Source: Elusimicrobiota bacterium
Lineage (GTDB): Bacteria > Elusimicrobiota > Elusimicrobia > Elusimicrobiales > UBA9959
DNA length: 64,000 nt
Assembly: GCA_036574205.1 (NCBI GenBank)
Contig: JAINCQ010000028.1
Span: 103,554-167,553 of the forward strand
Direction of reading: 5' to 3'
The notes below the pieces were generated by a model. It did not search any database, had not been told where the DNA came from, and saw only the letters and a list, made by a program, of their open reading frames with translations. The position numbers and the translations under genes are program-made. Shown here one piece after another: positions 1 to 64,000 of the stretch. Position 1 is the stretch's first letter; each line of letters begins with the position of its first letter.

Positions 1-9
1 GGTTGCTTG

Positions 10-1431
10 ATGGCTAATTTATTAAAAGAAATAACTTTTGGAACTGATGGTTTCAGGGGAGTTATAGGCGGCGAATTTAATTACGAAAATATAAGAAAAA
101 TAGCTCAGGGCTTTTCTGACTGGCTTGCTTACAAAAAATTTAAGGGGCCAGGGTTTAAAGTTTTTGTGGGATATGATAGAAGGTTTCTTTCGGATAAATT
201 TGCAAGAGAATTTGCTATTGTTCTTGTAAATAATGATATTGATTGTACTCTTTCTAAGACTCCTGTCCCAACCCCAATGGTGAGTTATCTTACGACTAAA
301 GATTATACGTTTGGTATTATGATAACAGCAAGCCACAATAATTATATTTATAACGGGGTAAAAATAAAATATAAAGGACAAAGTATTGCCCCACATATGA
401 CTGCCGAGATAGAAGTTTATGTAGCTAAAAATTTTAAGAGCTATGTTTCACGAATTCCTAAAAAAAGCATTTTAGAAATTGATCTTAGAAAGGAGTATAC
501 TGATTATATTGATAAAAAGTTTAATTTGAGAAGTATTTTTTCTAAAATAAAAGGCAAAGTGGTTTTTGACCTTATGTTTGGCTCATCAGCAGAAGTTTTT
601 AATATGGTTTTTGATGGGTTTAAAAATATAGTTACTATAAATTCAGAGCATGATCCACTTTTTGGAGAGTATGGTTCGCCTGAACCTGTAGAGAAAAGAC
701 TTATGAGGCTTAAGGAAGAGGTGAAAAAGCAAAAAGCCATTTGTGGATTTGCGCTTGATGGAGATGGTGATAGATTTGCTGTTATAGATGAATATGGAAA
801 TTATCTTTCTCCTGCTCAAATAGCCCCAATGTTCCTTGAATATCTTATAAATTTCAAGAAGATGAAGGGCAGGGTGGTTCAGGCGGTTTCTTTAGGTTTT
901 TTGACTCAAAGAATAGCAAGAGCAAATAATCTACTTTTTGAATTTGTCCCGGTTGGATTTAAATACATAGCATCAAGAATATCAGATGGAGGAGTATTAT
1001 TTGGTGCGGAAGAATCAGGAGGATATTCGTGGCATGGAAATATTCCAGAGAGAGATGGGATTATATCTTCATTAATGATACTTGAGATGGTTGTTAATTT
1101 AAAGAAAAGTGTAAGGGAGATTTATCGTGATATAGAAAAAAAATATGGAAGTTCAAGTTTTATTAGAGAGGATTTTCCGATATCTAAGATTACTAATTCT
1201 AAATATTCCTTTGCAATGAAGATAAAATCAAAACTTCCTAAAACTATTATGGGTAAAGCTATAGGAGAAATTATAACCTTTGATGGGATAAGGGTAATTC
1301 TTGAAAATGATTGGTGGTTTCTTATAAGACCAAGCGGCACAGAGCCGCTTTTGAGAATATATGTTGAAACTGATAATTTGAAAAATTCAAATGCTTTAAT
1401 GAAATTTGCAAAGAGCCTTTCCGTTTTTTGA
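10..1431 (+). CDS. Phosphoglucomutase/phosphomannomutase family protein
   Basis: FGTDGFRG, phosphoserine loop TASHN, metal loop DGDGDR, sugar-binding GAEESGG, C-terminal RPSGTEP. ATG at 10 is preferred over TTG at 7. Confidence 0.93.
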   Translation: MANLLKEITFGTDGFRGVIGGEFNYENIRKIAQGFSDWLAYKKFKGPGFKVFVGYDRRFLSDKFAREFAIVLVNNDIDCTLSKTPVPTPMVSYLTTKDYTFGIMITASHNNYIYNGVKIKYKGQSIAPHMTAEIEVYVAKNFKSYVSRIPKKSILEIDLRKEYTDYIDKKFNLRSIFSKIKGKVVFDLMFGSSAEVFNMVFDGFKNIVTINSEHDPLFGEYGSPEPVEKRLMRLKEEVKKQKAICGFALDGDGDRFAVIDEYGNYLSPAQIAPMFLEYLINFKKMKGRVVQAVSLGFLTQRIARANNLLFEFVPVGFKYIASRISDGGVLFGAEESGGYSWHGNIPERDGIISSLMILEMVVNLKKSVREIYRDIEKKYGSSSFIREDFPISKITNSKYSFAMKIKSKLPKTIMGKAIGEIITFDGIRVILENDWWFLIRPSGTEPLLRIYVETDNLKNSNALMKFAKSLSVF

Positions 1432-1455
1432 TTTGTAAATGGAGCAGGAGGAATT

Positions 1456-2655
1456 ATGAATAGAGGTAATAAGCTTATATCGTCTGAGTCTGTTACTGAA
1501 GGACATCCTGATAAGGTATGCGATCAGATATCTGATGCTGTGCTTGATAATGTGATTATAAATGACGAAAAAAGAGAGTTTGCAAGAGTTGCGTGTGAAA
1601 CTTTTATCACTCGTGGAATGGTTATAGTGGGTGGAGAGATTACAACCGGAGCCTGGGTTGATGTTGAGGAATTAGTGAGAAAAGTTGTTAAGGATATCGG
1701 ATATACTGACAATAGATATGGTTTTAATTATGAAAACTGCGCTGTATTAAATTGTATAGGGAGGCAATCTCCTGATATAGCCCAGGGCGTTAATAGAGGT
1801 GGAGCGGGTGATCAAGGGTTGATGGTTGGATATGCCTGTGATGAAACACCACAGTTTATGCCGCTTCCAATAATGCTTGCGCATAAACTTGTGATGAGGC
1901 TTAAAGAGGTTAGAGAAAAAAAGATTCTTGATTATTTAGGTCCTGATGGAAAATCTCAGGTGACAGTTGAGTATAAAGACGGAAAACCATACAGGATAGA
2001 TGCTGTTGTGCTTTCTACCCAGCATCTTGATACCATATTGGATTCATCGGGCGAGCAAATAACCAGGCAAGCACGTGATGAAATAGAAAAGCATATAATA
2101 GATCATGTTCTTAAAGATAGTGGACTTATGTATGAATCCACAAAAATATTTATTAATCCAACTGGAAAATTTGTTGTTGGTGGTCCGCAATCAGATACCG
2201 GAATGACCGGAAGAAAAATAATAGTTGATACATATGGTGGTATAGCCCCTCATGGTGGGGGAGCTTTTTCAGGTAAAGATCCAACTAAAGTTGACAGATC
2301 CGCAGCATATATGGCAAGATATATAGCAAAAAATATAGTTGCCAGTGGTGCTGCGAAAGAATGTACTGTTCAGATAGCCTATGCAATAGGGGTTGCTGAG
2401 CCAGTTGGTCTTTATATAGATACTCATGGCACAGGTCAGATTGATGATCAGGATCTTGTGAAAATAGTAAAAAAGAATTTTGATTTAACACCAAGAGGAA
2501 TAATAAGGGATCTTAACCTTTTAAGACCTATTTACAGGAAAACGGCGGCATTTGGCCATTTTGGGAGGGAGCTTGAAGAATTTAGCTGGGAAAAAACTGA
2601 TAAAAAACATATATTTGATGGGAAAAAGGTTGAGAAAAGAAGCGCTAAACTTTAA
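1456..2655 (+). CDS. metK: S-adenosylmethionine synthetase
   Basis: [26 protein letters not shown] and AAFGHFGR signatures; AGGAGG RBS. Confidence 0.99.
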
Positions 2656-3930
<1,275 letters not shown>

Positions 3931-3941
3931 AGGGGGAATAT

Positions 3942-4286
3942 ATGAGGTTCTTTATAGTAGAGGATAATTCTTACACTGCTTTAACTGTAAGGATAGCTCT
4001 TGAAAAAATGGGGCATGAGGTTATTGGAAATGCTGAAAACTCGGAGGAGGCAATTGAAAAAATAATGAAAACTGATTTTGATGCTCTTCTTTTAGATCTT
4101 CTTCTGCCCGGTGAAAGTGGCATTAAGGTGCTTGATAATCTTAACAAAAAGGTTAAGGTTATTGCAATGACTGCGCTTGAGCAGGATAAGATAGATGAGG
4201 AGCTTAATAAAAGAAAAGTTGATTTTATTTTGAGAAAACCATTTTCATATGAGGATCTTGAAAAAGCTGTCAAAAAAATTGTATGA
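3942..4286 (+). CDS. Single-domain response regulator (CheY-like receiver)
   Basis: 114 aa; IVED acidic pocket, LLDLLLP phospho-Asp, conserved T (AMTA) and RKPF. Confidence 0.9.
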   Translation: MRFFIVEDNSYTALTVRIALEKMGHEVIGNAENSEEAIEKIMKTDFDALLLDLLLPGESGIKVLDNLNKKVKVIAMTALEQDKIDEELNKRKVDFILRKPFSYEDLEKAVKKIV

Positions 4287-4828
4287 AAGAAAAAATAGAA
4301 TTGATAGAGGATATTGTTCAAAATGGGCTTAACAGCTCTATTGATAGAATAAACAGAATTTCTTCTTTTAAATGGGAAATAAAAGATATAGAATTTAAAC
4401 TTTCTAAAGATGACTTTGATTGTATTTGTGTTTATCTAATCGCATCTAATTTTAATAAAATAGCCTTTTCGCTTTTTATAAAAACCTCAGATTTGCCTGC
4501 GCTGTTTAAAGATTTTTCAGGTCATTTATCCAACTATCTGATGAGGATTCCAAAGGTATATGAGGTACTGGCATCTGAGATAGGAAATATTATAATGAAC
4601 TCTGTTTTAAGTGAACTGGCTAATAGAATGAATAAAGCCATAATCCCTGATGTGCCAAGAACACTTTCAGGTTCAAAATCTTTTCTTCTTGAAAATATCT
4701 CCGCAATGATAGAGGAAAATAAAAATAAAACTGTTATATCCTCGGTGGTATCAGTTAAAACAGAACAGAAGAATGTTAAAATAGAATTATATTTCTTTTT
4801 TGAAAATGATATTATGGACAATATATGA
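4283..4828 (+). CDS. CheC-like phosphatase family protein
   Basis: SEIGNII matches the E-x2-N CheC/CheX motif, followed by a P-x-x-P segment; overlaps the receiver gene (ATGA). Confidence 0.65.
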   Translation: MKEKIELIEDIVQNGLNSSIDRINRISSFKWEIKDIEFKLSKDDFDCICVYLIASNFNKIAFSLFIKTSDLPALFKDFSGHLSNYLMRIPKVYEVLASEIGNIIMNSVLSELANRMNKAIIPDVPRTLSGSKSFLLENISAMIEENKNKTVISSVVSVKTEQKNVKIELYFFFENDIMDNI

Positions 4829-5310
4829 TTAAATTTTTTTGCTTGATTTTTATTTCACAGGCATTAAATGCACAAAATTTTACTTTTTCTCTTGAGAAAA
4901 GCAAAATTGGAATAAAAGCCAAGCCAAAATATGATACGGTTAGCAGTGTGATCATCAATTCAAATAACGTTAAACATAATTACAGGATAAAGATAACTGC
5001 CAGAAATGATACAAAAAAAGATATTACAGCCATAATATTAAGATATTCTTTTAAATTGACTCTCAAAAAACACGAGAAAATAATTCAAACAATTTCTCTT
5101 TATTCAAGTGGTTTAAGAATTTCTGAAATTAAGGCAGGAAAAGAAAAGGTTGTTTTTATATACGAATTAAAGAATGTATTTGATCAATTAAAAAGATTTC
5201 TTGAAAGCGGATATGAACCGCTTGATCTTGTTGTTGATATTATGAAAGAGCCAAAAAGAAATGAGGATTTTGTTTCTTATTCGGTTGCTTTCCCGTTGAA
5301 GGTTGATTAA
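4825..5310 (+). CDS. Hypothetical exported protein
   Basis: ATGA overlap with the previous gene; short hydrophobic N-terminus ending ALNA. Confidence 0.65.
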   Translation: MIKFFCLIFISQALNAQNFTFSLEKSKIGIKAKPKYDTVSSVIINSNNVKHNYRIKITARNDTKKDITAIILRYSFKLTLKKHEKIIQTISLYSSGLRISEIKAGKEKVVFIYELKNVFDQLKRFLESGYEPLDLVVDIMKEPKRNEDFVSYSVAFPLKVD

Positions 5311-5344
5311 AATCAGTTTGAAATCAATTTTTTTGTGAGGTTAT

Positions 5345-6619
5345 ATGATAGATATAAAAATAATTAGAAATTCTCCTGAAATGGTTAAAGATTCCATAGT
5401 TAAAAGAGGCGGGAGATATTTAAAAACATTTGAAGAACTTATTGAAAAAGATGAAAAATGGAGGCAATCTCTTAAAGAAGTTGAGGAACTTAGAAATAAA
5501 AGAAATGAAGTAGCAAAAAAAATATCTTCTTATAAGGTAAAAAAGACCGAACCTCCCAAAGAATTTCTGGATGAGGCAGCAAATATAAAAGCTACCATAG
5601 CTAGAAAAGAAGAGAATTTGAAGGTATTTGAAAATGAAGTATCTCAACTGCTTCTTTCTATTCCAAATATAATAGATTCAACTGTGCCTACTGGAAATAG
5701 CGAAGAAGATAACAAAGTAGTTTATGAAGATATTTCCAATAAAAGAGAATTTTCTTTTAAACCACTTAGCCATTATGAAATAGGTGAGAAACTTTCAATA
5801 CTTGATTTTGATTGCGCAGCAAAGCTTAGCGGATCAAGGTTTGCTCTTCTTAAAGGAAAAGGTGCAAAGCTTGAGCGCGCTTTAATACAGTTTATGCTTG
5901 ATCTTCATACTCAAAATGGATATACTGAAATATTTCCTCCGTTTCTGGTTACAAGAAAAACCATGACTGGAACTGGTCAACTTCCAAAATTTGAAGAAGA
6001 TCTTTATAAAGTTGTTTCTGATCCTGAGCTATTTTTAATACCTACGGCTGAGGTCCCATTAACCAATATGTATATGGATAGTGTAATTGATGAAGAACTT
6101 CTTCCACTTAAATTTACAGCATATACCGCTTGCTTTAGACAGGAAGCAGGTAGTTATGGAAAAGATACTAAAGGGCTTATACGAAATCATCAGTTTAACA
6201 AAGTTGAGCTTGTATGGATTACAACACCGGATTACTCAATGACTGCTCTTGAAAAAATGAGAGAGGATGCTGAATTAGTTCTAAAACTTTTGAAACTTCC
6301 TTATAGAGTTATTGAGCTTTGTTCATTTGATCTTGGATTTGCTTCATCAAAGACTTATGATCTTGAGGTGTGGTTACCCTCAGAAAAGAGGTTCAGGGAA
6401 ATATCCTCCTGCTCAAATTGCAAAGATTTTCAGGCACGAAGGATGAATACTAAATTTAAAAATTCTATGGGTAAGCTTGAATATGTTCATACACTTAATG
6501 GATCAGGACTTGCCGTTGGAAGAACATTTGCTGCTATACTTGAAAATTATCAAAATTCAGATGGTAGCGTAACTGTGCCTGAGGTTTTAAGAAAATACAC
6601 AGGGTTTGATAAAATATGA
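5345..6619 (+). CDS. serS: Seryl-tRNA synthetase
   Basis: N-terminal coiled coil, LIPTAEV, motif 2 FRQEAG...RNHQFNKVE, EISSCSNC, HTLNGSGLAVGR. Confidence 0.99.
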   Translation: MIDIKIIRNSPEMVKDSIVKRGGRYLKTFEELIEKDEKWRQSLKEVEELRNKRNEVAKKISSYKVKKTEPPKEFLDEAANIKATIARKEENLKVFENEVSQLLLSIPNIIDSTVPTGNSEEDNKVVYEDISNKREFSFKPLSHYEIGEKLSILDFDCAAKLSGSRFALLKGKGAKLERALIQFMLDLHTQNGYTEIFPPFLVTRKTMTGTGQLPKFEEDLYKVVSDPELFLIPTAEVPLTNMYMDSVIDEELLPLKFTAYTACFRQEAGSYGKDTKGLIRNHQFNKVELVWITTPDYSMTALEKMREDAELVLKLLKLPYRVIELCSFDLGFASSKTYDLEVWLPSEKRFREISSCSNCKDFQARRMNTKFKNSMGKLEYVHTLNGSGLAVGRTFAAILENYQNSDGSVTVPEVLRKYTGFDKI

Positions 6620-7818
6620 TATCCTTATTTAAATTTAATTTTATAACTTTGCTTTTTTTATTCATTTTTAAATCTATTGCTTTGCCTCAGTTTATCACAA
6701 AAGATAATAAAGAGATAATGGAAAAGGCTTATGAAGGTATAGAGTATATATACAAAGTAAAACCTCAAAAAGCTGCAGAAAAATTTAAGCAATTGATTAC
6801 AAAATATCCTGCTCATCCATTTGGCCACTTCGGGCTTGCAATGAGCAAATGGGCAGAGCTTGAATATCTTGAGGAAGAATCCTCCCCGAAGCTTTATGAG
6901 GAATATCATAATTTGACTGAAAAAGCGATAGAGGTTGGAAAGAGATGGGTTGAAAATAACCCTGATGATGCAAACGCCTATATGTGTCTTGGAGGAACAT
7001 ACGGACTTGGGGCGAGGTTATATGTAATGCAACACAGCTGGCTTAAAGCATATTTAAGCGGAAGAAAAGCAGTTAAATATATGAAAAAATCTCTTGAAAT
7101 TGATCCGGAACTTTATGATGCATATTTAGGTCTTGGGCTTTGGGAATATTCAGCAGGGACTTTGCCAGGTGTTATAAAATGGCTTGCGAAACTTATAACA
7201 GGCGGTGATGCTAAAAAAGGAATAGATTATCTGAAATTATGCGCTGAAAAAGGTAGATTTAATGTTACAGCGTCCAAACTTTTACTTATTGAAATATGGA
7301 CACAAACTGATAGTAAGTATTCTAATCCAAAATTGGCAGTTCAATGGGCAAAGGAGCTTATTAAAAAATATCCCAATCTTGCGCAGATGCAGTTTGTTCT
7401 TATAGTTGCATTATATGAAGCAAAAGAATATGATGAGGCTGAGAAGGAAATGCTTGAATATGAAAGAAGAATATCAGAAGGGATGGAGAGCTATTACCCG
7501 AAGTTTTACCCAAGGATTTATGTTTCCCTTGGAACTTTATATATGATGAGAAGTAACTATGATAAGGCGCTTGATTATTTTTCAAAAGCCAGAGATTTTA
7601 TAAAAAAAGAAGAACATCCAACAAGATGGTCTGTCTGGGGAGTGGCAAGAATTGGAAATATCTATGATTTGAAAGGTATGAGAGAAAAGGCTATTGAGGC
7701 ATATAAAGAAGCGCTTGGATATAAAGATCAGTGGGGTTTTAAGGAATATATAGAGCAATACTTAAAAAAACCTTTTTCTCTTTCAATGTATATAGCAACT
7801 CAACTTCCTCCACCTTAA
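6616..7818 (+). CDS. Tetratricopeptide-repeat exported protein
   Basis: Signal-like N-terminus; TPR-like helices (AYLGLG, YVSLGTLY...YDKALDYF, IGNIYDLKG.REKAIEAY). Confidence 0.8.
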   Translation: MISLFKFNFITLLFLFIFKSIALPQFITKDNKEIMEKAYEGIEYIYKVKPQKAAEKFKQLITKYPAHPFGHFGLAMSKWAELEYLEEESSPKLYEEYHNLTEKAIEVGKRWVENNPDDANAYMCLGGTYGLGARLYVMQHSWLKAYLSGRKAVKYMKKSLEIDPELYDAYLGLGLWEYSAGTLPGVIKWLAKLITGGDAKKGIDYLKLCAEKGRFNVTASKLLLIEIWTQTDSKYSNPKLAVQWAKELIKKYPNLAQMQFVLIVALYEAKEYDEAEKEMLEYERRISEGMESYYPKFYPRIYVSLGTLYMMRSNYDKALDYFSKARDFIKKEEHPTRWSVWGVARIGNIYDLKGMREKAIEAYKEALGYKDQWGFKEYIEQYLKKPFSLSMYIATQLPPP

Positions 7819-7825
7819 AGAAAAT

Positions 7826-8254
7826 ATGAACTTAGAAGTTTCTTTATATCTTTTTGTAGCAATAATATGCTGGGGGTTTGGCGCTATATTTGACAAACTT
7901 ACACTGCGATATTTTGATCCAGTATCTGCTTTTTATTCAAGAACTTTTATTATAATTGTCTTTTTTTCTATTTTTGTCTCAACAAGATTTTTAAAAACCA
8001 TTAATGACTTAAAAATAGCTTCAAAGTCAGGTTTGATTTATATATCTTTGAGCGTTATAGTTGCTATGGTTGGAGTTTTTGCGTATTTAAAGGCGATGAG
8101 TTTTTCGGAAGCTTCAAGAATAGTGCCTATCTCATCTACTTATCCCCTTGTGACTTTTATAATTGCCGTTTTATTTCTTGGTGAAAGTTTCACATTAACA
8201 AAACTAATAGGTACAATTTTTGTAATACTTGGAGTATATTTTATTTCAAAATAA
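7826..8254 (+). CDS. EamA/DMT family single-domain transporter
   Basis: About 5 TM helices; WGFGAIFDK, ASRIVPI and LFLGE motifs. Confidence 0.85.
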   Translation: MNLEVSLYLFVAIICWGFGAIFDKLTLRYFDPVSAFYSRTFIIIVFFSIFVSTRFLKTINDLKIASKSGLIYISLSVIVAMVGVFAYLKAMSFSEASRIVPISSTYPLVTFIIAVLFLGESFTLTKLIGTIFVILGVYFISK

Positions 8255-8257
8255 CAT

Positions 8258-8533
8258 ATGTCAATTGTTACAATAAAAGTTTATACCACATTAAAGGAAA
8301 AACTTGGTTTTGATCAAAAAGAGGTTGAAGCCATAAATTTAAAACAGGCTATTTTAAAAGTTATTTCAAATAATAAAGAAGTTAAAAAAATTCTTTTTGA
8401 AAGTCCATATAAAATTAAGAACTATTTTGTAATCACATTAAACTCTGAAGTTATTGATAACTCAAAGATATCCAGAATTAAATTATCAAAAGGAGATATA
8501 ATAAACATATTTCCACCTGTTTCAGGAGGATAA
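8258..8533 (+). CDS. MoaD/ThiS/SAMP-like ubiquitin-fold sulfur carrier
   Basis: 91 aa ending GD-I-x-IFPPVSGG (C-terminal diglycine). Confidence 0.9.
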   Translation: MSIVTIKVYTTLKEKLGFDQKEVEAINLKQAILKVISNNKEVKKILFESPYKIKNYFVITLNSEVIDNSKISRIKLSKGDIINIFPPVSGG

Positions 8534-8534
8534 T

Positions 8535-9383
8535 GTGGAGGATATTTTAAAAATACAAAAAAATGAGATAACCGAACATTATGTATATGCTAAACTTGCG
8601 GAGATTGTAAAAAAAGATGAGCATAAAAAAATACTTTTACAAATTTCAAAAGATGAACTTGAACATTATAATATATTGAAGGAAATAACCTCCAAGGAAG
8701 TTGAACCATCTAAAATAAAAATATATTTATATACAATTATCTCTCAATTGTTAGGACTTAATTTTGGACTTAAACTTATGGAGAGAAACGAAGTGGGTGC
8801 TGAGGAAATTTATAAAAAAAGCTCAAATATAAAATTAAGAAAACTTATGGAATATGAAAAAGAACATGAGAATAAATTAATATCTATGATAGATGAAGAG
8901 ATTCTTAATTATGTAAGCTCCATAGTTTTAGGCTTAAATGATGCTCTTGTTGAATTAAGTGGCGCTCTTACTGGATTTACACTTGCGCTTGGCAACTCAA
9001 AGATAGTTGCAATAGTTGGATTTATTACAGGTTTTGCCGCAAGCCTTTCTATGGGGGTTTCCAATTACCTTTCAATTAAAAATGATACTGATTTGAATAA
9101 ACATCCAATAAAATCTGCTTTTTATACTTTTGGTGCCTATCTTTTTACTGTAATTATTCTTATAACTCCATATTTTTTGTTTTCAAATGTTTATATATCC
9201 CTTTCAGCGGTTATAATTATGGTTATTGTAATTATAGCTATTTTTAATTTTTACACTGCTATAGCAAGAAATCTTAATTTCAAAAAAAGATTTTTTGAAA
9301 TGATTTCTTTAAGCATGTCTGTTGCTTTTATTAATTACATAATTGGGTATATAATAAAACAAAACTTTAATATTGATGTTTAG
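8535..9383 (+). CDS. Rubrerythrin-like domain fused to VIT1/CCC1 transporter
   Basis: N-terminal ExxH di-iron motifs (DELEH, EKEHE); IVLGLNDAL and ASLSMGVSNYLS VIT motifs; GTG start. Confidence 0.88.
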   Translation: MEDILKIQKNEITEHYVYAKLAEIVKKDEHKKILLQISKDELEHYNILKEITSKEVEPSKIKIYLYTIISQLLGLNFGLKLMERNEVGAEEIYKKSSNIKLRKLMEYEKEHENKLISMIDEEILNYVSSIVLGLNDALVELSGALTGFTLALGNSKIVAIVGFITGFAASLSMGVSNYLSIKNDTDLNKHPIKSAFYTFGAYLFTVIILITPYFLFSNVYISLSAVIIMVIVIIAIFNFYTAIARNLNFKKRFFEMISLSMSVAFINYIIGYIIKQNFNIDV

Positions 9384-9498
9384 TCTTTCTGCAAAATATC
9401 AGAAACATATTGAACATATTTAAGGTTGGAGAGTCGTAAAATGATATTTGTAAATCTATTGAAAAGTGTGTAATAAAAACAGATATATCTCCAATAGC

Positions 9499-9520
9499 GG
9501 ACTGATCGGGGCGGTCAGTT
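9499..9520. repeat. GC-rich REP-like hairpin, diverged third copy of the CRISPR-trailer hairpin
   Basis: GGACTGATCGGGGCGGTCAGTT versus GGACTGACCGGGGCGGTCAGTC(C) at 36237 and 37990; 20 of 22 positions identical. Confidence 0.8.
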
Positions 9521-9646
9521 GAGGGTGTTTTTTTTAAAAACAACATCCACTAATTTTATACGGTCATAATTAAACTGTGGATAATTGTTTTTTGGATTTT
9601 ACCTTCCTTAGCTGGTCAATCTGTCCCTTCCCCTTTAAATTTATTT

Positions 9647-9683
9647 TCCTCTCCCTTGATGGGAGAGGATTAAGGTGAGGGTG
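9647..9683. repeat. REP-like palindromic element (CCTCTCCC/GGGAGAGG...GGTGAGGG type)
   Basis: TCCTCTCCC-TTGAT-GGGAGAGGA perfect 9-bp stem followed by TTAAGGTGAGGGTG, the layout of a widespread intergenic repeat often seen beside DUF559 nuclease genes. Confidence 0.65.
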
Positions 9684-9755
9684 AAAAAGAAGAGAAGGAA
9701 TTTGACAGTTAAACCGTCACAGAAGGTAATATTGTGGTTAAGCTGTGGAAAGTTG

Positions 9756-9977
9756 TATTTTTGCCATCAGTATCAGAGGTTTAGAAAAAGGGACTGTATA
9801 AAACACCAATGGAGTTATACGGAGATTTTTCCCAAAAAAGACGGATTTTATAAATTATCAGAAGAAAGGTTAAAAGAGGTTGGAACCTGCTTAAAGACAG
9901 ACCCGGAAAATGTCTGGGCTTTAAAACACCAGCAGAAATGTTTAATACTTTTGTTGCACTTATTCCTTGAATCCACC
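9756..9977 (+). mobile_element. IS30-family transposase 3' remnant with right end (pseudogene)
   Basis: Across frameshifts it reads YFCH..., EKGTV*NTNGVIRRFFPKKTDF (catalytic Glu codon is TAA at 9799-9801), RPGKCLGFKTPAEMF...VALIP*, ending GTTGCACTTATTCCTTGAATCCACC like IS30 termini. Confidence 0.88.
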
Positions 9978-10029
9978 AACTCTTACAGGTTATTTACTCT
10001 TTTCTTAAAAGTATGTATAATATGAAAAT

Positions 10030-11180
10030 ATGAAAAAAGTATCGTTTTCTTTAATAAGTGTGTTTATTTTGCCAGTTCTTCTTTTTTCGCAAATAAAAGA
10101 AGACGCTAAAAGCCTTAAAAATGAGTTAAAGAAAGGTTTTTTTTCCACAGATATACAAAAGCCAGTGAAAATTGCAGTGATGGATTTTGATGAGAAGTCT
10201 GAGGATGCAAAAAAATCTAAAGCTGGCGCTGTTTTCCCATCAGCTTTAGCTGAACAGTTTATAAAAGATTCTGATTTTATTGTGGCTGAGAGGCAAAAAC
10301 TTGAAAGTGTATTTAAGGAATTAAAACTTTCTGCTTCTGGGGTGATAGATCAAAAAGAATTAAAAAGAACCGGTTTAATTTTAGGTGTTGATTGGCTTGT
10401 GGTTGGGGATATCTCAGATTCTGGTGAAGATTTTTTGGTTCAGGCAAGGATTGTAAATGTTGAAACAGGAGTTGCTGTTTCAGCTGGTAGTGTTATGATT
10501 GAAAGGACCAGGCTGATAAAAGAAAGCGAGGAGTATTTTTCAAAAAAGTATAGAACTGTATTTTATCTTAGTTATGGTAATCTAAATATAGAAGATATTA
10601 AATTTAACCCAGGTATAATTACTGCACAGATAAGAAGAAAATTCGGTAAAATTATTCATTTGGTTTTGGAATATCTCAAAATCTTGTAGAAAATAAGAAG
10701 GTATACAAAGCAGATATAATTTCCGTCAATTATGTCGGAGGTAATTACAATACTGTTTTCCGTGAAACATTTAAATCTGCTTTTATTCTTAATACAGATA
10801 TAGATTGCACTAAAAAAATAGTTGGCTTAAACTGGAAAGGAGCAATAGGTCTTTCTTTTAATATTCTAACAGCTAAACAAGAATATTTTTCTCCAGATTT
10901 TAGTGGATTTGGAGGTGATGGTAGATTGTCTTATAGAATTCCTGCTTCTTATGACCATAAATATTATGTCCCTTCTTTAGATTTGAAGGCTTCTATTGAA
11001 AAGGAAATTTCTGGTTCTTTTATATTTGGGGTGGAAACGAGGTATTCCTTTATTTCCTTCAAAAGGGAAATGAAGCCGGGAGATGAAAATTCACTTTTAA
11101 AGTCATATGCTGAGACTTTGAATAAGAAAATAAATACTTCAGCTTTTTATATAGGACTTAAAGCAGGTTTTGGGTTTTGA
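10030..11180 (+). pseudogene. CsgG/FlgO-like domain plus C-terminal outer-membrane beta-barrel, split by one -1 frameshift (about 383 aa if repaired)
   Basis: ORF 10030-10689 has a signal peptide and IAVMDF...VAERQKLESVFKELKL...ARIVNVETG. The -1 frame is open from about 10650 into ORF 10926-11180, which ends GLKAGFGF. The shift maps near the A4 run at 10648-10651. Confidence 0.75.
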
Positions 11181-11202
11181 TAATATTGGTTTAAAACTTA
11201 TC

Positions 11203-11619
11203 TTACTCTCCGATAATTTTAATTAAAATTCTTTTTGGCCTTTGTCCGTCAAATTCGCCGTAGAATATCTGCTCCCACGGACCAAAATCAAGTTTCCCAT
11301 TTGTAACCGCCACCACTACTTCCCTTCCCATAATGGTTCTTTTTAGATGCGCATCTCCATTGTCTTCACCGGTTTCATTATGATGATATCCTTGTTTTGA
11401 ATATGGAGCAAGTTTTTCAAGCCATTTTAAAAAATCTTTATGAAGTCCTCTTTCATTATCGTTTATAAATACACTTGCAGTTATATGCATTGCATTTACC
11501 AGACAAAGCCCCTCTTTTATCCCGGATTTTCTTACTTCTTTTTCTACTATATCTGTTATGTTTGTTATCTCATATCTCTCTTTTGTATTCATAGTGATAT
11601 AGGAAGTATGAGATTTCAT
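11203..11619 (-). CDS. yjbQ: YjbQ / UPF0047 family protein
   Basis: [25 protein letters not shown] motifs. Confidence 0.93.
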
Positions 11620-11634
11620 TGTTCCTCCGGTTTT

Positions 11635-13074
11635 TTAAAGTTTTTTAAGAATGTCTATCACTATTTTAGGATTTGCTTTTCCTCTTGATTGTTTCATTAC
11701 ATATCCAATAATTGGTCCTGTGGCTTTGTCATTTCCTGATTTAAAATCTTCAAAAGCTTTTTTGTTTAGTTCTATTGCGTCTTTAACCCATTTTTCTATC
11801 TCTTTTAGATCGTTTGTCTGTTTTAAGCCTAAACTGTCTAGAAGGATTTTAGGGCTTTGCTTTGTTTTAATAGAATGTTCAAATAATTTTTTAGATCCCT
11901 GACTTGTTATCTCGTTTTTTGAAATTAATTCAGCTATTTCATATATATACTCTGGAGAAATTGTTTTAAATTCTATTTCATTGTCTTCTATCTTGTTTTC
12001 ATTAATATAAGCAAGAAGCTGGGTGTTTATAATGTTTAGGGAATTTTTTAGAATTTGAATATCTTTTGTTAATTGAAGTATTTTTGAAAAGTAGTTATTT
12101 AAATATTTATTTGATGTTATTGTTTCTATGTCGTCTTCTTTAAGTTTATATTCTGATATATATTGTTCTTTTATTTCGCATGGTAATTTTCCTATATTTC
12201 TTTTTATATCATCAATTAAATTTTGAGGGATATTTAAAGGGATTAAGTCAGGATCTGGAAAGTATCTATAATCACAAGCCATTTCTTTACTGCGCATTGT
12301 TATGGTTTGCTGTTTTACCGCATCCCATAATCTTGTTTCGTGTTCTATTTTTTCACCTTTTGAAAGTAACTCGCTTTGCCTTTTAATTTCATAGTTTAAT
12401 GCGTCTTTTACCGCTTTAAAAGAATTAAGATTTTTTATTTCAACCTTAGTTCCAAAATTTTTATCTCCTTTATGTCTTAAAGAGATATTAACATCACACC
12501 TAAGTTCACCTTTTTCCATATCACAGTTAGATACATCAATCCATTTAAGCAATTTTTTTAACTCAACAAGGTATTCATAAGCTTCATCAGCTGATGAAAT
12601 ATCGGGCTCAGTTACTATTTCTACAAGCGGCACACCGCATCTGTTAAAATCTATTAAGCTATAATCAAGTTTCTGGCTTCCTATAGCGTGAAGTGACTTT
12701 CCTGCATCTTCTTCAAGATGAGCTCGTTTAATTCTTATTTCTTTTCCTGAGATTTTTATTCTTCCATTTTCACAAATAGGGTTTTCATATTGCGAGATCT
12801 GATACCCCTTTGGAAGATCTGGATAAAAATAATTTTTCCTTGCAAAAACAGAAAAATTATTTATTTTAGAATTTAGCGCAACACCTATTTTAATTGCCAT
12901 CTCTATAGCTTTTTTGTTTGGAAGGGGCAACGATCCGGGTTGTCCTGAGCAAATTGGGCAGATTGAGGAGTTTGCCGGTGAGTTATAGTCTACAATCTCA
13001 CATCTACAAAACATTTTAGTTTTAGTTTTTAGCTGAGTATGTATTTCAAGGCCTATTACTGGTTCAAAATCCAT
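11635..13074 (-). CDS. gatB: Asp/Glu-tRNA amidotransferase subunit B
   Basis: IGLEIHTQL, RKNYFYPDLPKGYQISQ, HLEEDAGK, RCDVNIS, YRYFPDPDL. Confidence 0.99.
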   Translation of the reverse strand: MDFEPVIGLEIHTQLKTKTKMFCRCEIVDYNSPANSSICPICSGQPGSLPLPNKKAIEMAIKIGVALNSKINNFSVFARKNYFYPDLPKGYQISQYENPICENGRIKISGKEIRIKRAHLEEDAGKSLHAIGSQKLDYSLIDFNRCGVPLVEIVTEPDISSADEAYEYLVELKKLLKWIDVSNCDMEKGELRCDVNISLRHKGDKNFGTKVEIKNLNSFKAVKDALNYEIKRQSELLSKGEKIEHETRLWDAVKQQTITMRSKEMACDYRYFPDPDLIPLNIPQNLIDDIKRNIGKLPCEIKEQYISEYKLKEDDIETITSNKYLNNYFSKILQLTKDIQILKNSLNIINTQLLAYINENKIEDNEIEFKTISPEYIYEIAELISKNEITSQGSKKLFEHSIKTKQSPKILLDSLGLKQTNDLKEIEKWVKDAIELNKKAFEDFKSGNDKATGPIIGYVMKQSRGKANPKIVIDILKKL

Positions 13075-13492
13075 CTTGCCTCCTGTTTGATAAAAGTTTT
13101 TTGATTATCTGTTTGTCACTTGGATATTTAAGAAGTAAAAGCGCATCTTTGTAAGAAACCCATCTGGTTTCTTCTATTTCATTTGGGGTTTCTATTTTGC
13201 CAGTCTCTTCGATAGGAGTCATTAAATACCAGTAAACTTTTTTTTCAACCTTTTCTCCATTTCTGGTAAAAAAATAATGAGATATAAAAAACTTAGCATT
13301 GTCAGAAATTTTACATTTTACTCCAGTTTCTTCAAATACTTCACGCAAAGCTGCTTCTAGAGGGGTTTCATTTTTTTCAATATGTCCCTTTGGAAATGTC
13401 CATACTTTTTCTCCCGTTATTGTGTTCATAAGTATAATCATTACGCTATCATTTTTTGTTATGATACCTCCAGCTGAAAACTCTTTTTTCAT
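13064..13492 (-). CDS. NUDIX hydrolase (Ap4A hydrolase-like)
   Basis: Nudix box PKGHIEKNETPLEAALREVFEETG; N-terminal SAGG. Confidence 0.92.
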   Translation of the reverse strand: MKKEFSAGGIITKNDSVMIILMNTITGEKVWTFPKGHIEKNETPLEAALREVFEETGVKCKISDNAKFFISHYFFTRNGEKVEKKVYWYLMTPIEETGKIETPNEIEETRWVSYKDALLLLKYPSDKQIIKKLLSNRRQDGF

Positions 13493-14832
13493 AATAATCC
13501 TTGTGCTGCTTCAAAAAGATAATTTTCACAAAAACGATCTGATATAAACTGTACCCCGCAGGGTAGGTTTTCGCTTGTTTTTCCGAAAGGGGCGCTTAAT
13601 GCAGATATCCCGGTTAAATTTACAGGGACCGTAAAGATATCACTTAAATACATTGAAAGAGGATCGTCTATCTTTTCACCTAATTTAAAGGCTGAAGTTG
13701 GGGTTGTGGGAATCATCAAAACATCAACCTCTTTAAAAGCCCTGTCAAAATCATCTTTTATTGCTTTTCTGACTTTTTGAGCTTTTAGATAGTAAGCGTC
13801 ATAATACCCTGCGCTTAATGCATATGTCCCAAGGAGTATTCTTCTTTTAACCTCCTGTCCAAAACCTTTGCCTCTTGTTTCTTCATAGGAGGATGAAAGG
13901 TCTTCTCTTTCAATATATTTACCGTATCTTATCCCATCAAATCTTGAAAGATTTGAGGAAGCTTCACTTGAAGCTATAATATAATAGGCGCTTATAGCGT
14001 ATTTTAAAAGAGGAAGGGTTATTTTTTTTACAGTTGATTTAGATGATATTTTAGAAACTGCGTTTTCAAAATTATCAATAACATTTTTATCAACTCCATT
14101 TCTGTCAAATTCAATAACTCCAAATTTTAGTTTTGATATATCTTTTTTTTCTTGTTCTAATATCTCTTTATATGTGGTAGAATCTTTTGGATCTGTACCT
14201 TTTATTGTTTCATATGCTAATTTAAGAGTTTCTAAGTCTCTTGCTATGGGTCCTATCTGATCAAGACTTGACGCAAAAGCTATAAGCCCATACCTTGAAA
14301 CTGTCCCATATGTTGGTTTTAAGCCATAAACTCCACAAAATGAGGCTGGCTGCCTTATAGATCCTCCTGTGTCAGATCCTAATGCTATATCACAAAATCC
14401 AGCAGCCACTGCCGCAGCAGATCCTCCAGAAGATCCTCCCGGAACATAATCAAGATTATGTGGATTTCTGGTTTTAAAATAAGCTGAGTTTTCAGTAGAT
14501 GAGCCCATTGCAAATTCATCCATATTAGTTCTTCCAATTATTATTCCATCTGAATCAATTATTCTCTGAACCGCGGTGGCTGTATATGGCGATTTGTAAT
14601 TTTCAAGAATTTTTGAAGCGGCTGTTATATTTTTGCCTTCATATAGCATATTATCTTTTATTGCAACTATATATCCATAAAGTTTTTTGGGTTTTCTACC
14701 GTTTTTAATCTCAGATTCTATTTTTTCTGCTTGCTCAATTGCATCTTTTTCCCATATCTCTATAAAAGCTTTTATTTTTCCATCTTCCTCTTTTATTTTC
14801 TTAATATATCTTTCTATTTTTTCTACCAGCAT
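13489..14832 (-). CDS. gatA: Asp/Glu-tRNA amidotransferase subunit A
   Basis: Amidase signature PGGSSGGSAAAV, GSDTGGSIRQPA, EVKRRILLGTY. Confidence 0.98.
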   Translation of the reverse strand: MLVEKIERYIKKIKEEDGKIKAFIEIWEKDAIEQAEKIESEIKNGRKPKKLYGYIVAIKDNMLYEGKNITAASKILENYKSPYTATAVQRIIDSDGIIIGRTNMDEFAMGSSTENSAYFKTRNPHNLDYVPGGSSGGSAAAVAAGFCDIALGSDTGGSIRQPASFCGVYGLKPTYGTVSRYGLIAFASSLDQIGPIARDLETLKLAYETIKGTDPKDSTTYKEILEQEKKDISKLKFGVIEFDRNGVDKNVIDNFENAVSKISSKSTVKKITLPLLKYAISAYYIIASSEASSNLSRFDGIRYGKYIEREDLSSSYEETRGKGFGQEVKRRILLGTYALSAGYYDAYYLKAQKVRKAIKDDFDRAFKEVDVLMIPTTPTSAFKLGEKIDDPLSMYLSDIFTVPVNLTGISALSAPFGKTSENLPCGVQFISDRFCENYLFEAAQGLL

Positions 14833-14842
14833 TTTCCCTCCA

Positions 14843-15112
14843 TCAAATCACTTTTTTCACCTTAACAAAATCATATTCTTTATTTGGAAAATTCTCTATT
14901 ATTTTTTCCTTTGCATGAAATTTTTCTGGCTGATCTTCATAAATAGAACTTTCTATGTTTGTTATAGAAAACTGAGGCATGATATTGCTTGTGTCAACCT
15001 CGTTTAAATCATTTATCCATTTAATTATATTTTCAAATTGTTTAGAAAAAACAGATTTCTCTTTTTCATCAAGATTTATTTTTGCAAGTCTTGCAATATA
15101 TTCTACATCCAT
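14843..15112 (-). CDS. gatC: Asp/Glu-tRNA amidotransferase subunit C
   Basis: VEYIARLAKI..., C-terminal FVKVKKVI; directly upstream of gatA. Confidence 0.93.
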   Translation of the reverse strand: MDVEYIARLAKINLDEKEKSVFSKQFENIIKWINDLNEVDTSNIMPQFSITNIESSIYEDQPEKFHAKEKIIENFPNKEYDFVKVKKVI

Positions 15113-15124
15113 ATTAATTCCTCC

Positions 15125-17302
15125 TTAGATAATTTCTATTGGAGCAAATTTAAGCATAAATGTGTGAATAGAACCATCTGAAAATTTTATCTTAACCTTT
15201 GCGAATTCCCCAGATCCTATAACCTCAATAATTTTCCCTTTACCAAAAATTGGATGTATTGCTATTCTTCCCGCTTCAGCTTTTGGTTTTAAAGCGCTAT
15301 ATGCTTCTATTATTTTTATATCATCCTCTTTTTTCCTGCCGAAATAATCAGATACTTCAGCCTCTATTATAAATCTTGACATCATATTAGGATATGTTTT
15401 TCCAAATATCCTTCTTGTCTTTGCCCAGCTTAAGAAAAGCTTTTTTTTGGCGCGCGTCATTCCAACATACATTAACCTTCTTTCTTCTTCCATATCTTCT
15501 TCATCTGAGTTTGCCGCGTTTATCGGAAAAAGACCTTCTTCAAGCCCTGTAACAAATACCGCTTCAAACTCAAGCCCTTTGGCAAGATGAACTGTCATAA
15601 GTGTTACGGTATCCGAGTTTTCATTAAAATCATCTATATCTGATTGAAGAGATATTTCTTCAAGATATTTTTCAAGGGTTGGTTTTATCCCTTTTTTTTC
15701 GCAATCATCTTCAAATTGTTTTATGGCGTTTACAAGCTCCTGTATATTTGCAAGTCGCATAAGCCCGGTTTCTTTATCTTTTTCTGCTTCTTCCTCAAGC
15801 ATCTGCCAGTATCCGGATTTTATAAGAAGTTTTTCCATAAGAATATGTGGTTTTTCAATGGCAGATAAATTTTTAAATTCTTTTATAATCTCCATAAAAT
15901 TCTGGATTGATGCTCTTGCTGATGGAGGGATGGTGGCCTCGCTTGATAAAAGCGCGTCAAAAAAAGGTATGCCTCTTATACTAGAATATTCAAGGATTTT
16001 TTCTATGGTTTTATCCCCAATTCCTCTTGGCGGGGTGTTTATAACTCTCATCAGACTTATTGTGTCGTCATTATTTACTACTACCCTTAAATATGCTATA
16101 GCGTCTTTTATCTCTTTCCTTTCATAAAACCTTACCGTTCCTATGAGTTTATATGGTATTCTATTTTTTCTAAAATACTCTTCAAAGTTTCTGCTCTGAG
16201 CATTTGTTCGATAAAATACCGCAATGTTTTTATAAGGCATACCACCACGAACAAGTTTTGAAATTTTAGCTGATATTGCCGCTGCTTCTTCTATCTCGTT
16301 TGCCGTCTCTATAATTTCAACTTTTTCGCCGACAGGATTCTGTGTCCATAAATTTTTTTCTTTTCTATTCTTGTTGTGTATAATAACCCTATTGGCCGCA
16401 TCAATAATTGATGATGTGGAGCGATAATTTTGTTCAAGAGCTATCGTTTTTGCGTCTTTAAAATCAGCTTCGAATTGAAGAATATTTCTTATATCCGCTC
16501 CTCTCCATCCATATATAGACTGGTCTGGATCTCCTACAACGCAAAGATTTTTATGTTTTTGAGAGAGGGTTTTAATAAGAAGGTATTGAGCTCTGTTTGT
16601 ATCTTGATATTCATCAACCAGTATATAATTAAAGTAATTTTGATAATACTCGCATAGCTCCTTATTATTTTTTAAAAGTTCAACCGGCTTTGAAATAAGA
16701 TCGCCAAAATCAACCGCATTTGAACTGGCAAGTTTTTTCTGATATTCAAAGTATATCTGAGCTACTTTTATCCTTTCGGAGTTACCAGTTATTCTTGCAT
16801 TTAGAAGATATGATTCTGAATCAAGGAGATCATCTTTGGCGCGGGAGATTATAGCAAGATATACCGCTGCTTTGTTTTTATCTTTTTCAAATCCCATTTC
16901 TTTCATTGTAAGGGATATAAGTTTTTTCTGATCATCTTCGTCATATATTACAAAATCCTTTCTAAGCCCCGCTTCTTTGTAATGCATTCTCAAAAATTTG
17001 GCTCCAAATGAATGAAATGTGGAGCACCACAGTCCATAAGCGTCCGGAACCAGTTTTACCACTCTATTTCGCATTTCCTCAGCTGCTTTGTTTGTAAATG
17101 TGATTGCAAGAATTCTTGATGGAGGAATTCCGCCGTAAGCAAGTATTGCCAATTTTGATATTAGTGTTTTTGTTTTACCGGTACCCGCTCCCGCTATTAT
17201 CAAAAGAGGAGATTTGAAGTAAAGCGCTGCTTCCAGTTGCCTGTCGTTTAATCCAAGTCTTTTTATAAATTCACGATTTATATTAAGGTTTGATAGCTCC
17301 AC
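15125..17302 (-). CDS. pcrA: ATP-dependent DNA helicase PcrA/UvrD
   Basis: AGAGTGKT, VDEYQDTN, VGDPDQSIYGWRGA, LEQNYRS, HLAKGLEF, EERRLMYVGMTRA, C-terminal Tudor-like HPIFGKG. Confidence 0.96.
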   Translation of the reverse strand: MELSNLNINREFIKRLGLNDRQLEAALYFKSPLLIIAGAGTGKTKTLISKLAILAYGGIPPSRILAITFTNKAAEEMRNRVVKLVPDAYGLWCSTFHSFGAKFLRMHYKEAGLRKDFVIYDEDDQKKLISLTMKEMGFEKDKNKAAVYLAIISRAKDDLLDSESYLLNARITGNSERIKVAQIYFEYQKKLASSNAVDFGDLISKPVELLKNNKELCEYYQNYFNYILVDEYQDTNRAQYLLIKTLSQKHKNLCVVGDPDQSIYGWRGADIRNILQFEADFKDAKTIALEQNYRSTSSIIDAANRVIIHNKNRKEKNLWTQNPVGEKVEIIETANEIEEAAAISAKISKLVRGGMPYKNIAVFYRTNAQSRNFEEYFRKNRIPYKLIGTVRFYERKEIKDAIAYLRVVVNNDDTISLMRVINTPPRGIGDKTIEKILEYSSIRGIPFFDALLSSEATIPPSARASIQNFMEIIKEFKNLSAIEKPHILMEKLLIKSGYWQMLEEEAEKDKETGLMRLANIQELVNAIKQFEDDCEKKGIKPTLEKYLEEISLQSDIDDFNENSDTVTLMTVHLAKGLEFEAVFVTGLEEGLFPINAANSDEEDMEEERRLMYVGMTRAKKKLFLSWAKTRRIFGKTYPNMMSRFIIEAEVSDYFGRKKEDDIKIIEAYSALKPKAEAGRIAIHPIFGKGKIIEVIGSGEFAKVKIKFSDGSIHTFMLKFAPIEII

Positions 17303-17439
17303 ATATTAATTTTACAAAATTATCAAAATTATAAGTTATTATCGGGCAATTTTTTAAATTCTAAATCTGATTTTTTATAATAACTTGTAATTTTGTCGCT
17401 TTAAAACATAAAATCAGTAAAAATAGAGCAATTCTATAA

Positions 17440-17455
17440 TAGGTCTTTAGGACTT
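17440..17455. promoter_or_regulatory. Candidate operator TAGGTC-TTTA-GGACTT overlapping a TTGACA -35
   Basis: Resembles the perfect palindrome TAGGAC-N4-GTCCTA at 53731; TTGACA at 17454-17459. Confidence 0.4.
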
Positions 17456-17500
17456 GACATAATAAATAGTATATATTAAAACATAGATAAGGAAATATTT

Positions 17501-19718
17501 ATGGATAAAATAATATTGAGTTTTTTGTTAAGTTTAAATATATTTATGGAAATGCCTGGGAGTTAAGCCAGAGCGATATACAAATATCTCCTGAGATTGA
17601 CTCAAAAATTCCAGATTCAAAATCAATAAAACCATCAACGACTTCATCATCAGCGTCTCAAATTGCGCCGGATAACCTTAATTTCTGGGATAAATTAAAT
17701 AGCGGGGTTTTTGATAATCTTTGTAAACAGGCGCAGATAAAACTTAATCAGGACGCCCGTTTAGACAATATCGCCGGGATTTCAGGCGGTTTTAAAAGAA
17801 AGTTTGAAAGATATCCCGATAAAACCCTTGCGCTTGTGGATGAGGTCGAAGTAAAACTTGATTCATCATTTGGGACTGAGATCTTAAATATACCGGAAGT
17901 CGGTTCTTTAAATGTAGGGATATCTGGTTCGGTTGAGGGGAAGTCAATAGTCGTAACACCTTTAAGGAGTGATGATTATTGTAGAAATTTAACAAAACTC
18001 ATAGATTTAAGAAAAGTAAAAACAGTTCTTCCGATAACAGAGAAAAGAATAAGTGATATGAAGGTTGGGGAGATATGGAAGATGCCAATAGTAACAAGAT
18101 TTTCTTTTTCAGGAAATATATCTGGATCTCCAATACCTTATATCGTTTTTTCCATAGGAGGAGGGTTTAACAAAGAAAGAACACCTTTGGTAAGTTTATA
18201 TAGAATGGATCCAAATACATTGAGGCTCAGGATAAGAATAGAACGACTTGAGCTTAAATCTATAAATGCAGGGGTTTCAACTACATATGAGATAGTTCCG
18301 GGTGATATAGGACTTTTTGAAGCGGAAAATATAATAACAAAGCTTGTCAATAAAGAGATTGCAAAACAGATAAACAAATATATAGCTTTTAAAATAGGAT
18401 ATTCAACCAGTAAATCAAAAAGCAGGAAACTACTTATTGAATTTTTGATTAATCCAAACGACAGGGAGCAACTCAACTTGCTTGTAAAATTTTTAAAAGG
18501 CAATCTGGGAATAATAAGTAAATTAATAAAATTGGGACTTAGATTTAGCGAGTTTGATGAGAATATGGATTATAATCAGGGGTATGCTGCTATAAATAAT
18601 GTTACAAATCAGGCGGCCTATCAACTTGGCGCTTCTTCCTCAACATACGCCGGATCAAATCTATCTCACTCCCATAGCTCAAATTTTCATATAACCGTTC
18701 CAGTGATACACAGCCATCAATACACATCAAACAATTCATATAACAGATATCAGAGCCTTGATGGGAAGGATGTTATTCATATCCACAAGCCCAAAGAGTA
18801 TCAGAGGGTTCTTCTTTAAATATACCTTTTCTTGGAACAATAATTAAATATCGCGAAGAAGAAAATGTTATGGCAATAAATAGAGAGAACAGGGAAAAGG
18901 TGGATGATCCACTTTTCCTTTACCAGTATAATGCTGGTTTTGTAAGAAATTCTGAGTCAAAAGCAAGAAAGATGCTAGATAAAGCAAATGGAATTTTGAA
19001 ATATATAGCTACAGACGGTAACGGAACTTCAAACGAATATACCTTAAACACAAATTCTATATTTCCAAAAAGTCCTGAACCGGAGGATTATAACTCCGAC
19101 GATCTTATGAGCGGAAGTTCTGAGAAAACATATAAGCGCGGAATGATAGCCTTTAACCTTCTTATATCAAAGGAAGGGATCAAGCAGATAATATTTTCAA
19201 CGCCTCAAAGAATCTTAAAAGCTTATCTTAATATGATGAAGGAATTTGACGAATATCTCGTTAAAAAATTTAGTTCGCTTTTTAAAGTGGTAAAAGATAA
19301 AAATGGCAGAGATAAAGTTGAGATTGATACCAGAGAAATAGATTATGATGAAAACTATTCAAACACTGTTGATATATTGACTCAAATGGCTTATACCGCC
19401 ACAAATCTTATAAAAGATATATTTTCAATAAGAAATGAATATGATTCAAAAAAACAAGCAGAAAAACTTGTAAAAATTGCTTCAGGCAAAGGTTCAAGCA
19501 ATCTTGGTTATGATAAATTTATGAAGGTTATAGTTCAGCTTGTCAGTAAAGAAAACATAGCAGGAAATATATACATATCAACCGAGAAAAAAATAAAAGG
19601 TGAAGAAGATGTTAACGCAACATATCAGGTTGATCCTAATAATGAGGTTTCCGGGACTTTAAAAGAGATTAACTCTGTGAGGGAAAGATTCTCTGCACCT
19701 TTAACTCTCAAAGATTGA
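17501..19718 (+). pseudogene. Large exported hypothetical protein (about 739 aa) split by two -1 frameshifts
   Basis: ATG 17501 (AAGGA upstream) starts a signal-like MDKIILSFLLSLNIF. The -1 frame is open from about 17520 into ORF 17836-18819, and a second -1 frame is open from about 18786 into ORF 18870-19718. Confidence 0.7.
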
Positions 19719-19787
19719 GAGTATTTGTGTCTTATATAACTTTTTAAAAAAAAGCAAAAAATATTTTTTTGTAAAATAAATAATGAG

Positions 19788-20540
19788 ATGAGCGATATAG
19801 AGATATTTGTATTAAATATACTTCCGTGGTTATTTTTGTTATTAGTCGTTTTGATCTTAATTCAAACATTTTATTATCCCTATAAGAGAAGAAATGAGAT
19901 TTTACAGATGGTGAAGGATAGGAGTTTTGAGTATGATAAAGAGGGGAACTCTTTGTCAAATTATATAGGCAATGTTACTACATTTGTTGTAAAGAGAAAT
20001 TTTTTCGATTTAGTTTTTAAAGGTTTTGAAAAAGAAACTTCTTGTATAGTAGCTCTTGCTTCAACTGGTTTGAATCTTTTTAATAGAGGGCATTCGAAAA
20101 AGGCAAAAAATATATTTGCTATTTCTTTTGAAGGGAAAAAATTATTTTTTTTTGATTATTATTTTACTGTTGGAAGTGGAAAACACTCTACCAGGTATTC
20201 ACATACAGTTGCTCTTTTAAAGACTAACTCTTTTTTACCGGATTTTTATATGAGACCTGAAAACTTTTTTGATTCTGTCGCTGCAATTATTGGTTTTGAT
20301 GATATAGATATTTCTGGTTTTGAAAACTTTTCAAAGATCTATTACCTTAAAGGAAAAAATCCAGACTCTGTCATTTCATTTTTTACACCAGAAAGGATTA
20401 TGATTTTTGAACAGTCGCCAGGGTATTATGTAGAGGCGGCTAATAATTTTTTGATTATTTACAGTAAAAGTATTATTCCTGTTAAAAAAGATTATATTGA
20501 TAAGATAGTTAATATTTTTAAAGGACTTAAAGTTGAATAG
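19788..20540 (+). CDS. Hypothetical membrane-anchored protein
   Basis: N-terminal TM helix; LPDFYMRPE...GFDDID...FSKIYYLKG segment typical of a conserved hypothetical family. Confidence 0.75.
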   Translation: MSDIEIFVLNILPWLFLLLVVLILIQTFYYPYKRRNEILQMVKDRSFEYDKEGNSLSNYIGNVTTFVVKRNFFDLVFKGFEKETSCIVALASTGLNLFNRGHSKKAKNIFAISFEGKKLFFFDYYFTVGSGKHSTRYSHTVALLKTNSFLPDFYMRPENFFDSVAAIIGFDDIDISGFENFSKIYYLKGKNPDSVISFFTPERIMIFEQSPGYYVEAANNFLIIYSKSIIPVKKDYIDKIVNIFKGLKVE

Positions 20541-20577
20541 AATTTTTTTAAAAAACCTGATTTTAAACGGAGGTTTG

Positions 20578-22257
20578 ATGAATATAATATTAATTGCTCT
20601 TATTATATTTAATATAAACTTTTTATCAGCAGGCGATGTGTTTCTTGATGCAATGAAAAAAGAGTTAAACGTTTCTTATGAGAAATTAAAAAACGCTGAA
20701 AAGTTTCCTATGTATTTTATTGGATATGAGGCGTGGGATAGTGAAAATTGGTGGGTAAGTTCCAATCTTGGATCTATAAAAAGCGAAATGGAAAGAAAAC
20801 AAAGGATTATCTCCTGTGATATTAGGGTTGGAACGCCTGATATGGATTCAACCCATGAAATAAAAGGAGTAAATTACGATGAAAATTCAAAAATGACGAA
20901 TATAAGTATTTTGCCACTGAATGATGAACAAGCCATAAGGTCTGAGATATGGAATTTGACTGACAAAACCTATAAAGATGCCCTCAATAGATACATAAGG
21001 GTTTTAACTAATAAACAGGTAACAGCTGAAGAGGAGGATAAATCCGGAGATTTTATAATTGTAAAAACTACACAATCTTTCAAAAAATATTTTGAACCTG
21101 AGATAATAGATAAAGATGTAATAAAAAATATGCTTAAAAAACTTTCTTCAGTTTTTAAAAGATATGATTTTATAATAGATTCTTCAGTTAGTTTTTCAAA
21201 AGAATATCAAAACAGATATATAGTCAATTCTAACGGTTCTGAGATTGTTGAAGGTGAAAGAAGATATAGGCTTAGCTACTTGCTTGTGGCAAGGACTGAT
21301 GATGGAATGGATATTTCAAGATATCGTAACTATGATTTTGAGAATATTTCTGAGATGCCTTTGGAGGATAAAGTTCTTTCTGATATCTATAATTCAATAG
21401 ATGAGTTGAAAAATCTTTTAACTGCAAAACAACTTGAGCCTTATACTGGTCCTGCAATATTAGAAAGCAAGGCTGCGGCTGTTTTCTGGCATGAAATATT
21501 TGGACATAGAGTTGAAGGGCACAGGCAGAAAAGTGAAAGCGAAGGACAGACCTTTGCTAAGAAAATTGGGCAAAGCATAATGCCTTCTTTTATTACGATA
21601 TATGATGATCCAAATCTTAAATATTATAATTCTAAGTTTTTAAATGGAAATTATCTTTATGACGATGAAGGGGTTAAATCGCAAAAAGCCGTGCTTGTTG
21701 AAAATGGGGTTTTAAAGGGTTTTCTTATGCAGAGGGTCCCTGTTCTTGGCTTTAAAGATTCAAATGGACATGGAAGAAGAAGTCCTGGGTATTTAACTGT
21801 AGCAAGACAGGGTAATCTTATTGTTGAGTCTACAAAAGTTTTTCCTTATCAAACCCTTAAAAAAATGCTTATTGAAGAGATTAAAAAATCACAAAAACCT
21901 TATGGGCTTATAATAAAAGACATTGAAGGTGGATTTACTTTTACCACAAGGGATATGCCTCAAAGTTATACTGTGCTTATAAAGTATGCATTCAAGATTT
22001 ATCCTGATGGCAAAGAAGAGGTTGTTAGAGGTTTGAATATGATAGGCACTCCCTTACAAACATTTTCAAGAATAGTGGCAACTGGGGATGATTATGATGT
22101 TTTTAATGGAGTCTGTGGAGCTGAATCTGGCTGGGTTAATGTTTCTGCGGTTTCTCCTTCTTTGCTTTTTTCTGAGATTGAAACCGAGAAAGTTCAAAAA
22201 TCAAATCAAAAACCGCCTATTTTAAAACCGCCTTATATTGATTTGGAGGGAAAATGA
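20578..22257 (+). CDS. tldD: TldD-family metalloprotease, catalytic subunit, with signal peptide
   Basis: HEIFGHRVEG zinc motif, YDDEG, SNGHGR, GVCGAESG; ATG 20578 follows GGAGG and gives a hydrophobic N-terminus. Confidence 0.88.
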   Translation: MNIILIALIIFNINFLSAGDVFLDAMKKELNVSYEKLKNAEKFPMYFIGYEAWDSENWWVSSNLGSIKSEMERKQRIISCDIRVGTPDMDSTHEIKGVNYDENSKMTNISILPLNDEQAIRSEIWNLTDKTYKDALNRYIRVLTNKQVTAEEEDKSGDFIIVKTTQSFKKYFEPEIIDKDVIKNMLKKLSSVFKRYDFIIDSSVSFSKEYQNRYIVNSNGSEIVEGERRYRLSYLLVARTDDGMDISRYRNYDFENISEMPLEDKVLSDIYNSIDELKNLLTAKQLEPYTGPAILESKAAAVFWHEIFGHRVEGHRQKSESEGQTFAKKIGQSIMPSFITIYDDPNLKYYNSKFLNGNYLYDDEGVKSQKAVLVENGVLKGFLMQRVPVLGFKDSNGHGRRSPGYLTVARQGNLIVESTKVFPYQTLKKMLIEEIKKSQKPYGLIIKDIEGGFTFTTRDMPQSYTVLIKYAFKIYPDGKEEVVRGLNMIGTPLQTFSRIVATGDDYDVFNGVCGAESGWVNVSAVSPSLLFSEIETEKVQKSNQKPPILKPPYIDLEGK

Positions 22258-23924
22258 AAATATTGATTTCGTTAATCCTTTTTTTCCCATCTTTTATTAA
22301 GGCAGATGATCTGGTTATGAAAGCTATGGAAGATGAGCTATTAAGAACAGTTGATAAACTTAAACTTGAAAATTTCCAGAAACCTTATTTTGTAGCTTAT
22401 ACCGTCTATGATTCTTCTTCCTGTGAGATATCAGCATCATTTGGAGATCTGGAAAGTATAAATTATGATTTTTTAAGATTTGGAAAGGTTGATCTAAGAA
22501 TAGGGGCAAAACAGTTTGATAACTCTAATTTCGTTGTTGATTTAAATAAAAACTCTCCTGAGTTTACTTATCTGCCAGTTGAAAACGATTATGACCTTAT
22601 AAGACAATCCTTATGGAGACTTACAGATGATGTTTATAAAAAAAACCTTGAAATATATTCACGGAAAGACGCATATCGTAAAAAGAAGGAGATAAAAGAA
22701 AATTATGGGGATTTAACCGATGAGGCAAAAACTGAATACTATGACAAAGAAATTTTATCTAATTTTAAATGCGCAGAATATAAAGATATTATAAAAAAAG
22801 CATCGGCTATTTTTAGAAAATATTCTGAGATCCAATCTTCAAATGTAAAACTAAATTATGAAAATCTTAAAACTCGATTTGTCAATTCCCAGGGCAGTAA
22901 ATATTCCAAAAACTCCGAAGTTATCTCAGTTATTGTTCAGGCTACAGTTCAGGATAAAGAGGGATATAAAATATATGATTCCAAAAATTTTGTATTTGGA
23001 AATAGTTTAGAAGTTGAAGAAGATATAATAAAGGAGATAGATGATTACGCAAAATCTTTATCTTTGTTGTATAATGCAAACCCTATTGATTATTATATTG
23101 GTCCTGCAATATTTAAAGATGAGGCATCAGCGCAGTTTTTTGACAGAATTTTTGTAAGAAATATATCATTCTATCCTCCACCGGAAACTGAAAATGAAAG
23201 TTGGCTGAAATATTATTACGATATTCCTAAACTCGTAGATAGAATTGGAAAGAGAATTTCTTCTGGCTTTATAAGTGTTTACGACAATCCCTTAATTGAA
23301 AAATGTGGTTCAAAGGCGCTTATCGGTTCAGCCGCAATTGACGATGAAGGAGTTTTGACGGAGAGAATAGATCTTGTAAAAGATGGCTTCCTAAAAAATA
23401 TTTATTCTTCAAGAAAACCAAATAAGTATTCAACCAACTCAAACGGACATGGAAGAGGTTCATATAACATGAATGTTTATCCTTTTCCAAACAATGTTTT
23501 TATTACTTCATCTAAAACAACATCTTACGAGAAAATATTAGAAAAAGCGTTTGATATGGCGCGGGAGCAAAAAACTGATAAAGTAATAGTCTTTGAAAAA
23601 TTACTCTCAGAATATTCAAGCGAGGATATTTTGCCGGGTCCCCTAATAGCTTATTTTATAGATATAAATACTGGAGAAAAAACTTATCTTACGCCTTTAA
23701 AATTTGAAGGGATAAGTTTAAGGGCTTTAAGGGATATAGTTATAACTGAGGATAAAGACTATGTTTATAATTTTTATGAAAAAGGCCCATTTTATAATAG
23801 CGACAGTATTCCGGTTTCAATAATCTGCCCTCGAAGTATTTTAATAAGCGAGATTGAAGTTGTTAAAACTGATATTAAACCTGAAAAAAAACCTTATGTG
23901 CCTCACCCATATTTTGGAAAATAA
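22254..23924 (+). CDS. TldE/PmbA-like non-catalytic partner with signal peptide
   Basis: Paralogous to the upstream gene (IDDEG, SNGHGR) but lacks HExxxH; N-terminus MKILISLILFFPSFIKA; ATGA overlap. Confidence 0.82.
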   Translation: MKILISLILFFPSFIKADDLVMKAMEDELLRTVDKLKLENFQKPYFVAYTVYDSSSCEISASFGDLESINYDFLRFGKVDLRIGAKQFDNSNFVVDLNKNSPEFTYLPVENDYDLIRQSLWRLTDDVYKKNLEIYSRKDAYRKKKEIKENYGDLTDEAKTEYYDKEILSNFKCAEYKDIIKKASAIFRKYSEIQSSNVKLNYENLKTRFVNSQGSKYSKNSEVISVIVQATVQDKEGYKIYDSKNFVFGNSLEVEEDIIKEIDDYAKSLSLLYNANPIDYYIGPAIFKDEASAQFFDRIFVRNISFYPPPETENESWLKYYYDIPKLVDRIGKRISSGFISVYDNPLIEKCGSKALIGSAAIDDEGVLTERIDLVKDGFLKNIYSSRKPNKYSTNSNGHGRGSYNMNVYPFPNNVFITSSKTTSYEKILEKAFDMAREQKTDKVIVFEKLLSEYSSEDILPGPLIAYFIDINTGEKTYLTPLKFEGISLRALRDIVITEDKDYVYNFYEKGPFYNSDSIPVSIICPRSILISEIEVVKTDIKPEKKPYVPHPYFGK

Positions 23925-24019
23925 ATCAGCAAAATCTTGTTAAGGATAATTAATATTAATGTAAATAGATAAATTTTATATTTTATCTAAAATGGTAAAA
24001 TATAAATTAAGGAGAAATT

Positions 24020-25588
24020 ATGAAAAAAGTTTTATTGATAGTTAGAGATGGATGGGGAATAGGAAATCCGAGTGATAAATATAATGCAGTTAAAGCAGCT
24101 AATACCCCTAATATAAATAACTATTTAAAAAATTATCCCAATACTATACTCAAAGCTTCAGGAGAAGCAGTTGGACTTCCAAAAGGATATCAGGGATCAA
24201 GCGAGGTTGGACATCTTAATATGGGAGCTGGTAGAATAGTTGTTCAGGAGCTTAAAAGAATTAAAGATATGATAGAAGATGGAAGTTTCTTTGAGACTGA
24301 GAATCTTAAAAGGGCTTTATTAAATGCGAAGGATCATCGAAAAGCTCTTCATCTAATGGGTCTGGTTCAGGATGAAGGTGTTCATGCTCATCAGGACCAT
24401 ATGTACTCAATAATTGAAAAAGCTATTGAGATGGGGATAAAAAAAATCTGGATCCATTTTTTTGCAGATGGAAGGGATACGCCTCCTAAAAGCGCCCTTG
24501 GCTATATGAAAACATTGCTTAAATTTATAGAAGATAAGCCTGCGGTTAAGATTGCTACTGTAATGGGTCGTTATTATGCAATGGATAGAAATGAAAGCTG
24601 GAATCTGACCGATATGGCTTATAATGCCATATCCTTTGCAAAAGGATTAAAGTTTAAAGATGGAATAGAGGTTTTTGAACGCGCTTATTCAAGTATGAAA
24701 CAACCAAACGGTGAGGATATAACAGATGAGTATATACCACCTTCGATTATTGAGGGGTATAATGGAATTGAAGAAGGGGATAGTGTAATACATTTTAATT
24801 TCAGACAGGACAGAGCTATACAGCTTACAAAAGCTTTTGTTGAAGATTCATATCCGGGTAAAAGAGATAAAAAATTGAATATAATTTACTGCGGACTTAC
24901 AAGGTATTATGATTCTTTTAAGTACTCAGCTTTACCTCCTATGAATGAGTCTGGAAATATGAATAATCTTCTTGGAGAGGTTATATCAAATGCTGGATTA
25001 AAGCAATTAAGGCTTTCTGAAACTCAGAAGTTTAGACATGTGACATCTTTTTTTAATGGTAAGAGAATTGAGCCATATAAAAATGAGGAAAGGATAGAGA
25101 TAAAGGGGAGGTTTGACCCATCAAGCTTTGCCGAGCATCCTGAGATGGAAGCTTATAGAGTAGCTGAGGTAGGAGAAAAAGAGATTATAAGCGGAAAATA
25201 TGATTTTATACTTATAAATTTTGCAAACTGCGATATGGTTGGTCATACCGGGAATTTTGAAGCTGCAAAAAAAGCTGTTGAGGTGGTAGATGAATGTGTT
25301 GGGAAGGTTGTTAATGCAGCTCTAAAAAAGGATTATATTATTATGATTACATCAGACCATGGCAATGTTGAGGAGATGTGGGATTATAAAATAAATATGC
25401 CAAAAACCGCTCATACGACAAATCCTGTTGAGTTCATATTGATTGGAAACAATGTTAAAGATATAAAACTAAAAGGAACAGGAATACTTTCTGATATTGC
25501 GCCTACGATACTTTATTTTCTTGGCATAAAAAAGCCGGTTGAGATGACATCTGAAAGCCTTATTGTAAGCGTTGCCGGAAAAACCTGA
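24020..25588 (+). CDS. gpmI: 2,3-bisphosphoglycerate-independent phosphoglycerate mutase
   Basis: DGWG, GSSEVGH, DGRDT, GRYYAMDR, NCDMVGHTG, SDHGN. Confidence 0.98.
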   Translation: MKKVLLIVRDGWGIGNPSDKYNAVKAANTPNINNYLKNYPNTILKASGEAVGLPKGYQGSSEVGHLNMGAGRIVVQELKRIKDMIEDGSFFETENLKRALLNAKDHRKALHLMGLVQDEGVHAHQDHMYSIIEKAIEMGIKKIWIHFFADGRDTPPKSALGYMKTLLKFIEDKPAVKIATVMGRYYAMDRNESWNLTDMAYNAISFAKGLKFKDGIEVFERAYSSMKQPNGEDITDEYIPPSIIEGYNGIEEGDSVIHFNFRQDRAIQLTKAFVEDSYPGKRDKKLNIIYCGLTRYYDSFKYSALPPMNESGNMNNLLGEVISNAGLKQLRLSETQKFRHVTSFFNGKRIEPYKNEERIEIKGRFDPSSFAEHPEMEAYRVAEVGEKEIISGKYDFILINFANCDMVGHTGNFEAAKKAVEVVDECVGKVVNAALKKDYIIMITSDHGNVEEMWDYKINMPKTAHTTNPVEFILIGNNVKDIKLKGTGILSDIAPTILYFLGIKKPVEMTSESLIVSVAGKT

Positions 25589-25627
25589 TAGGTTAAAGTT
25601 AAGATATTTATAGCTAAAAATTTGTTT

Positions 25628-25855
25628 ATGGAAAAGCTTTTGAAAGTGAAAGTGAAACCTGATTCAAAAAGAAATCATATAGAAAAGATAAAAGATGATG
25701 AGTTTGTTATTGAGACAAAAGCAGCTGCTGAGGGTGGAAAAGCTAACAAAAACGTAATATTAATTTTAGCGGATTATTTTAAAACTCCTCCTTCAAAAGT
25801 AATTATCATAAAGGGACAAAAATCTCATTCAAAAATAATAAAAATATATAGTTAA
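25628..25855 (+). CDS. DUF167/UPF0235 (YggU-like) protein
   Basis: VKVKP...EGGKAN...IIKGQKSHSK pattern. Confidence 0.85.
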   Translation: MEKLLKVKVKPDSKRNHIEKIKDDEFVIETKAAAEGGKANKNVILILADYFKTPPSKVIIIKGQKSHSKIIKIYS

Positions 25856-25957
25856 TCAAAAAGAAAACTTTTCTTTGTAATTTCCAGCCAATATAATTTT
25901 GGATCAGGTATTTTTATATGTTGTTTTTCATAGTTATTCATTTTATATAATATTTAT

Positions 25958-26587
25958 ATGACAAGATTAATGGGCATAAAAATCATTGCCGCTTTTATAA
26001 TGATTTTTGTATCAACATCAATTATTTTTATTATGACAGAAACCGGAAAGAATATCTCAGACATTGAACCTTCTCCTTCTTATAGACAGGAAGGGAACCC
26101 CAAAGCTAAAATAATTATAATAGAATATTCAGATTTTGCATGTCCGGCTTGCGCTAACGCTTATATTTATCTTAAAAACCTTATAAAATATTTTGGAAAT
26201 GATTTTGTCGTTAACTTTAAACATTTTCCGCTTATGACTATACATCCGTATTCTTTTCAGGCAGCTGTATGGGCTGAGTGCGCTGGAAAAGAGTATGGTA
26301 AGTTCTGGGAGTTTTCAGATGTTCTTATAAAAAATAGAATGGAATGGTCAAATAACAGGGATTTTAGTGCCCTTTTTTCAAAGTATGCAAAAGAAATCGG
26401 GATTAATCCTGATTTAATGAAAAAATGTGTTTCTGAGTCAAATGCTATAGAGATTGTAAAAAAGGATATTGAAAAAGCTGATAAGCTGAAATTAGACTCA
26501 ACCCCAACTTTTTTTGTCAACGGTAAAATTGCAGTTGGTTTAATGGAATTAATAGAGTTGATAAAAAAGGAAAAAAATGAGTTTTAA
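25958..26587 (+). CDS. DsbA/BdbD-like thioredoxin-fold protein
   Basis: EYSDFACPAC CxxC, FKHFPL, cis-Pro STPTFFVNG; N-terminal anchor. Confidence 0.92.
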   Translation: MTRLMGIKIIAAFIMIFVSTSIIFIMTETGKNISDIEPSPSYRQEGNPKAKIIIIEYSDFACPACANAYIYLKNLIKYFGNDFVVNFKHFPLMTIHPYSFQAAVWAECAGKEYGKFWEFSDVLIKNRMEWSNNRDFSALFSKYAKEIGINPDLMKKCVSESNAIEIVKKDIEKADKLKLDSTPTFFVNGKIAVGLMELIELIKKEKNEF

Positions 26588-27056
26588 TAAAAGAAGAGAA
26601 CTTGTTTCCTTGCTTATGAGAGTTATGGTTGGTTTCATCCTCATTTACTCAGGTTATACTAAGATATCAGAACCATTTGAGAATTTTTATCTGGCTATTT
26701 TAAGCTATAAGGTTGTTGGTGAACGAATTGCTTATATTACGGCAAAAACACTTCCCTGGATTGAGGTTTATCTTGGAGTTTTTCTTGTTTTTGGTCTTTT
26801 CTTGAAAGAGGTTGCTATGGCATGTTTTTCGTTATTTGCGGTGTTTGAATTGCTTTTGCTTCAAGCAATTATAAGAAAGTTAGAGATAGCAAGCTGCGGG
26901 TGTTTTGGAAGCTCTCATTCAAATCCAATAGGTGTTGAATTTGCATTAAATGTTATATGGCTTTTTTTTCTTTATATGTCTTTTAAATTTTCAAAAAAGT
27001 TTTCTTTGGATTTTTTACTGGAAAATAAATTTGGCGGAAATGAAAAAAATCAATAA
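26577..27056 (+). CDS. MauE/DoxX-family redox-associated membrane protein
   Basis: TM helices, LPWIE and SCGCFG motifs; coupled to the DsbA-like gene. Confidence 0.85.
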   Translation: MSFNKRRELVSLLMRVMVGFILIYSGYTKISEPFENFYLAILSYKVVGERIAYITAKTLPWIEVYLGVFLVFGLFLKEVAMACFSLFAVFELLLLQAIIRKLEIASCGCFGSSHSNPIGVEFALNVIWLFFLYMSFKFSKKFSLDFLLENKFGGNEKNQ

Positions 27057-27795
27057 TTATATCCTTATAATTGTTTTTTTAGGGGGAATAATTTTTTCCG
27101 CTTTTACTTTAAAAGGTTATTTACAAGAAGAAAACAAAGATACAATCTGGGTTTACTTTTCAAATCCTGATAAGAAAGTAGATTATTATATAGAGGTAAA
27201 CTTAGATGGGGATGTAATTTTAAAATATAAAGAGGGAAAGAAAACTGTTATAAGGGAAGGGACGATAAAAAAAATGTATGCGAAAGATTTTTTCAGAGAG
27301 ACGAAAAACTCCGATTTGCTTAATTATTCAAGAAATATTGATCTTACCAAAATGATTTTTTATAAAGGTGATTTGATTAAAATTTCAGCCAATATACAGG
27401 GAGAAATAAGACGTGTTATATCTCCATTTGACAGATTTTCAGAAACTTTTAGATATGCCTTCAAACAGGTTTATCTGGAATCTATAAAACTTCCGGTTTC
27501 AGATAAATATGTGTCTTTTTTATATGCCGCTCCGCTTGAAGGAGAGATTTACACTGCTTATCTAAAGAAAGTTCCATCAAATTATAAAATCCCAATAATA
27601 GAAACAAAGGATTTAAAAACGAACAAATATATCTTCAAGGCGATAAATAACCCCTGGCGGATAATTCCTATACCATCAAAAAAGGAAGAGGGTACTATCG
27701 TTGAATTTATGTCTGTGAAAAATCTTTATGGGGTTAAATCCTCTTTTTATATAGGCACTACAAGAGGAAATTATCAGCTTTCAATAACCGAGTAA
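27040..27795 (+). CDS. Hypothetical membrane-anchored protein
   Basis: ATG 27040 (MKKINNYILIIVFLGG...) overlaps the end of the DoxX gene; no recognised family. Confidence 0.7.
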   Translation: MKKINNYILIIVFLGGIIFSAFTLKGYLQEENKDTIWVYFSNPDKKVDYYIEVNLDGDVILKYKEGKKTVIREGTIKKMYAKDFFRETKNSDLLNYSRNIDLTKMIFYKGDLIKISANIQGEIRRVISPFDRFSETFRYAFKQVYLESIKLPVSDKYVSFLYAAPLEGEIYTAYLKKVPSNYKIPIIETKDLKTNKYIFKAINNPWRIIPIPSKKEEGTIVEFMSVKNLYGVKSSFYIGTTRGNYQLSITE

Positions 27796-27800
27796 TTTTA

Positions 27801-28664
27801 TTATTCCTTATAAAACCAGATTATGTCAGCATATTTTGAGATCTCTTTCATTTTTTGAGTGTTAGATTTTAAAGCATCTGACTCAGTATATATGCTTAAA
27901 TGCTTAAACCCCTTTATTCTTCTCTTAACTGACCATGGTATTGCTGCGTTATACATAATATGCCCATTTCCTGCAATCACTACAAAAGAATACTCATTAT
28001 TGTTTTTTAGAAATTCGTTTACTTTTTCTCCCATGCTTTCATTCCAGACAGCCATTGAGAGTCTATAATTTTCAAAACTCATAATTTTATTCATTGGATT
28101 TTCACCATGTCCACTAAATGTTTGTAAAAGATAATCATTATATTTTTTATCGTTAACAACTTTTATCTCTTTTGCTATCAAATTTTTTTCATCTTCGCTT
28201 AATACTTCAAGCCCACCTCTTGCTATTTTTGAAACTATTTTTCTTGGAACATTTAAAGCAATGGCTTTTAATTTTTTTTCTTTTATAAAGTCAAATATCG
28301 GCTTATATAGATTATAATCAAAACCCCACTCCTTTTTCCAGTCTATCTTTGTTAAAAATTCCTCTTCAGTTAAATTTCCGCTAATATATTCATCAAGTAT
28401 ATTTTGAAGTGTAGAATTTAGCATTTCAAAGCCAACAGCTATTTTATTCCCTTTTTTTTCAAATATTTTTTTTATCACTTCAAGTTGTATTTCATGTGAT
28501 CCTTTTTTGTCATGCTGTTCTCCAACATATACTATATCGGATTTTTGTATCAGGCTATTTAATTCTTGTTCAGTTATGGGCTTATTCTTTCTATAATAGA
28601 TGCTCATATCTGTATCTGCTGCTAAAAAAAATATTGATAATAAAAGTAATAATGATTTTTTCAT
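27801..28664 (-). CDS. ChaN-family (heme-uptake/EreA-like) exported protein
   Basis: VYVGEQHD, VGFEM, WGFDYNLYKPIF, IAGNGH; signal peptide. Confidence 0.85.
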   Translation of the reverse strand: MKKSLLLLLSIFFLAADTDMSIYYRKNKPITEQELNSLIQKSDIVYVGEQHDKKGSHEIQLEVIKKIFEKKGNKIAVGFEMLNSTLQNILDEYISGNLTEEEFLTKIDWKKEWGFDYNLYKPIFDFIKEKKLKAIALNVPRKIVSKIARGGLEVLSEDEKNLIAKEIKVVNDKKYNDYLLQTFSGHGENPMNKIMSFENYRLSMAVWNESMGEKVNEFLKNNNEYSFVVIAGNGHIMYNAAIPWSVKRRIKGFKHLSIYTESDALKSNTQKMKEISKYADIIWFYKE

Positions 28665-28676
28665 AATTAAATTCTA

Positions 28677-29906
28677 TCATTTTTTTTTAAATTTCTTAAT
28701 AAACCTTTTTATTATTTTTATTATCTGATTTTTAGAAAGAAATGAATTTTCACAGTAAACTTTAATTTTTTTAGGGTTAAATTTAAAAGATATTGGGTTT
28801 TTGAAAAAATCGTAATTAAATTTAAGCCTGTATTTTTTGGGATTTTCATACTGTGGTGTTGATGGATATGGGGTATTTGGAGTTACGTCTATATCGTCCG
28901 GAGGGTTTTCCTCAAGCCATTTTTCAGTCATTTTTTCATCATCTATTGTAGAACCGGGGAGCCCTACTACTATGAATGCTTTAAATCTTATACCATATTT
29001 TTTTGCAAGTTTATAAGCGTTTGTGTTTATCTCAACAGTTGTTTTTTTATTTGCAATATCCAGAACCTTAGTGCTTGCCGACTCAACCCCTACTGTTATC
29101 TCGTAGCAACCAGCCCTTTTAAATGCTTTCATCAAATCATCATCTAAAAGGTTTGCTCTCATTGGAGCTCTCCATATATAATTTCTTTTAGTTAGAAGTT
29201 CACAAAGCGCCAATGAATAATTTTTATCAATATTAAACTCATCATCATAAAACATAAAAGCTTCATATCCATATTTTTTATTTAAAAAATCCATTTCTTC
29301 AATAACATTCTCAGGTTTTCTAAATCTGAGTGTTGTGTAATATTTATTATTTCTTCCACAACAGAATACGCAGCGGTAAGGGCATCCAAGATGAGAAATT
29401 ATATTTGCTGCAAGTTTTCCATTTATAAAATATTTATATTTATTAAGATTTATAAGGTGTCTTGCTGGTAAGGGGATATTGTTTAAATCGGTGAGGTTTT
29501 CCTGTATTATATATTTTTTTACGCCATTTATGGCATCAAATATGGCTTCAAAACCCTCTCCTGAAATAACTCTGTCAAACATATGAAGAGAATGCGGCAA
29601 TATTGTCGCATGATGTCCGCCTATCAGTGTTAAGATTTTGGGAGATATTTTTTTAGTGGCTTGAAAAAGTTTGATTACAAAAGGCATATCAGGGGTAGTT
29701 GCTGTAAATCCTATAATATCAGGTTTATATTTTTTAATAAAATCAATATATCTTGAGTAATATCTTTTTTCACCAGTTAAATCACATACAAGCGGTTTAT
29801 ACCCTTTTTTTTCAAGTGATGATGCGACATATAATATTCCCAGAGTTGGAAATGCTGTATCTTCTGTCATATAAGGTGATGGAGGTATTACAAGCGCTAT
29901 TTTCAT
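28677..29906 (-). CDS. B12-binding-domain radical SAM protein
   Basis: PTLGILYVAS...IGGHHAT cobalamin-binding domain; GCPYRCVFC CxxxCxxC; FYDDEF, GVES, VGLPG. Confidence 0.92.
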   Translation of the reverse strand: MKIALVIPPSPYMTEDTAFPTLGILYVASSLEKKGYKPLVCDLTGEKRYYSRYIDFIKKYKPDIIGFTATTPDMPFVIKLFQATKKISPKILTLIGGHHATILPHSLHMFDRVISGEGFEAIFDAINGVKKYIIQENLTDLNNIPLPARHLINLNKYKYFINGKLAANIISHLGCPYRCVFCCGRNNKYYTTLRFRKPENVIEEMDFLNKKYGYEAFMFYDDEFNIDKNYSLALCELLTKRNYIWRAPMRANLLDDDLMKAFKRAGCYEITVGVESASTKVLDIANKKTTVEINTNAYKLAKKYGIRFKAFIVVGLPGSTIDDEKMTEKWLEENPPDDIDVTPNTPYPSTPQYENPKKYRLKFNYDFFKNPISFKFNPKKIKVYCENSFLSKNQIIKIIKRFIKKFKKK

Positions 29907-30899
29907 TTTGTATTTTGAGATAGCAGTTTCTGAGCGAATTTATCCAGTGAGGCTTTTTCAGTGATAGTTTTTCTTGCCAGCATACCGATTGAAGGAAGAT
30001 CTTCTCTTTTTTTTATTATCTCTGATATTTTTAATTTAAGCTCTGAGATTTCATTATATAAAAAACCATTTACTCCATCCTTTATATACTCTTCCATATA
30101 TTTTGTTTTTCTTATTAATACAGGTTTTCCCATAGCCATAGAGATAAAAGCAATAGCCATTCCCGCTGTTTCATTCATTTCAGTATCTGAAATTGGGATG
30201 ACAGAAAAGTCGGATTTTGATATTATTTCTTTAATGTTAAAGAGATTTTTGTTAAGCTTCAAAATCTTTGTATTTTTATTTTCTTTTACTGATGAGTTTG
30301 TAAGTATTATTATTTCAGCTCTGTTATCGACGGCTTTTATCAGTTTTTCAAAATCCCTTCCTTTTAAACCACCAGAGAAAATAGTTATTTTTTCATTAGT
30401 AGTTTTTTTTGTTATAGGTGTGTAATACTCAGTGTCTATATGATAATTTCTTTTTATTACCTTTTTAATTTTCGGGGGCCAATTTTTAGGGTCTTCAAAT
30501 TTAAATATATAGATTTTTTCAAATAATGCAAAAAAAGATGAGTTTGATACTCTATCGTAAAATGAAGAATGCCCCTTTTCTGGAATAAGATGATTTATTA
30601 TCATTATTTTTCTTGATTTTATTGTTTTTATAAGCTTGATATATTCTATGGCAGAGGCGTTATTTTTCCATGGGAAGTCTATTGATATAAGGATATCAGC
30701 CTGTGGGATTTCTTTTATTTTGGAAAAATGCGTCCTGTATGAATTTGGATTTATAACTGTTGAAAGGGATGAATAATCGGTTGTAAAATTATGTATCGCA
30801 AAAAAATTGATTTTTTTTCTTTAATGATTGTCTTAATAAAGCCTGTTCAAGATGATAGTTTTCCGGTGATTCGTTAAAATTTAAAGTTAATATGTTCAT
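29903..30899 (-). pseudogene. GT4-like glycosyltransferase split by a +1 frameshift in a homopolymer (about 331 aa if repaired)
   Basis: C-terminal SMAMGKPV...EYIKDGVNGFL GT-B motif. ATG 30899 reads MNILTLNF...KKKNQFFCDT*; removing one base in the A8/T7 tracts (30800-30818) joins it to ORF 29903-30604. Confidence 0.72.
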
Positions 30900-30922
30900 T
30901 ATTAGTATTATATAATTTTAGT

Positions 30923-31579
30923 ATGAAAGTTTTAAAAAGATTTTTAAGAAGCAAAATTTTTTTAATCGCCGAATGTAGCATTATTAAATTCATTTCAAAA
31001 ACAGTAAAAATAAAATGCATAAATCGGGAGGTTGTTGAGGATTGTTTGAAAAAAGGCAAGAAAATAGCCTTTGCTTTCTGGCATGGTAGACACTTTTTGC
31101 TTATTGATTGGCATAGAAATTTTAATATAGTTTTAATGATAAGTCTCTCAAAGGATGGGGATTTGCAAACCTGTATATTAGAAAGGTTTGGGTATAAATG
31201 CATCAGAGGTTCCAGCGCAAAAGGGGGGGTTGCGGCATTAAAAGGGATTGTAAGGATGATGAATAAGAATAACTATAATACCGCAATAGCTGTTGATGGT
31301 CCAAGGGGGCCTTTGTATGAGCCAAAAGAGGGAATAGTTTTAATAGCAAGGCTAACCTCTTCCGTTATAATTCCAGTTGCCACATCTGCAAAGCCAGCCA
31401 AAATTTTTGAAAAAGCGTGGGATAAATACCTTTTACCTTTTCCTTTTTCAAAAGCGGCTATTGTATATGGAAATCCTATTTTTGTTTCAAAAGATGATGA
31501 TATCTCTTTAAAAGCCGTTGAGATAAAGAAGGAGCTTGATAGAATAACTGAATTAGCTGATAATCTGTGTGGCAGATAG
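30923..31579 (+). CDS. DUF374 lysophospholipid acyltransferase-family protein (LpxJ-like)
   Basis: FWHG, SLSKDG, RGSS, VDGPRGP, WDKYLLPFPF motifs. Confidence 0.88.
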   Translation: MKVLKRFLRSKIFLIAECSIIKFISKTVKIKCINREVVEDCLKKGKKIAFAFWHGRHFLLIDWHRNFNIVLMISLSKDGDLQTCILERFGYKCIRGSSAKGGVAALKGIVRMMNKNNYNTAIAVDGPRGPLYEPKEGIVLIARLTSSVIIPVATSAKPAKIFEKAWDKYLLPFPFSKAAIVYGNPIFVSKDDDISLKAVEIKKELDRITELADNLCGR

Positions 31580-31706
31580 ATAGATTTTTTGTATAATCTT
31601 TATATGAAGATTGATATGGAGTGAATAATAAAAAAATCTTTAATTTTAGTAACGACAAAAAAGTGTCGCTTTTTTGTTGTAAAATATAAAAAACGAGGAG
31701 GCTTTT

Positions 31707-32771
31707 ATGGCTAAAGAAGATAAAAAACATGCCCTTGAAGCTGCTTTAAGCCAGATTGAAAAATCTTTTGGTAAAGAAGCTATAATGAGGCTTGGTGAAA
31801 AATCGGCAAAAATAAAAATTTCAGCAATCCCAACAGGCGCTCTATCATTGGATCTTGCACTTGGAGTTGGAGGATTGCCTCGCGGAAGGATTATAGAGAT
31901 TTTTGGCCCTGAGGCTGGAGGCAAAACTACTTTAACGCTTCATATAATAGCCAGAGCTCAAAAAGATGGAGGTGTTGCCGCTTTTATAGACGCTGAACAT
32001 GCGCTTGATCCGTTTTACGCAAAGAAAATAGGTGTTGATATAGATAATCTCTTAATATCCCAGCCTGATTCAGGGGAAGAAGCGCTTGAAATAGCTGAAA
32101 AGCTTGTACGCTCCGGCGCTGTGGATGTGATAGTGATAGATTCTGTTGCCGCGCTTGTGCCAAAAGCTGAGATTGAAGGAGAGATGGGTGATCAGCATGT
32201 GGGACTACAGGCAAGGCTTATGTCTCAGGCTTTAAGAAAACTTACAGCCATTGCTGCCAGCACAAAGACCGCCATAATATTCATAAACCAGATAAGGCAT
32301 AAGATAGGAGTTATGTTTGGCAACCCCGAGACTACTCCGGGTGGACTTGCTCTAAAGTTTTATGCTTCTGTCAGGCTTGATATAAGAAAAATTGAGAATA
32401 TAAAACATGGTGATATGGTTACGGGCGCAAAAATAAGAGTGAAGGTTGTTAAAAACAAAGTCGCTCCGCCATATAGAATTGCAGAGTTTGAGATGATTAA
32501 TGGAGAAGGTATATCCAGGGAAGGATGTCTTTTAGATATGGGGGTTGAAAGCGGGGTCCTTGATAAAACTGGGACATGGTTTGAGTTTAAGGGACAGAGG
32601 CTTGGACAGGGAAGGGATAATGCCAAGGAATTTCTGAAATCAAATCCTCAGATAGCGGATGAGATTGAAAAAATTTTAAGAGAGAAGTTTTTAAATGAAG
32701 GGGCAAGAACTGAGGAAAAAGTTGATGAGACTAAAGAAACTGTAAAAGAGGAAAAAAAGAAATCCAGATAG
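31707..32771 (+). CDS. recA: Recombinase A
   Basis: [44 protein letters not shown]. Confidence 0.99.
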
Positions 32772-32790
32772 CTGCTGATTTTTAAGGTTT

Positions 32791-33681
32791 ATGTCTTTTG
32801 AGAATTTAGTTGAGGAGTTTTCATCTTATATATTGCTTGAAAAAAACCTATCTAAAAACACCAAACTTTCATATACCCGCGATATAAAAATGTTTCTTGA
32901 TTACTGCGACAAAAAAGGTGTTGATTTTTTTAACATAAAGCCAGATGTTTTAGAAAAATATCTTTTTTCACTTAAAGAGAGCGGATATAAGCTTTCAAGT
33001 ATTTTTCGCAAAGTTGAATCTATAAGGGCATTTTACAAATTTCTTTTAATAACAGATAAGATAAAAGAAAATCCTCTGGCTCATTTTAGACCTCCGCGCC
33101 TTGAAAAGAAACTTCCTGAGTTCTTATCTAATAATGATATTCAAAAAATTTTTTCACATTTTTCAGGTGAGAAATTCAATCTTTTAAGAACCTTTGCTGC
33201 TATAGATCTTTTGTACTCAAGTGGTATAAGGGTAAGTGAGCTTGCTGACCTTGTGATTGAAGGGGTTAATTTGTCTCAGTTATGGATAAGGGTTAAAGGG
33301 AAAGGTGGCAAAGAGAGGATAGTTCCTATAAACGAAAATACAGCAAATCTTTTAAAACTATATATCTCTGAAAGAGAGTTAAAGTTTTCATCAAAGGAAA
33401 CCGACTCAAATCTTTTTCTCAATAAATCTGGGAAAAAAATGAGTCGTATTCAAATCTGGAAGGATATAAAAAAAATAGCAAAAGAAGCAGGGATTGAAAA
33501 AAATATTTATCCTCATATATTCCGTCATACATTTGCCACTCATATGCTTTTGGGAGGGGCAGATTTAAGATCTATAGCCGAAATGCTCGGACATTCAAGC
33601 CTTTTAACCACACAGATATACACCCATTTAGACAACTCTGCCTTGAAAGCAATGCATAAAAAATATCACCCGAGAGGATAA
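32791..33681 (+). CDS. xerD: Site-specific tyrosine recombinase XerD/XerC
   Basis: SGIRVSEL, GKGGKER, HIFRHTFATH, LGHSSLLTTQIYTH, C-terminal HPRG. Confidence 0.88.
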   Translation: MSFENLVEEFSSYILLEKNLSKNTKLSYTRDIKMFLDYCDKKGVDFFNIKPDVLEKYLFSLKESGYKLSSIFRKVESIRAFYKFLLITDKIKENPLAHFRPPRLEKKLPEFLSNNDIQKIFSHFSGEKFNLLRTFAAIDLLYSSGIRVSELADLVIEGVNLSQLWIRVKGKGGKERIVPINENTANLLKLYISERELKFSSKETDSNLFLNKSGKKMSRIQIWKDIKKIAKEAGIEKNIYPHIFRHTFATHMLLGGADLRSIAEMLGHSSLLTTQIYTHLDNSALKAMHKKYHPRG

Positions 33682-33723
33682 ATTAGTATAAAAATGCTAA
33701 AATATATTTAAAAAGGAGATTAT

Positions 33724-33948
33724 ATGAAAGAAAAAGTTGAGAAGGTGATAAATAAAATAAAACCGATGCTTGAAGCAGATGGAGGATCTATTGAGCTTAT
33801 TGATGTTGATGAAAAAAAAGGTATTGTAAAGGTTAAACTTGTTGGAGCATGCGGGGCGTGTCCTTTTTCTGTGATGACTCTAAAAAATCTGGTTGAGAAA
33901 ACAATTAAAGAAGAAGTTCCAGAAGTTAAAGAGGTTATAAGCGCCTGA
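33724..33948 (+). CDS. NifU C-terminal (Nfu) Fe-S scaffold protein
   Basis: IKPMLEADGGSIEL...GACGACP. Confidence 0.93.
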   Translation: MKEKVEKVINKIKPMLEADGGSIELIDVDEKKGIVKVKLVGACGACPFSVMTLKNLVEKTIKEEVPEVKEVISA

Positions 33949-33965
33949 TATTTTCTGTTAGAAAA

Positions 33966-34775
33966 ATGCCTTATATAAATCTCCACACCCATTCTAATTT
34001 CTCAGATGGCGTTTTAACACCGAAAGAGGTTATAAATTTTGCATTTCAAAAAGGTGTTCATTATTTTTCTTTAACAGATCATGATACGGTAAATGGGATT
34101 CTGGCTCTTTCTGATTCTGATATCAAGGGGATTAAATTTATCAAAGGTATAGAGATAAGCAGTTGTGAGCATGATTATCTTCATATTCTTGGATATAATA
34201 TAGATATAAAGAATAAAAGTTTTCTTTCTGATATAGCGGAATATCGCAGAAGAAGGATATCAAGGGTTGTTGATATTATAAAAAAGCTTAATGATGTAGG
34301 TATAGATATAAAATTTGAGGATCTTGAATTTAAAGAATCTTCAACTGTTGGAAGACCGCATATAGCCGATGCTCTGGTTAAAAAGGGTTATGGCAAAACG
34401 AGGACAGAGGTTTTTTATAAATATCTTGTTGAAGGATGCCATGCGTATGTTAAACCGAGAGGTCCGAGATTAGAGGAAGCTATAAAGACGATAAAAAATG
34501 CTGGTGGAGTCGCCGTCCTTGCTCATCCATCCACAATTGAAGGAAGTTTAAATGTGGAGGAGGTGATTAAATCCGGTTTTGACGGCATAGAGGCTTTTTA
34601 TCCGACGCATACTAATAACAAAGTAAAGAAATATCTTGGTATAGCCGCAAAATATAACCTTATCGTTACAGCTGGAACAGATTTTCATGGTCCAAAGACT
34701 GATAAAAATATTATGGATAAATTTGAATTTGATTTATCAAAACTTTTGAATATAGATAGAATTATTAATGTATGA
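33966..34775 (+). CDS. PHP-domain phosphoesterase (TrpH/YciV-like)
   Basis: LHTHSNFSDG, LTDHDT, GRPHIA, LAHP, GTDFHG. Confidence 0.92.
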   Translation: MPYINLHTHSNFSDGVLTPKEVINFAFQKGVHYFSLTDHDTVNGILALSDSDIKGIKFIKGIEISSCEHDYLHILGYNIDIKNKSFLSDIAEYRRRRISRVVDIIKKLNDVGIDIKFEDLEFKESSTVGRPHIADALVKKGYGKTRTEVFYKYLVEGCHAYVKPRGPRLEEAIKTIKNAGGVAVLAHPSTIEGSLNVEEVIKSGFDGIEAFYPTHTNNKVKKYLGIAAKYNLIVTAGTDFHGPKTDKNIMDKFEFDLSKLLNIDRIINV

Positions 34776-35779
34776 ATAAAGAAATTGAAAAAGAGATTTT
34801 AAGGCTTAAAGAAAAGGGGCTTACAAGGATCTGTGTTGAAAGCGAGATTACAAAAATTGCAGAGCTTACATTTGAAATAAATAAACTTAAAAAGGAAAAA
34901 AAGGCTGTAATAGCCGCTCATGTATATCAAAGACCTGAGGTAATAATAGGGGTAAGCGATTTTCATGGTGATTCTTTTAAACTTGCAAAGGATTGTGTTA
35001 ATGTTGATGCTGAGATTATAATTTTTTGCGGTGTTAGTTTTATGGCTCAAACTGCCAAGATACTAAATCCCAAAAAGCGTGTTTTTATACCTGATACTGG
35101 TGCTGGATGTAGCTTAAGCGAGTCAATAACTGTAGATGATGTTAAAAGACTAAAAAAAGAATATCCCGAAGTTCCTGTTGTAACATACATAAATACAAAT
35201 GCTGATGTAAAAGCTGAAAGCGATGTTGTTGTCACAAGCTCAAATGCAAAAAAGATTTTAGAAAAGCTTTATGAAAAGCATCAAAGAATAATATTTATCC
35301 CTGATAAATTTATGGGGGCAAATCTTGCTAAAGAGCTTGGAAAGGAAGCTGGCAGGGATTTGATTTTATGGAACGGCTCTTGCATAGTCCATGAAAAATT
35401 TAATCCAGATATAATAAAAGAATACAGAAAAAAATATCCAAATATGATGGTAATGGCTCATTCTGAATGTCCTTCTGATATAATAAAACATGTTGATTTT
35501 ATGGGTTCTACATCCCAGATGATTGAACAACTTAGATTAACAGATGCTCAAGCTTATATGCTCATAACCGAATGCGGTCTTGGGGAGCTTGCTACTACTA
35601 TGTTTCCGGAAAAAAAATTTATAGCAATGTGCAGGTTATGCCCCTATATGAAAATGATTACGCTTGAAAATATCTTATTTACCCTTAAAAACCTTCCAAA
35701 AGACAGAGAGATTTTTGTAGATGAGAAAATTGCAGAAAAAGCAAAGGCTTCACTTTACAAAATGTTTGAATTTTCGTAG
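34772..35779 (+). CDS. nadA: Quinolinate synthase A
   Basis: AHVYQ, FCGVSFMA, AGCSL, TYIN, CIVH, HSEC, CPYMK. Confidence 0.95.
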   Translation: MNKEIEKEILRLKEKGLTRICVESEITKIAELTFEINKLKKEKKAVIAAHVYQRPEVIIGVSDFHGDSFKLAKDCVNVDAEIIIFCGVSFMAQTAKILNPKKRVFIPDTGAGCSLSESITVDDVKRLKKEYPEVPVVTYINTNADVKAESDVVVTSSNAKKILEKLYEKHQRIIFIPDKFMGANLAKELGKEAGRDLILWNGSCIVHEKFNPDIIKEYRKKYPNMMVMAHSECPSDIIKHVDFMGSTSQMIEQLRLTDAQAYMLITECGLGELATTMFPEKKFIAMCRLCPYMKMITLENILFTLKNLPKDREIFVDEKIAEKAKASLYKMFEFS

Positions 35780-35804
35780 TTGAAAAGAAGATATTTAAGG
35801 GGGA

Positions 35805-35927
35805 GTTTAGCGGAAAATTTTTGTCAATGAAAAGCTAAATTTTTTGTATAATTTTAATAATAGTTCTCTAAAATATGATGGGATTAGCGGAAAAATGCAT
35901 TTTTTCCCTGAGTAAATCCTGCCCGCA
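35805..35927 (+). promoter_or_regulatory. CRISPR leader, copy 1
   Basis: 35863-35927 is identical (65 bp) to 37767-37831, with looser similarity for another ~55 bp upstream including a TATAAT (35847-35852); abuts the first repeat. Confidence 0.8.
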
Positions 35928-36190
35928 GTCGGAAAACTGGACCCGCTTTAAAGGGGATTGAGACGTCACAAGGACGGCCACCACAATTCGTAAGGTTCTG
36001 CTGTCGGAAAACTGGACCCGCTTTAAAGGGGATTGAGACTCAAGGAACCTCGTCACAAACCTTTTATAATCGTCATACGTCGGAAAACTGGACCCGCTTT
36101 AAAGGGGATTGAGACAAAACTAAATCAACTGCATTCCCATTATATGTTTGGAAGTCGGAAAACTGGACCCGCTTTAAAGGGGATTGCAAC
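35928..36190 (+). CRISPR. CRISPR array 1: four 37-bp repeats GTCGGAAAACTGGACCCGCTTTAAAGGGGATTGAGAC, three spacers (38, 39, 38 bp); last repeat ends ATTGCAAC
   Basis: Repeats at 35928, 36003, 36079 and 36154; unique spacers. Orientation inferred from the leader, the ATTGAGAC 3' end and the degenerate terminal repeat. Confidence 0.97.
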
Positions 36191-36263
36191 TACGTAGGTT
36201 CGAATCCTAAAAAGGAATTGGGAGAATTTAAAACCAGGACTGACCGGGGCGGTCAGTCCGGTT
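36191..36263 (+). repeat. CRISPR trailer, copy 1 (tRNA T-arm-like fragment plus GC hairpin)
   Basis: 73 bp identical to 37944-38016; contains TACGTAGGTTCGAATCCTA and GGACTGACCG-GGG-CGGTCAGTCC (36237-36259). Confidence 0.92.
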
Positions 36264-36294
36264 GAAAGGATTTGAAATAGATATATGTGATATT

Positions 36295-36346
36295 TATCCT
36301 TGACAGAAGGATAAAAATGTTATATTATATCCTTTTTAAAAGGATA
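36295..36346 (+). promoter_or_regulatory. Sigma70 promoter overlapped by two TATCCT-N7-AGGATA palindromes
   Basis: TTGACA 36300-36305, 17-bp spacer, TATTAT 36323-36328; palindromes at 36295-36313 and 36328-36346. Confidence 0.75.
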
Positions 36347-36350
36347 AAAA

Positions 36351-37646
36351 ATGATAAGCAAGCAAATCCTTAAAGAAATAATTATTTCAAATGAAGAATT
36401 TATATTAAATAGAATAACCAATGTTATCCCCCGTAAAGGACTTTTTTTCCCAGAAACATTAAAAAAGGTGGTAATTCTCTATGGGATTCGCCGTAGCGGC
36501 AAAACATATATACTCTATGATTTATTTAAGAAGCATAAAGATACTGCATTATATATAGATTTTGAAGATGAAAGATTGAGTGATTTTAAGATTTCTGATT
36601 TTGAGGTATTGAAGGAAGCATTTTTAGAACTAAAACCTGAAGTATTAAAAAAGAATATAGTTTTTTTATTAGATGAGATTCATAATATAAAAGGCTGGGA
36701 AAAATTTATAAGAAGAATTGTGGAAAAAGATAATTTTAAGGTATTTATAACCGGTTCATCCTCAAGAATGATGCCCAAAGAGATTCAAACATCGCTTAGA
36801 GGAAGATCATGGAGTATTGAGATTACTCCTTTTTCTTTTAAAGAAAGTTTATTTATTAAAAATATTGATGCTGAAAGCAAAGACATTGTTTATGGAAGTG
36901 AGAAATACAGGATAAAAAAATATTTTTCTGATTATCTAAAATGGGGCGGTTTTCCAGAAGTTTTATTGGTTGAGTCGGATTTTGAGAAAAGAAAAATTAT
37001 TAAAGAGTATCTGGATGCAATGTTTTTTAAGGATCTGGTTGAAAGATTTAATATTACTAACATTACTCTTTTATCTGTATTAATGGAAAATCTTTTTTCA
37101 TCTTTTTCATCAAAATTTTCATTAAATTCTTTTTATAAACAGTATAAGCAGAAATTGCCTTTTTCAAAAGACACATTATTTTTGTATTATAAATATTTTC
37201 TTGATAGCATGCTTGTTTTTGAAATAAAAAAGTTTTCTGAATCTCCATATAAGAGAGTCAGAAATCCTGGGAAAATATATGTTGTTGATAGCGGAATTTG
37301 TAGAAAAGTTACCTCTGATGATTTGGGAAGGATAGTGGAAAATGTTGTTTTTCTTGAATTAAGAAAACAGGGAGAGGTTTTCTATTTTGAAGAAGAAAAA
37401 GAGTGCGATTTTATATTGAAGGATTTTAATAATAATTTTATGCCTTATCAGGTAGTTTATGAGCTTAATAGCGACAATGAAGAAAGAGAAATAAAAGGGC
37501 TTGTTGATGCATGTAGGTATTTTTCAAAACGTAATGGAATAATTTTAACATTTGATCAAAGTGGAAGTAGAAAGGTTGATGGAATTAACATTGAGATACT
37601 TCCTGTATGGCAATGGCTATTATTGAATGATAGAGATTATGAGTAG
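36351..37646 (+). CDS. AAA_14 ATPase with C-terminal DUF4143 (restriction-endonuclease-like) domain
   Basis: Walker A GIRRSGKT, Walker B FLLDEIH, ITGSS, LRGR, GGFPE, KIYVVDSG, ENVV, ECDFI...YQV. Confidence 0.9.
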   Translation: MISKQILKEIIISNEEFILNRITNVIPRKGLFFPETLKKVVILYGIRRSGKTYILYDLFKKHKDTALYIDFEDERLSDFKISDFEVLKEAFLELKPEVLKKNIVFLLDEIHNIKGWEKFIRRIVEKDNFKVFITGSSSRMMPKEIQTSLRGRSWSIEITPFSFKESLFIKNIDAESKDIVYGSEKYRIKKYFSDYLKWGGFPEVLLVESDFEKRKIIKEYLDAMFFKDLVERFNITNITLLSVLMENLFSSFSSKFSLNSFYKQYKQKLPFSKDTLFLYYKYFLDSMLVFEIKKFSESPYKRVRNPGKIYVVDSGICRKVTSDDLGRIVENVVFLELRKQGEVFYFEEEKECDFILKDFNNNFMPYQVVYELNSDNEEREIKGLVDACRYFSKRNGIILTFDQSGSRKVDGINIEILPVWQWLLLNDRDYE

Positions 37647-37707
37647 TAAGGGGGGATAAATCTTTGTAAGGTTTTTTTGAGTCTTTTAGTCTTGAGTAGG
37701 TTTTACT

Positions 37708-37831
37708 GGTTAGAAAAAAGAATTTTCTCAATGAAAAACTGAATTTTTGGTATAATTTTAGTAGTGGTTCTCTAAAATATGATGGGATTAGCGGAAAAAT
37801 GCATTTTTTCCCTGAGTAAATCCTGCCCGCA
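37708..37831 (+). promoter_or_regulatory. CRISPR leader, copy 2
   Basis: Near-duplicate of leader 1; contains TGGTATAAT (extended -10 like). Confidence 0.8.
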
Positions 37832-37943
37832 GTCGGAAAACTGGACCCGCTTTAAAGGGGATTGAGACTAAGTTAGTATCCATCTTTCATCTCCTTTTTT
37901 TAAAATGTCGGAAAACTGGACCCGCTTTAAAGGGGATTGCAAC
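37832..37943 (+). CRISPR. CRISPR mini-array 2: two repeats, one 38-bp spacer; last repeat ends ATTGCAAC
   Basis: Repeats at 37832-37868 and 37907-37943, identical to the array 1 consensus and terminal repeats; spacer TAAGTTAGTATCCATCTTTCATCTCCTTTTTTTAAAAT. Confidence 0.93.
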
Positions 37944-38016
37944 TACGTAGGTTCGAATCCTAAAAAGGAATTGGGAGAATTTAAAACCAGGACTGACCGG
38001 GGCGGTCAGTCCGGTT
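37944..38016 (+). repeat. CRISPR trailer, copy 2
   Basis: Identical to 36191-36263; identity stops right after the hairpin (…GTCCGGTT). Confidence 0.92.
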
Positions 38017-38129
38017 AGTGTGGAGAGGGGTTTGTTAGAGTAAGAAAAATATTTTTGCTGATATGTTGGTTTAATTTTGATAGCTTTATATATACGTAAA
38101 AAGCAAGATTTTTTAAGTTATTAAATATT

Positions 38130-39104
38130 TTAATTTTCGTAGTTGATTTCTGAAATTATTTTTTTTGCTTCAGTTATGCTTTTGGCTTTCATAAATTTGG
38201 CTCTTGTCATTGCAGCATTAGGAAAGCCACTTAACCATAGCCCGGCAAGCCTTCGTGATTTTATAAGAGCATCCCTTTCTCCAAAGATTTGTTCTGATAT
38301 TTCAAGATAGCGAATAAAAGTTGATATTTTTTTTGAAAGACTGACTTGTGTTTTTTCTTTTTTTAAAAGAAATTCTTTTATATCAGAAAATATAAAGGGA
38401 TTTGAAATTGCAGCCCTTGCTATAGATATTGCATCACATCCAGTTTTTTCAAACATTTCAATTGCTTTTTCAACTGAGTTTATTCCGCCATTTGCTATAA
38501 GGGGTATTTTTATTATGGATTTTATTTTTGCCGCTGTTTCAAAATCAATACTTCCGCTATGATACTGATTTGCAGTTCTTAAATGAATATGTATAACACC
38601 TGCTCCAGCATTTTCAAGGTCTTTTGATAAGGTAATTGCAGTTTTGTGTTTCTCATCTAAGCCAATTCGAATTTTAACTGATACTGGAATTTGAAGTTTT
38701 GATGCAAGTGTTTCAGTTATTTTACATAGTATATGTGGGTTTTTCATCAGTGAAACGCCAGCTCCAGTTTTAATAACCTTTTTAACAGGACATCCAGCAT
38801 TTATTTCTATCATATCTGCATCATTTTCCACACAGAGATTTGCTGCTTCAAGCATTGTGATTTCATCGCTTCCAAATAGCTGGATGGCTATTGGTTTGTC
38901 ATCTCTAATTTTTATAGCCTGTAAGGATTTTTTATTTCTATGTGAAAGCGCTTTTGCTGAAACCATTTCTGAAATTATAAAATCGCATCCATTTTCAAGA
39001 AGTATTTTTCTAAAAGGATAGTTTGTAATTTCAGCCATTGGAGCTAAAAATAGGTTTCCAGTTTTAAGTTTGCCTATGTTTATGGATTTTAATAACATTT
39101 TCAA
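38130..39104 (-). CDS. dusB: tRNA-dihydrouridine synthase
   Basis: LAPMA, IQLFG, INAGCP, VSVKIRIG, IANGGI. Confidence 0.9.
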   Translation of the reverse strand: MKMLLKSINIGKLKTGNLFLAPMAEITNYPFRKILLENGCDFIISEMVSAKALSHRNKKSLQAIKIRDDKPIAIQLFGSDEITMLEAANLCVENDADMIEINAGCPVKKVIKTGAGVSLMKNPHILCKITETLASKLQIPVSVKIRIGLDEKHKTAITLSKDLENAGAGVIHIHLRTANQYHSGSIDFETAAKIKSIIKIPLIANGGINSVEKAIEMFEKTGCDAISIARAAISNPFIFSDIKEFLLKKEKTQVSLSKKISTFIRYLEISEQIFGERDALIKSRRLAGLWLSGFPNAAMTRAKFMKAKSITEAKKIISEINYEN

Positions 39105-39844
39105 AATTGAATCAAATAGTTTCCATCGTGTGAGAGAGTGAAGTCTTTTAAATCTCTTTTTTCAATAAGCCTTATCTCTGATTTTGGGGCGTTTATTTTT
39201 TTAAGAACTGATAGTTGATATTCAAATGCTGCTGCTTCTATATTATAAAGATCGTCAAATTTTTTAAACTCTTTTCCAAAAGGATTTGCAAATCTCATGT
39301 CTATTTTGTTTTTACCAGGTGGGGGGATGTCTTTTTTGTCTTTTTGTTTTTTCGTTATTAGATAATATCCATGCCATCCCTGATGTGCTAAAATTGATGC
39401 CAGAAAGGTAAGTGAGGAGTTTAGATATTTATCCTGTGATATTTCAATAACAGGTTTTTCTCCATCAAAGATAAAGCCTGTTCTGTTTGACTGCCTTATT
39501 TCAAATATATATCTTCTTATCATAGTAAAACTATTTTCTTTATCATATAGCCATAAAAGCCTTAATGAATCTTTTATTTTGGATTTAAAATCTTCTTCTC
39601 CAGATATTATAAGCGCTGATGAGTATGTTTTGTCTGTAAAGTTACTCTTATCAGAATTGTTGGAAAAATTATCCTCATAGTTTATCTCTAAATCTTTTTT
39701 TTGAGCATCTTTTTTGTGAAACTCAAGTTCTTTTTTTGATTTTAAATCAATAAGCGAAATATTACTTTTATATATTTTGTATAACACTCTAGCGCCAAAA
39801 ATTAGAAGTGGCAAAACTCCAAAAAACAGTGCCTTTTTATTCAT
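39101..39844 (-). CDS. Hypothetical membrane-anchored protein with degenerate zincin-like motif (HQGWH)
   Basis: N-terminal TM segment; LASILAHQGWH...EAAAF. Confidence 0.65.
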   Translation of the reverse strand: MNKKALFFGVLPLLIFGARVLYKIYKSNISLIDLKSKKELEFHKKDAQKKDLEINYEDNFSNNSDKSNFTDKTYSSALIISGEEDFKSKIKDSLRLLWLYDKENSFTMIRRYIFEIRQSNRTGFIFDGEKPVIEISQDKYLNSSLTFLASILAHQGWHGYYLITKKQKDKKDIPPPGKNKIDMRFANPFGKEFKKFDDLYNIEAAAFEYQLSVLKKINAPKSEIRLIEKRDLKDFTLSHDGNYLIQF

Positions 39845-40241
39845 TATAAGCTTTTAGATATGACTTATAAAAAGCATCCAATTCTTTGGAAGGATCTTCA
39901 AATTCTATTATGTGTTTTTTACATCCTCTCCTTGAGCATATCTGAACCTGTCCACCATCTTTTAAGTCAAAGGCTACCATCTGGGCATTACATATATCAC
40001 ATTTTCTTGTGCTTTTTAAATCTGCATCACAATGTGGGCATCTAAATCCTGCAATTTTTCCGCGAGGGACTTCTATCCCGCTTTCTATGTTATAACTTCC
40101 GTATAATGAGCTAAGATAAAGCATTGATTTTTTACCGGCATATGTAAGTTTTACTGCGATTGCTGGCTTTTTATCTATAAGTTTCTTTTTATCAATAAGG
40201 GTCTTACCACAATGCGGACATTTTACATTAACGGTTATCAT
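39837..40241 (-). CDS. Cys-rich zinc-ribbon protein
   Basis: CPHC, CPHC, CDIC, CSRRGCKKH; AGGAG RBS. Confidence 0.75.
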   Translation of the reverse strand: MITVNVKCPHCGKTLIDKKKLIDKKPAIAVKLTYAGKKSMLYLSSLYGSYNIESGIEVPRGKIAGFRCPHCDADLKSTRKCDICNAQMVAFDLKDGGQVQICSRRGCKKHIIEFEDPSKELDAFYKSYLKAYNE

Positions 40242-40359
40242 AATCTCTCCTTCTTTTGTAAACCTTTTAATTTATATTATAACAGTTAAATATACTCATT
40301 GGCAATAAGTTGTAAGTATTCTCAAGACACATAATAACTTTCTTATGTTTAAAGGATAT

Positions 40360-43300
40360 TTATTTTTTTGTTGGTTTAAACACAAAGTTTTTTATTTTGT
40401 TTTCGAAATTGGGAAAGTTATCAAACCAGTATTGCTGATATTCTTTTAAAACAGATGCAATCCCTTTCCTGGATTTAAGGAGTAATTTTACGTTTATAAT
40501 GAGGTCATTATATAAAAAATCTATACTTTGCTTTTGTCCATTATTTTTATATTCAAATATATTAGAAAAACCATCTATTTTTCGATATCCATCTGCGTAT
40601 TCAGTCCCTTTTGGATCAATAAAGAGAATCAGGTATTGGTTATTTTTTTGTGCCCAGAAGATAAAGTCTGGCTTAAAATTTGTTATTTTATTTTCTTTAG
40701 GATTGTAATAAGGAATAAATACTTCGTCCAGCGTTTGATCAAGTTTTGAAAACATCCACCAGTCAAACTGAGTAAATACATTATCCTGTTTAGAAAGATA
40801 TTCTTCAAGTTCCTTAATAAATTTTACCTCACTATCAACATTAATAATATGATTAAGGTAGTTAATTTTTTCTGTCTCTGAAACTATTACTGGCAGATAG
40901 TAATGGTTTGCTAAATACTTGATTTTAATCATCTGATTTTCAATTTTATAGTTCTCTGCTTCTTCAAACGATTTTAATTCTTTATCGTATTCTTGTCTTC
41001 TGCCTTCTCTAAATAGTTTATCAAGTTTTTTTTCATATTCAGGTTTATTTTTTATAGTTTCGATTTTTCTTTTTATCTCTTCATACTTATTATTATCGTT
41101 AATCTTTATCTTTTTGAAATGTACAATTTCATTCTCTAATTTTTTAAACTTATCAAACTTTTTACTTTTAAGACTAAAATAATCAAAGATTCTTGTAATA
41201 ATCAATTCTGGTTCAAAAAACAAATTACTTTCATTAAAATCATAGTATTTATCTTTATCATTTAAAAAACTTATTTTTACTTTCTTTAAAACCTCTAAAT
41301 TACAATCATATTTTACTAAAGCTATCTTATCCCCAATATGATTAAAATATTTAGAGGTTAACTCAAAATCGTTTTTGTTAATAGGATATTTTATTAAATT
41401 ATCTTCTTGTGCTAAAATTATCTCGTCAGTTTTATAAACTGGTATTAAAAGAAGATGCTTTTGCACTTCGGGATTTAAAATAAATAAATCACCCAAACTT
41501 TTATCTTGTTTTTCTGCTTTTAGTATTGCAATAGTTTCTTTTAAATTAGTTGCATTTGTTCCAAAAATAAATAGGCTTTCAATTGGAAAAATCAGATTTT
41601 TTATTTTTTCAAATAACTCCTCGTTAATAATTTTGGCGTTAAGTAAATTTTGAAGTCGTCTTTTTTGGTATTTTTGCGGCTCTATCCTGATCCCTCTACC
41701 TATTGATTGAAGAATAAATTTTTTTGCATCACGTTCAACACCGATATTAATAAACAAAATCAGGTTTGGTCGGTTAGAATCCCAACCTTCATAGAAAGAA
41801 CGAGAACCCATTAAAATGTTTATATCAGAATCATCAGTATTGATTGCCTTAAAGTAGCTTTCGTTTTCAAAACTCTCGTTTATTTCATATCCTTTCAGTT
41901 TGTTTTTAAGCCAGCCAGAAATATCGCCGATCTTAATCAAGGCAAAAGGTTTATCAGATGTCATAAGTCTAAAAATAAGTTCTTGCCGATTTCCAGGGAT
42001 TTTTAAAACTTCAATCTTACCCGGAGTTTTAGCGTTCAAAACACATTTTAAAATGTCGTCATAATCCAATTCTGAAACTAAATCGGAGTTAATGACACAT
42101 TCCAAATCTTCAAATACGAGTTTAGCGTTGTTGTTAAATTCCTGGATAATTTCCTCTTTTGCCTTTTTAATCAAATCGGGTTTAACTTCATTTTTCGCAA
42201 CTTTCTCTAATTCTCTAAAAAATATTTCTAAATCAGATTGTTCTACATCTACGGAATTAACCAGTGTTAAAAGTAATGGGTGGTGATATAGCGAATTATT
42301 CACTTCTCTGATTTTTTCAAAATATTTATTGATATAAGCCAAAAGTAATAAGGTCTTTAAAACAATTTTTTGCTTTTCAAGTGGCGAGAAATCAGTTGAG
42401 TTACGAAACGCGCTGATTTCGGCAGAAGATACATAAATATGCTTACCATATCCTTCTTCAACAAACTTTGAAAGATTGAAATTGAAAGCGCAAGTCGCAA
42501 AATCCCATGGATCTGTGAATGTAGCAGAGAAATTAAATAAAAAACCATTTCTTGAAAGTATTGAATATAGAATCTGCCTTTTGCTGTCTTCTTTATCACC
42601 TTTATGTGCTTCATCTAAAAGGATATACCAATTGCCATCATCGTCATAATTTTTAAAATTAACAATTTTTTCTTTATGTTCGTCAGAAATTAAATCAGAA
42701 CGGTAATAAAAAACAGTAACCTCATTTTTGGCAAACGGTAAAGCATTTTCGCGCTTGACATTCTCATAATCTCTCAGATTTTTAAGATTTATTTTTATGC
42801 CTGCCTGCGTGCCGCCCGCGGGCAGTTTAAAATTGAAGTTATTAAACTCATCAACATGATTTTTAAATTGTTCCAGAAGATCATCGCGATGCGTCAGAAA
42901 AATAATATCCTTCGCCGGTAATTCTTTTTCAGCTATGAGTTTCCCTAAAAGTTCAATTAGCTTAACAATAATAAGAGTCTTACCTGATCCAGTTGCCATC
43001 CAGAAACTCATACGGTTGATAAAATATGCAAAAGAAATCTTTGAATCTATTACAGGATAATCCTTATCGTATTCTTTTAAATATTTTGTTATCTTTTTGC
43101 CTTCTTTCTTTTTCAAGTCATAATCAAAATTTTCTTCTAAACCATTAAGTTTATAATGCTCAAATAAAGCTACTTTATCAGCATTTTTTTCTTTGAAATA
43201 CAGGTGTAATGTCTTCAATGCGTTTTTCAAAGCCTCTTGCTGAAAATCAAAAAGTGTTTTATCTTTTGAAAATCGGGCTAAACCTGTCTGTGCCGTGCTT

Positions 43301-43389
43301 GTTGCAGCAGGTAGGGCAAAAACTTGCCACTTTACAGGTAAATTTTCAAAAGGAATTTCATCTATAATATTTTGTAAGTATAGTTTCAT
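40360..43389 (-). CDS. res: Type III restriction endonuclease (Res) subunit
   Basis: MATGSGKT, LDEAH, FSAT, EGWD, QSIGRGIR helicase motifs and C-terminal PDF...IDPKG nuclease motif. Confidence 0.93.
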   Translation of the reverse strand: MKLYLQNIIDEIPFENLPVKWQVFALPAATSTAQTGLARFSKDKTLFDFQQEALKNALKTLHLYFKEKNADKVALFEHYKLNGLEENFDYDLKKKEGKKITKYLKEYDKDYPVIDSKISFAYFINRMSFWMATGSGKTLIIVKLIELLGKLIAEKELPAKDIIFLTHRDDLLEQFKNHVDEFNNFNFKLPAGGTQAGIKINLKNLRDYENVKRENALPFAKNEVTVFYYRSDLISDEHKEKIVNFKNYDDDGNWYILLDEAHKGDKEDSKRQILYSILSRNGFLFNFSATFTDPWDFATCAFNFNLSKFVEEGYGKHIYVSSAEISAFRNSTDFSPLEKQKIVLKTLLLLAYINKYFEKIREVNNSLYHHPLLLTLVNSVDVEQSDLEIFFRELEKVAKNEVKPDLIKKAKEEIIQEFNNNAKLVFEDLECVINSDLVSELDYDDILKCVLNAKTPGKIEVLKIPGNRQELIFRLMTSDKPFALIKIGDISGWLKNKLKGYEINESFENESYFKAINTDDSDINILMGSRSFYEGWDSNRPNLILFINIGVERDAKKFILQSIGRGIRIEPQKYQKRRLQNLLNAKIINEELFEKIKNLIFPIESLFIFGTNATNLKETIAILKAEKQDKSLGDLFILNPEVQKHLLLIPVYKTDEIILAQEDNLIKYPINKNDFELTSKYFNHIGDKIALVKYDCNLEVLKKVKISFLNDKDKYYDFNESNLFFEPELIITRIFDYFSLKSKKFDKFKKLENEIVHFKKIKINDNNKYEEIKRKIETIKNKPEYEKKLDKLFREGRRQEYDKELKSFEEAENYKIENQMIKIKYLANHYYLPVIVSETEKINYLNHIINVDSEVKFIKELEEYLSKQDNVFTQFDWWMFSKLDQTLDEVFIPYYNPKENKITNFKPDFIFWAQKNNQYLILFIDPKGTEYADGYRKIDGFSNIFEYKNNGQKQSIDFLYNDLIINVKLLLKSRKGIASVLKEYQQYWFDNFPNFENKIKNFVFKPTKK
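42799..42825. repeat. In-frame GC-rich palindromic insertion in res
   Basis: GCCTGCCTGCGTGCCGCCCGCGGGCAG in an AT-rich gene; encodes LPAGGTQAG. Confidence 0.7.
43283..43315. repeat. In-frame GC-rich palindromic insertion in res
   Basis: CCTGTCTGTGCCGTGCTTGTTGCAGCAGGTAGG (33 bp, ends pair with G-U wobbles); encodes LPAATSTAQTG. Confidence 0.7.
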
Positions 43390-44375
43390 GATATTAAAAG
43401 GTTCGTAACAATTTTAATTAAAGTATCTTTATCCTCCGATTTACTTATTGCTATTAAAAGTACTAAAGCAGTTAAAGTATTATCGTTTATTTTCCTTTCT
43501 CCTGTTTTGAGATATAAATATTTATTTTTTTCCAAAAAGTAGATAAAAAGAAAAGATGCTATGCGTTTATTACCATCAATAAAGGGATGATCTTTAATAA
43601 TAAAGTACAAAAGATGGGCATCTTTTTCTTCTAATGATGGATATAATTCTTTTTTGCCGAAAGTTTGATAGATATTTTCAATTATTCCTTTAAATTTTTC
43701 GTCATTTTCCTGTCCAAATAATTTGCCAGCTTCTTTTTTAGAAATGAGGTCTTTTTTTATTTCTTCAATAATTTTTTTAGCATCTTCATATGTTAAAACA
43801 TATTTATCTTGTTCTTTTTTAACCAGATTTAATTTTTCTTTATCATACTGTTCAAGCAATGTAAAAGTTTTAGAGTAACTCGCAAGCAGGTTTAAAATTT
43901 CCTGCTCTTGTCCACTAAGCAGTTTGTGTCTTGATTTTTCTTGCAGAAAAAAAATAGTTTGCTGCAATTCTTTTAATTCATTCTGTACCTCTAAAAGGCG
44001 TTTTTCGTTAACAGCATAACCCTTTAATAAATAATTTTTTAAGATTTTAGTTGCCCATCGCCTGAAATGTATGGCTCTGGCTGAGTTTACTCTATATCCA
44101 ACAGCAAGAATGACATCCAGATTATAAAAATTTACCGGTTTATCTGACCCAGCAATGTGCATTTTTTGCACATTGCTTTTTTTATCCACCTCTTTATCCG
44201 CCAAAATTTTATTAATATGCTTTGTTATAACCGATCGTTCTTTGTTAAAAAGTCTGGCGATCTCCTCCTGACAAAGCCACACAGTTTCTTTTTCAAAACG
44301 GACTTCAAATTGAATCTCATTTTGTTGGGATTTATAAAAAACTATTTCACCTTTTCTGCAAGTTTTATTTATCAT
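43386..44375 (-). CDS. RhuM-domain / Fic-Doc family protein
   Basis: ETVWL...YNLDVILAVGYRVNS...FRRWAT (RhuM) plus HPFIDGNKR (Fic/Doc). Confidence 0.92.
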   Translation of the reverse strand: MINKTCRKGEIVFYKSQQNEIQFEVRFEKETVWLCQEEIARLFNKERSVITKHINKILADKEVDKKSNVQKMHIAGSDKPVNFYNLDVILAVGYRVNSARAIHFRRWATKILKNYLLKGYAVNEKRLLEVQNELKELQQTIFFLQEKSRHKLLSGQEQEILNLLASYSKTFTLLEQYDKEKLNLVKKEQDKYVLTYEDAKKIIEEIKKDLISKKEAGKLFGQENDEKFKGIIENIYQTFGKKELYPSLEEKDAHLLYFIIKDHPFIDGNKRIASFLFIYFLEKNKYLYLKTGERKINDNTLTALVLLIAISKSEDKDTLIKIVTNLLIS

Positions 44376-44387
44376 AAATCTTTATTT

Positions 44388-46852
44388 TTATTCCCACCAG
44401 ATTAATGGTTTAATAAGTTTATAATCTAAATCTTTTATATTTATTTTTGTCTCATCTTCAAACTCCACTTTGTCATTAGTGATTTTCTTAATCCATTTAC
44501 CGGTTAGATTAGATAGAGTTTCAGCGATGTCTATATTGGGATAGAGCTTTGATAAATCTACTTTGACTCGATTATTTTTATAATCAATCTCTAATGCTTT
44601 AAGCATTTTTTCATCTTTCATAAAGACATATTCCTGATACGGACTTTTTCCTGGCATATCAAACAAATCCCCATCTTCATATTTACAATTTGCTAAAGTT
44701 TCCTCATATTGTTCAAGTTCGTAATATTTAAAAAAGCCGCCACCTTGATATTCTTTTATTTCTTTTGAAATACCGGATTTATCATAGGCTAAAACTTTTT
44801 TCATTCTTGGTAAAACTACACTATAAAAGTGTCCTCCCATTTCTATGCCAATCCATTTCCTGCCAAGCTTGTGTGCTACTGCTGTTGTAGTGCCAGAGCC
44901 AAGGAAAAAATCCATAACTAAATCACTTTCATTAGAAGTAGATTCTATAACACGCTTTAGAAGGATTTCGGAGTTTTCGGTTGAAAAACTCCATCCAAAT
45001 GAATAACTACCTATATCTGTCCAGTTAGAATCTACAGGGGTTAATTTTGACTCCAAATATTGAGGTAAGCCCTTTTGTTTATTTCCTAAGACATCAATAT
45101 ATTCATATGCTGTATAAATCCTAATTCTTTTTTCTTTATTAAGTTGATCAAATTTTGTTTGAGAAAACCTCCAATGATGACCTTTTGGTGCAATAAATTT
45201 TATTTTCCCTAATTCAATTATGTTGGCATCCTTATTTTCTTTTGGAGAAACAGCGTTCACCCATCTTGTTTCTCTTCCTCTTTCTTTGAAAATCATATTA
45301 AAAGTAATTTTTGTATTTCTTCCATAAAAGTAAAGCAAATCGTAGGCTGGGTTAAATCGTTCTGGAACATTTGTCCCCTGATAATTAACTTTTCGAAGAG
45401 ATATCTCATTCCTAAAATTCTCCTCTCCAAATATCTCATCCATCAGACATCTTACAATCCAATTTCCATTATAATCACACCGGACAAAAATACTTCCTTT
45501 TTCATTAAGCCAATTTTTAGCAAGTCGCAATCTATTTTCAAGTAGTGTAGCCCAGTTAGCATCTTTGTAATTTGTGCGGTATAAAAACTGGTCAGAGGAA
45601 TCTAAATTAAACGGCGGATCTATATAAATTGTCTGGACTTTTTCTTTGAATTTAGACAGGATTGTATTTAGTGCTTGATAGTTTTCGCTTTTTATAAGCC
45701 AGCCGTCTAGAGATTTATCTAAATCTTCAAATTGATTTAGAATCTCAAGTTCTATGCTTTAAAATATTTTGTATCGATAGGTAAATGCTTGTATTTTTCA
45801 GATAAGTATTTGCCTGTTAAATTACTTTCAAAAATATCTTCCATATTAAAATTTTTATCAATAATTCCAAGTTCCAGCCATTCTTTTATTTGTTCTTTTA
45901 TATTCTCGTGTTTAAAAATTTTTTCAATAAGTTCTAGATTCTTTATCCTGTCCAGCGTAATCACATAGTTTGAGTTTTTAACAAACTTCGGCTTGTTCCA
46001 TATTTTTACCAATTCATCTTCAAACTGTGAAATAAAGTCAATGATTTTAAATGCAATGTCTTTTAAGATTTGCAACTCATTAACTCTTTCTGCGCTCCAT
46101 TCTTTTGCCCCTTCCCAGAAATACTGATAACTCCATAGTTTAAACTGCTCTTGCAAAAATGCTTTAGCGTTTTTATTAATAAAAAAATCAACTTCACTTT
46201 GCTTTTCAAAAATTTTAAAGGCTTGCTCTAATTGTTCTTCTGTAATCACAATACCTTTTTTCTTTACAGCTTTTAATATCTCGTCCTGTTTTGTTTTTGT
46301 CCCTTTTTCTGAGTATTGAACACTAAAAACAATCGTTCTATCTTCCTTAACCTCATCTAATTCAAAAATCAGTGATCGCTTTTCATTGGCTTTTTTGTTT
46401 TCTATATTTGAAGCATTAAAATAAAACTTAAATCCATTAATCTCTACTGGTAAACTTCTAAAAATCCTGTCAGTTTTGATATAATAGAGCATCTGAGTTT
46501 TCCAAAAAAGAATAACATTTTTTTCATCAGTATAAACTTTTTCATATATATTATTATGAAACGGTGTTGAATTAAAATAGATTGAACCACTTTCTGTGAA
46601 ATATCGGTTAAAAAAAGAATAGAGTTTGTCAAAAAGCTCGTCTTTAAATTTTGAGTGTCTGTCTGTGCGTGGATCATCTCCAGAGGAATGTCTTTTTAGC
46701 GCATCTTCAATATCTTTTTGAAGAATACTTTCAATTTTGCGATAGTAATTTGATTTTATTTTCATCAAATTAATAAAACCACCCTTACCTTCAATATTAG
46801 CACCAATAAACACATTCCGTAGTGCTTCGTAAAATTTTTGTTCTTTTGTCAT
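44388..46852 (-). pseudogene. mod: Type III m6A DNA methyltransferase (Mod) split by a -1 frameshift (about 821 aa if repaired)
   Basis: ORF 45752-46852 ends KYFKA*; the -1 frame continues IELEILNQ...IYIDPPFN (motif IV) into ORF 44388-45530 with DFFLGSGTT (motif I). Break at about 45756. Confidence 0.88.
46658..46686. repeat. Degenerate in-frame GC-rich insertion in mod
   Basis: TCTGTCTGTGCGTGGATCATCTCCAGAGG begins like the two res insertions; lies in HSSGDDPRTDRHS. Confidence 0.5.
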
Positions 46853-47219
46853 AATATTTATTTCCTTTAAATTGTTTAAGCTTATAGAGCTTTAATTATT
46901 TTTCGCACTATATATTATTCCAAACATCGTTATATTTTTATATTTATTCAATATAATAACTCTCTTAAAAAGCCTTTAGAAACAAATTGCATATTGCTTT
47001 ATTATTCAATTTATATGGCTTTCACTATTATAGTATATCAAATACTTATAAGGTAATGTCAAATATATGTATGATTTACTAATTTTTGTGATATTTTGTT
47101 CTTTAAAAATATTTAATAATTTATAATTATTAATGAAAAATCAGGTATTTCTTTTGTTTAATTAGCAGAAATTTTAATTATTTCAATTCTTTTTTAGTTT
47201 GAATTTATATAATATAGAT

Positions 47220-48299
47220 ATGAATGTACTTATTTGTGTGAATTCTTTTAAAGGGACTGCAAGCTCAAAAGAAATAAATAAGATTCTAAGTAAAGTTCTT
47301 GTAAGAAAAGGATATGATGTCGTTGTTAAAAATGTTTCTGATGGTGGGGATGGTTTTTTAGATTGTTTTTCTGAAACTGGTAATATAATAAAAAAGAAAG
47401 TCACTGGTCCTTTTTATGGTTCAAAAATATCCGCTTCATATGTAATTGATAAAAAAGATGCTTTTATAGAGATTGCCCGGGTATGCGGGATAAGGTATCT
47501 TGAAGAAAAACAGCTTGATATTATGAATGCTACTACCTATGGAGTTGGAGAGTTAATTAAAGATGCTATAAATAGAGGAGCTATAAAAATTTATTTAGGG
47601 CTTGGGGGGACAGCATCAAATGATGCTGGATTTGGTATGGCTAAAGCACTTGGAGTCAGGTTTCTGGATGGAAAAGGAGATGAGGTTGAAAATAGTATAT
47701 TTGGGCTTATAAGAGTTAAAAAAATAGATTTTTCAAATTTTATTTCAATTGATGGGATTGACTTTTATGGTGTTTGTGATGTAAAAAATAAACTTCTTGG
47801 TAAATATGGTTCGGCTAAGATTTTCGGGCCTCAAAAAGGGGCATTGCCAAAGGATATACCTATTATAGAAAAAGCGCTTACAAATTTTAAAGATGTTTTG
47901 CTAAAACAAAAAGGAATAGATATCTCTAAGATAACAGGAGGTGCTTCAGCTGGTGGACTTGGAGCCGGGATTTCTGGAATATTGGGAGGACGGCTTTTAA
48001 ACGGTTCTGATTTTGTTATGAAGAAGCTTAATTTGATATCCTTTATAAAAAAAGCTGACATAATTATAACCGGGGAAGGAAAACTGGATAAATCAAGTTT
48101 TTATGGCAAGATAACCGGTGAGATAATAAAAATTTCTTTAAAGTATCATAAAAAAATATTTGTATTCTGTGGTTTAAATGAATATGAAAAAGCAATAAGA
48201 GGGGCTAATTTAATTTCGTTTGACAAAAAGTATCCAGTTCCGTTTCTTAAGAAAAATATTCTTTCAGTTTTAAAAAAAGAGATAAACAATATTTTGTAA
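47220..48299 (+). CDS. glxK: Glycerate kinase
   Basis: NSFKG, SDGGDG, TTYGVGELI, GLGGTASNDAG, FGPQKGA, ITGEG...GK. Confidence 0.93.
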   Translation: MNVLICVNSFKGTASSKEINKILSKVLVRKGYDVVVKNVSDGGDGFLDCFSETGNIIKKKVTGPFYGSKISASYVIDKKDAFIEIARVCGIRYLEEKQLDIMNATTYGVGELIKDAINRGAIKIYLGLGGTASNDAGFGMAKALGVRFLDGKGDEVENSIFGLIRVKKIDFSNFISIDGIDFYGVCDVKNKLLGKYGSAKIFGPQKGALPKDIPIIEKALTNFKDVLLKQKGIDISKITGGASAGGLGAGISGILGGRLLNGSDFVMKKLNLISFIKKADIIITGEGKLDKSSFYGKITGEIIKISLKYHKKIFVFCGLNEYEKAIRGANLISFDKKYPVPFLKKNILSVLKKEINNIL

Positions 48300-48327
48300 A
48301 ATATAATAGCAAGGAGAATATATTGTT

Positions 48328-49377
48328 ATGGATAAGATAAGATTTGGAGTTATAGGCGCCGGTAAGATAGGAACTTATCATACAAGAACTTTAGCTTCAA
48401 TGAAGGAAGTTGATCTTGTTGGTGTAGCAGATGTAGATTTATTAAGAGCTCAGGTTTTAGCCTGGAATAATAATACTATGGCATACAGGGATTATTCTGA
48501 TCTTTTTCATCAGGTTGATGCTCTGGTAATAGCTGTTCCAACACATCTTCATGCAGAGGTTGCGCTTAAAGCAATGGAGAAGGGGATTCATTGTCTGGTT
48601 GAAAAACCTATAACAGATTCTATAGAAGATGCCAAAAAATTAAGCGAGTTGTCAGAAAAAAAAGGGGTTGTTCTTCAGGTGGGACATGTTGAAAGGTTTA
48701 ATCCGGCTGTGGTTGAGGCGCAAAAGCATATAAAAAAACCGCTTTATATAAATATGGAAAGGCTTGGACCTTATGATCCGAGGGTTTCATCTATAGGGGT
48801 AACTCTTGATTTGATGATACATGATCTTGATATACTTCTTTCTCTGGTTAACTCTGATATCGAATCAATAGATTCAATTGGCGCAAGGGTGTTTTCTAAT
48901 TTTGAGGATATCTCTAATGCAAGGATAAAATTTAAAAATGGAACTATTGCTGATCTTACAGCAAGCAGGGTAACTTTTGAAAGGATAAGAAGAATGAGGG
49001 TTTATCAGGATGAAGAATATATATCTGTTGATTATATAAGTTCGCGAATTAAGATATATCGTAAAAAAAACGATCCGCCAAAAGATCTAAATGATATAGA
49101 GATTATAACACCTAAGATTGAAAGGAAGATGCCGATAACAGAAGAACTTTATCATTTCATAGATTGTATAAAAAATCTTAAAAAACCGGTGCCTGATGCA
49201 GCAAAAGGCATAAGCGCTTTAAAGCTGGCAATAACTATTACCGAAGGGATAAAACGTTACGATATGCCGCGTGCTCAGGTTGATGAAAAATCCAGATTTG
49301 CCAGAAGAGTTGGGGATATAGTGGAAGCTGCAAAAATTATAATAGATTCAAAGATTGATGATAATATTGGAAAGTGA
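48328..49377 (+). CDS. Gfo/Idh/MocA oxidoreductase, probably GnnA (UDP-GlcNAc 3-dehydrogenase)
   Basis: GAGKIG, VEKP, GHVERFNP, DLMIHD, TASRV; overlaps lpxB. Confidence 0.8.
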   Translation: MDKIRFGVIGAGKIGTYHTRTLASMKEVDLVGVADVDLLRAQVLAWNNNTMAYRDYSDLFHQVDALVIAVPTHLHAEVALKAMEKGIHCLVEKPITDSIEDAKKLSELSEKKGVVLQVGHVERFNPAVVEAQKHIKKPLYINMERLGPYDPRVSSIGVTLDLMIHDLDILLSLVNSDIESIDSIGARVFSNFEDISNARIKFKNGTIADLTASRVTFERIRRMRVYQDEEYISVDYISSRIKIYRKKNDPPKDLNDIEIITPKIERKMPITEELYHFIDCIKNLKKPVPDAAKGISALKLAITITEGIKRYDMPRAQVDEKSRFARRVGDIVEAAKIIIDSKIDDNIGK

Positions 49378-50531
49378 TTATGCCAAAAATTACCAGAAAT
49401 AGTGATATTCTTGTAGTAGCAGGGGATGTCTCCGGTGATTTGCATGCTGCTAACCTTGTTGCTGAACTTAAAAAAGAGGAACCTTCTCTTGTTGTTCATT
49501 CAATTGGTGGAGTAAGACTTAAAGAAGTTTCAGATAAGTTTCTCTATGACCTTGTTTCAAAAGGCAGTTTTGGATTTGTTAGCAGTTTTAAAAGTATAGG
49601 TTTATGGATTAAGCTTATATCACTTGTTAGAAGATTTCTTGAAGAAAAAAAGCCGGCTTTTGTTATAGTTGTTGATTTTTATGGATTTAACAGACAGGTT
49701 CTTGGTCTTGCGAAAAACAGAGATATACCGGTTTATTATTATATTCCTCCACAGGTATGGGCATCTCGTCCTAAAAGGGCTCAGACAATATCAAAGATAG
49801 CAAAAGAAATATTTGCCATATTTCCTTTTGAGGTTGATATATATAAAAAATTAGGTGGAAATGTAAGTTTTTTTGGGCATCCACTTTTAGATATAGTTTG
49901 TGATGTGGATATTGAGAAAAAAATGAGTTTAATGGGTGGCAGTGAATATCCATATAAGATAGGAATACTTCCGGGATCAAGGGATATTGAGATAAAAAAT
50001 CATCTTGAGGTTTTTGTTGATGTCTTTAAAGGGATTAAAAAAGTTTTTAATAAGGCAGAAGGATATATTTTTGCAATAGAAGAATTTGGAGATGATTATT
50101 ATTATAACCTTTTAGTTGATGAATATCTGGATATAAAGGTTGTAAGAGATGATAATTATAAAATTAGGGCTAATATGGATTTTTGTCTTACCTGTTCAGG
50201 AACGGCTACACTTGAAAATGCGCTTTGTGGCATCCCTATGATGGTTGGTTATAAAACATCATTTATAAATTATGAGATAGCAAAGATGATAATAAATATA
50301 CCATATATCTCGCTTGTAAATATAATCTATAATCGCCCTGTGGTTAAGGAGTTTATTCAAAGGGATTTTAAGGTTGAAAAAATACTGAAGTATGTTCTTG
50401 AAATTTTGAATGATCAAAAAAAATATTCAGTTATGGTAAAGGAATTATATGATATAAGGAAAAATCTTGGCGAAAAAGGTGTTAATGCTAAAATAGCCCA
50501 TAAGATAATATCTAATTTTGAAATTATATGA
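49374..50531 (+). CDS. lpxB: Lipid-A-disaccharide synthase
   Basis: AGDVSGD, PPQVWA, GHPL, LPGSR, SGTATLE. Confidence 0.95.
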   Translation: MIMPKITRNSDILVVAGDVSGDLHAANLVAELKKEEPSLVVHSIGGVRLKEVSDKFLYDLVSKGSFGFVSSFKSIGLWIKLISLVRRFLEEKKPAFVIVVDFYGFNRQVLGLAKNRDIPVYYYIPPQVWASRPKRAQTISKIAKEIFAIFPFEVDIYKKLGGNVSFFGHPLLDIVCDVDIEKKMSLMGGSEYPYKIGILPGSRDIEIKNHLEVFVDVFKGIKKVFNKAEGYIFAIEEFGDDYYYNLLVDEYLDIKVVRDDNYKIRANMDFCLTCSGTATLENALCGIPMMVGYKTSFINYEIAKMIINIPYISLVNIIYNRPVVKEFIQRDFKVEKILKYVLEILNDQKKYSVMVKELYDIRKNLGEKGVNAKIAHKIISNFEII

Positions 50532-52273
50532 TCAAAATATCCGGGGAAAACAAAAAGCTTTATCTTTCTCTAATTTCTTATCTCAAACCTTATAAGAAAA
50601 GACTTGCCCTGGCTTTTTTCTCAATGATAATTCTTGCAGCTATAAGAGCGCTGATAGTTTATATTGTAGGGCCTTTTATACAAAATGTTTTTATAGATAA
50701 AAATCCACGAATGCTTAAGATGATCTTTATTGCTTTACCAATTTTGTTTATCATAAGAATGCTTGCTGAATACAGTAATAATTACATAATGAATTATGTA
50801 GGACAGAAAATAGTTCAGAAGATAAGAGATGATATATTTATAAAAATCCATGAGCTGCCGATGGAGTTTTACTGGCGGTCTAAAACGGGTGATATACTTA
50901 GTAGAGTAATGAATGATATAGGAAATATTCAAAGCGCGGTCCAGTTTATACCGCTTTATGGAATAAGAGATATCTCAACAGTTTTTTTTATAACAATTAC
51001 ACTTTTTTATATAAATTTTAAACTTGCCATTTTCTCTTTTATATTCCTTCCACTATCACTTTTTGCTTTGAGAATTTTTGGCAAAAAAATGAGGAGGTAT
51101 TCAAGGGAATCTCAAAGCATGATAAGTGATGTCTCGCATAATTTTCAGGAAAGCCTTGGAGCAATTCCTATAATAAAAGCTTACAATTATGAGGATGAGT
51201 CAATTAAGAAATTCAGGTTTTCAAATCAGGAATATTTTAACAGAATTATGAAATACCTTAGAACCACATCTATCTCTGGGCCTGTGATGGAGTTTATAGG
51301 GAGTATGGTCATATATGGATTGATCTTTGTGGGTTATAAATGGATATCAAGCGGGGAGATTTCTACTGGTGTGTTTTTTTCTTTTATTGCTGCTTTTATA
51401 ACAGCATATATGCCCTTTAAGAATATATCCAATATGAACTCAAAGCTTCAAATAGGGCTTGCCAGCTGGGAACGGGTTTATTCTTTACTTAATGAGAAAA
51501 ACGTGGTTGAGGTTAAAAAAGACGCATTGGTGCTTAAGGATATTAAAGGAAAGATAGAGTTTAAAAATGTTTATTATAAATATCCAACATCTAAAGATTA
51601 TGTTCTTAAAAATATAAGTTTTGTTATAAATCCAAACGAGATAGCAGCATTTGTAGGAAGTTCAGGAAGTGGTAAAAGCACTATAATACAGCTCATCCTG
51701 CGTTTTTTTGATCCAGTAAAGGGTGATATTTTTATAGATGATATAAATATAAAGGATATAGATATAAAATCTTTGAGGGATGGTATAAGTATAGTAACCC
51801 AGGATACTATAGTTTTTAATGACACTATAGCAAATAATATCCGTGTTGGAAAATCCGATGCCAGCGAAAAAGATCTTATTGAAGCGGCAAAGGTATCTGA
51901 TTCTTTTAATTTTATATCTCAGATGCCAAATGGATTTAATACCGTTATAGGTGAACGTGGTTTGAAGATTTCAGGTGGGCAAAGGCAAAGGCTTGCCATA
52001 GCAAGGTCTGTTGTTAAAAAACCTAAAATAATATTGCTTGATGAGGCAACATCCAATCTTGATTCACAGAGTGAAGATGTTGTCCAGAAAGCAATAGAAA
52101 ATGTTCTTAAAGAAAAAACTGTGGTTATGGCGGCTCACAGGCTTTCCACTGTTGTTAATGCCAGTAAAATATTTGTGCTTAAAATGGGGGAAGTAGTAGA
52201 GTGTGGAAGGCATGAAGATTTGATTAAAAAAAATGGTGAATATTTTAATCTTTATAAAAGGCAAAATATATAA
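50528..52273 (+). CDS. msbA: Lipid A export ABC transporter MsbA-like
   Basis: TMD plus NBD (GSSGSGKS, ISGGQRQR, LDEATS); follows lpxB. Confidence 0.85.
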   Translation: MIKISGENKKLYLSLISYLKPYKKRLALAFFSMIILAAIRALIVYIVGPFIQNVFIDKNPRMLKMIFIALPILFIIRMLAEYSNNYIMNYVGQKIVQKIRDDIFIKIHELPMEFYWRSKTGDILSRVMNDIGNIQSAVQFIPLYGIRDISTVFFITITLFYINFKLAIFSFIFLPLSLFALRIFGKKMRRYSRESQSMISDVSHNFQESLGAIPIIKAYNYEDESIKKFRFSNQEYFNRIMKYLRTTSISGPVMEFIGSMVIYGLIFVGYKWISSGEISTGVFFSFIAAFITAYMPFKNISNMNSKLQIGLASWERVYSLLNEKNVVEVKKDALVLKDIKGKIEFKNVYYKYPTSKDYVLKNISFVINPNEIAAFVGSSGSGKSTIIQLILRFFDPVKGDIFIDDINIKDIDIKSLRDGISIVTQDTIVFNDTIANNIRVGKSDASEKDLIEAAKVSDSFNFISQMPNGFNTVIGERGLKISGGQRQRLAIARSVVKKPKIILLDEATSNLDSQSEDVVQKAIENVLKEKTVVMAAHRLSTVVNASKIFVLKMGEVVECGRHEDLIKKNGEYFNLYKRQNI

Positions 52274-52287
52274 ATCTTGGGATAAGA

Positions 52288-53724
52288 ATGGATATTGAAG
52301 ATATATTGAAAAAAGTCAGGGGATATTCTACATCTGATACAACGATGCTTGAGCTGGCATATGAGTTTGCTAAAAATGCTCACAAAGATCAGAAAAGGGC
52401 AAGTGGCGAGCTTTATTTTACTCATGTGTATGAGGTTGCTATTATTCTTGCCGAGCTTAAAATGGATATAAACACTATTTCTGCCGGTCTTTTACATGAT
52501 GTTTTAGAAGACACATCTGTTACAGGCGAAGCGTTAAGAAAAGAGTTTGGGGATGAAATATATAATCTTGTTGAAGGTGTTACAAAAATAGAAGGGCTTC
52601 ATTTCTCATCTAAAGACGAGGAGCAGGCGGAAAACTGGAGAAAGATGATAATAGCTACCGCCAGGGATATAAGGGTTATAATTATAAAATTAGCTGATAG
52701 ACTTCATAATATGAGAACCTTAAAATATCTTCCGGTTGAAAAACAAAAGGAAATAGCTTATGAAACCTTGACTCTTTATGCTCCAATATCTCATAGACTT
52801 GGAATATTTAATATAAAAAACGAGCTTGAAGATCTTTCTTTTGAATATTTATATCCCGAGGAATATCAGGATCTTAGATCTAAGATAGATAGAAGTTATG
52901 CTCAGAGAGAGGAGATACTTAAAAAGTTTAAGGATGATGTTGAAGATATATTAAAAAAATCAGGGATAGAGTATAGAATAATATATAGAGCCAAAAATAT
53001 TTACTCTATATATAGAAAGATGCAACGACAGAATAAACCTTTTGAAGAAATACAGGATGCTTTAGGAATAAGAATAATAACTGATACTGTTTTAAACTGC
53101 TATGCGATACTGGGAATAATTCACTCTAACTTTAAACCTGTTGCTGATAGTTTCACTGATTATATAGCCATGCCAAAAGCAAATCTCTATCAAAGTCTTC
53201 ATACAACTGTGCTTTCAAAAAATGGAGAACCAATAGAAATTCAGATAAGAACCGAAGAGATGCATAGGGTTGCTGAATATGGGATAGCCGCACACTGGAA
53301 GTATAAACATGGTAATGCGTTTGACGAGAAATTGAATGAAAAACTTAACTGGGCAAGGCACTGGATAGAGTGGCTTAATGATATTGAAAGTCCCAGAGAG
53401 TTTATGGAGATTTTTAAAACTGAGCTTGATGTTGAAGAAATTTTCGTTTTCACTCCAAAAGGGGATGTCAAGGCTTTAAGAAAAGGTTCAACACCTGTGG
53501 ATTTTGCATATCATATACACACCGATATAGGAGAGCATTGCGTAGGAGCAAGGGTTAACTCTAAAATAGTCAGGCTTGATTATGAGCTTAAAAGCGGGGA
53601 TGTCTGCGAGATAATAACAAGAAAAAACGCAGCTCCGACAAAAGACTGGTTGAATTTTGTTAAAAGCCCCAGAGCAAGATCTAAGATAAAAAAATATCTA
53701 AGAGAACACGGTGTTGAGGTATAA
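52288..53724 (+). CDS. rel: Bifunctional (p)ppGpp synthetase/hydrolase Rel, lacking C-terminal ZFD/ACT domains
   Basis: HD hydrolase (LLHDVLED, KLADRLHNMRT), synthetase (YQSLHT, EIQIRT), TGS (VFTPKG...DFAYHIHT); ends at 478 aa. Confidence 0.92.
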   Translation: MDIEDILKKVRGYSTSDTTMLELAYEFAKNAHKDQKRASGELYFTHVYEVAIILAELKMDINTISAGLLHDVLEDTSVTGEALRKEFGDEIYNLVEGVTKIEGLHFSSKDEEQAENWRKMIIATARDIRVIIIKLADRLHNMRTLKYLPVEKQKEIAYETLTLYAPISHRLGIFNIKNELEDLSFEYLYPEEYQDLRSKIDRSYAQREEILKKFKDDVEDILKKSGIEYRIIYRAKNIYSIYRKMQRQNKPFEEIQDALGIRIITDTVLNCYAILGIIHSNFKPVADSFTDYIAMPKANLYQSLHTTVLSKNGEPIEIQIRTEEMHRVAEYGIAAHWKYKHGNAFDEKLNEKLNWARHWIEWLNDIESPREFMEIFKTELDVEEIFVFTPKGDVKALRKGSTPVDFAYHIHTDIGEHCVGARVNSKIVRLDYELKSGDVCEIITRKNAAPTKDWLNFVKSPRARSKIKKYLREHGVEV

Positions 53725-53730
53725 GTAGTT

Positions 53731-53791
53731 TAGGACAAAAGTCCTATAATATCATAGGAAATATTTTTTTTATTTAAGGAAATTTGTCCTT
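53731..53791. promoter_or_regulatory. Palindromic operator TAGGAC-AAAA-GTCCTA plus weaker AAGGAA-ATTT-GTCCTT
   Basis: Perfect palindrome at 53731-53746; second site at 53776-53791, upstream of the C11 peptidase gene. Confidence 0.55.
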
Positions 53792-53834
53792 CAATTTTAA
53801 TTATAATTATGTTAGAATTTAATTGGAGGTGTAT

Positions 53835-55220
53835 ATGAAGAGAATTGTTTTTTCGTTATCAGTGGCAATAGGTTTTGCTTTTAATTTATATGCTGACTTT
53901 GATTTTGATAAGGGCGGCAGCCTTAATAGTGAAGTTCAGTTGCCTGAGGTAAAAGTTAGCAAACCGGCAAAGGAGAATCCAAAAGATATAACATTAATGG
54001 TTTTTATGAACGCAAAAAATGATTTATCCAATTCTAACTTATTTGGACTGGTCGGGAAATGGGCTCAAAAAGACCTGGATGAGATGAAACAGGTTGGCTC
54101 AACAGATAAAGTTAATGTTGTAGTTGAAATAGGCGAGAAGGGAAAAGGCTCAAAAAGACTTTTAGTTCTTAAAAAAAGTGGTTTTTTCTCAAGTGGTGAA
54201 AAGGTTTATAGTGAAGATAAAAACTCTGATATGGGTGATTATAAACGGGTTATAGATTTTGTAAAATGGGCTAAAACTAATTTTCCTGCAAAGAAATATA
54301 TACTTGTTTTGTGGAATCATGGTCTTGGCTGGATAGATCCTAATTTACAGCAGCATACCGCTGGAACCGGGGCTAGCAAAGGAGTTCTTTTTGATGATGA
54401 TACTAAAAATTATGTAAGGACAAAACAATTAGGAGAAATTTTAAAAGCTACTGGCTTTGTGGATGTTGTAATTTTTAACGCATGTTTGATGCAGATGGCT
54501 GAGGTTGCTTATGAAATAAAAGATTATACTTCTTTAATAATTGGTTCTGAAGAGACGATGCTTGCTTATGGATTTGAATATGATAAATTTTTGAATTTTT
54601 TGAACTCCAATGTTAATTTTTCAAAAAAACAGATTTCAGAATTTTTTATAAATTGGTATAAGGAGTTTTTCAAAAATGGAATTAATCTTGCCTTTTTGAA
54701 TGTTTCTCTTGATTCAATTGCTGCTACATTATCATCTATAGAACCATCTGAGTTAAAGAATCTTCCTCAGTATCTTAATTATTTTGTTTCAAATGTTATG
54801 ACAAACAAAGAGGAGGAAGCTGTTAAGCAGGCTATACCATCAGTTATCAGGTTTACAAGCATAGCAGATCCTGTAAAGGACAAAGAGAAAAAAATCGCTC
54901 CTTATGTAGACCTTTATGATTTTGCAAGGATTGTTGGTGAAAATGCAAAAGACGGGAAAACTAAAGAAAGCGCAAAACTTTTGATGGATTTTATAAAGAA
55001 TACCCTTGTTATATCCTCAGTTGGATTGAACAAAGACACCACCAATAATTATGACTACTCTAAAGTTGGGGGAGTGGCTATAAATATGACTATGAAAATA
55101 AAGCCAGTCCCTCCCCAATATGATTCTATCCTTGAAACAAAATATGAAACACTTTCATTAAGCAAGGATTCATACTGGGATGAGTTCCTTAAATGGACAG
55201 ATGAGGTCTGGGCAAAATAG
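53835..55220 (+). CDS. Clostripain-family (C11) cysteine peptidase, exported
   Basis: ATG after GGAGG; signal peptide; LWNHGLGW (His) and FNACLM (Cys), EVAYE, GSEE, VDLYDF. Confidence 0.88.
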   Translation: MKRIVFSLSVAIGFAFNLYADFDFDKGGSLNSEVQLPEVKVSKPAKENPKDITLMVFMNAKNDLSNSNLFGLVGKWAQKDLDEMKQVGSTDKVNVVVEIGEKGKGSKRLLVLKKSGFFSSGEKVYSEDKNSDMGDYKRVIDFVKWAKTNFPAKKYILVLWNHGLGWIDPNLQQHTAGTGASKGVLFDDDTKNYVRTKQLGEILKATGFVDVVIFNACLMQMAEVAYEIKDYTSLIIGSEETMLAYGFEYDKFLNFLNSNVNFSKKQISEFFINWYKEFFKNGINLAFLNVSLDSIAATLSSIEPSELKNLPQYLNYFVSNVMTNKEEEAVKQAIPSVIRFTSIADPVKDKEKKIAPYVDLYDFARIVGENAKDGKTKESAKLLMDFIKNTLVISSVGLNKDTTNNYDYSKVGGVAINMTMKIKPVPPQYDSILETKYETLSLSKDSYWDEFLKWTDEVWAK

Positions 55221-55244
55221 AAAGATATTACCACATTCCCTCTC

Positions 55245-55283
55245 CCCCCTTTCTTATAAAAAAGAAAGGGGGTCGTTTTTTTT
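55245..55283 (+). terminator. Rho-independent terminator
   Basis: CCCCCTTTCTT-ATAAA-AAGAAAGGGGG stem followed by TCG and a T9 tract, 25 bp after the stop codon. Confidence 0.8.
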
Positions 55284-55316
55284 ATAAGAGGTTTAGTAAT
55301 TTTATATAATTTTGAA

Positions 55317-55961
55317 ATGCATATAACAAAAAATATTTTATTTCTTTGCTTGCTATTTTTAATTTTATTTCCAAATTTAGTTTTTGCTGATAAAAAACCT
55401 GAGAATATAAAATATCAATGGAACTATCCAGTAAACACATATTTTATTCTGCCAACAACTCTGAGATTGGAAATAGCATCTCAAAATGAAACAAAAAAAA
55501 TAAATCAATGGGGGTTTGGTTTTTCAAGTATTGGATGGGAAGGTTTTTCAATGGTAACAGGTCTTGAATTAAAGGGGGCAAGAGTTGAATTGAAAAACGA
55601 TTCAACAAATTTTTATATTTTTGATTTAATACTCGGGGTTAAATATATACTTCCTGAAACTAAACGAAGATTCTGGATTACCAGCTCTTTTGCTGGTGAG
55701 TTTGGAGTTTCAGGTTCAAATGTTTTTATAACTCAGGTTATATCTGCTGGAATTATCCTCCCTAATAAAAACATAATTGAGCCGATATATTCAAGCAATG
55801 TTATAAACGGTTTTAGTATTGATATATTTTATACTCCATTTGAGATAGATTTTGATGAGTTTATAGATGGGAATAAAGCGATTTTAAAACCTCATCTTGG
55901 AATAAAATTTGGATATATATTTGAGGGATTCTGGACGCAGAAAATTGAAAATAAAAAATAA
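55317..55961 (+). CDS. Hypothetical exported protein, possibly an outer-membrane beta-barrel
   Basis: Signal peptide ending VFA; alternating Gly/aromatic beta-strand patterns. Confidence 0.65.
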   Translation: MHITKNILFLCLLFLILFPNLVFADKKPENIKYQWNYPVNTYFILPTTLRLEIASQNETKKINQWGFGFSSIGWEGFSMVTGLELKGARVELKNDSTNFYIFDLILGVKYILPETKRRFWITSSFAGEFGVSGSNVFITQVISAGIILPNKNIIEPIYSSNVINGFSIDIFYTPFEIDFDEFIDGNKAILKPHLGIKFGYIFEGFWTQKIENKK

Positions 55962-56043
55962 TAAATATCCAATTAATTTTTTAAGGATAATATTATCTTT
56001 CTGTAAATTTTCCAAAAAATGTAAAATTGTATTATAGAGGAGG

Positions 56044-57120
56044 ATGTTCATGGATAGGACAGTTGAAATGGTTAATATAGAAAAAAACTGGGAGAAGTTT
56101 TTATCTCTTCCTATTACAAAAAAGATTCCGCATTTTACAAAAAATGGGAGAATCTATGATTGCCTTTTTGCCCAGCAATTTGATAGACAGGTTCTTGAAT
56201 ATCTTTTTAGAATAGCCAATACGCTTAGGAGAATAACGAAAACAAAAGAAGGAATGAATTTTGCCTCATCTCTTTTATCTCATAAAAGGGCGATGCTTTA
56301 TTTTGTTCAGCCTTCTACAAGAACATTTCTATCATTTTTAAATGCATGTCATATACTTGGGATTAAAACTTCAGAGATAAGAGATCCTTCAATATCATCT
56401 GAATATAAAGGTGAAACTCCTGAGGATAGTATAAGAACTTTTTCAAGTTATGTTGATTTGATTATCATGAGGCATCCAACCCCTAATTTTGTTGAAAAAT
56501 CTGCCTGGCTTATGAATGCTACAAAAAGGCCTGTGCCAATAATAAACGCTGGTTCAAGCAAGGATCAGCATCCAACCCAAGCACTTTTGGATGTCTACAC
56601 TTTATATAGAAGTTTTGGCGGGTTAATAGATGGAAAGACAATTGCTATGGTGGGGGATTTAAAAAGAGGCAGAACTGTAAGATCTTTAAGCTATCTTATG
56701 AAAAATTACAAAAATGTAAAATTAGTTTATATATCTCCAAAAGAATTTAAAATGGAGGATGATATACTAAACTTTTTAAAGGAGCATAATATTTCTTATT
56801 ACGAAACTGAGAATTTTGAAGAGGGGATAAAAGAAGCGGATGCTATTTATATGACAAGGATACAGGATGAACATGATAAAAGTGGAGAATCAAAAAAGGT
56901 AAATTATTTTTCTTTGACTAAAAAACATCTTGATTTAATCAAAAAAGACGCTATAATAATGCATCCTCTTCCAAGAAGAGATGAGATATCAGTTGAAGTG
57001 GATGAAGACCCCAGGGCAATATACTGGAGGCAGGAGAGGAACGGAATGTGGGTAAGGACCGCTCTTATAACTTATATATTTGGAGTGGATGCGAAAATAC
57101 ATATAGAGGATAAGCCATAA
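56044..57120 (+). CDS. pyrB: Aspartate carbamoyltransferase catalytic subunit
   Basis: PSTRT, HPTQALLD, GDLKRGRTVRSL, YMTRIQ, MHPLPR. Confidence 0.96.
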   Translation: MFMDRTVEMVNIEKNWEKFLSLPITKKIPHFTKNGRIYDCLFAQQFDRQVLEYLFRIANTLRRITKTKEGMNFASSLLSHKRAMLYFVQPSTRTFLSFLNACHILGIKTSEIRDPSISSEYKGETPEDSIRTFSSYVDLIIMRHPTPNFVEKSAWLMNATKRPVPIINAGSSKDQHPTQALLDVYTLYRSFGGLIDGKTIAMVGDLKRGRTVRSLSYLMKNYKNVKLVYISPKEFKMEDDILNFLKEHNISYYETENFEEGIKEADAIYMTRIQDEHDKSGESKKVNYFSLTKKHLDLIKKDAIIMHPLPRRDEISVEVDEDPRAIYWRQERNGMWVRTALITYIFGVDAKIHIEDKP

Positions 57121-57141
57121 TTATTACTCTGGCATAGCTCA

Positions 57142-58905
57142 ATGAGTGAAGAAACGAAAAGAAACAGGGAGTTTTTAATATATTTTTTTATAGCTTTTTT
57201 GATATCACTTCCTATAATTTTTCTTGCTATAGAAAATCCCGATTTAGGATGGCATCTTTCTGCCGGAAGATATATTGTAGAAAATCTTTCAATCCCCAGA
57301 TCAGATTTTATAACCTGGACAAAAGAAAAAATGCCATGGGTCAATAGTGAATGGGGAACCGAGGTAATATATTATCTTGTTTATCTTGCTGGAAAATATA
57401 AAGCTTTATATATATTGAGGTTGATCAATTTGTTTTTAGTTTCCATCACAATGGCTTTTATATTAAGGCTTGCAAGGGTTCCTTTTTTTAATCTTATATG
57501 GTTTTTGCCTATGTTTTTCCTTTCAATTTTAAATATTCTTGATTTAAGGCCGGATAATTACTCAATATTATTTTTCGCTTTTCTCCTACACTTCCTTTAT
57601 AAAAGAAGGGATGATGAATATTGTGATTCAAGATCATTTATGATCGTTGTAACGCTTTTTGTAGTATGGGCCAATATCCATCCGGGATACACTTATGGTC
57701 TTTTTTTGATAGCGATACATTTTGTTGGAACATTGTTGAATGAAAATCTTGGATATATATATGGGGTTGATAAAAAAATAAAATTTACAAAAAGTTCTAA
57801 ATACGCATTGATGTTTATTATAGCTTTTATAGCGACATTCATAAATCCTTATGGCTATAAAATATATTCGGTATTCTGGGAGCATTTTTTAAATCTTGAG
57901 AAATATCAGAATTTTATAGTGGAATGGCAGGTTCTGGATATAGATAGAGTAAACATACTTTTTTATTATTTTTTTTCCTTTTTCACGGTTTCTGTATACC
58001 TTTACAAATTCATAAGGGAACGCATAGTTGATTTTGTAGATGTTTTTCTTTTGCTTTTTTTTGTGGTTAATTCAGTGATGCATATCAGACTTAACGCTTA
58101 TGGCTCTATTGTCGCTTCTCTTATCTTTTTGAGTATGTTCTCAAAAAGCCTCTATAAAACAAGATATAAAATAATTTTTGCAATTCTTGCGCTTGTCCCA
58201 GTTTACATGGTGGCTTTAAAAATGTTTCCAATTGAGTTGTTTAATGTTATAAACGATAGGTTTTATTTTGCTTCAGGGACATATTCTTCTGTTAATTTTA
58301 TCAAAGAAAATAAAAAATATCTTAAAAACTTGAGAATGTATAATGGATGGAATATAGGGGGTTTTTTAAGCTGGGAACTTTATGGTTATAAAAAAACCTT
58401 TATGGACGGAAGATATATATTTACCGATATGCTTAGTGAGCATATAACGGCAAATACTTACAAAGAGGCGTGGGAAAAATTTTCAGAAAAATATAATTTT
58501 GATTTTGCAGTTTTAGCTATATCAAAAGATGTGAAACATACAATATTTAAAACTTCCGTTGGGAAAAAAGAATATAAATTTTACAGACCTTATTTTTATG
58601 AAAATATTGATCCTAAAAAATGGGCGGTTATATATTTTGATAAAAGGACTCTTATTATTGCGCGCAGGGATCGCGTCCCTCAAAATTTTTTAAAAGATAA
58701 TGAATATGTCTTTTTAAAACCCTATGATTTTGACAGGCTTTATATTGATACCATAATTGACAAAAAATTTTTAAAAGATATAAAAAAAGAGATAATAAGG
58801 TACCAACGGAAATATAATGGAAACCCTGAGACCTTTTCTGATGTTTTTATATACATATTCCATGACATTATAGATATGGAAAAAGGGATTTTTAAATATG
58901 AATGA
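57142..58905 (+). CDS. Polytopic membrane protein (possibly GT-C-fold glycosyltransferase-like)
   Basis: Many TM helices; DLGWHL, EW, LRP, WANIH, INPYG, FMDGR motifs. Confidence 0.7.
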   Translation: MSEETKRNREFLIYFFIAFLISLPIIFLAIENPDLGWHLSAGRYIVENLSIPRSDFITWTKEKMPWVNSEWGTEVIYYLVYLAGKYKALYILRLINLFLVSITMAFILRLARVPFFNLIWFLPMFFLSILNILDLRPDNYSILFFAFLLHFLYKRRDDEYCDSRSFMIVVTLFVVWANIHPGYTYGLFLIAIHFVGTLLNENLGYIYGVDKKIKFTKSSKYALMFIIAFIATFINPYGYKIYSVFWEHFLNLEKYQNFIVEWQVLDIDRVNILFYYFFSFFTVSVYLYKFIRERIVDFVDVFLLLFFVVNSVMHIRLNAYGSIVASLIFLSMFSKSLYKTRYKIIFAILALVPVYMVALKMFPIELFNVINDRFYFASGTYSSVNFIKENKKYLKNLRMYNGWNIGGFLSWELYGYKKTFMDGRYIFTDMLSEHITANTYKEAWEKFSEKYNFDFAVLAISKDVKHTIFKTSVGKKEYKFYRPYFYENIDPKKWAVIYFDKRTLIIARRDRVPQNFLKDNEYVFLKPYDFDRLYIDTIIDKKFLKDIKKEIIRYQRKYNGNPETFSDVFIYIFHDIIDMEKGIFKYE

Positions 58906-59707
58906 AATTGAAATAGCCAAAAGAGCCGCAATAGAAGCAGGTCAGGTTATAAAAACTTATTTTAGCCATGTAGGATATAAGTTAAAAGGTAGAGCCAATC
59001 CGGTTACCCTTGCCGATATTAAGTCCCAGGAGATAATAGCTAAAAAGATAAGAAAAACATTCCCCAAGGATTCTATTATTGCTGAGGAAGGATTGATGTC
59101 TATAATGGATAAAAAAAGGTTATGGATTGTTGACCCACTTGATGGAACTGTTAACTTCACTCATAATTTTCCTCACTTTGCTGTTTCTATTTCATTTGTG
59201 GAAAATGGTGTTGTTAAATTGGGGATTATATACGATCCGATGAAGAATGAATTTTTTAAGGCTATTAAAGACAAAGGCGCTTTTTTAAATGGTAAAAAAA
59301 TAGTAGTTTCTAAAACTAAAAAATTAAGCGATTCTCTTCTTGCAACTGGTTTTGCTTATGACAGGAGAGAGAAAGCTGATTTTTATTGCAGTTTTTATTC
59401 ACATTTTTTGAAAATATCACATGATATACGAAGATGTGGGGCGGCAAGCCTTGATATGGCTTATGTGGCATGTGGAAGAATAGATGGATACTGGGAGTTT
59501 AATTTAAAACCATGGGACGTTGCTGCTGGTAAGCTTATAGTTGAAGAAGGAGGAGGGAAGGTTAGCGATTTTTCTGGAAAAAGCTGGAAAAAAGATTTTA
59601 ATTCAATATTAAAATGGGGTAAAGAAACCCTTGTGTGTAATTTTAAAATAAAACTTGAAATGTTGCGACATATTAAAAGTTTATCAAAAATTTTAATAAA
59701 AACTTGA
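58898..59707 (+). CDS. suhB: Inositol monophosphatase family protein
   Basis: AEE, WIVDPLDGTVNF, GAASLD, WDVAAG. Confidence 0.92.
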   Translation: MNEIEIAKRAAIEAGQVIKTYFSHVGYKLKGRANPVTLADIKSQEIIAKKIRKTFPKDSIIAEEGLMSIMDKKRLWIVDPLDGTVNFTHNFPHFAVSISFVENGVVKLGIIYDPMKNEFFKAIKDKGAFLNGKKIVVSKTKKLSDSLLATGFAYDRREKADFYCSFYSHFLKISHDIRRCGAASLDMAYVACGRIDGYWEFNLKPWDVAAGKLIVEEGGGKVSDFSGKSWKKDFNSILKWGKETLVCNFKIKLEMLRHIKSLSKILIKT

Positions 59708-59738
59708 TATTGAATATTCTCTTATATAGATTAAAACA

Positions 59739-59754
59739 TAGGACTTTTATACTA
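59739..59754. promoter_or_regulatory. Candidate operator TAGGAC-TTTT-ATACTA
   Basis: 10 of 12 half-site positions match TAGGAC-N4-GTCCTA; about 90 bp upstream of the amylase ATG, the same distance as the 53731 site. Confidence 0.45.
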
Positions 59755-59845
59755 TTTTTTTATCCAACTTTTGGCAGTTGTTATTTTTATTTTTTACTTA
59801 TAAAATTTAATAGATGAGGTTTTGCGCTAAAAATAGGTTTATAAG

Positions 59846-61813
59846 ATGAGAAATAAAATTTTATTTTTAATTTCTGCTTTCTTTCTATTTTCATTTAATG
59901 CTTTTTCTTCGCTACTTGAGCAGGTTAGATATGATGCCTCAAAAATCTTTGACAATCCTGATGTTGATGTTTCATTAAGCATTCCAAAAATTAAGAAATA
60001 TTATACTAACGAACAGAAATATAATTTTATATTTGAAATGAGACAGATAATGTCTGCTGGATCGTGGCGTGGTTCTGTGCCTCTTACGAGACATTTTATT
60101 TTCTATAATAAAAATGAAGGCTGGAAAGCTCAGGCGCAAAACCCAGGGCTTGAAGGTTTTTATTGGACTAAAATTGAACTTGAGGGTAAATATGGAGTTG
60201 ATCCTTTTATACATCATATAAATGACTACTTCTATTATTTAGATGATCTTCTTGCGCCTATTTCATGGACTCAGGAATTAAGAGAAACTCTTAAAAATCT
60301 TCAAGCCAACGATAAAATATCGGTTTATGAAAAAAATGAAATATTAAATAAAATTCTGGAAAACTATATATCAGGCTTGCAAAAAAACATGGAAAATTAT
60401 GATGACGCTAAGTGGATTAGAAAAGCAAGGATTTATGAGATATTTCCAAGAGCATATAATTTTGAAGGTAGAAGAGAAAATCCCGGTTATAGATATTTTA
60501 AGGATAAGAAATTTTTTAGAGATTTTACTGAATCTGACTTTGATATAATTAAAAAAATGGGTTTTGATACTGTATGGCCTATGGGAATTTTGCCAATAGG
60601 CAAAAAAGGTCAGACTGGAAGTGGTGGCGGCTCTCCGTATTCTATAAGCGACCATTCAACCGTAAATCCAGATCTTGGTAGCGAAGAGGATTTTAGAAAT
60701 TTTGTGAAAAAAGCGCATTCAGCCGGACTTAAAGTAATAGTGGATTTTGTAGTTAATCATACTTCTCTTGATTCAAGGCTGTTATATGAGGATCCAGCAT
60801 ATTTTATAAGCTATAAAACATCAGGTTCAAATTGTCCAAATGATTGGTTTATTCATAATCATACAGATGGCTCAAATTATTGCATTCACCATGGCGGGTT
60901 TGAATATGGAGGTGGAATATCAGTGTGGATAGATACAGCCCAGATAGATTATTCAAATCCGAAATTGAGAAAGAGGATGATAGATATAGTAAAAGGATGG
61001 GTCGCAAAATTTGATATTGATGGCTATAGAGTTGATATGGCTTATCTTACGATAAATCAGGTTTTTTCAAGAACATGGAGAAAAACTATGCCTTCGGAAG
61101 AATTTTATAGAATGTTAATATCTGAGGTGAAAAAGACAAAACTTTCCGCAGCTTTTATCGCGGAAGCTTATGCATATCAGGAAGATCTTTCCGCATTTGG
61201 ATTTGACGCCATATACTCAAAGTATGAGACTGGTAGAATAGAGGGACAAACTGGATGGTATGACGCAACTTCTTCTGGAAATAATTATTTGATACAAAGT
61301 TCAATAAACAGAAACGCTTTTCTTGCCTGGCAAAAAGGAGGGGCTACAAGTGTTGTCTTTATAGGCAATCATGATGAGCCTTCTCCTGAAAGGGTTTATG
61401 GCAAAAAACTTCCAGCAGCGCTTGCTTTGACAATGCTTTATCCCGGAGCGGTGATGATGTATAATGGGGCTGAGATAGGATACGATGCTGCAATTGAGAC
61501 AGAACATAAACCATTGCCTTTCAGCGTTCCTGTTCAGATTGACTGGAATAATGGCGGAAATCAATGGGTAAAAAATATATACCAGACGGTTTTACCTCAG
61601 GCAAATAAAATAAGGAGTGAAATGGGAGATTATGATATAAAACCAATATGGTTAAATAATAATCTTTGCGGTTATCTTATGATTTCAAAGTCTGATCCTT
61701 CAAAAAAGAAAGCCATTATAGCCAACCTTTCAGATTATGGTGGATCTTATAACCTCTATGGTTTTAGTGGGTATCTTTCAAGTGGTGAGTATAAAATAAT
61801 TGATGTTAAATAA
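59846..61813 (+). CDS. Exported GH13 alpha-amylase-family glycosidase
   Basis: Signal peptide; DFVVNH, DGYRVDMA, FIAEAY, GNHD conserved regions I-IV. Confidence 0.92.
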   Translation: MRNKILFLISAFFLFSFNAFSSLLEQVRYDASKIFDNPDVDVSLSIPKIKKYYTNEQKYNFIFEMRQIMSAGSWRGSVPLTRHFIFYNKNEGWKAQAQNPGLEGFYWTKIELEGKYGVDPFIHHINDYFYYLDDLLAPISWTQELRETLKNLQANDKISVYEKNEILNKILENYISGLQKNMENYDDAKWIRKARIYEIFPRAYNFEGRRENPGYRYFKDKKFFRDFTESDFDIIKKMGFDTVWPMGILPIGKKGQTGSGGGSPYSISDHSTVNPDLGSEEDFRNFVKKAHSAGLKVIVDFVVNHTSLDSRLLYEDPAYFISYKTSGSNCPNDWFIHNHTDGSNYCIHHGGFEYGGGISVWIDTAQIDYSNPKLRKRMIDIVKGWVAKFDIDGYRVDMAYLTINQVFSRTWRKTMPSEEFYRMLISEVKKTKLSAAFIAEAYAYQEDLSAFGFDAIYSKYETGRIEGQTGWYDATSSGNNYLIQSSINRNAFLAWQKGGATSVVFIGNHDEPSPERVYGKKLPAALALTMLYPGAVMMYNGAEIGYDAAIETEHKPLPFSVPVQIDWNNGGNQWVKNIYQTVLPQANKIRSEMGDYDIKPIWLNNNLCGYLMISKSDPSKKKAIIANLSDYGGSYNLYGFSGYLSSGEYKIIDVK

Positions 61814-61864
61814 AATTACCGATCTGATTATTTTTTATCTGCTAAATTAGTTGTTATTTATTAT

Positions 61865-62125
61865 TTAGTTTCCCACTTTTATATTTTTCCCAACAAAAAC
61901 AATATTGGAATTAAGGATTATAGCTGTAAAATAATTTGATAGAATTGATTCAGGATGAGGTATTATTGATATTATTCCAAATGACCAGCTTATGTATCTT
62001 ATCTCAGAAGATTTAAGATATATAAAATAATCTTCTTCTTTCCAGACAATGGAATCATCCCATGGTATTTCATTTTCATTTTTTGTTTTTTTAAATTCAG
62101 GAAATTTTGTAAAATAATTTTCCAT
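61865..62125 (-). CDS. Small hypothetical protein
   Basis: 86-aa ORF just downstream of rnpB on the same strand; no motif, no clear RBS. Confidence 0.4.
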   Translation of the reverse strand: MENYFTKFPEFKKTKNENEIPWDDSIVWKEEDYFIYLKSSEIRYISWSFGIISIIPHPESILSNYFTAIILNSNIVFVGKNIKVGN

Positions 62126-62139
62126 ATTTTAAATTATTA

Positions 62140-62495
62140 TTAGCCAGACTATACCCCGGATTCTGTTTTAGGCAATCATTTCTCTAAGCGGACTACCCTG
62201 CTATTTGTTCCATTTAGGAACTTGCCCGGGAAAGGCATATAGCATGCTTGTCCTTGCTTTATGCGGGGCTTGCAACTGGCGATGTCGCCATGCGCCAGGG
62301 TGAGCTCTTACCTCGCCTTTTCACCCTTACCTCAATATCGCTTTATGAAGCGATATAGGCGGTATATTTTCTGTTGCGCTATCCATTATGAACGAATTGC
62401 TTCGTTCATATCCGTTTTTGCAAACGGCGCATTTCCCTTCAAAGTCCGGAGGTTCCTCTAAGCTTTTAAAGCTTAGCGATTGCCCGTCTGGCTAA
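62140..62495 (-). ncRNA. rnpB: RNase P RNA (bacterial type A-like)
   Basis: P1 TTAGCCAGAC/GTCTGGCTAA; 5' GAGGAACCTCCGGA and 3' ACAGAATCCGGGGTA P4 strands; GCGCAACAGAAAA, GGTAAGGGTGAAAAGGCGAGGTAAGAGCTCACC and GCAAG conserved segments. Confidence 0.96.
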
Positions 62496-62989
62496 AAAAG
62501 ATTTTCCTGAGTGAACTTGTTTTCCCTTTCTTTCTGTAGCTTTTTTTGCTCAGGCTTATTCATCTTTTTGGCTTTCAAAAGATTGTTTACAAAATTATCC
62601 GCTATTTTATTTTTTTCTCTTGGTATATGAATCAGAGTTATTGATTTAAAATTTTTAGCCTCTTTTTTTATTATATCCATAAGTTCTTTCAATTTTTTGT
62701 CTTTTACCTTGTATTCTCCGTTAAATTGTTTTACTAAAAGCTCAGAATCTGAAAGAATCTCAAGTCTTTCAGCATTGTATTTTCTGGCAACTGTAAGTGC
62801 TAAATGAAGGGATGAGTATTCGGCAAAGTTATTTGTGCATATACCAAGAACCCTTCCTTCTTCTGCTATTATTTCTCCATTGTCATTTAAAAAGATAGCA
62901 GAACATGCCCCTTCTCCTGGATTGCCTTTTGAAGCGCCATCTATATAAATTTTGATTTTTTTCACCTGTAGCTTTTTTTTATCACTCAT
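62492..62989 (-). CDS. rnhA: Ribonuclease HI family protein
   Basis: YIDGASKGNPG, TNNFAEY, SDSELLVKQ, HIPREKNKIAD. Confidence 0.93.
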   Translation of the reverse strand: MSDKKKLQVKKIKIYIDGASKGNPGEGACSAIFLNDNGEIIAEEGRVLGICTNNFAEYSSLHLALTVARKYNAERLEILSDSELLVKQFNGEYKVKDKKLKELMDIIKKEAKNFKSITLIHIPREKNKIADNFVNNLLKAKKMNKPEQKKLQKERENKFTQENLF

Positions 62990-63746
62990 GTTTTATCTCC
63001 TTGTTGTAAACAAGTCTTGAGCAATTTTCACATACTATAAAAGTTTTGCTTTTTTTAAGCGAGGATATATCGTTGAATGTAAGTTTCATATTGCAACCAG
63101 AACAAAAATACACCTCTTCTTTTTTTCTGGATGTCTCGTTTAATTCTCGTCTTGCGCTTACAACCGCCAATCTGTCTTTATGTTTTAGCAAATTTTCAAA
63201 TCTTTTTTTGAGTGATTCATCCTTTATATTGTCTTTTAATGAGTTTTGTTTAACCAATAACTCCTGTAAATAAAGAGCAATTTTGTTTTTTTGCTTGTTT
63301 AATTCATCTATTTTAATATTATTTTCTTTTTCAAGTTTTATAAGACTTTCTTTATCTTTTTTATTTCTCGCGTTTTTTTCTTCTATCACCTCTATTTTTT
63401 CCAATACTTTTGTTTCAATTTCATCCTTCTCTTTTTTTAATATTTCTATTTCAGAAAGTAGTGCTTTAAACTCTTCGTTTTTTTTAACTTGATTTAACTC
63501 AATCTGATGTTTTTTTATTGACTCTTCAATGCTTAAAAGCTTATTTTCTAATTCTTTTTTTTCAATTATTTCCTGTTTAATCTTGTCAGCATCTGATTCT
63601 ATTTCGCTCTTTTTATTTTCATATATTAACCTGATTTCAGATATCTGATTTTCAATTTCTTTTAATTTTTTTTCCTCTTCTACCATTATCTGCTCAATTT
63701 CCTGAATTTCTATTAGATCTTTGAAATACTCTGTAGTTATTTCCAT
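62982..63746 (-). CDS. Coiled-coil C4 zinc-ribbon protein (DUF164/CT398-like)
   Basis: Long coiled coil then CSGC...CENCSRL; usual neighbour of RNase HI and rnpB. Confidence 0.88.
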   Translation of the reverse strand: MEITTEYFKDLIEIQEIEQIMVEEEKKLKEIENQISEIRLIYENKKSEIESDADKIKQEIIEKKELENKLLSIEESIKKHQIELNQVKKNEEFKALLSEIEILKKEKDEIETKVLEKIEVIEEKNARNKKDKESLIKLEKENNIKIDELNKQKNKIALYLQELLVKQNSLKDNIKDESLKKRFENLLKHKDRLAVVSARRELNETSRKKEEVYFCSGCNMKLTFNDISSLKKSKTFIVCENCSRLVYNKEIKHE

Positions 63747-63809
63747 AAGTTATATTATACATAATTGATTTAATATTTATTAATATTGTAAAATTACTTA
63801 ATATAATAA

Positions 63810-64000
<191 letters not shown>

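Follow-up and report, generated by a model that had tools for sequence, protein, structure and literature searches.

Two cas-less mini-CRISPR arrays duplicated around a PDC-S01 ATPase gene in the nadA-dusB interval

Two short arrays and a single ATPase gene lie between the housekeeping genes nadA and dusB, and the question is whether they make up one system. The first-pass annotation of the window (the whole 64 kb stretch of DNA analysed) had taken them for the best candidate for an undescribed one. The reading favoured here, held with somewhat more confidence than doubt, is that the arrays are decaying orphans which were duplicated, or made alike, on either side of a PDC-S01 cassette of independent mobility, within a defence islet that has undergone rearrangement.

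Architecture of the duplicated block

Two directly oriented copies of a leader-array-trailer unit surround a gene for a 431-aa AAA_14-DUF4143 protein, in the interval between nadA and dusB (domain matches NadA, 5e-105, and Dus, 2e-70). The 37-nt repeat GTCGGAAAACTGGACCCGCTTTAAAGGGGATTGAGAC starts at 35928, 36003 and 36079 in array 1 and at 37832 in array 2; a terminal variant, the same in both arrays and ending 3' in ...ATTGCAAC, starts at 36154 and 37907. Mini-array 1 (35928..36190, plus strand) is made up by four repeats, three of them identical and the last the variant, and three spacers of 38, 39 and 38 nt. Mini-array 2 (37832..37943, plus strand) has a single full repeat and a single spacer, of 38 nt, ahead of the variant repeat. 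All four spacers are mutually different. Leader 1 (35814..35927, plus strand) is AT-rich and features a TATAAT box at 35847-35852, the imperfect palindrome GGAAAAATGCATTTTTTCC, and the junction CTGCCCGCA before repeat 1. Leader 2 (37718..37831, plus strand) carries the extended -10 box TGGTATAAT; its proximal 65 nt are identical to those of leader 1, its distal ~50 nt are ~82% identical. Leader and repeat 1 (35814-35964 vs. 37718-37868) show 94% identity over 151 nt, the mismatches being confined to the distal ~50 nt. Over the 110 nt of terminal repeat and trailer (36154-36263 vs. 37907-38016) the identity is 100%. If the distal divergence of ~18% is neutral drift, the lack of any difference over ~212 nt (end of the leader, first and terminal repeats, and trailer) needs gene conversion or purifying selection, and the latter would imply that arrays and trailer are still functional.

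The sole long ORF between the arrays spans 36351-37646 on the plus strand, and the DNA there holds just 20 nt and 71 nt beyond the ATPase cassette, a tightness that a single-crossover insertion of a 1.75-kb unit of gene plus mini-array would also give. The idea that the ATPase gene is a giant, kilobase-sized spacer of one array was discarded, as a complete trailer copy stands at the start of the insert and a complete leader copy at its end. The block is bounded by a 15-nt direct repeat, AATTTTCGTAGTTGA, of which one copy (35769..35783, plus strand) overlaps the nadA stop codon on the left, and the other (38132..38146, plus strand) codes, on the opposite strand, for the last dusB residues on the right; the window holds two matches vs. 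0.04 expected. The position of this repeat at the exact gene ends hints at a site-specific event, which the favoured reading leaves unaccounted for. GC content, at ~26-38% throughout, gives no sign that the block is foreign. Sequence comparison, ORFs and domain matches reproduced the layout first described: a twofold direct unit with an identical leader-proximal 65 nt and 110-nt end, three spacers in array 1 and one in array 2, and a lone AAA_14/DUF4143 gene with nadA and dusB outside.

The two trailers, at 36191..36263 and 37944..38016 (both plus strand), are identical. Their first 19 nt (20 with the last repeat base) are an exact match to the T-arm region of tRNA-Tyr as encoded in this genome (C5:238-256; blastn-short E = 3.6e-4), on another contig; the block adjoins no tRNA gene. 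Each trailer includes the hairpin GGACTGACCGGGGCGGTCAGTCC (36237-36259 and 37990-38012), of which ~25 copies are dispersed in this genome, and which was found in none of five relatives, both same-genus genomes included. The hairpin is terminator-like on the minus strand in trailer 1; in trailer 2, where the dusB stop is 118 nt upstream of it, the dusB strand is the one on which it resembles a terminator. Derivation of the trailer from a decayed spacer and repeat was rejected, the repeat-like part being the genome-wide hairpin with its TTTAAAACC flank, seen also at C7:36998. No role in CRISPR function is known for the identical 73-nt trailer. Since the hairpin is dispersed in this genome only, among those tested, the duplication probably arose locally, within this lineage.

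Sequencing depth was checked in the one public run containing the stretch (a hot-spring metagenome, Logan contigs; possibly the source sample). A contig of purely shared leader-end and trailer sequence has a depth of 30.4, the unique flanks and the ATPase gene of 15.9-17.2. The twofold depth over the shared parts supports a true duplication and not the assembly artefact that would have undone the first-pass annotation. With 110 nt and ~102 nt, the identical stretches fall short of the 127-nt overlaps at contig ends, so that a k=127 assembly graph should resolve both copies. A 175-nt contig in which the leader runs straight into the terminal repeat was considered as an empty array or excision product and rejected; a collapsed k=31 graph can give it, and it is no evidence of excision because each 31-mer on its path exists in a two-unit genome.

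The arrays and the cas genes of the genome

Array 1, with its four 37-nt repeats, answers to the definition of a CRISPR array, at least three near-identical direct repeats of 23-55 nt with unique spacers of similar length between them. Array 2 has just two repeats and one spacer, yet shares repeat, leader and trailer with array 1. An AT-rich leader with a promoter is found on one side (in both leaders the TATAAT box precedes the first repeat by ~75 nt), and a terminal repeat on the other which is degenerate, a typical trait, and deviates at 2 of the last 5 bases. Owing to a -35 spacing of 20 nt, a simple promoter scan did not call the leader promoter. All six repeats match Rfam CRISPR-DR8, below the gathering threshold (24.8 and 21.4 vs. 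39 bits; E = 0.022 for the 24.8-bit match), and no other Rfam family matched. Folding yielded z = -0.08 for the repeat alone and z = -2.4, mainly contributed by the hairpin, for terminal repeat plus trailer, with no tRNA-like or other notable structure. The repeat looks class 1 (Cas6/Cas5d-processed); its 3' end ATTGAGAC resembles the 8-nt handle of the Cas6 type.

In the 43-contig assembly, which is 95.3% complete, the 37-nt repeat is confined to these six sites, with no copy at contig ends. It was found in none of 400 other genomes of the phylum (up to 2 mismatches), and the DR8 model matched in none of 60 relatives. Neither exact-pattern repeat scans of metagenome and viral contigs nor BLAST of unit 1 against plasmids and phages gave a match. 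A degenerate two-end pattern scan of metagenome contigs detected one related mini-array, L038, on a 22-kb contig, cas-less as far as the sequence around the array is visible within that contig. L038 has in common with the arrays analyzed the leader-repeat junction CTGCnnGCA/GTCGG (slash at the junction) and an A-run/T-run leader motif, and lacks the tRNA-Tyr-like segment. Two very different bacteria have a cas-less mini-array of this repeat and leader family.

Protospacers were sought with the 22-nt 5' seeds of all four spacers, and no exact match, an insensitive measure, was found in viral contigs. Spacers 1-3, within the unit-1 stretch, had no match in plasmids and phages (spacer 4 lay outside that search), and no spacer matches the own genome over 20 nt or more. 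A 25/28 match of spacer 4 upstream of a homologue in a relative (E = 0.006) looks like T-rich chance similarity and was set aside.

Family searches detected one Cas1 genome-wide (C19:92774-93460), outside the window, in line with the claim that no cas gene lies within the 64 kb. The sole cas locus is a type II-C cas9-cas1-cas2 locus 46 kb away, coding for a Cas9 with HNH and RuvC_III, Cas1 and Cas2, with 12 repeats of an unrelated 36-nt sequence and 30-nt spacers. Cas6_C, RAMP, Cas5d, DevR/Cas7 and a second Cas1 were not found by family searches of the 95.3%-complete assembly, and cas3_core gave a sub-cut-off match only; the cognate cas genes that a functional CRISPR-Cas system has in the same genome were not detected there. 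As the assembly holds no type I or III locus, the arrays are orphans in it, not ordinary satellites of a distant locus of that kind, which the first-pass annotation had named as the alternative. Its suggestion that spacers were gained via Cas1-Cas2 encoded elsewhere is not supported, the sole Cas1-Cas2 being that of the type II-C locus, with unrelated 36-nt repeats and 30-nt spacers vs. the 37-nt repeats and 38-39-nt spacers found here. Orphan arrays are described as common, often short and possibly degrading (PMC7145637).

Distant arrays are reported often to match Cas systems acting in trans (PMC7145637). The arrays might function with a class 1 (type I or III) system located either in the ~5% of the genome missing from the assembly or on a plasmid or virus sharing the cell. 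The copies would then be ordinary paralogous arrays with a conserved leader core which acquire spacers independently, and the ATPase gene would simply lie between them. The genome is, after all, just 95.3% complete, each leader has a -10 box, the four spacers are all different and of uniform length, and leader-proximal 65 nt, repeats and trailer are perfectly kept while the distal leader has diverged, as expected under selection. This is nonetheless unlikely, given that the assembly search retrieved none of the class 1 families listed above nor a second Cas1, that no further repeat copy resides anywhere in the assembly, contig ends included, that the repeat family is absent in the 400 phylum genomes and 60 relatives searched, and that half of the identical 73-nt trailer is the genome-wide dispersed hairpin.

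The ATPase gene and its relatives

The gene between the arrays (36351..37646, plus strand) encodes a protein of 431 aa with predicted AAA_14 (1.1e-36, 126 bits) and DUF4143 (1.3e-14, 54.7 bits) domains, both over the Pfam cut-offs, as anticipated for an ATPase with a PD-(D/E)xK-type domain, largely uncharacterised. Walker A (G45..K51), Walker B (D108 E109), and the nuclease-domain residues E351, D353 and Q367 are intact, and 57/57 invariant columns are kept. The protein matches the PADLOC PDC-S01 profile PDLC04787 (2.1e-94) over residues 37-424, as a full-length member of the family. Being PDC-S01 (2e-94), it is an already catalogued candidate and no undescribed system. PMC12988326 presents PDC-S01 as a very common putative single-gene defence candidate, with tens of thousands of members and validation pending; from the PDC-S01 outlined there the protein here differs in nothing, its position between two arrays alone being unusual.

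The promoter/operator region (36284..36350, plus strand) has the structure TTGACA-17-TATTAT, the -35 box lying within the palindrome TCCTTGACAGAAGGA, and a second palindrome, TCCTT-N6-AAGGA, right before the start codon. The palindromes are seen in 5/5 upstream regions inspected, and promoter and palindromes are conserved with homologues labelled as three other phyla. Homologues with 60-70% aa identity bear the labels Planctomycetia, Clostridia, Omnitrophota and Elusimicrobiales. At the DNA level the two closest are 73-74% identical, and the homology runs from the own promoter (~36284-36294) to just before the stop (~37618-37627), limits which indicate that the ATPase gene travels without arrays. 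The family is patchy, being present in 27 of 200 further genomes of the order, as many as 7 copies residing in one genome; this patchy, multi-copy and cross-phylum spread fits the 'multiple transfers across domains' mentioned in PMC12988326. Arrays were found beside ATPase homologues at none of 37 loci (4 in genomes of other species, 4 in family relatives, and 29 from the order search, the last two sets overlapping in loci so that distinct places are fewer than 37), in flanks of mostly ±1.5 kb (±3 kb at four loci), some ended by contig ends, so that farther arrays would be missed; the window's own locus served as positive control. The ATPase cassette is independent of the arrays, and the view that it is either the cargo of a mobile CRISPR cassette or a CRISPR-linked accessory or effector is not supported, on two counts, the 0/37 homologue loci with an array, and a DNA homology covering gene and promoter alone.

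Mobility as a joint unit deserves separate mention. The architecture is exactly the product of a single crossover, with a trailer-to-trailer period of 1753 nt and 20 + 71 nt extra, the distal leaders differ as if of two sources, and the ATPase family is clearly horizontally mobile. The gene plus one mini-array might hence be a ~1.75-kb mobile cassette, integrated as a circle by one crossover with a resident array of its own family, and excisable again. We regard this as quite doubtful: no second instance was found, the 37 homologue loci lack arrays, and the repeat is missing from the exact-pattern metagenome and viral scans and from the plasmid and phage BLAST. The unit is without recombinase or replication gene, both trailers carry the hairpin that the five relatives lack, which points to a local history of both units, and the 175-nt leader-terminal-repeat contig is explicable by k=31 graph collapse. 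Fainter still is the chance that the mini-array is a portable recombination site, by which a circle of ~1.75 kb enters or leaves any resident array of the same family, the trailer with its tRNA-Tyr-like 19-mer being part of the machinery; if true, gene and 'memory' spacers would both spread, a new array-based route for gene movement.

For the AAA_14-DUF4143 protein, a role as effector or accessory, guided by crRNA or dependent on the arrays, in a new cas-less CRISPR-linked system is highly improbable, a reading suggested by adjacency, the common orientation of arrays and gene, and the predicted ATPase and nuclease-like domains only, and countered by the array-free homologue loci, the promoter and operators conserved independently of arrays, the lack of any repeat-processing enzyme among those sought in the assembly, a full-text literature search for DUF4143 or COG1373 with CRISPR in which neither family name appeared in title or abstract, and the stand-alone, single-gene nature of the tens of thousands of family members reported in PMC12988326.

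Origin of the block and comparison with known systems

Both same-genus genomes are without the block, the order there being nadA-p134-p247-dusB. In the genome analyzed the operon is inverted and lies between two inserts specific to this genome, namely the block and a type III R-M islet. No mobile-element genes were found within the block, which has no virus or plasmid genes, recombinase or replication gene.

Loci in which two arrays flank a cas operon have paralogous leaders conserved near the first repeat and distally diverged. The block is similar in that two same-family arrays lie close by, with leaders conserved proximally; it differs in having the PDC-S01 cassette, not a cas operon, in between, and in the duplication of the trailers too, with a repeat specific to this genome among those tested. 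Solitary mini-arrays of viruses and mobile elements feature one to three spacers and a leader, have no cas genes nearby, and depend on the host Cas. Number of spacers, leader and lack of nearby cas genes are the same here, but the arrays are chromosomal, between housekeeping genes, with no virus or plasmid genes, no cognate Cas found and no spacer match; location on a mobile element and spacers against competitors, the marks of such mini-arrays, are not seen.

In CreTA/CreR, a degenerate repeat-spacer at a cas operon has a pseudo-spacer which partly matches a promoter repressed by the Cas effector; the block adjoins no cas operon, and no class 1 effector was found. The homing guide of CRISPR-associated transposons combines an atypical repeat and a tRNA-matching guide with Tn7-like genes, a Cas effector, and insertion beside the target; the block contains the ATPase gene alone, with tRNA-Tyr on another contig and no Cas effector found. 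That the terminal variant repeat and the tRNA-Tyr-like 19-mer form a dedicated crRNA-like guide of either kind, for homing or for regulation as in CreA/CreR, is barely credible: the atypical last repeat does run straight into 19 nt identical to part of the own tRNA-Tyr, in its T-arm region, and both are perfectly conserved in the two units, but no class 1 or Cas12k-type effector was detected in the assembly, the block is away from any tRNA gene, the related mini-array L038 has no such segment, and T-arms are conserved among tRNAs, so that the piece may be a relic of tRNA-targeting integration or an old spacer.

Under the favoured reading, two unrelated things, arrays and PDC-S01 gene, would have been joined by local rearrangement. 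The arrays would belong to a class 1-style repeat family (5' GTCG..., 3' ...ATTGAGAC), horizontally acquired; the repeat is foreign to the lineage, and both trailers carry the lineage-specific hairpin. The arrays may be transcribed at most, and are probably immunologically inert remnants, because the assembly holds no Cas6-type processing enzyme, class 1 effector or cognate adaptation module. They would now change solely by repeat-repeat recombination, with spacer loss, and by gene conversion. A DNA circle or sister copy bearing an array may have given rise to the duplication by a single crossover; the other possible route is segmental duplication. Recombination seeded in the identical repeats would have kept the adjacent 65 nt and 110 nt identical, whereas the distal leader drifted to ~82%. 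The four spacers could all go back to a single ancestral array of four, each copy having undergone one repeat-repeat deletion, with zero new acquisition. The PDC-S01 gene would be self-contained and horizontally mobile, with its own sigma-70 promoter set within paired TCCTT-N6-AAGGA palindromes, putative operators for autoregulation by the PDC-S01 protein. The latter is predicted to act alone, as an NTP-dependent, nucleic-acid-targeting candidate defence protein.

The closest counterparts are orphan cas-less arrays of bacterial chromosomes (PMC7145637), which resemble those described here in being short, with a leader, a degenerate terminal repeat, no cognate cas genes, and a repeat unlike that of the resident locus. 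The block departs from them in having two copies of the whole unit, directly oriented and 1.75 kb from each other, with repeat-adjacent parts identical, spacers all different, and one unrelated gene in between. The anti-cas orphan type I-F arrays of E. coli, mentioned in PMC7145637, are likewise of an orphan subtype in a genome with another subtype; in contrast to their anti-cas spacers, no target was found for the four spacers here in searches of viral, plasmid and phage collections (with the coverage given above) and of the own genome.

As read here, the locus is a clean example of orphan arrays which persist and are reshaped by duplication, repeat-adjacent homogenisation and repeat-repeat trimming. 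The setting is a small, rearranging defence islet beside a very common uncharacterised defence-candidate gene. It also calls for caution, adjacency not being function: a family with tens of thousands of members, the figure reported in PMC12988326, will sometimes land near arrays. For the PDC-S01 family itself, the paired TCCTT-N6-AAGGA palindromes at the promoters of genes labelled as several phyla make up a putative autoregulation site.

Structure and duplication of the nadA-dusB block

The interval between nadA (34772-35779, plus strand; Pfam NadA, 5e-105) and dusB (38130-39104, minus strand; Dus, 2e-70) is occupied by a 2.35-kb block, and the structure described in the first-pass annotation, two direct leader-array-trailer units flanking an ATPase gene, is confirmed from the sequence. 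In unit 1, the leader (35814-35927) is followed by an array (35928-36190) in which three identical 37-nt repeats precede a terminal variant, with spacers of 38, 39 and 38 nt, and by a trailer (36191-36263). Unit 2 is made up of a leader (37718-37831), an array (37832-37943) in which a 38-nt spacer separates a single full repeat from the same terminal variant, and a trailer (37944-38016). The terminal variant ends in ATTGCAAC, the other repeats in ATTGAGAC. The 8 nt located 5' of each spacer, AUUGAGAC, resemble a Cas6-type handle. The Rfam CRISPR-DR8 model scores 24.8 and 21.4 bits against all six repeats, below the gathering score of 39. Identity between units is uneven: over their distal ~50 nt the leaders are ~82% identical, whereas the leader-proximal 65 nt plus first repeat, like the terminal repeat plus 73-nt trailer (110 nt), are 100% identical.

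The analysis concerns a single incomplete genome (1.85 Mb, 43 contigs, 95.3% complete). The block was found in one public run, a hot-spring metagenome available as Logan contigs and possibly the source sample. Depth is 30.4 for the contig that consists only of shared sequence (leader end and trailer), vs. 16.5, 15.9 and 17.2 for the unique flanks and the ATPase, as expected for two unit copies within one genome. This supports a real duplication rather than an assembly artefact; two strain variants of a single array would not give such depths. Overlaps at contig ends measure 127 nt, and the identical stretches are shorter (110 nt and ~102 nt), so that we infer that a k=127 assembly graph resolves both copies. 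The shared-sequence contig joins the leader straight to the terminal repeat. It was considered as an excised or empty form and discarded, because each 31-mer on the path is present in the two-unit genome, and the join is hence no evidence of excision.

The 19 nt following the terminal repeat (36191-36209 and 37944-37962; 20 nt including the last repeat base) match the T-arm region of this genome's tRNA-Tyr(GTA) without a mismatch (C5:238-256; E = 3.6e-4), and the bases after the 19-mer do not extend the match. An old spacer, an att-site relic and chance are the candidate origins. Both trailers end in the hairpin GGACTGACCGGGGCGGTCAGTCC (36237-36259 and 37990-38012), terminator-like on the minus strand, which recurs at ~25 more sites of the genome (e.g. 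C33:2461, C17:4354, C5:7233, C7:37008), often within a ~135-nt module mosaic with other short repeats, and near several contig ends. Missing in all five relatives searched, both same-genus genomes included, the hairpin may define a REP/MITE-like family expanded in this lineage. As the two trailers carry it with identical flanks, the hairpin was probably gained by the unit a single time, before the duplication in this lineage. The block is bounded by a 15-nt direct repeat, AATTTTCGTAGTTGA: one copy coincides exactly with the nadA stop, the other with the 3' end of dusB (two matches in the window vs. 0.04 expected). These copies provide the last codons of both genes, and the corresponding codons in the same-genus genomes are different. 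The repeat may be the trace of a recombination event, either site-specific or illegitimate.

Cas genes and related arrays

The first-pass annotation had reported no cas gene in the window. This holds, the single Cas1 detected genome-wide by profile searches mapping outside, at C19:92774-93460, ~10 kb before the window start and 46 kb away from the arrays. Cas1-Cas2 encoded elsewhere had been invoked as the source of spacers; one such pair does exist, but belongs to a complete type II-C CRISPR-Cas locus (L039, G000:C19:91349-96629, ~7-12 kb before the window start) with an unrelated repeat. L039 encodes cas9 (1034 aa, HNH + RuvC_III), cas1 and cas2, and hosts an array in which a 36-nt repeat (GTTTTGACGCAAC...) occurs 12 times, separated by 30-nt spacers; an anti-repeat-like stretch between array and cas2 is a putative tracrRNA. 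Genome-wide profile searches of the 95.3%-complete assembly, in each of which control genomes were recovered, gave no match to Cas6_C, RAMP, Cas5d or DevR/Cas7, and only a helicase match below cut-off to cas3_core.

No further copy of the 37-nt repeat was found in the assembly, contig ends included, and a scan of 400 other genomes from the phylum, allowing up to two mismatches, was likewise negative. The CRISPR-DR8 model had no match in 60 relatives, exact-pattern scans of metagenome and viral contigs were negative, and BLAST returned no match to the repeat in plasmids and phages. The lack of cognate cas genes and the absence of the repeat elsewhere mark the arrays, within an assembly 95% complete, as apparent orphans whose repeat family is foreign to the lineage.

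One related array (L038) was recovered from a metagenome contig by a degenerate two-end pattern. It is a mini-array (1985-2250, minus strand) of three 36-nt repeats and two spacers ending in a terminator. Its neighbours are genes for a UvrD/Rep-like helicase on one side and for anthranilate synthase on the other, and the 2 kb around it contain no cas genes. The L038 contig is rich in GCCGTCTGAA-like uptake-sequence motifs. The L038 leader and the leaders analyzed here have in common the junction CTGCnnGCA|GTCGG and an A-run/T-run motif, which speaks for a genuine array family whose leader core is conserved.

The PDC-S01 gene and its surroundings

The ORF between the arrays (36351-37646, plus strand, 431 aa; AAA_14 1.1e-36, DUF4143 1.3e-14) matches PADLOC PDC-S01 nearly over its full length (2.1e-94). 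A 2026 survey describes PDC-S01 as an ATPase fused to a PD-(D/E)xK-superfamily domain, transferred multiple times across domains, and places this candidate, whose validation is pending, fourth by frequency among the defences of prokaryotes, with 29,494 hits in bacteria and 9,986 in archaea (PMC12988326). The ATPase retains all 57 columns invariant among 10 homologues, including Walker A, Walker B and, in the nuclease-like domain, E351-x-D353 and Q367. The nearest homologues found are 60-70% identical at the amino acid level, and come from records labelled Planctomycetia, Clostridia, Omnitrophota and Elusimicrobiales. The two nearest are 73-74% identical at the DNA level from 36284-36294 to 37618, just short of the stop codon. 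The 57 upstream nt shared with them contain the best promoter match of the region, TTGACA-17-TATTAT, with its -35 box embedded in the palindrome TCCTTGACAnAAGGA; another palindrome, TCCTT-N6-AAGGA, immediately precedes the start codon. The pair was found in 5/5 PDC-S01 upstream regions inspected, labelled as different phyla (window 36291-36350; homologue loci L034, ~2943-3000; L035, 573-634; L036, ~2936-2992; L009, ~1500-1555), and is a candidate autoregulatory operator of the family.

Homologues (E <= 1e-30) reside in 27 of 200 other genomes of the order, in up to seven copies per genome, and in neither same-genus genome. The family is expanded in relatives G017 and G026 (seven matches each), where some copies contain in-frame stops; four copies of G026 lie on one contig within ~9 kb (C82:1856-10811).

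The annotation had also proposed the ATPase as either the cargo of a small mobile CRISPR cassette or a CRISPR-linked accessory or effector. CRISPR-like repeats were sought in 37 homologue loci (four from other species, four from family relatives, 29 from the order search; some of the latter two sets coincide, the distinct places being fewer than 37), with flanks of ±1.5-3 kb where contigs allowed. None hosts an array; the locus in the window, used as positive control, was detected, and two weak matches were ordinary short tandem repeats. These data argue against either role, and indicate that, over the flanks covered, the PDC-S01 gene does not travel with arrays. None of the papers retrieved by full text that combine DUF4143 or COG1373 with CRISPR names either family in its title or abstract.

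Gene order in the region varies. One same-genus genome (G001) has nadA > p134 > p247 > dusB > glycerate kinase, and in the other (G002) the glycerate kinase gene has moved, in inverted orientation, to a position between nadA and p134. In the source genome the order is nadA > block < dusB < p247 < p134 < islet > glycerate kinase, the p134-p247-dusB operon (38130-40241) being inverted relative to both (L020/L031 in G001, L021/L032 in G002). The islet (40360-46852, minus strand), at this place in neither same-genus genome, encodes a type III restriction Res (1009 aa), a RhuM/Fic-DOC protein, an N6/N4 DNA methylase (Mod) and a 366-aa ORF with no Pfam match. The inverted operon is thus flanked by two genome-specific inserts, each with defence-type genes, and the nadA-glycerate kinase region is a small, rearranging defence islet, the 38130-40241 interval being a rearrangement hot spot. 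An XerC/XerD-type tyrosine recombinase (Phage_integrase + SAM_1; 32791-33681) is found 2 kb upstream of the block. The C-terminal part of this protein is 81% identical at the same place in a same-genus genome, and the gene thus looks like a housekeeping gene rather than part of a mobile element.

Origin of the arrangement

We consider it probable that the arrays are class 1-type orphans in an inert or decaying state, and that local duplication placed the unit on both sides of a PDC-S01 cassette that is mobile in its own right. Recombination starting from the identical repeats would produce perfect repeat-adjacent identity beside a drifted distal leader, and a four-spacer ancestor, with one deletion per copy, would account for different spacers without acquisition. 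A class 1 system missing from the assembly or carried by an MGE could use the arrays in trans; this reading is favoured by the same conservation pattern, an identical core next to a diverged distal leader, but is unlikely, as neither a cognate cas gene nor a further array was found. Insertion of a 1.75-kb gene-plus-array cassette via a single crossover fits the geometry well, but is doubtful, as no other case was found and the unit has no recombinase gene. A crRNA-dependent ATPase and a dedicated tRNA-matching guide are both highly improbable.

Local duplication of orphan arrays around a mobile gene thus remains our preferred reading. The observation of duplicated units in the first-pass annotation stands, its interpretation being only partly supported: the proposed undescribed system dissolves into components of known kinds, PDC-S01 and orphan arrays, the latter as described in PMC7145637. 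The association of arrays and ATPase gives no evidence for a new system, and is best regarded as a curiosity.

Follow-up and report, generated by a model that had tools for sequence, protein, structure and literature searches.

In type III CRISPR systems, cleavage by Cas6 inside the terminal repeat releases the last spacer of an array. CRISPR-associated transposons (CASTs) employ homing guides, which are marked by atypical repeats in type I-F3 and by a delocalized short crRNA in type V-K. Self-targeting ('auto') spacers, the subject of work by Stern et al. from 2010, are reportedly tolerated after the loss of CRISPR-Cas activity. Self-matching spacers are also treated in another report as accidents, tolerated as long as the system is inactive (PMC3285040). 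For the type III-A system of S. thermophilus, one study describes an uptake that is independent of both PAM and orientation, with rRNA and tRNA gene clusters among the most sampled host sites (PMC8860593).

The locus described here brings together an orphan array, a degenerate terminal repeat and a self-derived sequence, all of them of known kinds; a literature search found no paper on a tRNA fragment in the spacer position behind a terminal repeat. The analyzed stretch of 64,000 nt (G000:C19:103554-167553, where G000 is the source genome), referred to below as the window, contains two small CRISPR arrays, both on the plus strand. Array 1 (35928-36190) consists of four repeats of 37 nt and three spacers of 38, 39, and 38 nt, and array 2 (37832-37943) of two repeats and a single 38-nt spacer. 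The features of the locus, in window coordinates, are the following.

35814..35927, plus strand: leader of array 1; the 151-nt block 35814-35964 is 94% identical to 37718-37868
35928-35964, 36003-36039, 36079-36115, and 36154-36190, plus strand: repeats of array 1, 37 nt each
35928..36153, plus strand: body of array 1, with three standard repeats carrying the tag ATTGAGAC and spacers at 35965-36002, 36040-36078, and 36116-36153
36154..36190, plus strand: terminal repeat of array 1, with the tag ATTGCAAC
36190..36209, plus strand: exact 20-nt copy of the tRNA-Tyr T-arm in sense orientation, its first base shared with the repeat; identical to C5:237-256
36210..36236, plus strand: unique trailer stretch, found in its own genome only as the two array copies
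36237..36263, plus strand: palindromic G+C-rich hairpin belonging to a dispersed element, at which the duplicated block ends
36351..37646, plus strand: AAA_14/DUF4143 ATPase gene between the arrays (Pfam AAA_14, 1.1e-36; DUF4143, 1.3e-14)
37718..37831, plus strand: leader of array 2, pairing with the leader block of array 1
37832-37868 and 37907-37943, plus strand: repeats of array 2, 37 nt each
37832..37906, plus strand: body of array 2, one standard repeat and the spacer 37869-37906
37907..37943, plus strand: terminal repeat of array 2, with the tag ATTGCAAC
37943..37962, plus strand: second copy of the tRNA-Tyr 20-mer, the same as at 36190-36209
37963..38016, plus strand: second copy of the trailer and hairpin, abutting the inverted dus block

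These six repeats are the only copies in the whole genome, as judged by a search allowing up to 8 mismatches. Four of them end with the tag ATTGAGAC. The last repeat of each array (36154-36190 and 37907-37943) ends differently, as the preliminary description had noted: here the tag is ATTGCAAC, which differs from ATTGAGAC by 2 nt at repeat positions 33-34. The terminal repeat is thus the leader-distal last one, and its changes are confined to the 3' tag.

The significance of this tag can be judged from related arrays. An exact scan for a 20-nt core of the repeat in the genomes of 185,579 species found one locus, in the MAG G061 of the Omnitrophota, where more than 91 related repeats end with ATTGCGAC. 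The leader side of the G061 array carries cmr1, cas10/cmr2, cmr3, cmr4, cmr5, cmr6, a CARF gene, and cas1; a short ORF adjoining the leader is a putative cas2, and a weak cas6 match lies beyond the trailer. A metagenome scan added four further loci with related repeats (L021-L024). The L024 leader follows an ORF in the cas2 position and has in common with the window leaders the motif GATTAGCGGAAA and the proximal layout. The leaders and their cas2-adjacent homologues set the orientation of both window arrays as plus. The repeat and leader are thus akin to those of arrays adjoining cmr, cas6, and cas1 genes, and by this similarity the family is assigned to type III-B (Cmr). The repeat length of 37 nt, a small hairpin, an 8-nt tag ATTGNNAC, and spacers of 38-39 nt are all as in type III-B arrays processed by Cas6, and the leader motif and the repeat are related to those of the cmr-flanked arrays. 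The difference is that the cmr and cas6 genes are absent from this genome. The repeat itself is absent from all 60 analyzed relatives.

The terminal repeat had been considered atypical. Within the family, however, ATTGCAAC is nothing unusual: L022 and L023 have it as their regular tag, and it also occurs in the decaying end repeat of L021 and L024, where the regular tag is ATTGCGAC. A natural parallel is the decay of terminal repeats at the trailer end of arrays, in which the last leader-distal repeat changes in its 3' tag, as in L021 and L024. The window arrays differ from this pattern in that an exact 20-nt copy from a host tRNA gene, and not an anonymous trailer, comes after the terminal repeat. 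It had been proposed to check whether other arrays with a related repeat end in the same way, and none of the five (G061, L021-L024) does: tRNA-like sequence follows the array end in 0/5, and the G061 array ends with a truncated repeat. Among the 91 spacers extracted from G061, none contains the canonical T-loop GGTTCGAATCC and none is significantly similar to the window trailer. One spacer matches a loose T-loop-like pattern, and a T-arm resemblance that one spacer shows to the eye scores at the null level; tRNA-derived spacers in G061 were considered and rejected. The L022 mini-array, with an 11-nt spacer, has no CAST genes within 2 kb.

The source genome is 95.3% complete, and its only cas locus is a type II-C cas9-cas1-cas2 cluster (C19:92.2-96.6 kb), which has a separate array, its repeats 36 nt and its spacers 30 nt long. 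No cas gene was recognized by Pfam among the 56 ORFs of the window. RAMP, Cas6_C, and Cas5d gave no match in the whole genome in a search with positive controls in 4-5 genomes. When 10 Cas proteins of G061 were compared with the genome by tblastn, no homologue of its own type was found for any of them; the sole match was that of Cas1, at 28%, to the cas1 gene of the type II-C locus. The two arrays are orphans without cognate cmr and cas6 genes in the assembly, although a cognate effector could have been missed, given a completeness of 95% and the fact that MAGs often miss plasmids. Neither the four spacers nor the 38 nt downstream of the terminal repeat are matched in their own genome at up to 9 mismatches, and no protospacers were found in phage or plasmid records or in exact scans of viral contigs. 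The phage search returned a single match, an irrelevant 35-nt hit of the leader in a uvrA gene. In having 1-3 spacers, a leader of their own, no cas genes, and a location on acquired DNA, the arrays resemble the mini-arrays of mobile elements, as these are presented in PMC11656645; they differ in that the host here has no matching CRISPR-Cas system and no protospacer was found.

The sequence behind the terminal repeats is a copy of a piece of the host tRNA-Tyr. The 20-mer CTACGTAGGTTCGAATCCTA at 36190-36209 and 37943-37962, which counts the final C of the repeat, is identical to C5:237-256 on the sense strand of the tRNA. ARAGORN identifies 43 tRNA genes in the 1.85-Mb genome of 43 contigs, with C5:181-266 as the sole tRNA-Tyr(GTA), and the 20-mer occurs in this gene and at the two array ends and nowhere else in the genome. 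The generic GGTTCGAATCC is present in 12 of the 43 tRNA genes; a match of 20/20 is obtained only for tRNA-Tyr, the next best being 16/20, and the chance that all nine flanking bases fit any of the 12 tRNAs with GGTTCGAATCC is ~5e-5. Thus, the origin at the junction of the variable arm and the T-arm of tRNA-Tyr and the sense orientation, both proposed from the letters alone, are borne out by an identity of 20/20 on the same strand, which extends beyond the generic motif. No complete tRNA accompanies the fragment, again in agreement with the preliminary description: ARAGORN finds no tRNA gene in the window, and Rfam gives no tRNA match at E<=5 in 35780-38130.

The distribution of the 20-mer among other genomes is consistent with a local source. 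Its exact form is found in 5 of the 60 relatives, with one copy in each, all from the family f1. A variant with one mismatch is found in 39 further relatives, and three copies are seen only in the source genome. In the phylum of G061, the exact 20-mer occurs in 0 of 65 genomes; G061 itself has a best match with 3 differences in 20 positions, presumably within its tRNA-Tyr gene. Judging from these counts, the 20-mer carries the spelling of the host family. The edges of the match are abrupt: the arrays read GCAA/C...CCTA/AAAAAGG, against GCCC/...CCTA/CCCCAACCA in the gene. The match begins at the first base after the full 37-nt repeat, and the fragment does occupy, as had been stated, the position of a spacer behind the variant repeat. 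Such an exact spacer phase points to the adaptation machinery.

The shared end of the two arrays is less informative than it seems. The terminal repeat together with 73 nt of trailer forms a 110-nt block that is 100% identical between 36154-36263 and 37907-38016. Because of this identity, the common end is to be counted as one event and not as independent evidence. The earlier claim that the end is preserved in both arrays therefore stands as far as the same end is indeed present in both, and falls as far as independent preservation is concerned. Both copies are real, since in the contigs of a DNA run the 110-nt block has a depth of 30.4 against 15.9-17.2 in the flanks, that is, approximately twice as much; the contigs came from an independent assembly of this public run, a hot-spring metagenome. 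It was the only run listed for 35780-38130, where no RNA run appeared. One contig joint that 'skips 75' was considered as a spacer-less variant and rejected, being the collapse of a 33-nt shared repeat that is expected in a unitig. In the leaders, the proximal ~95 nt are identical between the arrays, mismatches being confined to the distal promoter part. Thus, 100% identity extends over the proximal leader, repeats, and trailer while the distal leader has diverged, a pattern that could reflect constraint rather than recency.

The rest of the trailer has two parts of different kinds. The 27 nt at 36210-36236 have no homologue in the 60 relatives and, with the 29-nt query 36209-36237, no other copy in their own genome at up to 8 mismatches beyond chance. 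The hairpin that follows (36237-36259) represents a dispersed element with 26 loci in the genome, often embedded in larger repeated modules, and it is terminator-like on the minus strand. Several sources of the trailer were tried and rejected. It is not simply a part of the dispersed element, as the 29-nt stretch separating the 20-mer from the hairpin is unique. Nor does it come from the DNA around tRNA-Tyr, with which it has in common, beyond the 20-mer, only an 11-mer (E = 0.026). A decayed repeat downstream of the 20-mer was not recovered either, the best local alignments being no better than 72-260 of 500 shuffles, and the resemblance of AAAACCAGGAC to the repeat start is explained by the A-tract of the dispersed hairpin.

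Comparison with relatives clarifies the setting of the arrays. In G001, from the same genus, the gene order is xer-PHP-nadA-Zn ribbon-p247-dus-glyK-gfo, with a spacer of only ~45 nt after nadA. In the source genome, nadA is followed by the leader, array 1, and trailer, then by the AAA_14/DUF4143 ATPase gene, and then by the leader, array 2, and trailer. The Zn-p247-dus block comes next, inverted relative to G001 and abutting the trailer hairpin, followed by a type III restriction-modification pair with a RhuM/Fic gene, all on the minus strand, and finally by glyK. The ATPase has an orthologue in G004 with 54% identity and a similar promoter region. A 21-nt inverted pair is formed by the end of the array 2 trailer hairpin and the dus-glyK spacer. 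On this gene order, the arrays sit on an acquired and later inverted defence islet between nadA and dus. In the simplest history, a single islet of ~11 kb would have been inserted after nadA and then inverted, with the breakpoints probably at the array 2 trailer hairpin and in the dus-glyK spacer.

Such a rearranged locus invites an explanation that involves no CRISPR adaptation. The fragment may be a recombination scar, either an att-type core (TAGG / TTCGAAT / CCTA) or a filler fragment, left by an integrative element that targeted tRNA-Tyr or by illegitimate recombination when the islet or the array end was rearranged, and non-functional today. We consider this origin unlikely. It would account for the fact that the fragment spans exactly the symmetric T-arm with its 7-nt loop, a feature of the tRNA att sites of tyrosine integrases; according to Williams (2002), integrases of this kind that cross over in the T-loop reportedly use the T-arm region. 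The inversion of Zn-p247-dus relative to G001, with a breakpoint at the array 2 trailer hairpin, is also in line with it, as are other duplicates of tRNA 3' ends in the genome (17 nt of tRNA-Tyr, and a tandem tRNA-Gly pair on C31). The identity, however, stops inside the T-stem, short of the tRNA 3' end that is reached by the usual attL and attR blocks, and the two copies of the 20-mer are embedded in a 110-nt duplicate and flank no island. A random junction, moreover, would not be expected exactly at the end of a full-length repeat, and no homologue of the trailer past the 20-mer adjoins tRNA-Tyr in the 60 relatives.

The recombinases also speak against a scar. Just two tyrosine recombinases are encoded in the genome, both of them Xer-like: one is beside topA, and the other, near the arrays at 32791-33681 of the window and beside recA, is conserved in the same place in G001. 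Downstream of tRNA-Tyr on C5 there are tRNA-Ser, an ECF sigma factor, and an RND efflux system, and no mobile or inserted element is seen at this locus. It had been suggested to look there for tns or tniQ genes or for an integrase, and no such gene is among these neighbours. The last 17 nt of tRNA-Tyr recur 137 nt downstream of the gene; the relatives G010 and G014 lack the insert that holds this duplicate, and Rfam assigns neither RtT nor another family to it. This duplicate may be a tRNA-linked repeat instead of an att scar. Two tandem 3' fragments of tRNA-Gly are found on C31. Altogether, the att scar that had been suggested finds no support in the context: the identity ends short of the tRNA 3' end, the recombinases are Xer-like, and no integrase accompanies the copies, which lie within the 110-nt duplicate.

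Another scenario is that the segment is functional. In this case, a crRNA-like RNA whose first 19 nt are the sense strand of tRNA-Tyr would be a short self-matching guide, used in trans by an effector, either of the Cmr type like that of G001 or borne by a mobile element, for homing, regulation, or tolerance at tRNA-Tyr. The likeness to a CAST homing guide is evident, as a variant repeat leads in spacer phase into a short stretch identical to part of a conserved host tRNA gene. In PMC11656645, CASTs are described as homing near tRNA genes via guides with partly matching repeats. The host-specific spelling of the 20-mer, the perfect conservation of the trailer between copies with a diverged distal leader, and the presence of a Cmr locus in the genus would also agree with a function. 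Cmr4 is found in 3 of the 60 relatives, among them G001, and has 0 matches in the source genome. The G001 locus has the order cas6-cas10-cmr3-cmr4-...-cas1, and its contig C27 ends ~160 nt past the last ORF, which is in the position of a putative cas2; any array behind this Cmr locus would lie outside the assembled contig. The sequence after the putative cas2 in G001 has only short collinear blocks in common with the window leaders (E 0.03-0.5 each), at most a hint of kinship, and an assembled array carrying this tag is missing from G001, G002, G017, and G040. The Cmr loci indicate that type III-B systems circulate in the genus.

The genomic context does not favour such a guide. Out of four defining features of CAST guides, only one is present here, the variant repeat combined with a match to a host gene. 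The assembly contains no effector, no Cas6, and no genes of the Tn7 type. No TnsB-type rve transposase was found in the genome, where a solitary weak rve match on C11 is below the cut-off; TniQ was not found by a search whose control was positive nowhere, and Tn7-like transposition domains are absent from the 56 window ORFs. A type I or V-K effector beside the arrays was not detected with Cas5d, Cas6_C, and RAMP or in the Pfam scans of the window, Cas12k being outside this search. Placed on C19 between nadA and dus, the arrays are not beside tRNA-Tyr, which is on C5 with no element inserted at its locus. The repeat family belongs to the RNA-targeting type III-B, in which a sense guide cannot pair with the tRNA. 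Finally, the tag ATTGCAAC is ordinary for the family, the two copies go back to one duplication, and none of the five related arrays (G061, L021-L024) ends in this way. Thus, the CAST-type homing guide that had been put forward finds no support in the context, given the absence of an rve transposase and of Cas5, Cas6, RAMP, and Cmr proteins, the location of the arrays away from tRNA-Tyr, and the type III-B family of the repeat. A functional short guide is improbable, and we give a slightly lower chance still to the terminal unit being a working 'self' guide loaded in trans by a Cmr-type or other effector, serving as a mark on the tRNA-Tyr gene, as a means of homing to it, or as an RNA for tolerance or regulation. 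Such a guide would be CAST-like and privatised, yet independent of any known transposon and part of a type III repeat family.

A function could also reside in the structure of the transcript. The T-arm-like hairpin, alone or paired with the repeat segment GGGGATTG, would then be a 3'-end element of the pre-crRNA that aids 3' processing or stability. In the predicted fold, GGGAUU of the repeat does pair with AAUCCU in the T-arm segment, and a strong hairpin forms further downstream; the minimum free energy is -37.9 kcal/mol, with z = -3.0, for a fold that includes the dispersed hairpin. However, this predicted stability appears to come largely from the dispersed G+C-rich hairpin itself, a 10-pair stem present at 26 loci, whereas the T-arm stem alone has 4 bp. 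Such an element is absent from the related arrays (G061, L021-L024), and the last true spacer would be freed by the Cas6 cut within the terminal repeat, so that nothing downstream is needed. A structural role is therefore the least probable of the readings and hardly to be expected. The tRNA-mimic processing signal that had been suggested for the 3' end of the pre-crRNA likewise gains nothing from the context.

The explanation that we favour, at a probability of about 0.5, is that the segment is an inactive relic, the stump of a self-derived spacer or of another captured host fragment at a decayed array end, which was later duplicated. We infer for it a spacer origin, a certain order of events, and a lack of present function. 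The terminal repeat would be the usual non-homogenised last repeat, with the family-normal tag ATTGCAAC, and the 19-20 nt behind it probably represent what is left of a spacer acquired from the host's own tRNA-Tyr. Type III adaptation is known for its heavy sampling of tRNA genes. Adaptation in this lineage is plausible, given the Cmr locus in G001 from the same genus. A spacer copied from the sense strand would have no complementary RNA target, and hence would be tolerated and may persist. The remainder of the spacer and the sequence that followed it may have been replaced in the course of decay of the old end next to the dispersed hairpin element. The whole unit of leader, array, and trailer would then have been duplicated around the ATPase gene, and this duplication accounts for the same end in both arrays. 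At present, the segment most probably has no activity, as nothing in the genome processes or uses its RNA; at most, a transcript may run from the leader promoter to the hairpin.

Auto spacers offer a close comparison for the inactive relic. Here, as there, a host-identical sequence stands in spacer phase directly after a repeat, the adjacent repeat is altered, and the cognate cas genes are missing. The difference is that the match covers only half of the spacer length (19-20 of ~38 nt) and that no repeat follows downstream. Several points tell against the spacer reading. It needs an additional truncation event that has left no trace. The segment is at the leader-distal and thus oldest end of the arrays, and yet the arrays look recently acquired, the repeat being absent from 60/60 relatives, with which an acquisition of the spacer in this lineage fits awkwardly. 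The lack of a canonical T-loop in the 91 spacers of G061 also counts against it.

In summary, an orphan pair of arrays of type III-B kinship, with a decayed end that holds a scrap of the host tRNA-Tyr, makes a small natural history. It fits the known picture in which self-derived spacers are accidents that survive only where the system is dead. It also calls for caution, since a variant repeat followed by a short tRNA match mimics a CAST homing guide, and the gene context alone discriminates between the two. A functional segment would provide the first case of a short self-matching guide outside CASTs and would raise the question of the use of host tRNA sequences by type III arrays.

The only cas locus of the genome under study (G000) is a complete type II-C locus at 91349-96630 of contig C19 (L002/L003); the window begins about 7 kb downstream of it. 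It comprises cas9 (1034 aa), cas1, cas2 and an array of 12 repeats, with 36-nt repeats and 30-nt spacers. A type III-B locus is present in the same-genus genome G001, on contig C27 (L052/L054). This contig ends approximately 160 nt beyond its last ORF, which lies in the cas2 position, and therefore the corresponding array was not assembled. Between the short stretch of leader on C27 and the leaders of the two mini-arrays in the window, the similarity is limited to brief collinear blocks.

Downstream of the mini-arrays, at 38130-46852 of the window, the Zn ribbon-p247-dus block has the opposite orientation to that in G001. Beyond it lie a type III restriction-modification pair, a RhuM/Fic gene and a 366-aa ORF that was not assigned to any family. 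A third arrangement is observed in the same-genus genome G002, where an inverted glyK adjoins nadA. The features of this flank and of the hairpins discussed below are as follows (window coordinates).

36237-36259 and 37990-38012, perfect G+C-rich palindromic hairpin
40360-43389, ResIII helicase of the type III restriction-modification pair
43386-44375, RhuM/Fic gene
44388-45530, N6/N4 methylase of the same pair

The hairpin belongs to a dispersed family with 26 loci in G000, two in the window and 24 on other contigs (for example, C5:7234, C7:37009 and C17:4355). Because many copies are embedded in larger conserved modules extending approximately 50 nt or more on each side, the family looks MITE/REP-like. 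Among the matches listed, the hairpin part of the query had none in G001 or G002.

Partial duplication is also observed at tRNA genes. The last 17 nt of the tRNA-Tyr gene on contig C5 (L004, 250-266) recur 137 nt downstream, at 404-420. The intervening piece resembles a structured element, GGATTYGAA...CGAATCC, that also follows tRNA-Tyr in the related genome G055 (L025:1603). The insert is absent from the relatives G010 and G014, and has no Rfam match; candidate identities are an att scar, a tRNA-linked repeat and a small RNA gene. At C31:34680-34862, two tandem partial copies of the tRNA-Gly(CCC) 3' part adjoin the intact gene.

An orphan mini-array of three repeats from a related repeat family was found on the minus strand of a metagenome contig (JUEG02001270.1, L022, ~2001-2140), with just 11 nt between repeats 2 and 3. 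Its neighbors are GNAT, Arr, YCII and TerD genes; cas or Tn7 genes were not found within 2 kb. The ~76-nt tandem repeat at C13:9576-9728 of G000, picked up by a crude CRISPR finder, was rejected as not CRISPR-like.

In the promoter region of the ATPase gene located between the two mini-arrays (36295-36350), two TATCCTT...AAGGATA palindromes flank a TTGACA-17-TATTAT promoter. Similar sequence precedes an ATPase gene of the related genome G004 whose product is 54% identical, and is also present at sites in the genomes G001 and G002, a recurrence which suggests a conserved operator.
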